Assembly (NCBI GenBank): GCA_965113315.1
Contig: OZ220367.1
Strand: one strand, 5' to 3'
Source of the DNA: Podarcis vaucheri
Lineage: Eukaryota
Length of the DNA stretch: 64,000 bases
The notes under the pieces are model-generated. The model was not told the origin of the DNA. It did no database searches and was given only the letters and a program-made list of their open reading frames with translations. Shown here piece after piece: positions 1 through 64,000 of this stretch. Position numbers and translations under genes: made by a program. Position 1 is the first letter of the stretch. Every line of letters starts with the position of its first letter.

Positions 1-11348: not shown

Positions 11349-13698
11349 AGCTGGTGGAACCCTTCCAACAACCAAGCATGGCTAGTGGTGAGGGATAATG
11401 GGAGAAATGCAACATCTAGAGGCTCACATGTTCCCTATCCCTGCCCTAGACAATGTGATAATAGAAAATAGGTGTTAACAATTATAGTGCCAATGCACAA
11501 CTGATGCAGAATTGTTGTGCTGCTCTACCATGGTGCTGGGCTCACAAGAAATACTGGAAAATAATGATGAAGGTCTTAATCCTATATATGCTTTCTTGAG
11601 AGTAAGCCCCAATGAACTCTGTGGAATTTTATTCTGAGCAGATATGCATAGGATGTGCTGTAAGTACATGATTGGGTAGAAAAAGTCAATCTGACATAAT
11701 TCATCAAGCATTTAGAACTTCAAGTAAAAATGCTACGGGTTTTTTGTTTTGTTTTTTTAAACCAAACATGTTGAATTCAACTTTATTTTGACAAAAACAT
11801 ACAGCTGATCAATTCAATCTGTTAGAATTGCATCACATCAATATAGAAAATAATTTGCAAAGAAACCATAGGTGAGTTGTGGAATATTATATTTTGAAAT
11901 ATGCCTGCTTTTTTTGTATATGTCCCCTTATTTGAGTAGTCATTGTGTGAATTGTATTAACCAACAATAATAACTTAAGTTGAGATGTCATGAAAGTATA
12001 CCATTCCTCAGTTATTTGGCTGACTGCTGGAAATATATTGAACCAAGATGAATGGGCTAATGCACCATCTTATTATTATGAACACTGCAGAATACCAGTG
12101 ATTAATTTAAAGCATGTGATATGGAAACCTAGAACCAAAACTGAATAGAAACGAACAAGTCTGAATTTTGCTGTACAGATGTGGGCGGCTGATAATTTTG
12201 GGCACCTTTCCCCATCTACATCTCATTTACTTACTATGTGGAATTGGTCATGTGCCATGAAGATTGTTTCTCTTCCCTTGCTCTTCCCAGCTTTATGTTG
12301 TTGATGTAGCTGTATAGCTAGTAATTTAACAAAATACTGTCCACCAGGTGTGGGAAAGAGTGTATTGTAATACCAGATTGTTGCTTAATTCATATGCAAC
12401 ATAACCTAGCACATGGAAAGTATTATAAATCTATTTACCATGTGGCTGGTCTGATGATAACATTGTATTAAATTCCCAGGTGAAGCAATTTAAGCAATTG
12501 CTTTGCCATGTGTGGCCCATGGAAATTAACTTCTCATATGATTTAGTAATAGGCTAACTTCATTGTTATGCTCAGATTAGTAGTTTAGCAGAATTCTTAT
12601 AGTTGTGGCTACATGTACTCTGCTACACATGTAAAATTACACACTGGGGTGGTGCTGCAGATCACAGTTCTTAATTAGTTTAAGCTGAATTAATTCATTT
12701 CATTTCTAATTTAACTGTGTTTGCCTGTGAATATATTCAGTTCAGTTGGGAAATGTTAAGACTTGGGTCAAGCAGACAGATTGTTTAAAGCCAAATTGCC
12801 AGACAGAACTGAGCAAGTGTATCTGTTTGAACAGGGCTTTAAGAGAATCAGTATGCAAAAAATCCTGTTCCTTTACCAAGTGATGTCTGCCTGGAATCAA
12901 ATTGTTCCTTGGTGTAAGGTCTGTGTATTGTGGTACATTTAAAGTAGCTACTGGAATAGTCTTTGAACAGTCTGAGCCTGCTATCTGTGTTTGTGTGGAC
13001 TTTTAAGGTTATGGATGATTATAAACCAGACTTGGTGGCTTCTTTGCTCTGTGTTCCGAACCTCATAACAAGGTATAGTAGGTTTAGTATCCCGAATTAT
13101 GAAGCCCACCTACGCAACTGCATTAGGCTTGTTAAATCAATAACCATTTTACTTCCGGATTTGAGGTCACATCTCACCAGGTTTTAGCCCACTTCTATTC
13201 GGAATCTGAACTTGGTGTATATTTTCTTCACATTTTGGTAGGATGGGTGTGATAACTGACCTTATAAGCTATTGCACGCAGACCATGGTAATGCTTGTAA
13301 ACTTTTGTGTTCACCAAACTAAACTATGCCTAGAACTACAAAACTCAGCCAGCTGACCAATCCGTTTACTTGAGGAAAGAGTGCATGTCTACTTCTAGGT
13401 TGAGTTCTTTGGAAGGGCAGTGAATAATGTCTCATATCGTCTAGATGGCGCTGTACATTTGGTAGGCATTTGAGTTTGCAGTTCCAGAGAATTGTCCTAA
13501 AGACTTGGCTCATTTAGCGGGTATCTGCTCGGTTTTCTTAATGCTTTAAAAATGCAGCACGCTTGGTAAGCTGAATTGAGATAACCTTGCCCCTTTGCTG
13601 TGCAGAACTATACCTTTCTCTTGAACTATAAGCAAATTGTATGTGTATTTCCGTGCCTAGTAGAATTAAGCAGCACTTTTGTGCTCACGATGCATCTT

Positions 13699-13728
13699 GC
13701 GCGCGCGCGCTCACGCACACACACACAC
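13699..13728. repeat. (GC)6 plus (CA)n alternating purine-pyrimidine tract
   Basis: GCGCGCGCGCGCTCACGCACACACACACAC. Confidence 0.9.
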
Positions 13729-13885
13729 TCACGAGTCAGGAGTGCTGGGACGGGACTTGTGTTTGACAGCCCTTTGCTGGGCAGAATCTGTATATAAGAA
13801 CTCTTAAGCTCATATCGAGCTGCCCAGAAAAGGCATTGGATTACAGAATCTGTAAAGCTTCTGTCTCTTCCAGAAACATACATAT

Positions 13886-14033
13886 NNNNNNNNNNNNNNN
13901 NNNNNNNNNNNNNNNNNNNNNNNNNNNNNNNNNNNNNNNNNNNNNNNNNNNNNNNNNNNNNNNNNNNNNNNNNNNNNNNNNNNNNNNNNNNNNNNNNNNN
14001 NNNNNNNNNNNNNNNNNNNNNNNNNNNNNNNNN
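13886..14033. other. 148-nt N-run in unique sequence
   Basis: Run of N; flanks are non-repetitive. Confidence 0.95.
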
Positions 14034-14147
14034 GACATTTTCCAGCACAAACTATTATGCCTGCATTTGGCTACCGTACAAATTTACACTCAATACAGAA
14101 TGGTGAAATTAGGAGCATAAAGCACCTTTTATAATTGTTACAATAAA

Positions 14148-14236
14148 AGTGAAATCCTATACATGTCTACACAGAAGTAAGTCTAATTGAGTTTTTCTGG
14201 CTTACTCCCAGGTAAGTAGGTATAGGATTGCACTGT
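14148..14236. mobile_element. ~90-bp palindromic MITE (other degraded copies at ~1-60, 6705-6793, 11575-11662, 33198-33287, 35105-35195, 50280-50352, 53697-53782)
   Basis: AATCCTATACA...AGTAAG...TTACT...TAGGATTGCA fold-back pattern recurring at these positions. Confidence 0.65.
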
Positions 14237-15159
14237 AGAATTTGTTCTGCTGCTATTTCTAGTGATGATCTGTTTCACTTAGGGGTGCTAGTAAGATTAT
14301 TTGAAGTTATTATTTTAAAGACAAATGAGAGTACTGTATTGATATTTTAGCTAGATTCTGAGAGAACAAATGGGCACTTTAGTTCAAAGGCCTGGTCTTT
14401 TATGTGATCAATTCATTTTGGGATGAAATTGTGATCAAAAGTAGTATCAAATTATTTATTAATGAATATGGCAGAGTCGGACCTAATTGTAGTCAAAAGG
14501 TTTAGTTGTTCTATAAAACTGCTTCTTTTATAATTGAGAGAGATCATGATAATAAAGGGACCGTGACAATAAATGTTAGCTTTGCTATTGATGTAGATTA
14601 TATTGAACTAAAACAAATTTACAACAAAATCTCCATAGAACACGAAGCTCTGTCAAAACAATGTAATTTTTTTTTTTGCAAAGTGAACAGATTTCTGTTT
14701 GGATAGATGCTGTTTTATAGACCCAGTGACCACCTCTAGGTTTTAGAAACTTGGGATAAGGCAGACAAATGCCAGAAGATGCCTGAAGAATTACTACATA
14801 CACTTTTTAAAAAATCGAAATTACTTGTTGCTAGTGCTATGTTTTCTTATCTGTATAGCAAAAAGTATATTTCAAATCCAGGGGTCAACATATTCTAGTT
14901 TAGCAGCCAGCACTACTTTTCGTAGCTGCATATTTTGTTGGCACTCACAGAGGAGCTCCATGGCTTCATGATCTCTGTTGAATCACCACTGCTGCTCCCA
15001 TATGTCTGTGTGAACTTTTGCACTTGGAAGCCTGTTCTACTTTTGTAGAATTCTGGTCAGGGTTTCAAATTGCACATGGAGTGAACCTGAGTAGAAAAGG
15101 CTCCCTGCTTGCAGATGTTCAATCTTCAACATATGGAGAACTGAGGGAGGACTAATATT

Positions 15160-16140
15160 TTTTATTGATGATGATATCTTTAATTTAATAAATGCTTTCT
15201 ACACAATCTATTCAGTGCAATGTACCATAAAAACTGGGGGGAAACAGTTAAAAACTGAAAAAACAGCCAATGCAACTAAAACAATACAAAATAGACCCTC
15301 CTGGAAAAGACCCATTTAGCCAGCTAAGAAAGCCTTTTGGAACAAACATGTCTTCAGCTGTTTCCAGAAAGTGCAGGTAGTGGGAGCCTGTCATATCTCA
15401 ACAGGAATGCTGTTCCCCAGAACACAATGGCCAGACTAAAAGCCCTGTGCCAAGTTACTGTGGAATAGGCTTCTGATACCTTCAGAGCTTGCAGAAGAAA
15501 TTTTCCAACAGACTCCAGTGATCTACTGGATATATAAGAGATATGGTGGTCTCTCAAATAACCTGTTCCTGTTCCTGAACTGTATAGGAATGTTAATACC
15601 TATATGTTAGTACCAACACCTTGGCCTGCTTGCAGACTGGGTGTGCAAATCTTATAAGCAAGGTGTGATACGTTGGTGACAGTTTGTCCCCACAATCAAC
15701 CTAGCTGCTGCATTTTGCATCAACCGCAGCCTCTTGGCTAGAATCCATTGCAGTAATCCAGCTGTGAGGTTGCCAGTGCATAAGCAACAGCGGTCAAGCT
15801 ACCCCATCCATGAACAGCCATAGATGCTTTAGCAAAAGGCCCTCAGAGCCACTGAGGCAGAAGTTGGCAAAAGGCAGTTCTAGCCACTGAGGTTACATGT
15901 GCATTGAGTGACCGAGGTGGTTTCAGGAGTGCTCCCAAACTACACATTTGTTCCTTCAGGGAGAGTAAGACCACATTGAGGGCAGGCAATTTACTAATTT
16001 ATTGGAACCAGTCCTCAACTGCATCCAGATACTCAAGGCCATTCCTGCTTCAGATGTAACAAAGAAATAGAGTTGGGTATCATCCCCCTATTTATGACAC
16101 TTTGCTCCAAAACTCCTAATGGCTTCATGTAGATGGTAAT
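15160..16140 (-). mobile_element. Old L2 LINE fragment
   Basis: Minus strand DDTQLYF (near 16066-16085) and HRAFSL motif; many disruptions. Confidence 0.8.
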
Positions 16141-16339
16141 ATCCCCTTTCATGCAGTGGTAATCTCACGAGATGAAATAAGTACTGTTTCAACCTTCTCC
16201 AAAGCCCAGCATGATGAAATATTCCCCAACCCTTCTCACGGGAACTTGGAGAGGGCTGGGTTATTATTTCATGTCACAGTAAAATATACACCTGTCTCTG
16301 AGGTTTCTCCCGCTAATGCTGGGAGGTGTGTGACCATAT

Positions 16340-16558
16340 GAAGCTGCTTTAAGCCTATTCAGACTCCTGATTCATCAAGTGGCTACATTCTAGTTCAATA
16401 CCATCTACTCTGACTAACAGTTGCTATGCAAGGTATCAAGCTGTGTCTTTTCTAAACCTACATCCTAAGATTCTTTAAGCTGGATATGTGGGAAATTGAA
16501 TCTGAGACCTTGCCTATGCAAACCACATCCTTTATCACTGAGCTACAGCTTCCTCCCT
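16340..16558 (-). mobile_element. Old tRNA-derived SINE (second squamate family)
   Basis: Minus strand AGCTGTAGCTCAGTGATAAAG (box A) ... GGTCTCAGATTCAATTTCC (box B), with a CR1-like 3' part. Confidence 0.65.
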
Positions 16559-19554
16559 TTTATGTTGGAACCTGGTGGAATGGCAGTGCCTCTGACAACC
16601 AGGTTCATAGACTTGGTCAAATCCCCATTAGTCACAATTGAATTTCCATGAGCCACCCAGTCACAGTACTGAACCCAAGCTACATGTCTTTTGTTTTTGT
16701 AAAGAGCCTACTTACATATGACATTCTTCATGTCCAAAGCAGCCACAATGTAAGCCAGGGTCTGCCTTGGAATTCTTGAGCTCTTACTTACTTCGCCAAC
16801 CCTTTATTAGGAATTACAAATTCTTGAGCTCCCCTTGAGACAAAGAGGATGCTGGGAGGAAATTGTGGGAACAGCACACTGCCTGCTTTTCTCAATCTGT
16901 CTGGGGTTTTTTTTTTTTTTTAAATTATCTCATGTGTGATTATGTTTACTCATCTTCTTCTCAGTCCCTAGAGACAATTAGCCACTCAAGAAGAAATAAT
17001 AAAATTGATAGACAGGGGGCAGTTAGTGGCTTCTGCTTCCCTGTGTGTTTGCCTGTTATCCCCTCTGGCCTTTACTACTTTTCTCTGAGGGAGCTTTTGA
17101 ATTCTCAAGAGACAGAGCCTGTTTTATATGTGACTTGCTGTGATCAATGTAATGTGTATTTAGGCTGTAAGCCTTATGCACACATGCAGGCATGCACACA
17201 TGCACACACACCCATTTTCCTTGATGCAAAAAGCACTTGTTCCTTTCCAAACCTGGACAGTGAATTAAGAGGAAGTTAAACTAAAATCTTTCCCAGCTCT
17301 CTCTGTGTGTGCACATATGAGTATACTCTGGTGCAGGCTTGAAAAAGCACACACAAGTTAGCCCAGTTGCTTAATGGGCAAACCTATGGGCAATGCAGGC
17401 TATTTTCAGATCATTGTGGTTGCATATCTGTAACAGCACAAATACCATTGCTATTGGTGGCTATTGACCGTGTATGGTTAAACTTAATCTTAAACTGAAA
17501 ATCTTAAATGGAAAAGAAAGATTGGATCATGTATTGACATGCATTTGTAACTTCTTTCCTTGTCTGATGTATATCAAACAAAAAATAGGATAATATCATA
17601 ATTGAGCAATCTATGCCAATTTGTTGGCTTTTTGGTGAAAAAAGAGAAAAACAAAACCCATCTCCATATGATATTCTTGCATACTGCAGAGTGTTTTAGT
17701 CCCCCATAGTGATGAAATGAATAATTTAAACAGGCAGCTCTGATACCACAGCCTCTTTAAAGGTTCCCATTTCCTTTAATGCTGTAGAGACTGCTTTTAC
17801 TTGGTTAATATGAAACTGCTGTGTCTGAGATATCCAAATAGTAAAAAGGGGGTAGGATATGCTATGTCCATTATACAAGTTCTATGGTTTGTATGACTAA
17901 GGCTTTAGTATATATACTCTGTTGAATACTAGGGGTTTCATAATGTTAAGGGTGCCACAAATAACCATTGAAATTAAAAGAAGTCTAAAACTTACCGTTT
18001 ACTTGCTTGGTGAAGTATTAACTGCTTTCTCATTTGGCATTTTGTTTGTAAATTGATCGGCTTGAAAGTTTTTCTTTTGTCTTGAAAGTTGAAAATTGAT
18101 ACACTGTATCAGATTTAAATTCAATATATGCATTCAGATTGAATTGCCAGCTAAATCTGCAAACCTGTTTTCAAAGAAGGGAGAAAAATGTAAAACATTG
18201 GAAATAAAATTAGTTTACATTCTGCATTTTGAATTCAAACTTCAGCTTTAATCTTGCTTTCAAGGGTGGGGGGCACCAAATTGTAACAATTAATGCAGTG
18301 TGGTAGCTTGAGCACAGACCAGTTCACATGAGGGCCAGGAAAGAGTGAGACCTTTCAAATATTGTGCTTGAAAGTTTAGTTTAAAGCTAGCTTTTCCCCC
18401 AGTGATGTTATAATTTTTCAGTTTTTATGTAATAGGCTTTTCATATGCTTGGCTACTGAATGCTGTTACATGCTCAACTTTCATTTGGCATATTCCCAGA
18501 AGCTAGCTAGGTGTCTTGCGTGGAAAGCTCAATGTTAGGATTCCCCAGTTGCCTCATACACCATGGGAAAAGACCAAATACATCAAAAGGATTTTGAACA
18601 AAGCTGCAATTTTTATCACATCTAGTTTAATCCAATAAGAATTGCCCGGTATGATGCCTTGCAATCTAATCTGTGTTAGTATCCCGGTGCAGGAGGGAGA
18701 TTGTTTAATCATGGATGCCTGCTTCCAATTGAGGAAAAGGCAGTGCATCAGTTCTCCCCAAAGCAGCAACTCATGAAGATCTCTTACAGTCCAGTTTAGC
18801 TGAATCTCCCCCCCCCCCACCCCACAAAAAGCTAACCCTTGTTTGTCTGCATGCTTTCTTCCCTTTTGGAGCACTGAGTTCACTATGTGATTATAATCAG
18901 CTGGATTTCAGGCTTTCTGTTCGGCCTTTTGAGACGTAGAAGTTCTTTGTTTAAAAGTTTTTTAATACAGTACAGTATAGGAAGGAAACTGAACAGGATA
19001 AAACAAAAACAAAAAACCTCCCCCAGTCTTATTGATTTTTTGTTTTGATATTTGCACTTCCATTCTTGGTATAGCTATACCAAATATAAAGATTAGATTG
19101 TAATTCCTGCTTGCTCTCCAATATACGCTCACTTCTCTGTGACCTGGCGTATAGCCAAGTGGTTCACATAATCAGACATTTGGTTAAACAGAGTTAGGGA
19201 AGTGTGAAATGACATAGGGATCATTTGGTTTGAGGGAGGGAATTCAGTGAATGAAAATCAGGATTTGGGGCTTGCCCCTATTCAATTTTTTTTCTGTGTA
19301 TGCTGTGCTTTGCTAGCTTCATTTTGGGGAAGGGATTTAATTTAAAGATCCCGCCAAAAGTGCTGGTAATTTCTGTATTGCATTTGACATCCTGTTGTCA
19401 AAACTACTTTGTGATAACTTTCTTTAGAGATTTTCCCATCAAATGGGTATCCATTAGAGGGCTCTCGAGGTTTTGAGATGATCAGCCTTGATAGTGATGA
19501 CTCCGGAGCCTTGCTTGCTCACATTTTTTTCCCCTTTCTCTTTTTGTTTTACAG

Positions 19555-19632
19555 AAAAGGTCACGGATTGCCTACAGTGACGAGGTGCGGAATGAGCTCC
19601 TAGGGGATGATGGGAATTCCTCAGAGATCCAG
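19555..19632 (+). CDS. VTI1A: Internal coding exon of VTI1A (vesicle transport through interaction with t-SNAREs 1A), equivalent to mammalian coding exon 4
   Basis: 78-nt phase 0-0 exon. It is preceded by a branch-point-like GCTCAC (A at 19521), a long polypyrimidine tract and TTTTACAG, and followed by CAG|GTAGG. It translates to KRSRIAYSDEVRNELLGDDGNSSEIQ, matching the recalled vertebrate VTI1A segment KRSRIAYSDEVRNELLGDDGNSSENQ at 25/26 positions. Confidence 0.96.
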
Positions 19633-21368
19633 GTAGGATGCTAATCAAGAAGCCCTAGTGGGTGGCTGGAGGGTGAAGGAGGTCATTGGCACACTGGGCT
19701 TCTCAATCTGCTCCTTAACAGCATTAGTAACAACTCATGTGGAAGTGATACTGTTTAATGCAAAGCTGGGGTCTTAATCAACTTCAAAATGTTTCTTGGA
19801 GATCTTACAATTTAACCCTTTACCTTGTGATCGCTGTCTGCTATCTTTTCGTTTTTTTAAAAAAGGGGGGGAATCTTTTCTTCTCTTCTTCTTTATTATT
19901 TGGTACTTAAGGAATAACTTGAAACACAATGTTTGCCGACAAAGCCAAGGTCTTCACCTCAAACACATGTAAAAGGAATAAAAAATTACATAATGCAGCT
20001 TTGATAAGAATGAAGCATAATTAAATCAACACTGGCAGGCAAAACAAATGAAAATGAGCTTTCAGAATCTGACAGTTTCTCTGTTTCTATGTAGGTTGTC
20101 TTCTCTGAATCAGATATTCTTCTCTTGAGTAAAACTGCAAATTATGCTCAAAAGTATACCATTTGAATAGATACAGTATAAAACACTAGTGTTTTAAGGG
20201 AAGAACTATATGCCTGTTAATTAATCTTATTATGTTCTGTGTTCATTACACTGTAACCAATGTCCTAGTAGAATTCCCCCCCCCCAATTATTAAACAAGT
20301 ATTTTCACAGCTTAACACATTATTGTATCTATATAAAGCTTTAGCTATAGTTTTTTTTAAGACCTGTTCCCAGGTTTGTCTACTTTGAGACCTTCCTAGA
20401 TGAAGAAGTTAATTCAAACTTGACAGAATTAGATTGAAGTTTTAAATGCCTAATAACAAAGAAATGGTGTGTGAAGTTAGAAGAAAGTCTAATATTAAAG
20501 AAAGTTTCTTACTGATTTCAATTTGAACTTTCCTTTCATAATGTTTCTAATTCTAAAAACTTGGTAATACTTGAATACATTTGTATGTATTAAATTATTG
20601 TTTCTTTTAACATGTGGAGTTAGAGAGCAACGTTCTGTACTTGCCATATGTTGCATAATACATTAAAATTAGCTCGTACACTTAGGATATAGCCTAATTA
20701 AGGACCCAGCTACTGCTGATTGAGAACTTTTAAGTTCCATTGTATTGTGACAGAGTTATGCTTCATTCTCCTATTGAAATCATTGGGATTATAAAGCATA
20801 TAACGTTGACAAGATTGTGGTCCTGCCTTTATAGCCTACAGCTTCTTAATGTGCAATTATTTAATAAGGGTATTGTCCAAACTCCTGATAAGTTTGAAAG
20901 ATATTCTAAAAGTGGGCATCATTTTCAGACAAAAAACATTGGACATTCAGATACCATGGATAAAGTTCAAACCTCAAAAAAAGAAGTTTAGGCTCCTGGA
21001 TTCAAATTCTATTGCTTGTTTTCAGATTGCACAGTAAATTACATGTGACACCAGCCTTGAAAGAAATGTTATGATAAAAACTCTAGTTTAAAACAGAGTT
21101 TACTCTTTTGTAGAATAGTTTTTTTACTTTTGTTCTCAACCTTTGAGGATGAAAACTACTGACTGATACTTTTTACGTATGTCAGCGATATATTTGTAGA
21201 CTGTATATTTATGAAAGGAGGAAGAAACTAATTGAAATTAATTCAAGAAATATCATTCTGTGGCAGACGGTCAAAATATAAACGCAAGGAAATATTGTTT
21301 CTTCATTTTCCTAAATATTGACATTATACATATACCCTAGTTTGCCAAAATTGACAGATTTGTCTTTT

Positions 21369-21505
21369 TGGGTGCTGTTTTTCTAGAAAAAGAGGTGCTG
21401 GAACTAACCATGAATGCATCCCTTGTTCTCTTATAATGACAATGGCACCCACCTGAGAGGTGCTGGGACTGAGTTCCGGCAAGTTCCGGCTAAATAAAAG
21501 CCCTG
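21369..21505. mobile_element. Short hAT-type MITE
   Basis: GTGCTGTTTTTCTAG...AAAAGCCCTG ends, internal repeated GAGGTGCTGG and AGTTCCGGC motifs, TTGTCTT on both flanks. Confidence 0.6.
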
Positions 21506-23306
21506 CTTGTCTTCCCTCTCAGGGATATTGTGCAAATGTTCTATAATACTTTATTTCTTGTTTCATGTTACTAGTAAGACTATCCATAATGAAGAAGCAC
21601 AATTCTCAATCTGTATCACTCAGCTGTTTTGGGGCCTAGATTTAGAAAGCCTTATAGCTTTAGCACCCAAAGGATATATGTAAAGTGTGAAGAATTTCAA
21701 TATGCCCAATCCTCAGATTCATTTCTGTAACAGTAGTGTAGAACACCTTGATTTATATATTAAAAGTCGTGGATCTGTCAAATTCATTTGCTGCTGTTTG
21801 ACCGTTTAATCAGGTTAAGGTTAAATTGCAGAAATGAAAGTGGTTTGTCCACCACTCTAATCCCCAAATGTAACATAAATCAATACATAAATCACTGAAA
21901 AGCAGATGCTGCATAAAAATAACTGTCTTGGGTTTTGGCAAAGTAGGAGTATTGACCTCTTCACACCACCTGATAAATATCTGAATAGAGACTTAGCCAA
22001 GAGAGCTAGAAACTTCTAAAGTCAGGGAGCTCTAGATCAGTGTCAGTAATATTAAACATATTCAGTTTTTGAGAATGTGAACTCTGTGTGTAATACATTT
22101 AAGCATATGTGATTGTGAGGAATATGTTACCTGTTGATTCACTCTGTCTAGTGGTGTTTCAGAGGTATACTGGTATAACTTTGTTATTCTAGTACGTATA
22201 CCGAATTGGATATCAAATAATTTGCGAACCACTCTTAGTTGGAAACAATAAAGAATGTGAAATATTTGAAATTCTATATTGTGGCATTTTGGTTCTGTGC
22301 TGTTGACAACATTGTCTAAGATGATTTTCATGATTTGTTGCCTACTTTAAGGCAATGGCAGACCCAAGATAGGTATATTAATGTATGTAAAAGCTGCTAT
22401 TCCCATTCTGTGCTTTTTCTCTGTAAAAAGAAACATCCTTGATAGGGATAAATGGCTTTGGGCTCACTATATTCTGGATTTAGTTAATTTCTTGGCTTTG
22501 TGTTGATTAATTTTCTTCCAATTTAAATCGAGTGAAACATAATCAGATGTAGCACATTTTGCAGTACAAAGGCAGGAGGGAAAAACCGGATGGTTCATAG
22601 TTGGGTTATCTTTTCCCTCCAGGAGCACACTTTACTAATTTATAGTAAACAATTAAATGTTGTCCATTACACATCACAGAATGAGAATATATATATAAGC
22701 AGTGTAGTATTTTAAGCACTCTAGTATTTTCAGCTGGTCTTTGTAATTATGTCTGCTGCATCCATCAAATCACTTGAAAGGCCCAGTTACTTCAATGCAG
22801 CAATACAGTACCAAGTTGTACCTTCCACTTAATATTTTGCGGTTACTGGAGAGGGTGGTGGGTCTGTTGTTCAGAAAAAGAAGCATATCATTCATTAATA
22901 AATTGTTTGCTTGCGAAAATATATTGGGTATTCATTTGGTATTTACAAATTCCACAATTTGATATGAAACGCTGTTTTCTTTCTGAAATTAGATTTGTTG
23001 GGCTAATGTGAGAAAATTCTTAATTAGACTTTTTCAGTTGGTCTAAAATGAAAAAAAAAGTACATCAAGGCAGCATATATGCTACCTATAGAACATAAAT
23101 ATTTTGTGGTGATATGGTTACCTAATTTTTGACAACTAAGCTCTGATAATGTAAGATTTGGACTTGCTGTGCATAAAGTGTGTCAAAACTCCAGAAACAG
23201 ACCAGGGGGTGAAGTTGGTCAATTTAATTCCCCAAGATCTAAAGGAGGTCTGTATCACTTCATATAGCCCTGGCAGAGCAGATCATTACCAGTCACAAAT
23301 CTGTTC

Positions 23307-23446
23307 NNNNNNNNNNNNNNNNNNNNNNNNNNNNNNNNNNNNNNNNNNNNNNNNNNNNNNNNNNNNNNNNNNNNNNNNNNNNNNNNNNNNNNNNNNNNNN
23401 NNNNNNNNNNNNNNNNNNNNNNNNNNNNNNNNNNNNNNNNNNNNNN
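23307..23446. other. 140-nt N-run in unique sequence
   Basis: Run of N; the right flank is CpG-rich and motif-rich. Confidence 0.95.
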
Positions 23447-23468
23447 GCAGTAGCGTTATCAGCTTCTT

Positions 23469-23510
23469 GGGCGGGGGGGAATTCGGTAGTTCTCCATGTC
23501 ACGTGACGTG
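23469..23510. promoter_or_regulatory. GC box plus palindromic GTCACGTGAC (CLEAR/USF E-box) overlapping a TGACGT CRE half-site
   Basis: GGGCGGGG at 23469-23476 and GTCACGTGAC at 23498-23507, in a CpG-retaining patch beside an N-run. Function is inferred. Confidence 0.45.
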
Positions 23511-36638: not shown

Positions 36639-37625
36639 AATAGTACTTTGGGCATATTTGATCTATAAGTTGGCTGTTGGAACGTCTAAAGAATTTTGTT
36701 AGGATTATTGATACTGAATCCTTAAAAATATAGTTTTTTTGGAATACCAGCCTGAATTTACAACTCTGAATTCTTTTGGTACACCAGAGAGGAAAGATCT
36801 GGTTATCTTTTTGAAACGTTCATAGCACATCTTGTAATAAGTTTTGTATTTGGTTTGATCAACTTTTGAGATTGAAATTTGGGACATATTTATCCATTCT
36901 TTGGCATTTGTATGACAGAAAAAGATAGTGAGCAGTCAAAGCAGGTAGTAGAATACAACATTCCAATTTACTTTCTGATACCAAACTCATAACCCTGTTG
37001 GATTGCACTTTACTTTCTTGAAAAAAGGAATCAGCTTCAGATTTTCTTTTGAGTCAGACTTTTAATATTGAGGAATTCTTCTTTTACTTGGTGTTTATGT
37101 ATTTTCTTAGGTGAGTACACAGAACATCCACAGCATGAGTTCTTGTTGGACTAGGACTTTGTGTACCACTTAGATCAAGTGGAAAACTTGACTGGCTTAG
37201 GTTAGTGGGGGGAAATACATTTTGCTTTTTTGTTCTTCATGTTTGAAGCCTTTAACCTCTATTTCCTGTTGGGCTAACAATGTTTTCCTCCATTTGCACA
37301 AAAGAACAAAGTTTAGCATTAAAAAATTATTTGTATAGGAACACATTCTCTTCCAAGTAAAGCCTGGTTCAAAAGCATTCTTGTGTCATGGTGGATCATC
37401 ATTCAAGTACTGTACTTTGTTATGCTTTTGCATTTGGAGACTCGAAGATCTCAAGTTATACTTACTTGTGTACCTAATGAATAAAGAACAATGAAAAAAG
37501 CCTCCTGTCTCTGAGCTGCACAAGAAAATTGATGTTTGAGAATAATATAGCCTTGATGGAACATATTAGAGTGGTCACGTCTCCCTTGTTTTTCCTGGTA
37601 TAATCTTGTCTATCTAGTGCAGATA

Positions 37626-37867
37626 CAGTGGTACCTCGGGTTACATATGCTTCAGGTTACATACGCTTCAGGTTACACACTCTGCTAACCCAGAAATAGT
37701 GCTTCAGGTTAAGAACTTTGCTTCAGGATAAGAACAGATATCGGGTTCCGGCGGCGCAGCAGCAGCAGGAGGCCCCATTAGCTAAAGTGGTGCTTCAGGT
37801 TAAGAACAGTTTCAGGTTAAGAACGGACCTCCGGAACCAATTAAGTACTTAAGCTGAGGTACCACTG
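37626..37867 (-). mobile_element. Tc1/mariner MITE, family A copy 3 (inverted relative to 4547-4772)
   Basis: Same TIRs and TA TSD. The reverse complement aligns along the full length of 4547-4772, with one extra 16-bp sub-repeat. Confidence 0.93.
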
Positions 37868-38708
37868 TATTTGATTTTATAGTAATAGTTGAAATGAACC
37901 ATCATCTAGACATGCACATACCATCCTGTGTACAACCATGTTTTTTTCTGAAAGTGATACAGAAGGATTTGTTTCACAAGCTTCTTCACAGGGCTGCAGG
38001 GCTATTCTCTCTTCCCACCTCTCCACCTCCTAAAAATACCCCTTTAAATCAAACCTCTCACACCAAATCTCCACACTAATTCTTAAACTTGCGAAAGTGC
38101 AAGGGAAGTTTGTAGGCAAGAAAGAACATCAATAAAGAATGAATAAAATGGATTTCTGCTGGGTCTTGCCAAGGGCCATGTGGTACAATTTGCAATTTCT
38201 GTTATGATAGCAATATCCCTCCCCTGCTGTTTGCTTTCCTTCCAAAAACTGCCATGCAGTTTCTGGGCATGGAGGTCATATTTACCTATCAATACCCATT
38301 TATATGTCTACTATAAATTTGTGCAATCCCAGTTTTTAAAAAAGAATCTCAGTCCATGGCAATGACCACATATTGTGCCATGTTTTCCTACCTCTGTGAG
38401 AAAATCTCTGGGAAGTCATGCATGTGCCTATAGTGACCAAGAGATTAAGATCTAGCCACTTCCATTAATGTGGTTCCAACTACCACTTGAAGATGGCTAT
38501 CACAATATTTGTTTAGCGTATTAAAACCAAAAGAAGGTTTTTCAAATATTTCCAATTCCTGTAGTTGTAAACATCTTAAGGTTAATGTTTCTTTAAACTG
38601 TGCATATTTTATGGGTATTTTCCAGAGAATAAAGAACTGTCCCACATATTTAACCACCTAGGACAGGGTTGGGGGTGTTTTTAGCCCAAATACTACATTC
38701 CATCATGG

Positions 38709-39062
38709 CAGTGGTTCCCAATTAGCTAAATACTACAGACCCCCTGTTTCTCAAAAGCCAAGACATGGACCTCCTACTCTTGATATCTCTGTGGTGGTTT
38801 TTGTTATGTGAATGATGCCACCGTACCCTCCAACATGTCCCAACGCAAAACCAGGATATGCCTCTTCCTGCACAAGTCACGTGACCCATGAGACATTATG
38901 GCACCCCAAAATGAATGTTTTTGGGTGCCAAGATCTCAGGCATTTTTGGGCACCATGCTGTCATATGAGAACATGCCCCCAAAATGGGGTGTGTGCCACA
39001 GACCCCCTGAGTGGGTTGTTCATATCCCCTGGGGTCCACAGACCACCAATTGCAAATCAGTG
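38709..39062. mobile_element. hAT-type non-autonomous element
   Basis: CAGTGGTTCCCAA left end, degenerate TTGCAAATCAGTG right end, perfect 8-bp TSD CATCATGG (38701-38708 and 39063-39070). Confidence 0.8.
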
Positions 39063-39073
39063 CATCATGGGCA

Positions 39074-39453
39074 TCAAGAATTGATCAGTGCATCAAGAAT
39101 TGATGCTTTTGAATTATGGTGCTGGAGGAGACTCTTGAGAGTCCCATGTACTGCAAGAAGATCAAACGTATCCATTCTTAAGGAAATCAGCTCCGAGAGG
39201 TCACTGGAAGGACAGGTCGTGAAGCTGAGGCTCCAATACTTTGGCCACCTCATGAGAAGAGAAGACTCCTTGGAAAAGACCCTGATGTTGGGAGAAGGGG
39301 ACGACAGAGGACGAGATGGTTGGACAGTGTTCTCGAAGCTACAAACATGAGTCTGACCAAACTGCGGGAGGCAGTGGAAGACAGGAGTGCCTGGCGTGCT
39401 CTTGTCCATGGGGTCACAAAGAGTCGGACACGACTAAATGACTAAACAACAAA
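39074..39453 (+). mobile_element. Bov-B (RTE clade) LINE, 5'-truncated 3' end
   Basis: Encodes RIDAFELWCWRRLLRVP...LKLRLQYFGHLMRREDSLEKTLMLG (Bov-B ORF C-terminus). The 3' end is GTCCATGGGGTCACAAAGAGTCGGACACGACT with a CAA tail. TSD GCATCATG(G/A)GCA. Confidence 0.95.
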
Positions 39454-39799
39454 GCATCATGAGCAGCCTTCCAAGGTCTGCATGCCAATGGTGTACAGGG
39501 CCAGAGGCAAGTGGACAGAGCAATTGATGTGACTCTTTCTTTGTACAGTAGTCAACATTCCAGCAACGCAAAAGCCAGAGGCTTTTAAACATCCACAACT
39601 GGAGGGAACAGGACCAGTGAAGGACTTGAGGTGCCTCAAGGGCTGCATGTGATTCCCCAGGTCTGAAGTTATCCACTCGTGTTGTAAGGTTTGATATAAA
39701 GGAACTTGATTCTGCTGAAGCGAAGTAGCATTCAGTCAGGTCACTACCTGGATGGAACACATCTTGGAATCCTATATTCCCGTCCTTTAGTTTCGTAAT

Positions 39800-39843
39800 G
39801 GAAGGAAGGAAGGAAGGAAGGAAGGAAGGAAGGAAGGAAGGAA
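39800..39843. repeat. (GGAA)11 microsatellite
   Basis: Direct reading. Confidence 0.95.
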
Positions 39844-42800
39844 GAATATAAATCAAACAAACAGGCATGGCAGTAAAACCAGGTTTATCTCCAAATATAT
39901 ACAACATGGAGCTGTAGACAATCCTGGCTCTATGATGAACGTATATGAAATATAAAATTCATGTTTCCAAATTGCAGTTTAGAAAGTATATCTCTGGCTT
40001 AGTAATACTAAGCTTCCTTTAAAAACTGTTAGAAAATAGACCCAACATAGTATTTTGACTTTTGCACCTTCTATTATTTTTGTATCATATGAAAATCCAG
40101 TGTTTTTAAAAGATCTCTGAAGATTAAATGTGCCCTCTTTTTACCTATGTCACATTTATGTATGGATACAAAATAAGCACTAGTATCCAGAATTGTTGAC
40201 CCTTGAGATCTAATATTGACCTCAGTCAGTATTAACTTTTCAGATCGATAAATGCTGTTATTGACCTCAAAGGAAGTCAATACTGCTTGTTAATTTGCAA
40301 AGTATAACTGCAAAAAAATGCTACACATTTTGTTCTTCATTATCACCCTATTTATATCTGTTTTTAACATCATCTTTTTCACCACCTAGAAAGTGTAATG
40401 TCGAAACATTTCAATTCCAGTTACAATAAGGGTTGAAGAGAGATTTGTATTGCATAATATGGAACAAGAGAAGAGAACATGTTTCCCCTAGCATGAAAAT
40501 AATACCAGTTCTATAGCACTGTGGTGTTTTTCCTTTTTAAGGGGAGTTCGGTTACTTTTTCTCTGATACAATTTAGAACAAAGTATATTTCAGCTGCCAA
40601 AACACACACTTCTTCATAAAACTATAATGGCTGAGTGAGCTAATCCTGAACTAACTGGAAACAATTCTTTAAATCATTATTGAACAGTAGATTTTTATCT
40701 GTTTAGATAACAATGGCAGGTGTGTAAATGAAGATGTTACTATACAGAAGTTTGAAGGGAATGTTGTGATTCAAATTGTATTTAATTGCAATATCTTAGG
40801 TTGGTTTTAGTGCTCTGTCTAGTTTTGTTACATGCAAACATAAATGTTAAATCATGCATGTCTTGATGTATGTTAAATTTTATTCCAGTATTCAAATGCC
40901 CAAACAACATTATTTCACATTTATCAGTTTGCTATTTCAATTCTAAATTCTGATAAATGATTTATAGGCTGATACTAAAGTCAGCTACTTGGAAGCAAAT
41001 GCTGTCAATTTCAGTGAGAGTTGTTTTCAAAAGTGCTAATTTCTAGATAGATATAATCTTAATCCCACTTCCTGTTTGATAGACTCTAACTGGCACACAA
41101 GACAAACAAAAATGATTCCACTTTATAAAGTAATAAACTTGTGTGAAGGGTCTTGGGGGAACAGACTTTGCTTTTATACAATCTTCCTTTCATCTGTTAA
41201 CATGACACTAAGAAAGCTCAAACATTGTGTTGTTAAATTCCACCATGTAGGTTGGTTTTTCATAGCTACTGATTTCTTACACCAACCTCTTTAGCAAACA
41301 AGCAGATGCAAAAGGCAGGAAATGATTATTGCTCTTGGACCGGGTTGAGAAAGGGGAGCAAGCTCATCCCTACCCATTAGTTCCAGACACTTTACAGAAG
41401 CCAAACAAGGGTAATCTTAGGAGGCCTGGTACCAAATTCTGCTTCTCCATACTCCTGCCCAGCTTTCTGCTTGGCACATTTGACAAGCTGGGATGGAGAG
41501 TTGGGTGAGGTCAGAAACTGGAATGCTAAATGGAGTGGGGAGTGGGAGAATCATCACTAGGGTTTTAGCTCTGTAATTCTTCATCTTTTTTGGCTGATTG
41601 AACACTCGCTAACATCTTATCCCAGCTTGCTTGCTGTATTGCCACTCCCACCATGGACACTGTATTCGTATTGTGAAAAAGTACCTGGTGGCCTTAGAAC
41701 CAATTTTGGTGCCTATAAAATGCAGGACATCCAACTACTATCTCTATGCTGGATGCGATAAATGTAGAAACCAGTTGTGATCAAGACTGCCTTGTTGTCT
41801 TTATGGCCCATCAATAATATTGTACTGCAGTGGCGGCAAATATGGTACAGTAGACACCTAAATATCTAGGCTTCCATATTTTGTAATAGGGAAATTTTTC
41901 TTTAACTTTTACGGGGTTGGCTATATAAATGCAGATGAAAAACAGAGAAAGGATGGTAAAGCAAAGCATTTCCTGTTGATGAACAGGTTTCTTCTTTTGA
42001 AGGTCACCTAGTCCAAGAAGGAAGGAAAAATATACCTTTAACAACAATCATCCCCACCCCCAGTCTCTTCATGCTAATTTGAACAATCTATTCAACTTTT
42101 TGAGATAGAGGAGCAAAGCTACATGGCTTCCATTACACTTTCTATATCTTAAAGTGATTGAAATAATTTGTTTTCAGTCTGAAACTAATTAGCATTCAAG
42201 GTCAGGCTTACACCACTTTAATTTAATGCCTAAGTACATTTGTACTTTTCATTGCTGCTTCAAGAAGATCCTTGTTGGAATTGTAGGTTTGTATTCTATT
42301 TCACCAAGAGTAGCTGGCTTTATAAAGGTGTTGGTTTGCTTGCTTTATAGGTCAGGTATTTATGTTGACAGCAATGGTACTGGAAAGGATGACATGCTTC
42401 AGAGACTTTTGAAATTACTTCAGAATTTAGATTATTAGTGGCACTTTTGCCTTTGCATTCCTTCTTAAGGGAAAAATCCAGTCAATTAATTTTCTCAAAG
42501 ATGTGAATAATAAAACATGGATGTGAAGTTTCACTGAACTAGAAATGAGCAGTACCTTTTGGGTCATAGTTTATAATGCGCAATTTAGTACTCTCTTCCT
42601 TCTTCTGCACTGGGAGATTAGTGAAAAATAAGCTGTGTAAATTAAGTTTATTGCAACATTATCTTCAGATGTACAGCAGTGAAGATTATATTGAGTGATA
42701 GCAGTTGAGTGGATTTTGTATAAAAAGAATTATCACATAAAACCACATTCTGAATAAAAATATTGCTCAGAGTTCCTCTTATATCATTTTATTAAAAGTT

Positions 42801-43448
42801 CTAGTCAAACACATTGCAAGAGTTTGGGAGAAGGAGCCATACTTAAGATAAATACAATCTGTTAGCTAATGGGAATCCTACCACCATCGTGTGCAGATCT
42901 TGTACCTTGCGTGCTTACAATGGTCTGATATAGTTGACTCCTATGCTGCTTAAAAGCTCTGCATTCACATTTGCAAAGAAAGCACCCAAACTGGCAACCA
43001 CGTCACCTGAATTTACATGGAACACAACATCCCTTGATTCAGCGATACATGTATAAGCAGAATGGAGCCCAAGTGAATGGTAGCCCAGAGGAGTTTGCTA
43101 CCATTTTGTTATCTCTCCACTAATCGTAGCTTGCTATGTCTTATAAACCAACTGTGGTTTAAAACAAACTGGTTGGCCTCAGAGTAAGCCAACTTCAAGC
43201 TGTGGTAATGAAGCTGGCTTGATATCTGCTTCATATGACGCAACAAGCGAGTGAGAAGTGGGATTTGGAAGTGTGAAATCATTTTTTTTCTTCCAGCTAC
43301 ATGGGGTGAGGGGTGGGGAGCACATGTGCAAGCAAAGCCTCAGGCTGACCTTCCTGTTCTTGCACATAGTGCTAGGCCTCTTATGTGCTAACTAAACGAG
43401 TCAGGAAGTCCATGGCTATTCTCTAGTCTAGCTGTTGAAGCTGTACAG

Positions 43449-43584
43449 CAGGCATAGGCAAACTCGGCCCTCCAGATGTTTTGGGACTTCAACTCCCATC
43501 ATCCCTAGCTAACAGGGCCAGTGGTCAGGGACGATGGGAGTTGTAGTCCCAAAACATCTGGAGGGCCAAATTTGCCTATGCCTG
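43449..43584. mobile_element. Palindromic hAT-type MITE
   Basis: TIR CAGGCATAGGCAAA / TTTGCCTATGCCTG; 8-bp TSD CTGTACAG / CTCTACAG; nearly the whole element folds back. Confidence 0.9.
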
Positions 43585-43793
43585 CTCTACAGAATAAGGA
43601 ATCAATTGATACAATCCAGAGCAGGAATTAAAAGTGGCATGCCTCTTGAATTTGGGCTGTTTCTAGTTCCCAAATTCAGTTCCTAAGGCTTTTTCTCCCA
43701 CGGCAGCTTCAGGTTCCTGTTCAAATATTAACTATAATATATATATCTCTCTCATGCAAATCTTATTTACAACATTTGTACGCCACCCAATAG

Positions 43794-44003
43794 AGACTGT
43801 GTAGGGCAGTGGTTACAGTGTCCGACTAGGACTGGACTGAAATGTCCATTCACCTGTGAAGTTCACAGAGTGACCTTGGTCCATTCCCCAACTCTCTGCC
43901 TGACCCACCTAACAGGGCTGTTGTGAAGTTAAAATGTAGGGGAAGGCCCTGTATCTTCTCTTGAGCTCTTTTGAGGCAAGGCAGGATATATGTTAAATAA
44001 ATA
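43794..44003 (+). mobile_element. Degraded Squam3-like SINE
   Basis: GCAGTGGTTACAGTG head, GTGACCTTGG and ACAGGGCTGTTGTGAAG body, AAATAAATA tail; similar to 7362-7609. Confidence 0.7.
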
Positions 44004-44292
44004 TATTGACTTACTATGAAACATGAAAACTCAACTACAGTAAAGGAGATCATTTTTTTTAAAAAACTTTAAAAATCATCATCATCAGTTAAAACAGCAT
44101 AAGACTATAGGAAGTGTTACTAAAAGCAGGTGTAAAATTGAGTGGATCGTTGTCTTCTTGCTTTTTTCTCATTGACACGGTAAAAGCCATTTAACTTCAG
44201 TGCAATGTGCTACTTAAATGACATTAATCAGTTGCGACCCTCGTGACCTTCCCTGACTTGAAAACTTGGAGGGACGAAAGAAAAGTGAGCCT

Positions 44293-44435
44293 AAGCTTCC
44301 TTATATGGAGCTTCTATCCTAGTAGCAGCAGCTCTCCAGGTTTTCAGATAGGATCATTTCCCACCCCCTACACGGAGATTTGAGAAATTGACCCTGGGAC
44401 CTTGTGGATGTAAGGCATGTGCTTGAACACTGAGT
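44293..44435 (-). mobile_element. Old tRNA-derived SINE, same family as 16340-16558
   Basis: GCAGCAGCTCTCCAGG...AATTGACCCTGGGACCTT...CACTGAG. Confidence 0.6.
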
Positions 44436-45152
44436 GGACCTGACACTAAAGTTGGCATGTGAAATAGTTCTGTGTCAAATCACTTAGATATTTTAACAAC
44501 TAATTTGAAGGGGGGGAGTTCTTTTGATGCAGGTGGGAGGAATGGTTGAATTGTTTTGATTAATAATTTGGATGGAAATTGCCATTCTCTGGGGGTGGGA
44601 GAAATCAGGAAATTAGTCAGGTATTCATTGATCAAAGAGCTGCTGGTGAGGAAAAGAAATGATGTCCAGAAATCCAAATATTGCAAATAAAAATACATAT
44701 TTAATTATGGCTTAAAATGTGATTAATGTGGAAGTGGGATGGAATGGATTTATGAGTGAATAAGAATGAAAAGAATGAAGACCAAAAATATTGACTTACC
44801 TCTTAACTAGCTATGTGCTACTACTTGAAAGGGCTGATTGTGTGGACCTCTGCTGTGGAGAGCAGCCACTTTTGGGCACAGGAGTCTATATCCAGCATGG
44901 ATTAAAATAGTTATATATTTGTGTGTTTGCAGTGGCATGTCATAAATTGAATCCAGCTTGTGTGGCGATTTTACAATGCTGGCTCATTTTGAAGCCAAAA
45001 TGACATGAAAGTGACCAATTGTCATGTGAATTTACAGTTTGTCAAAAGTTTTTCTGACAATTCAAGTATAGAATGTTTATTGGATCATGTCTGTCTAGGT
45101 GCCTGGTGACACATCTTCAAATAATCTTAAAACGTTAGTGAGGCAATATTAT

Positions 45153-45221
<69 letters not shown>
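45153..45221. repeat. (TC)n(AC)n microsatellite
   Basis: Direct reading. Confidence 0.95.
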
Positions 45222-47139
45222 GACTTGAAAGTTTTATATAATGATGAAGAATGACTTCAACCCAAACTTGTCTTGAATTATGAGAAATATATTTATTCAG
45301 CTGATGCATATGCAATACAAGGAAAGCAACTCATTTAGATATAAGTATTCAGTCTTTCTTATCAGTTCCCATATTACAGTGTATTTTTTAAAAAAAAAAA
45401 TTGATGCATTCTATGGTAAATTTGCATAACCCCCAAATTCTGATAGCAATTATTATAATAATGCTAAATATATTTAAATGATTTTGTATTTATTCATCAT
45501 CTCTCCATTTGACTATCTCAATGTTATTCTGGCTGGGTTCACACATAAGGTGAAACTGTGGTTTTGTTAACAATAGTTAAGAATCCACACCATAGGTTTT
45601 TTTTAAAGTTTTATTATTTTTTTCAAAAGAAACAGCAAAACCATGCCATTGCTGGTGGTACTCACAAGCACAGTAACCTTACATAGATTTTGACACAATT
45701 AGAAAGTTGAAGTTCTAGCTAGACTCATGGGATGACCTTCGAGCATCTGTTGATATGAATCGGCTGCTTGAGTTAGAAGCTATCATAGTAGAATTTTAGA
45801 TTTAACATTCCCATTCTTTCAAAGCGTATGCTTCCCTTTATTCATAAATCCATTAAGGAGTCTCTGCCATTTGTTGAGCCACTGATCAAATATGAAGATA
45901 AGGAGGGATATAGGAATTTGGGCAGAAGGTTCATTTTAATGGCTGCCATACAACCCAGCCAACTTAAATGTCTCTAGCTTAATAGCTCTCTTCTTACGAG
46001 ACAATGAATGTGGCCGAAGTTACTTTTTTTCCCCAGCTGGCCCAAGTCATACCCCCAGGTTTAGAAACCTTCCATGGCAGGAACACCAGGTCAGTGTTAG
46101 GAAACAACCAGTGCTGCTCTGCAGCTGGGAGATACACAGGAGCATGATAACCAAGTTTAGAGCAGTCCACATCTAACCTTTTCAAAGTATGAAACTGCTG
46201 TAGACTGTTTCAGTGGAACTGTGGCCTCCCTTGGTTCACTCAGAATCAGCAAAAGATATCAAAGATGTGCTTAACCTGCTGGACACACCTGCCTTTAATT
46301 ACACTGTGAGTTTCCAGATGTACCACAGGCTAACATTGTTTTGAGCTTCTGCTCCTATCTGCCATCTGCTCACCACTCAATTTTTGTAGGCCCATTCTAT
46401 CTCCATGGTGCCACAGCTTTTTGAGGCAGGTAACAGGCTCTAACTATGACTTTTTTTGTGGTCTGTGAACTCAAATATAAGAGCAAACCACAGTTAGCAT
46501 GCTACAATTTGCAACCCAGTTTCAAAATGGTATCACATCCTAGTTTGTTGACCTCACACAAATCATGGCTTGTAAGCAATTAACATTAACATACATAACG
46601 GGCTCATACATTCACATGAAACCATATTTTGTTTTACAACTGATCCCCCAGCACTTCTGTGAGCCTGGTATTTAAATCCTGACCACTCAAACCCAGCTCT
46701 AGCAGTCTGTCCACAGGATCTCAGTGGATTCTTAAGTTTTGTCTCAGTTTACATGTTTGTTTCATTGGGATTCCTGCCTTTTGAACTTGTTTAAAAATTA
46801 TCTTGAGATTTGCATAGTTGTTTCTATCTCTCAGGCTTGCAGCTTCTGGTAGAGTACAAACTTTATTTGTTGATTTAAAATTATGTTCTTGGTGATCTTT
46901 AATTGTGCTGTCTTGTATAGGGGATTTTATATCCAAGTTTCATCACTATAAGCAGGAGGTTCACAGGTGAAACTTCCCACAAAACGCCCGCAGAGAGAAA
47001 TGATATGTGTACAGTAACTCCTTTGAAACTGATACAATGTGAAGTCGAGAAGGGTTCAGAAATCTGCAACTTAACACTCGCTGTCACTGTAGATAAATAG
47101 CACATTGCTGTGGTCTTTCCTAAATCTCCAACAACGCCT

Positions 47140-47560
47140 CCAGGAATAAAGTCAAGTGGCTGCAGACTTCCATTTTTTTCAGATTGATTATATTGAAAGA
47201 GCCCATTAGGAACTGATTTAAGCTAGCTTGGATGAGCGGAGTCTTAGTTTCAGCTCTTAAGGCTTTGGCTACTAAAAGTTCACTCTGTCCTGAGCATATA
47301 CCAGCTCCACAGGCTATTAACTTTATTAGTGTGGAGATAAGCTGATTAGACCTTGTCAATCAAAGATGCCAATATCTCAATTGAGAGTCAGTCCGTCAGT
47401 CTCCCTCTCCCTCCCTCTCTGCCTTTATGAGCATTGGAGCAGGCAACAAAGAGAGATGTGGCTTGCATCCCCATGGTTGTTACCATGCAGGGTGCAAGGG
47501 TCCTGTGATGATGTGATGACTATATTAAAGAGTACATCAATTTGTTTTTAAAGTGTTTTG
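47140..47560. promoter_or_regulatory. Candidate conserved intronic enhancer
   Basis: Repeat-free stretch with clustered AGATAAG, TGATTA, AATCAAAG (TCF/LEF-like) and AACAAAG (SOX-like) motifs. Conservation was not verified. Confidence 0.35.
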
Positions 47561-49446
47561 ATTTTTTATGGTGGCATTAAGAGAGAACATTGTGGTTGCA
47601 GCTTTACTAGAAAGCAAAGAGTTCTAGAAGGGGGAAAAAGTGTTTCTTTGAAGCCTACAGGGACTTTGAGTCTTACTGTGCCTATGGGCGCTGAAATGTT
47701 CCCATAGCCGGCATACTCTGATCCACCATCAACTTAGGTAGGATTCTTATGTTCAAATTATTCAATTATGTCAAGCGAAAGCACACATGAATTTTTTAAA
47801 TCTTTACAGATGTGTGTTTATTAAATAGAGGTGTCCCTTGAGCTCCCCCCACTCCTGCTGCCCCCAGTGATTGCACAGAGAAGGTTTCACTGAGTGTTTA
47901 TAGTCAATAATCTGGGAAGATTCGTTTTAAGGAAAGGTCACTTATGACTTATGAACTGTGACTGAGCATCTGGAGATAAATTTTTGGGTGTGGGATAAGT
48001 AGTAAATCGCAGGTATTTGCATTTCTTATTAACAGGAAGCATTAGAGAAATAGAACATGATCTTTCAAACGTTCTGCAGTATTTCCGCCGTAGTCTTCAT
48101 CATCTAGTTAGTAAAAGATGTACAGAGAGAGGGGGGTGAATCTGGGCTTTTGTTCTTCACATCTGTGGTTTTGCGCTCCCCATGTCTCCCTCATACATCA
48201 AATGCAAACAACAGAAGCCCATCCTTTTCTTCTGTCGCCTTATACTCACCACCCAATGAAGACTGGAGCTAAAGTGCTACTGAACTACATAGCCACAGTG
48301 GATTATCTCTTTACCAGCTATTCTTCATCCCACTATATCAATTTTTCCACTAACCACTCAGACACTTCCCTTCTGAGAAATGGTAATGGAGATGGTATTT
48401 TAGCTAGATAAATACATTATAGTGACACAAAGGCACATGCATCTGTCTTGTACCTCACTACATATGTTGGTGCTGCTTATGCTGTCTCGGTGCTTTGGAG
48501 ATCCCCCCTTTTCTCTTTGGACAGCCCTAGAGAAGAATCTTACACCCTGTGCTAATAAGTTTCTAAAGATCTTGCATCCTTTTCCATAAGCACATTGGTT
48601 GCAATCCAGAACTGTACACACGTATCTCAGGCATTTCATTCACTTTTATTATGCTCCACCCCTTCTAAGCTGGAGAATCTTAAACAGTGGTTTGTGCAGA
48701 AGACTCCTGGCAGTGAAAACTATATGGATGGGCACTCTAAACTTTGCTGAATCATAACATTTTTGCAATATTTATTTCCAAACATGTCTCAGAATGCAAA
48801 TTCTGTAATTATTCAGTTTGCTATTATGTTGTACCATTCAGTTGTATTACAGTGAACGATCCCATGTCCTAGTTCTTTTGGCGAAGTATGCAATACATGA
48901 TGCACATTTCTTTCTGCCTGCATGCTGGTAGTAAACAGTGGGTTTTTCTTCTGATGGCTGCTCTTGAGTAATTAGCTGGGGATGTGGGGTGGAGAGGAAG
49001 TAGTAGCAGGCATCTGACACCTTTAAGCTTATTGGATTTTCATAAGTGTATTCACAGGCTTGAATTTCCACCATTATTCCTTGGCTAGCTGTATGCAATC
49101 TGGCACTTGGAATAAATCAAAAACAATTGACAATTCATGAAATGGTGGTATTTTTCTTCAAGGTATTTCACATACTGAAACCACTAAGTTATTTTTAAAA
49201 GTTTCCAACACCTAAGGCTAAATGAAAACTTTCCCTGGGACTAGGCTTGCCTTTTACTGATAATCCCTGCTTTCATTGGTTCCCTTTCCTTTTCCTGGTT
49301 TTGCTTCTAAGTGGCTCTGTAATCTTGTTGCCTTATGACTTTGTATTGTAGTAGGTTTTACTACTACAATATTTTATTACATCTGAATGAGGAGTATCAA
49401 GAAGTGGCAATCATCAATAGTAATAATGATTGTAGTAATAGTAATA

Positions 49447-49653
49447 CAGTGGTACTTCAGGTTACAGACGCTTCAGGTTACAGACTCCGCTAGCCCAGAA
49501 ATAGTACCTCGGGTTACAAACTTTGCTTCAGGATGAGAACAGAAATTGTGCAGCGGCAGCGGGAGGCCCCATTAGCTAAAGTGGTACTTCCGGTTAAGAA
49601 CAGTTTCAGGTTAAGAACGAACCTCCAGAATGAATTAAGTTCTTAACCAGAGG
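49447..49653 (-). mobile_element. Tc1/mariner MITE, family A copy 4 (right TIR truncated)
   Basis: TA|CAGTGGTACTTCAGGTTAC start and same body as 37626-37867; the last ~8 bp of the TIR are missing. Confidence 0.9.
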
Positions 49654-51054
49654 CTGGTTAATATAGCAGAAGATATAATTTCAATGGTGCTTAAAATGTG
49701 GTGCAGATTAGAAATCGTAAAATATGTAGAAAAACTTATATCATTAAAATGTTATTGAATAATTTTTCCAAACTGTGAATAAGTATAAATCATGAATTTA
49801 TTTTGGTTCTTGAAGTTTGCTCATTAATTTTTTCAGTTTTTATTTTTAAACTGAAGTAGATATGGCATTTTATAAGAACTGAATATGGCATTTCATAATG
49901 TGAGAAAGTTACCATATAATAGAATATAAAATCCTTTTAAAATAGCATATTAGATTCTGCTAAGTGAAAACATGTAATTTACATTGTAAAAATAGTTTAT
50001 GGGAGCTGGATGTCTCTTGAAACATAAAGCGACATATAAATTAAATGAATAAAAATATTTGAAAAGAGGTGGGGACAAACAAGCTATGTCTGAACTCTGT
50101 AGTACAGTCAACTGTTAACAGTCCCTAACTGTTAATTTCCGCATTATGTTTGAACTTTCACCCAACAGACAAGCCACTTCCAGAAATATAGTAGAATATA
50201 GCACAAGTTCAGCACTCATTTCTGCATTATTTGCAGACAGATATTTCTCTGGGAAAGCGGAATCTGGGGCCTCACGCTTCAATCCCATGCAATTCCCTTG
50301 TGGGAGACAGTTCCACTTGGGACTTTATTCTGAGTAAATATGCACAGGATTGTTTGTGATATATCCTTTGCCATTGAAATACAATATAGCATGTTGTTAG
50401 ATACAGCCTTCAGATGTCTCTATATGTATGTGGTCATATAGAGCTTGCATGATTAATATGAATACCCCATGCTAGATACATATTCTGTCAATTAGATCTG
50501 GTGTTTGATTTGTTTTAAAGCTGATAAAAAATGAGTAAAAAATTACTTTGTATTACTAGTCTTCAGAATATATTGTATGTTACAGAACTCTCTCTCCCTC
50601 CCCCCACCCAAGTTCAAAAATGATCAAGATGTAATTTTCATTTCTGGAAGGAGGCAAATTAGCTCTTTTTTTTGTCTTCTGAGTGTTTTATTCACTGAGT
50701 TCAAACTCCTCTATGTGAAATAACTTCTAGACACAATGGCCAATGCCTATTAATATACAAAAATGCACCACTCATGACACTAGAGGCCAGGTTAACGGTA
50801 GCCTCTGTGAACTATCCAAACACAGAAGCAAAGATGTTTTAGTAATAAAAAAAAGAAAATCAATATTTGTTTTATGTTCTTCCTTGGAGCATTAGTACAT
50901 CTTCAAGCTTTAGAGGGCCACAAGCATCTTTTTTCCCCTGTTTATTTTGCAGCTTTTTAGCTTTCTAAGCAAAAGGGAAGCATAAGTGCACATTGGAAAA
51001 TAAGCTAGTCTAACCTTAGCTTTCCTTTTATTCTTGATTTCTGTGACACTCCAT

Positions 51055-51081
51055 ACACACACACACACACACACACACACA
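51055..51081. repeat. (AC)n microsatellite
   Basis: Direct reading. Confidence 0.95.
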
Positions 51082-51627
51082 ACTATTCTTAAAATGTTAT
51101 GATCATTTTGCAAAGTATAGTGAAGTACTTTCACTATTGTAACCACATTAAAGGATTGTTTTTTTATTCATAAGGTTTTATCTTACAAATCAGATGTTTT
51201 CAGTAGAATTCTTTTTTGCTCATCAATATTAACAGACACAATGACTTTAAGAGGGATAACGGTTGGTAGAAGTACACCCCCCTCAGAAATAAATAAATAG
51301 AATGAGCATCTTTTTTGCGTTCTACCCTGAGGCTGAAATGTTTATCACTCCACCCTCATTCTACAGAAGTGAATTTTATTATAAAATTTCCCCTAATCGG
51401 GCTCTGTCAGTGAGGTGTCTTATCGTTGGGAGGAAAATGACACCGATCCTATCGAAAAACAGAGACGATGTCACTGTGTCTCCAATCACAGCTTCTCAGC
51501 TTCCATATCTACCTTCTCCACAAACACCAAGCGCTGCTTTTTCTAAGAACATCAAAACCCAGCTAAGTCATTAAAATTGCACCCGCGTAGAGTTGCAGGG
51601 ATCAGCCACACTGGCGCAAAATGGGAT

Positions 51628-51759
51628 NNNNNNNNNNNNNNNNNNNNNNNNNNNNNNNNNNNNNNNNNNNNNNNNNNNNNNNNNNNNNNNNNNNNNNNNN
51701 NNNNNNNNNNNNNNNNNNNNNNNNNNNNNNNNNNNNNNNNNNNNNNNNNNNNNNNNNNN
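51628..51759. other. 132-nt N-run in unique sequence
   Basis: Run of N; the left flank retains CpGs and is non-repetitive. Confidence 0.95.
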
Positions 51760-54700
51760 TCAAGGATTTAGAGGGTCTCTGGCAGCAGCATATAGTGCTG
51801 CAGACAAAGTATTTTTACGCTTGAACTACGGTAGCTAAGGTGCAATCCCCAGTTAAGACTGCAAACAAAGACTATAACCCGCACAGTGCTAAGTTCAACA
51901 TGCAGACCACCTTCAGTTTAGAATGCTAAACCAAATACTGCTGGAGAACACTTTAAATGAATGACCGACTGAGTTTTGGTTGCTGAAATTTTTAGGGGGG
52001 AAATTAAACACCATTCTCCTATGTGAACCCTCGGACAGATTATCCTTAGCTCTTGTCTAAAAGACCTGTTCCTGGTCCCCCCCTTCCCAGTCCAGTTCCA
52101 AAATGTTGTTTGAATTAGTTATATTTTTCTACAGGACATGCATCTGCAGTTCCCAGAGTGTCTTGTGTTCACGTTCAAGCACTAAAAGATAAACATAAAT
52201 TAGCCATCAGGAAATTATGTAATGTTTCTTCAGAAAATGCCAGAGATTTTGAGTGTTTGTCTTCTAATAAGATGCAATTACAGGTCATACTTCGATTGCA
52301 AATAGTATCACTTTCTGATTATATAAGCTTTTCTCGTTATCTTTGTTTAGTGTGCTTGTAAGTTGGAGGAGGTGACTGAAATCTTATTTTTGACTAACAA
52401 GGAGTAAGCAGTAAAGGAAATATATTTAAAGCTGGAAAATGCATATATGTATCTTTAAATATTTAAAAAAAGCTACACAAAGCAGAACTAGAACATTTTC
52501 TTTGAGGTAATGAATTAATCTCACACTGGAAATGCATGGCCACTGCAATGATAAAAACTATGAGAAGCTGAAGTAAAAAAGCTTTTGGAGAAAAAAAATC
52601 AACTTTCTATTCAGATATGTCTAGGCATTTAGCAAAACAAAAATGTCTATTTGAATTAGCATTATATTGCAAGCTATCTCCCCCCCCCCCCATGTAGGGT
52701 GTAATATATCAGTCATGCAGTTTCTAAACATTGTATTCTGGCTTGGCAAATTTGATGGCATAGCATATAATTTCAATGTTTCATAAACCATAAAAGTGTT
52801 TAAAAACGAATAGAAAAGATGGCTCATACCACTCCTCAAGCTAAGCTGTTGTAAAAAGATCTGCATAACAAAATATGAATAAACTCTTGAAAAATCCCCA
52901 TGGGACAGATTTGTTCACTTTGCTTATATGGCAATTCCTTCCTATAAATATAACTTGTAAGCCCTTTGTAAGACTAGAAGTAAAAAATACGAAGTTTCCT
53001 GATACTGTTGGAGAAGACAGCATTTGATTATCTAATGGTTGTTTTTAAGCCGGAAAACCCAACAAAAAGAATAATATGGTTTGCATTATATGCATCTTCC
53101 ACCTCACCCTGAATTTTCTAGTAGAAATGAATACAGTCTTTTGCCAAACAGATTACAAAATGCATCTGCATTTTTATATACCCATATCAATACACTTTAA
53201 TTCTGTTTTATTGACTGTTATAACATTATGCTGTTTAAACCATATTGTATGTTTACTCAGCTTGAGTAAATTTGTGAGGTCACTTTTCTGGAATAATAGA
53301 AAAAAGGAATTCAGAGCAATTTTTGAATACTGTTCTTTTCACTGTCTGGATTAGGATGTTGCTCTGCATAACAAAGAATGAGACTTCTTTTATATTAGTA
53401 TTCTCAGCTTCTATAAAGGCTAGTGTTACTTCAGTTCATAAAAGAAAATATACAAAGTTAACTATATGGAGAAATTTAGAATACAACATCATCTTGAGAA
53501 GACGATGTCTAAAGAAAGGAATAAAAGTGTTGAAAACATTTTTTCTTTTAAAGAGGATGTATACTGATATACTAATGATGGTCTTGGGCATGTATTTTGC
53601 CACTGAATATTTTCAACTGACATCTCATGAGGTTGTGATTAAACAGGAAAATATTTGTTCCTCTCTCTTGAATGAGTAAGTATATCTTTCTTGTACCTTA
53701 GTCCTAAGCCCATTAACATGGAAGTAACTCCTATTGATTTCAGTAAAAGCTACTTCCAGGTAAGTTTACCTGTACTTGGGGCACTAGATAAGCTTTAAGA
53801 AAATGAAACACCGTACTTAAGCTATTCTTTTTATAATGCTCAACTTTATGATGTTAAAAAAGACTTCTGGATTTATATCAGTGGTGTGCAATTCATATTT
53901 CTCTCAGTGCCATACTGGAAGCAAGTTTGATTTATTCATAACCATCAGGCTTAACTAATATCTCCTCAAATGAATGTATCATATTTGGACTTATTTTTAA
54001 TAGGAAGTGAAGCATAAAGAGCTTTCATGCAGCACAGACATATGCAAGTGAAAACAAAAGGGTCTGTTTTCTTTTGCAAAGAACAATGCAGAACGCTTGG
54101 AAGAAAAATGCCACAAAATAAAGATGAACTTTCTGACTTTTTTGCAAAATAAAATCACAGTGCTTGATTGTTGTTTACAATAACTTGTATAAACTGGTCC
54201 TATTTTAGTTTAGATAGCTTGTAATTTGCTGTTGAGCTTTGATTACTAAGCTGGAAACTATATGTTGAAACAGTACAGCAATGTAATTATTGCCAGTACC
54301 TGTGGTAACTTTGCAAAAGCTGTCTGTAGTTGTCTGTAGTTATGCTATAGTGAGATGCCTTGACTCTTTGCAATACTGTACATTTGGAGTGCGTTCTGCT
54401 TTTCTACACATAGGCTGCGCCATTGAGCCACCAGTCAAATAAAATGTTTTCCTTCTTAACATTGTATAAGGAATGAAGTTGAAAATGCACTTAAGGGAAC
54501 TGGCTATCAGCATCTTTTTGTGTTTGTTACCATAATGGAATTTGGAAGAAATGCCACATGTTTTAAGTACCTAATTGTAACTTTAGTGAGTGTATTATAA
54601 GTTTGACCCTATTAAGTTTTTCCCCCAGCTGTAAATATACTATTGTTACTTTTTACTACAATATAACACAGTTGTTCTTTTTGAAATGTATATCAATTTT

Positions 54701-56244
54701 GTATTAAACATTTATTCATATACTGGGGATATTAATAATACATTTTATAGAAAAAGTAGCATCTGGATTATTTGACAGAGTTACGAATAAAGTGGTTAAT
54801 CTTACAAAATATAGTTTAAAGGTGGTATGATGAACAGGATTTAAACTAGATTAATTTAGAAAAAAAAATATCTGTAAATGTATTTAAAATAAGTTGCAGT
54901 ATGTCAAGATTATTATTTTTCTTTTAAAGTGTGCTTTAATTTTGGTATTAAATTTTACTGTGCAGTAACAACCAATTAACCTTCTGTATCTGTGAAAGGG
55001 ATTTGTCGAAGTCAAAGTGAATACTATTACTGTTCATCTAATGGAAGATATAAAATGTTCTATAAGTCTAGGGAAAAGCTCCTTCTGTTCCGATTAATGT
55101 GTGATACACATTAGTACAATATTTGCATAAACACTAGCTACATCTGATATCAGGGTCTCTAAATTAGTGGCTTTGTGGTATTCTGTATTTTGGTTTCTTT
55201 CTGATAAATTCTAGATAGTTTGACTCTGTCATGAGTAGGTTATAATGCATGTAAAACAGCAGAATGTTCACATAAAGTTTTGGCTCATTTAATGAACTGA
55301 AGAAATCAGGAACATGCTTTTTAATTTAACTGTTACTGGTTCGTGTGATGATGGGGCAGGTAGACAGCTTCCACACATTGTAATGTTTAATATAATGCAT
55401 TCAGTCAATTACCATTCATGGAACAAACTTTAATGTTCTGGAATGTTCACATTTTACATATGGATTACCAGGCTGTTTGTTACAGAGATTTACTTCTATT
55501 TTAGATTGTTTAAAATATTGTTTTTTTGCAGAAACTGTGTATAAAATATGAATGCCATTTCAGAAATAATACAAATGTGCTTTTTAAAGCAGTTTTTCTT
55601 TAAAAATGATCTTAGCATGTATATTCTGTCTTACATGTAACAACGTATTTAGTGATGCATCTGCAAAGGCAAGAATATGTTATATTTGAAATAGCCATCT
55701 CATTTGGACATTATAATAATACAAGAAAGTAAAATAGGCTGAGCACATTTAGCACAACATTTATTTACTTTATTATAGTACCAATGTACTATTGCGGCTG
55801 AATGCCCCCCCCTTTAGAAAACTAGTTGGAAATAAAGTTAATTTCAAATCACTAAATCACTCCTGTTTAACATAGCTTCTGTATGATGAATGTAATACTA
55901 ATAAAATCAAACACTAAAACTGTTGGCGTGCATTTGACCCCATAATATTAACTTTAATTTCTCAGATGCATATTTGGAAGCCCCAAGTGAGAAAAGAGAA
56001 GAAGAAAGCAAAACAAACTTAAAATGCTTGGTTGAAATACTGAATTTATAGCAGAAAATAGAAAGGACCCAATACTGTATATCCCAATAGAACATTTCAG
56101 ATAAGACTACAATGTCACAAGTTTGGAATATGCGTGTGTTAACTCCTGTATTATGTTACAGATAGGTAGCCGTGTTGGTCTGCCATAGTCAAAATAAAAA
56201 AATTCCTTCTAGTAGCACCTTAAAGACCAACTAAGTTAGTTCTT

Positions 56245-56285
56245 GGTATGAGCTTTCGTGTGCATGCACACTTCTTCAGATACAC
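56245..56285 (-). ncRNA. Minimal type I hammerhead ribozyme (PLE-type), antisense copy
   Basis: Minus strand GTGTATCTGAAGAAGTGTGCATGCACACGAAAGCTCATACC; stem I GUAU/AUAC is perfectly paired. Confidence 0.7.
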
Positions 56286-56295
56286 TTCAGATACA

Positions 56296-56336
56296 GTGTA
56301 TCTGAAGAAGTGTGCATGCACACGAAAGCTCATATC
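56296..56336 (+). ncRNA. Minimal type I hammerhead ribozyme (PLE-type), sense to VTI1A
   Basis: GTAT-CTGAAGA-A-GTGTGCATGCACAC-GAAA-GCTC-ATAT: CUGANGA and GAAA cores, palindromic stem II, AGCU mini-stem III, predicted cleavage after C56331, stem I GUAU/AUAU. Confidence 0.7.
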
Positions 56337-57857
56337 AAGAACTAACTTAGTTGGTCTTTAAGGTGCTACAGGAAGGAATTTTTTTATCCTGTATTATGGT
56401 GCATCCAGCTTGGAGCAGAAAGCATAGGGGAAATGGTGGATAAATAGCTCCTGGGTCCAACCGACCCTTGCATTCCATTGTAATGTTTTGGTGTTTTTGC
56501 ACACAAAGGGGTATGCAGAAAATAATCAGTAAATCTAAGTTGTGTTCCAAGCCCTCTTTTGAGAAGTTGCTGGGGATAATAAGGGCTCCATGAATGTGGG
56601 TGTTTGGTAGTTTCACTTTCCCATTCATTGAACTCCTTATCAATAGCTTAGAAAGTGAAATGCCAGTTTCCCCCCAAAAAGATTGAAAAAGGAAACATCA
56701 CAGGGTAATTGCTGAGGGCTATATGGAGTAGTGGTTCAGGTTTGTTTTTAAAAAGTGTAGTGAAACAGCTTCCCCCACTAGTTCAGAAAAGTTAAAATTC
56801 ATTTCCAAAACAATATTTGCTTAATATGCCATAACAATGTAATGTAATTTATTTGAAACATTCCAGTAGGATCTTTGACCATTAATAGAACTTGCTTTGT
56901 ACTTGAGTTGGACTTCTTTATATAATAATATATTCTGGACATGCACTGTCACTGAAATAACGTATGTGCTTAGTTTGGGTAGGAGGCACATGTCTTTGAA
57001 AAGCAGAAAAATAGAAATAAGAAAGTAAAGAGAATAATTTGTTCTCTTTCGAAAAGGCACTAGGAAATAATCAACCCGGGTACATTGAACGAGAGCATTG
57101 GTAAACAATATACACATTAGGGCGATCAGATTAGAATCTGTATCTTCCATGGACGTTTTTGTATTTAGGAAATTGTCAACAAGCCTGAAACATGCACTGC
57201 CTGAAATCTGCAAGAGTAATGGAAGGTAATACCTCTCCAGTTTACTTGGCTCTGTGGCAATCATAGGGCATGATAGTGGACCAAGATGTGTTCCGAATAA
57301 GGCTGACAGCTATATTCACAATTAATAAAATATGTATACTTGATAAAAAGAATGATGGTGGTCAGATGGTATACAAAGTCATGGTCACTGTATGAATTTT
57401 TACAGTGCCTAGTTGTAACTTGTGTGAGGACCACTTCCAGTTGGCTACATACTGTTGGTCAGTCACCACTGGAGAGATGAGGGGCTTAACCAGTCAGCTT
57501 GTCCACCTTATAACAGTTGTGCTGCTGTGGTCTCTCTGCCTTTTTATGGCCGATGGGTCTCCAGTTCTACACCATAGCCTGCCAGGAAAGAGGGAGCAGG
57601 GTTAGCACAATGTATCACTCCTGAAGGAAGGATGGTTGGATGGATGAGCAGGATCAATAAGCAGGGCAGGCCTACAATGGTACAGGAATTCATCCTGCCT
57701 AGAAATATTGAGGTTTCCAGAAACGGGGGCAAACCTAGTATATCTGCTGCTTTTATCTCAATGTTTTATGGGGTTTTTAAAATTAGGGCTCTGGTCATAA
57801 TTTGTTGTTATAATGTGTACCTCCCAAGAATCAAGCGAGGTCAATATAAAAATAGTA

Positions 57858-57975
57858 TCTCAGTGTTACCTATCTCACAGGATTGTTGTAAGGATAAAAT
57901 GAGGAGGGGGAAACTGTGTATGCTACCATAAGCCACTTGGAGGAAAAGTGAGGTATAAATGTAATGACTAAATGA
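57858..57975 (+). mobile_element. Squam3-like SINE 3' half
   Basis: CCTATCTCACAGGATTGTTGTAAGGATAAAATG...TTGGAGGAAAAGTGAGGTATAAATGTAAT. Confidence 0.65.
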
Positions 57976-58939
57976 AAATAATTCATTTAGATAAATCAAT
58001 ACAGCACAAAAGAAGTAACGGTAAATTCACAGCATGTCTTAACTGAGTACCTATGTCAGTGTTGGAAAAGCAATAAGAGGATATATTGTAGAGGTAGAAA
58101 GAGTAATCTGTAGGGCAGTGAAGAAGCTTCCAGCTGCAAGCTTAGTTTGGAAGTGTTCCCCACTCCCCTGAATCTTTGAAAAGTCTCATGTTGATTTCCC
58201 ACATCATTGTAAAATCCTCCAAGATTCTCTAGATACTCCCTCAGGCACTGACAATGTAATGATGGTGCTTGTTTCAGATGGCTGAACTTGCACTTGGTGT
58301 TTCTGTTCTCTACTTACTGAATTCTCAAAGTGCTGTTCACTTGGAGAGAATCCTTTCAACAACCCTCACTGCTTGCGCTGAAATTTGTCATTGCAGGGTC
58401 TGTAACACATGAGGGACATAACCCAAGATTTAAAAAAACAAAACAAAGAACATTGCTGTGTTTTCTGTCTTCACCCTTTGTCTGAAGCTTCTGATTGTTC
58501 ACCTAGACCTGTTGTCCTGAACTTTTAGGTCTTGCATTCTGTATTTCCCTGTGTTTTTCTTAGAGTAGCTAGGCCAAGGAGAGACTGCCTACATAGCCTT
58601 CAGTTGGAATTTGAAACCATCTTCATTCTTGATCCGTATACATATCCTCAAACATTACTTACAATTTATTCAAGGCCCAATTTCTGTCTTATTATAGGGC
58701 TATATTTATGATGCAATGTTAAGGGCGAGCTTGTAATGATAAAAGGGTTAGGCACTGTGGCTTATAATTAACATCAATTTGATATTTGCCAGTGTATGAA
58801 AGAAAAGTTTTAGCATGATCCATGTTGAATTTGGGGTATAAAGTATAAAAAATGTCTTTTCTATGGTAACCTTTTAAGGCCAGGTTTGCCAATTAATCTG
58901 AAAAGTCCCAACCTAAACTGTTCCTGCCCATTTAACTAC

Positions 58940-59340
58940 AATTGGTTCAAAATAGGACTACAAGTCTATTAAATAAGATTGAGCATTTTGATCATATTTT
59001 GCTTTACTGACTCCAGATCCATTTCCAGATCCATCTTAAAAGTGCTGGACTTCACATATAAAGTGCTGTGTTGCTGGTTTTAAAATGGAAAAGGTCTAAA
59101 GGACTTGGGCCCAGTCTGCCTGAAAGATCCCACACATGCCTACCTGAACCTTAAGACTCTGTAGAGGGATCTTGTTCTGAGTACCCCTGCCAAATGAAGT
59201 GATGTGAATAGGTACCAAGAAGAAAGGCTTTTTTTGGTGGTGGCATCCTTTGAAAAGCCTCTCCAGAAAGGCTCACATGGTGCGTTCTCTGTTACTTTTT
59301 GGCACCAAATGAAAGCCTTTTGATTCACTTAAACTTCTTA
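58940..59340 (+). mobile_element. Highly degraded L2 3' part
   Basis: Colinear with 62750-63140 (AAAGTGCTGG...CTGAAAGATC...GGCTTTTTTGGTGGTGGCA). Confidence 0.6.
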
Positions 59341-59796
59341 ATTAAATTTTAACCTCACCTTGGGCTGTTGTGGCTTAGTTTGGTTTCAGTCTGATTTGTA
59401 AACCGCTTATGCTGCGTCTGTTTGAATAAAAGTTTTGTTGCCTTTTATTGCTTATTCTCAATTTTAAGTACTGGGGTTACCTGGGCCTCTAGTGACAAAG
59501 CTGGATCCAGGAGAGCCCTCAGGCTATGTACCTGTTCCCTCGGGGGAGTGCAATCTAATCCAGAACTATTCATCTGTCAGGATGATTGCAAGGATTGGAA
59601 GAAAAACAACAAGTACTCTGTGCATACTGTATATATATTACAAGTACATGTGACTACCTGTGAGTTTTGTTTTTTAGCACTGGGTTTCTCAAGGGTATTC
59701 CCTCCCCCCTCCCAAAGAAGCCAGTGTTGAGGGAAGTGCCAAAAGTTCAGCCAAAAGCTACCAACATACCTGATTTGACTTGCCTTCATTAAATCT

Positions 59797-60078
59797 GGAT
59801 TGCTCAGTTGGTTAGATCATGGTGGTGATAATGCATAGCTCGTATCAGACACCTGCATATTCCTTCATTACAGAGGGTTGGACTAGTCAGTGGTTCTCAG
59901 CCTGTCGGTCCCCAGATGTTGTTGGACTACAACTCCCATCATCCCTGAGCTTTGGCCTTGCTAGCTAAGGGTGATGGGAGTTGTAGTTCAACAACATCTG
60001 GGGACCCACAGGTTGAGAACTGCTGGACTAGATGATCCACAGGGTTCCTACCAACTCTACAATTCTATAATTCTAAGA
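59797..60078 (+). mobile_element. tRNA-headed SINE with CR1-type tail, interrupted by a hAT MITE
   Basis: GCTCAGTTGGTTAGA head and 3' GGACTAGATGATCC...CCAACTCTACAATTCTATAATTCT (CR1-like terminal repeat). Confidence 0.7.
59888..60025. mobile_element. Palindromic hAT-type MITE
   Basis: TIR CAGTGGTTCTCA / TGAGAACTGCTG; internal CCAGATGTT...ACTACAACTCCCATCA inverted arms; TSD GACTAG(A)T. Confidence 0.85.
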
Positions 60079-61741
60079 ACATTGACATGAGCAGTTGTAA
60101 TGGAGGATCCTGCAGTGGTCAACAACAGCAACAATCTTTAAATGTAGCTGTAGTCTTGGGAAAGATTGGCGTGCACTACTTTTACAACGATTCAAGTTAT
60201 TTTCTTGACAGTATCCAATCCTTCATAACGAAGGAGGAAAACTAGGCAAAGTTATGTGAGTAGCTTCCTCTTGTGAATAGTTTGAATTTCTCAGGTGATA
60301 CACCCATATGTATTTTCCTTAAGCATTCTCATATTATTATTTAATGTGTTTGCATGTGTTCACTGTATTGGGAATGTGGTGCTATTCACTTTTGTTGTCC
60401 TAAATGCTTTTGTTCATACTGCATTCCATGCAGTTCAGCCTTCATACCCATGTATTTACTAACCATTCAACGCCTCACAGTATTCACACATAGATTATGT
60501 AAAAAAAATAAAATTATTTTTTTTAAAAAAACATTATTAAGGCTGCAGATGCTGTGAATGGATGATTACAATTTGCCTATCATGGTAATAGCACCTGTTA
60601 GAGGTGTGATACAAAAGGCAGTGACAGGCGGTGTAATTTAGTAATTGTAGCCATTGTACTGCATAGCTGGTCAGTTCACCAGGCAAGTACAAAGAAACTA
60701 GTGTTATGGCAGAGCAGGGGTGGGTAAGCTTAATAGAGAGAGCTAGTTGTGTACTGAAAGAGACTGTTGGTGGAGGCCTAAACTCCCAGGGGGCAACTTA
60801 GAATGAGTTGAAAAGAATGAACAAAAATGTGCAAAAAAGTACAGGTTTTCCTGTTTCACTTCTTAAAGTGACAGGCATCTTTTGCTGATGAGCCTTGCTG
60901 ACATTTGTTTAACTTGCTGGGGGGAAATAAAGGATAATTGAGAGTTCCTTTATCACAGGGTACCCTTAGGAAATGTACGAAACATAGACGGTAAGTATAG
61001 CTTAGTGGCGATTAGGTATGGGCTTGGCAAGATGGTAATTTGTACAAAAAGAAAAGGGAGGAAAAGCAAAACTGAGCTGAAAAGAGAACAAAACTTGTAG
61101 GGGGAGCTAGGCGTGGTATTAAATGAAAAAATAAGCTTTATATAGCAGGAAAGTGAAAGGCAATAAGTTTAAAAATTCTGTCAGAAATTTTTATTTTGGT
61201 TTTTACCACATAGTGGGGCATATAACTATCTCCTTTCTCACTCTCCATGCATTTCAGGAATGTGTGGGGGGGCTGCATGCATTAGCTACCCCACCCATAC
61301 GTTTCTTTCCCACCAACTGAATCCCCAGACTTTCTCATGTTGGGTGGAAGATGTGAAGGAGAAATATTTCCATGTTTTGGTTCCAAATCAAGGTTCCCAA
61401 TCATGTGCAGGACCCTGCGCACATTCAGACAAACTCATATAGGCTCCCTCTTCAGCTGTTTCACCCAGCATCTGGCAATGCAGCTAACTGTAGGTGGGAC
61501 CAGTCAACGCTGCCCCTTCATGTGTTCATGGAATGCAAGGAGGGTTACATATCTAAAGGGAGCTTTTAGTTTTAGGCTTCTCCTCTCTTTTTGCTTCTAC
61601 GTAGCAATGTTCACGATACCATAGTGCTTGAAATGCAGATATAACAACTGCATCTTGAACATTTGCATTTTCTTTCTTAAGTGCCTCCTAAAAATATACC
61701 TCGAGTCCTTCAGTTTCTGAACTTGAAAGACAGTTTCATAA

Positions 61742-62205
61742 GTTGTTGTTGGGACCTGTCTGTCTCGAAGGACAATGGAGTGCACCTCCGGGGGTGAAGT
61801 CAAACTGCAGCCTACTGTGGCTGCAGAGACAGGTAGCTTGGAACTGCTGCCTCTCACATTGTTGTTGCTACATTAGCGGCATGGAAGTGATCTCCCTGGG
61901 GCAGTGTGTATGGAAGTCCTGGGCTGCCCAGATGACAAGGGCCCTTCTTGGCCTCCCTGATGTGATCCAAAGGAAAGGAAAGCAATACATTTGGTGACAG
62001 CTTGGGCAGGAGTTGCCTACAAGATGCCACGCAGCCTTAGGGACTCCACTCCAGATTTGTGTAGGGTTTACTCGTTAGCTTTTGATTCTCCCAAGATGTC
62101 TCACAAGGCAACAGGTATGGATTTTTTCTCAGGGTTTACTCACAGAGCCTTACTCAAGGCAGCAGAGATTTAGGATCAGAGTTTTCCTATATAGGTTACC
62201 TTCCC
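61742..62205 (-). mobile_element. Non-autonomous RTE-derived element (RTE 5'-UTR-like body plus (CAA)n tail)
   Basis: Minus strand begins GGGAAGGTAACC...GGAAAACTCTGATCCTAAATCTCTGCTGCCTTG, recalled as typical of RTE 5' UTRs, and ends CAACAACAAC. No RT coding sequence. Confidence 0.55.
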
Positions 62206-62237
62206 ATGTATAAGTAGTATGCAAATAACTCAATATC

Positions 62238-63296
62238 TGCAGGGCTCGATTCTATCCCCTATGTTGTTTAAGATCTACATGAAACTGCTGGGGTTATCCG
62301 GAGGTTCGGAGTGCATTGTCAGCAGCATGCTGATGATACTCAGCTCTATTTCTCCTTTACATCTGCAGGTGAGGCAGTGGAAATGCTGGACCAGTGTCTT
62401 GCCTCGGTAATGGACTAGATGAGAGCCAACAAACTGAAGCTCAATCCAGATAAGACTGAGGCACTGTTAGTGGGTCGTTCTTCAGATCAGATGGCTGGGA
62501 GGTCACCTGCTCTTGATGGCTGCCCCTGAAGGAGCAGGTTCATACTTTGGGGGTACTCCTGGATCCTTTGCTGTTCCTTGAGGCTCAGGTGGCCTCAGTG
62601 GCCCAGAGTGCCTTCCATCAGCTTTGGCTGGTGGCCCAGCTACACCCCTATCTGGACAGGGATAGCCTAACTACTGTTGTCTATGCTCTGGTAACCTCAA
62701 GGTTAGATTACTGCAATGCGTAGGACTGCCTCTGAAAACAGTTCGGAAACTTAAGCTGGTGCAGAATTCAGTGGCCAGGTTGCTTCCTGGAGCAAGACGG
62801 TTTGAGTATATTACACCAATCCTGGTCCATCTGCACTGGCTACCAGTTAGTTTCCAGGCCCAATTCAAAGTGCTGGTTTTGACCCATAAAGCCTTAAATG
62901 GCTCAGGACCGCAATACCTCAAGGACCGCCTCTTTCCATACGAACCTACCCAGACCCTGAGATCTTCTGAAGCCCTTCTTCATGTGCCTCCTCGAGAGGT
63001 CAGGATGGTGGCAACACGAGAACTGGCCTTCTCTGCAGTGGCTCCCCGTCTGTGGAATGCTCTCCCCAGGGATGTTCGCCTTGCGCCTTCACTATATACC
63101 TTTAGGCGCCAGGCAAAGATGTTCCTTTTTAACCAGCCCTTTGCCTAACCTGATCTACATCCTATACCCTTTTTAAAATGCTGGCTCTTTTTAGGGGTTT
63201 TTTATTGGGTTGTTGTTTGTATTTTGATTTTATGTATATGATCCAACTGCCCTGAGACCTTCAGGTATAGGGCAGTATAGAAATAAAATAAATAAT
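62238..63296 (+). mobile_element. L2 LINE, 5'-truncated (RT and C-terminal part, frameshifted)
   Basis: QGSILSPMLF and ADDTQLYF RT motifs, C-terminal LHWLPVSFQAQFKVLVLT...AFSAVAPRLWNALP, 3' UTR with (AAAT)n tail. Confidence 0.93.
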
Positions 63297-64000
63297 CACA
63301 CACACACATACACACACATATATATCCGTGTTCAAATGTTTGTCCAGGTCATTTCATCTCCAGACCCTGCTCTGTTGATCTGATCTCCATCTATTTGATA
63401 TCTATCATATAAAATACCTCTTTTCTCTTACAGTCTTTAAAAACTTATTTTAACTTTTTATCCTTCACAAAGTCTCATCAGGACCAGAATAGTATCAACA
63501 GCACACTTTGCTGATAGTTCACCCCTGTTACTTCTACTGTTAAATCCATCACTATATTTGCTTCCTCTCTGCTTCAGTTCATAATCCATCTTTATAAGTT
63601 CTTGTTGACAGTGTAACGCATTATTCATGCTAACTCTTAATGTTAAATAGCCCAGGTGTTAAAGAAGCAAAAGTTGTCAAAACTATTACAACAAGAAAAA
63701 AAATGGTCCAGTACTATACTGTATTACATCTATCTTAGAAAGGCGTGTGGTGATTTGGAATACTGCAGATAAAAGGGTTTGTTCCCCCCCTCAAATGGAC
63801 AAGGAACTGGATCAAAGTTGACAACACCTTAGCTGGAGTTCAGCTTTCTTTGCCAAGGTTTTCTAAGGACTTGAAAGCAAGGATGTGGCTATAGACCTGC
63901 TTGTGGCCACACCAGGCCTTACTGGAGTCAGACTCAGTGTTTGTATACAGTATTTGAAGGGTAATAGAGTTAAATGCTGCCCTCAGAAACCACAGTAATT

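What the first reader, a model, noticed from the sequence alone, without database searches (positions are those of the whole stretch)
56144..56398. Fold-back Penelope-type element with two back-to-back minimal hammerhead ribozymes inside a VTI1A intron
Seen: a 231-bp insertion bounded by perfect 12-bp direct repeats. It has two ~92-nt inverted arms around an 8-nt spacer, and each arm carries CUGAAGA-stemII(GUGUGCAUGCACAC)-GAAA-GCUC with a matching stem I. Known: Penelope-like elements carry minimal type I hammerheads with palindromic stem III that are thought to cleave as dimers, and they often form inverted pLTRs. Inferred: any transcript through this site, sense or antisense, contains a hammerhead. 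In VTI1A pre-mRNA the sense ribozyme is synthesised after its own complement, so it should be silenced by a ~92-bp duplex. That would be a self-muting arrangement that could explain tolerance in an intron, and the duplex is also a potential ADAR/Dicer substrate.
Basis: partly seen in the sequence, partly recalled or inferred. Interest (0 to 1): 0.7.

Follow-up and report, generated by a model that had tools for sequence, protein, structure and literature searches.

The report
Penelope hairpin stub marking transcript start
This hairpin is one of more than a thousand similar stubs left by a young Penelope-type jumping gene; their seams likely record the copying enzyme running off the capped front end of the element's RNA from both cut DNA strands, while the idea that the hairpin was kept to mute its ribozymes is unsupported.

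Summary
In detail: a 231-bp insert between 12-bp target duplications, 93-nt inverted arms, and a minimal hammerhead in each arm. The site is empty in two relatives. It is a stub of a young RT + GIY-YIG Penelope-like element; at least 1,088 loci share this seam. Inverted stubs, minimal hammerheads and ADAR editing of lizard Penelope are all published. The seams carry the information. Of 164 arm ends, 66 lie at -1..+8, just behind a TATA box, and none at the cleavage product. Where reverse transcription jumped templates at +4, 22 of 25 junctions carry an untemplated G, likely the copied cap. Best model: both nicked strands prime short run-off cDNAs that join head to head. Self-muting is predicted by folding but shows no sign of selection. 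In stranded RNA of a related organism, five sites show sense-only A>G changes. Seven molecules begin exactly at the predicted cut, but this was not reproduced. This scan reached the twin run-off model before on other DNA. I found the cap-G signature neither in its notes nor in my paper searches.

The parts
56144..56155 (.). Left 12-bp target-site duplication
   Evidence: the empty site in contigs of runs X16 and X17 joins 56143 to 56387 (table 8)
56156..56193 (-). One-sided 38-nt tail (element +94..+131); holds the first ATG of the parent ORF (+101, window 56186) and its first codons
   Evidence: tail continues in frame into the ORF N-terminus in longer copies; ATG position
56156..56286 (-). 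Long arm = element +1..+131; inferred cDNA primed from the + strand nick
   Evidence: 100% identical over 131 nt to the 3' end of the promoter-bearing copy L053; priming inferred
56246..56283 (-). Minimal type I hammerhead of the long arm (stem I 4 bp, CUGAAGA, bulged A, stem II 5 bp, GAAA-GCUC); predicted cut after 56250
   Evidence: activity untested
56287..56294 (+). Seam: re-copy of element +11..+4 entered through a 2-nt microhomology
   Evidence: 11-nt direct repeat 56274-56284 / 56285-56295; read from the sequence
56295..56386 (+). Short arm = element +1..+92, no tail; inferred cDNA primed from the - strand nick
   Evidence: inverted arms in the sample end mostly at +90..+100
56298..56335 (+). 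Minimal type I hammerhead of the short arm, sense to the host gene; core starts 56302, predicted cut after C56331
   Evidence: 7 molecules of family RNA begin at 56332 in run X23, no pile-up
56387..56398 (.). Right 12-bp target-site duplication
19555..19632 (+). Upstream host exon (VTI1A-like, 26 codons) that sets the host strand
   Evidence: gene name recalled

Best explanation
The insert is a short head-to-head stub of a young endonuclease-bearing Penelope-like retrotransposon, likely made in one insertion event in which both nicked target strands primed reverse transcription and both copies ran off the front end of the element's RNA. Steps. (1) Shown: the parent has one ORF with RT and C-terminal GIY-YIG, then a 3' region with TATATAG at -30, the hammerhead (+4..+41) and the ORF's first ATG at +101. 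(2) Inferred: the RNA starts at +1..+4, mostly at a capped G at +4, so the hammerhead is the first structure of the mRNA. (3) Inferred from the TSDs, shown in vitro for a relative: the endonuclease nicks both strands about 12 nt apart, and each 3' end primes internally, one near +131 and one near +94; the difference is the tail. (4) Inferred: each cDNA reads through the uncut hammerhead and runs off the 5' end. It then joins the other cDNA through a short re-copied seam (fold-back), joins host DNA (solo), or jumps to another element RNA (partial tandem). (5) Predicted: host transcription makes a ~90-bp duplex that traps the hammerhead, and family RNA is likely edited by ADAR. Muting is a by-product of this geometry and was not shown to be selected.
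For: Family: 7,017 exact tail motifs, control 0; 1,088 exact back-to-back seams; Pfam RVT_1 E 4e-12 and GIY-YIG E 3e-5 in one 676-aa frame. First 100 tail hits of contig C1: 64 have an adjacent inverted arm; TSD >=8 bp in 54 of 64 against 7 of 313 swapped-flank controls; 66 of 164 arm ends at -1..+8, 4 at -30..-2, 0 at +36..+40. Either arm can be the longer one (L140, L151, L153 against L116, L107), so neither is a plain copy of the other. ORF-to-arm jumps: 44 of 59 restart at -1..+8. At +4, an untemplated G precedes in 15 of 17 (p 4e-6 against one third; 13 of 15 distinct junctions) and in 7 of 8 in a later batch. No shared upstream exon in 28 junctions. PAc of Anolis nicks and extends both strands, primes at two internal sites that delimit the tail, and uses uncut RNA (PMC11167929, parts 1-2 read). 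A>G at +40, +51, +55, +66, +67 in 8-42% of one strand's reads against 0.3-4% of the other's in two runs; G at these sites in at most 1 of about 300 genomic arms.
Against: No RNA 5' end was mapped; the depth rise at +1..+7 appears on both strands and is explained by read-through of truncated copies. The G signature is weak at fold-back and host junctions (18 of 33; 6 of 18 in the unbiased set). Starts at +2 are preceded by T, not G (10 of 10 jumps), and this locus's own arms reach +1. The two arms share subfamily variants (18 shared against 2.2 in shuffles), which fits one source but also fits snap-back copying. 53 of 164 arms run on upstream of -1, so run-off is only one route. The sample comes from one 10-Mb stretch of one contig. 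The mirror T>C changes expected on the antisense arm are largely missing (only +64). The RNA runs come from another organism code than the best DNA holders and do not cover this locus's flanks.
Confidence: 0.68

Rival explanations
1. Self-priming or snap-back: one strand is made, its end folds back at a palindrome and copies itself, and the endonuclease trims the tail from one arm (antisense self-priming proposed in PMC3846280; tail from resolution in PMC8557442).
For: Both arms share subfamily variants; many arm ends fall in the stem II palindrome (29 of 164 at +9..+34); seams hold re-copied arm ends.
Against: The tail-less arm is often far longer than the tailed arm, and the reverse also occurs, so it needs large loops plus trimming of either arm. 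It does not predict the pile-up at +1..+4 in solo and tandem junctions or the extra G. PAc extends both strands in vitro (PMC11167929).
Confidence: 0.18
2. The pile-up at +1..+4 is not a transcript start but a 3' splice site (TTCTGTTTCAG ends at +2) or an RT stop at the 5' edge of hammerhead stem I (+4).
For: The sequence fits a splice acceptor; in D. virilis Penelope the intron ends at the 5' end of helix I (PMC4209133); stem I begins exactly at +4.
Against: No common exon upstream of 28 such junctions (an exon under about 8 nt would be missed); loose RNA ends at +2/+4 share no consensus (agreement 0.4-0.5); RT meets stem I at its 3' side first; neither explains an untemplated G in 22 of 25.
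Confidence: 0.1
3. Self-muting as a selected trait: fold-backs persist in introns because the duplex silences an otherwise harmful ribozyme.
For: Folding predicts complete trapping; 7 molecules begin at the nucleotide after the predicted cut in one run (depth beside 31), so some cleavage may occur.
Against: Fold-backs are the commonest insertion shape and form anew each time; 36 of 100 copies are solo, 13 of them starting at -1..+8; no depth step or pile-up at +38 in four runs; minimal PLE hammerheads are inactive as monomers in vitro (PMC4209133).
Confidence: 0.07
4. A non-autonomous fold-back unit (MITE-like or retrozyme-like) that is copied as a whole.
For: At least 39 other loci match nearly the whole insert at 92-98%; a few seams recur.
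Against: Seams mostly unique (10 of 12, 23 of 25); arm lengths form a continuum up into the ORF; TSD lengths vary (8-17 bp in 54 of 64); the ends are not mutually inverted.
Confidence: 0.03

Closest known systems
Inverted-pLTR insertion unit of EN+ Penelope-like elements (PMC8557442 Fig. 2 legend and passages; Adineta Pen2a_Av, PMC3846280 passages)
   Same: Head-to-head inverted 5'-truncated copy, one-sided 30-40 bp tail that includes the first codons, TSD, TATA/Inr-like motifs in the pLTR.
   Different: Here both arms are cut to about 90-130 nt with no ORF, turn at one fixed point, and number over a thousand; that paper explains the inversion by antisense self-priming.
PAc / Poseidon_Ac of Anolis carolinensis (PMC11167929, parts 1-2 of 4 read)
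   Same: Both strands nicked and extended, two internal priming sites delimiting the tail, uncut RNA as template, no read ends at the hammerhead site.
   Different: This parent has a CX4CxxC RT-EN linker (Neptune/Nematis type) and its ATG lies 64 nt behind the cut, not inside stem II. The main text has no 'head-to-head', 'strong-stop', 'cap' or 'jump'.
Minimal type I hammerheads of metazoan PLEs (PMC4209133, parts 1-2 of 4 read)
   Same: Short helix I, unpaired base before stem II, G10.1-C11.1, palindromic 15.2-16.2; pairs on opposite strands 100-700 bp apart were noted there.
   Different: The pair here is about 20 nt apart and fully complementary; activity of this variant is untested.
ADAR hyper-editing of lizard Penelope and of palindromic Harbinger in frog (PMC5625713, passages)
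   Same: Penelope is the one heavily edited LINE-class repeat in lizard (over 40,000 sites); self-folding repeats need no partner.
   Different: That paper does not tie lizard Penelope editing to fold-back stubs in the passages seen; this architecture would explain it (inferred).
L1 twin priming and retroviral minus-strand strong-stop DNA (recalled, no call)
   Same: Both target ends prime; a short cDNA runs off a capped 5' end and transfers.
   Different: In L1 twin priming the two primers copy different parts of one RNA; here both copy the same +1..+94 stretch, and jumps need no homology.

Membership tests
EN+ Penelope-like element | Single ORF with RT and C-terminal GIY-YIG in the parent | tested here: met
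   (676-aa open frame in L172; RVT_1 and GIY-YIG over Pfam cut-offs), contiguous with the arm sequence
EN+ Penelope-like element | Inverted 5'-truncated copy and one-sided 30-40 bp tail | tested here: met
EN+ Penelope-like element | Retroposition with TSD into a previously empty site | tested here: met
   12-bp TSD; empty site in X16 and X17; X15 contigs break at the site and decide nothing
EN+ Penelope-like element | Intact full-length pLTR-ORF-pLTR source copy | tested here: inconclusive
   N-terminal and C-terminal parts seen in different loci; no whole copy among the 10 long loci fetched
Neptune clade | CX2-5CxxC linker between RT and EN | tested here: met
   CX4CxxC before the GIY-YIG domain; definition from PMC8557442; Nematis has it too
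Neptune clade | RT phylogeny with named Neptune members | not tested
   no reference set fetched
Minimal type I hammerhead | CUGANGA / bulge / stem II with G10.1-C11.1 / GAAA / palindromic 15.2-16.2 / UH, short stem I | tested here: met
   criteria from PMC4209133
Minimal type I hammerhead | Match to an Rfam hammerhead model | tested here: not met
   none at E<=5; does not bear on the minimal variants, which were defined by a descriptor
Minimal type I hammerhead | Self-cleavage at C17 | tested here: inconclusive
   7 molecules at 56332; none reaching a fifth of depth on the single arm
MITE (DNA transposon) | Terminal inverted repeats at both ends and a fixed short TSD | tested here: not met
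   38-nt unpaired tail at one end; TSD lengths vary; parent is an RT element
Non-LTR retrozyme | Tandem head-to-tail units each with a hammerhead | tested here: not met
   head-to-head here; definition from bioRxiv 10.64898/2026.07.22.740005 (part 1 of 5 read)

The most novel reading that the evidence does not exclude
Penelope elements replicate through a retrovirus-like strong-stop step. Internal priming on the 5' end of a capped mRNA gives a 90-130 nt cDNA that copies the cap and runs off. Its fate (join the twin cDNA, join the host, or jump to another RNA) produces all the puzzling PLE shapes: inverted stubs, solos, partial tandems and, by transfer to the transcript's 3' end, the pseudo-LTR itself. 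The extra G at jump junctions is the genomic fossil of that step.
Probability: 0.45. Interest if true: 0.7.

Novelty: new member of a known kind. Interest (0 to 1): 0.45.

Why it matters
The locus itself is a passenger. [quoted passage not shown] The seams give base-level predictions for the existing PAc-type in vitro assay: run-off at +4, an extra dC only on capped RNA, second-strand priming at +94, and jumps without homology. They also argue that hammerhead-cut RNA is not the template (0 of 164 ends at the cut) and give a structural reason for the heavy editing of lizard Penelope.

Tried and rejected
Rfam: no hammerhead hit; the miRNA hits are generic hairpin matches below cut-off. PDB and Pfam searches with the 26-aa host exon named nothing useful. 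Run search: no RNA holder on record was listed; RNA came only from raw-read runs added by species label. RNA depth could not show a start site, since both strands rise at +1..+7. No read of X23 covers this locus's flanks, so editing or cleavage at this copy is untested. Cap G at fold-back and host junctions: not significant in the unbiased set, 6 of 18. A type III reading with a cut at -1/+1 was considered by eye and dropped: no stem I or III forms. Two different source subfamilies for the two arms of this locus were considered (arm differences at +41, +76, +77) and left undecided; across loci the linked variant pair was always in both arms. Intron-orientation bias could not be tested without annotation. 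Small RNAs were not examined. Paper searches without a PLE mechanism paper: Penelope + twin priming (3 listings, titles on telomerase repair, human TEs and L1, not opened); Penelope + untemplated + cap + template jump (1 listing, on a bacterial defence RT); three searches for the cap-derived G precedent gave 0 papers, so that precedent is recalled. The paper on dimer cleavage by PLE hammerheads (Lunse and others, recalled) is not held. No supplements were read; those of PMC11167929 (Figs S1-S2, insertion ends) may bear on the claim of novelty.

Full report
Observation. The anatomy is as described, with small corrections. There are 12-bp direct repeats at 56144-56155 and 56387-56398 around 231 bp. 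The 93-nt arms have 3 mismatches and surround 8 nt, and the fold has z = -27 against 200 shuffles. Each arm holds CUGAAGA, a bulged A, a 5-bp stem II, GAAA-GCUC and a 4-bp stem I; these are the only two such cores in the window. Rfam has no hammerhead match. Contigs of two related organisms (runs X16, X17) join 56143 directly to 56387, leaving one copy of the repeat, so this is an insertion with a target-site duplication. A + strand exon at 19555-19632 and a weak + strand V-SNARE_C exon 65 kb downstream place the insert in an intron. The gene name is recalled.

Family and parent. A search with the insert gave 2,218 first-look candidates, of which 40 were scored. A 25-nt tail motif occurs exactly 7,017 times, the reversed control 0 times. 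The exact back-to-back seam occurs at 1,088 loci (the pattern is self-complementary, so forward and reverse counts are the same loci). Longer copies run upstream through a 3' region into an ORF with RT and GIY-YIG domains and a CX4CxxC linker. The protein search returned 7,113 candidates, 150 scored, at 95-100% identity, so the family is young. I number the element from the A of TTTCAGT as +1. TATATAG begins at -30, the hammerhead spans +4..+41 with the cut after +37, and the first ATG is at +101. The tail continues in frame into the ORF's N-terminus in 100 exact loci. The window insert is +131..+1 on the minus strand joined to +1..+92 on the plus strand.

Unselected sample. I took the first 100 tail hits, all on the first 10 Mb of contig C1, and mapped them to two natural reference copies. 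64 have an inverted arm within 60 nt, and 36 do not. Both arms are short in 42, and both begin at -1..+8 in 14. A TSD of 8 bp or more was found in 54 of 64 (mode 12-13 bp), in 17 of 36 solos, and in 7 of 313 swapped-flank controls. Of 164 arm 5' ends, 66 lie at -1..+8, 29 at +9..+34, 1 at +35..+41 (none at +36..+40), 15 beyond +41, and 53 upstream of -1, only 4 of them within -30..-2. Inverted arms end mostly at +90..+100. A few of the 64 are complex loci, so the class counts are approximate. Seams are mostly unique (10 distinct of 12; 23 of 25 among best hits). The two arms of a locus share variants far more often than shuffled pairs (18 against 2.2, maximum 8), so both come from one source.

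Cap signature. Where ORF N-terminal sequence is followed by a new arm, both sides of the junction are known. I examined 94 loci (15 and 79 fetched), holding 97 hits by the scripts' count. 59 have such a junction, and 44 of these restart at -1..+8. In the first batch 17 restart at +4: 15 have an untemplated G just before, 1 has A, and 1 is ambiguous (p 4e-6 against one third; 13 of 15 after merging identical junctions). The idea arose on the first 4 of these. In the later batch 7 of 8 have the G. Copying of the m7G cap as dC by reverse transcriptases is recalled from L1 and retroviral work; three searches gave no paper for it. Against: +2 restarts are preceded by T in 10 of 10, which may be a stutter of the GT repeat or a second start; one junction (L195) was mis-parsed because of a point change; and at fold-back and host junctions G precedes +4 in only 18 of 33, and 6 of 18 in the unselected set.

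Mechanism. Both arms point their element 3' ends at the target, which is the geometry of target-primed reverse transcription from both strands of a staggered cut of about 12 nt. The Anolis element PAc nicks and extends both strands, primes at two internal sites that delimit the tail, and uses uncut RNA (PMC11167929, parts 1-2 of 4 and a term search). I infer that priming on the 5' end of a capped mRNA gives short cDNAs that run off at +1..+4 and then join each other, the host, or another RNA. Snap-back, proposed in PMC3846280 (passages), is not excluded. It needs extra steps, because either arm can be the longer one, and it does not predict the G. A splice acceptor at +2 is the other rival; the D. 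virilis intron ends at helix I (PMC4209133), but no shared exon precedes 28 junctions.

RNA. On a single arm, two bulk runs show A>G at +40, +51, +55, +66 and +67 in 8-42% of reads of one direction and 0.3-4% of the other (Fisher p 1e-5 to 4e-45). The contexts are UAC, AAC, UAG, UAA and AAG, and genomic arms almost never have G there. These are 5 of the 18 rows listed at 10% or more; the other rows tested are symmetric or differ under twofold, and one A>G row (+98) is asymmetric the other way in the two single-cell runs. This fits ADAR editing, already reported for lizard Penelope (PMC5625713, passages). The mirror T>C on antisense reads is mostly missing, no DNA of the same individuals was laid, and the runs are of another organism code. 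Seven molecules begin at 56332, the base after the predicted cut, in the direction that the editing marks as sense (depth beside 31). They may be copies of few molecules. The single-arm lay shows no pile-up at a fifth of depth and no step at +38 in four runs. Cleavage in vivo is therefore a lead only.

Self-muting. In either direction the antisense arm is transcribed first, and folding gives stem II a probability of 1e-13 or less as the sense arm emerges. The prediction is sound, but it follows from head-to-head geometry in every such stub. Solo copies with whole cores are common, and minimal PLE hammerheads show no monomer activity in vitro (PMC4209133). I found no evidence of selection and could not test intron orientation.

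Known and new. Inverted pLTR, tail and TSD (PMC8557442, passages; PMC3846280), minimal hammerheads on opposite strands (PMC4209133) and editing are in print. Passages of PMC6155905, PMC7229834 and PMC2377424 and part 1 of bioRxiv 10.64898/2026.07.22.740005 were read for background. Earlier notes of this scan reached twin priming and run-off at the transcript start on other genomes, and one described a similar stub in this genome. I formed my reading before seeing them (notes), and they are not independent support. The cap-G at template jumps was not found in two look-ups of those notes or in paper searches, which miss subscription journals and supplements. Verdict: a new member of a known kind, interest 0.45, carried by the mechanistic record in the seams and not by the locus.

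Noticed in passing
L185, L189 (junction at element +305); L253, L254 (+329); L230, L250, L269 (+190); L207, L261, L270 (+191): ORF-to-arm jumps recur at the same positions and cluster at about +160..+200, which may mark preferred RNA 3' ends or landing sites.
   Followed up: no
L182-L276, hits without an arm junction: Many copies end in host DNA at +143..+170, behind the tail, suggesting minor further priming sites inside the ORF.
   Followed up: no
L017, L022, L073, L077, L078, L094, L143, L154, L193: A subfamily changes the scissile base C17 to U (+37) together with +76 A, always in both arms; UU still fits the recalled NUH rule.
   Followed up: partly
L053:1491, 1502, 1503 against antisense reads: A>G changes are strong on hammerhead-sense reads, while the mirror T>C on antisense reads is nearly absent; unexplained for a symmetric duplex.
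   Followed up: partly
L179, L180, L123: Nested or neighbouring double insertions: several arms, or two inverted ORF fragments, within 0.5-2 kb.
   Followed up: no
L175:5071-6501 (-), L176:1106-2319 (+): Long PLE copies sit beside an integrase/chromodomain-like frame and CR1-like RT fragments (labels by eye from the translations).
   Followed up: no
window 31068-31080: A third exact copy of the TSD 12-mer (13 nt match) lies 25 kb away; probably chance.
   Followed up: no
window 56390, run X15: Four contig ends join the arm's 3' end to (TAACCC)n telomeric repeat, so some family copies may sit at telomeric arrays (table 7).
   Followed up: no
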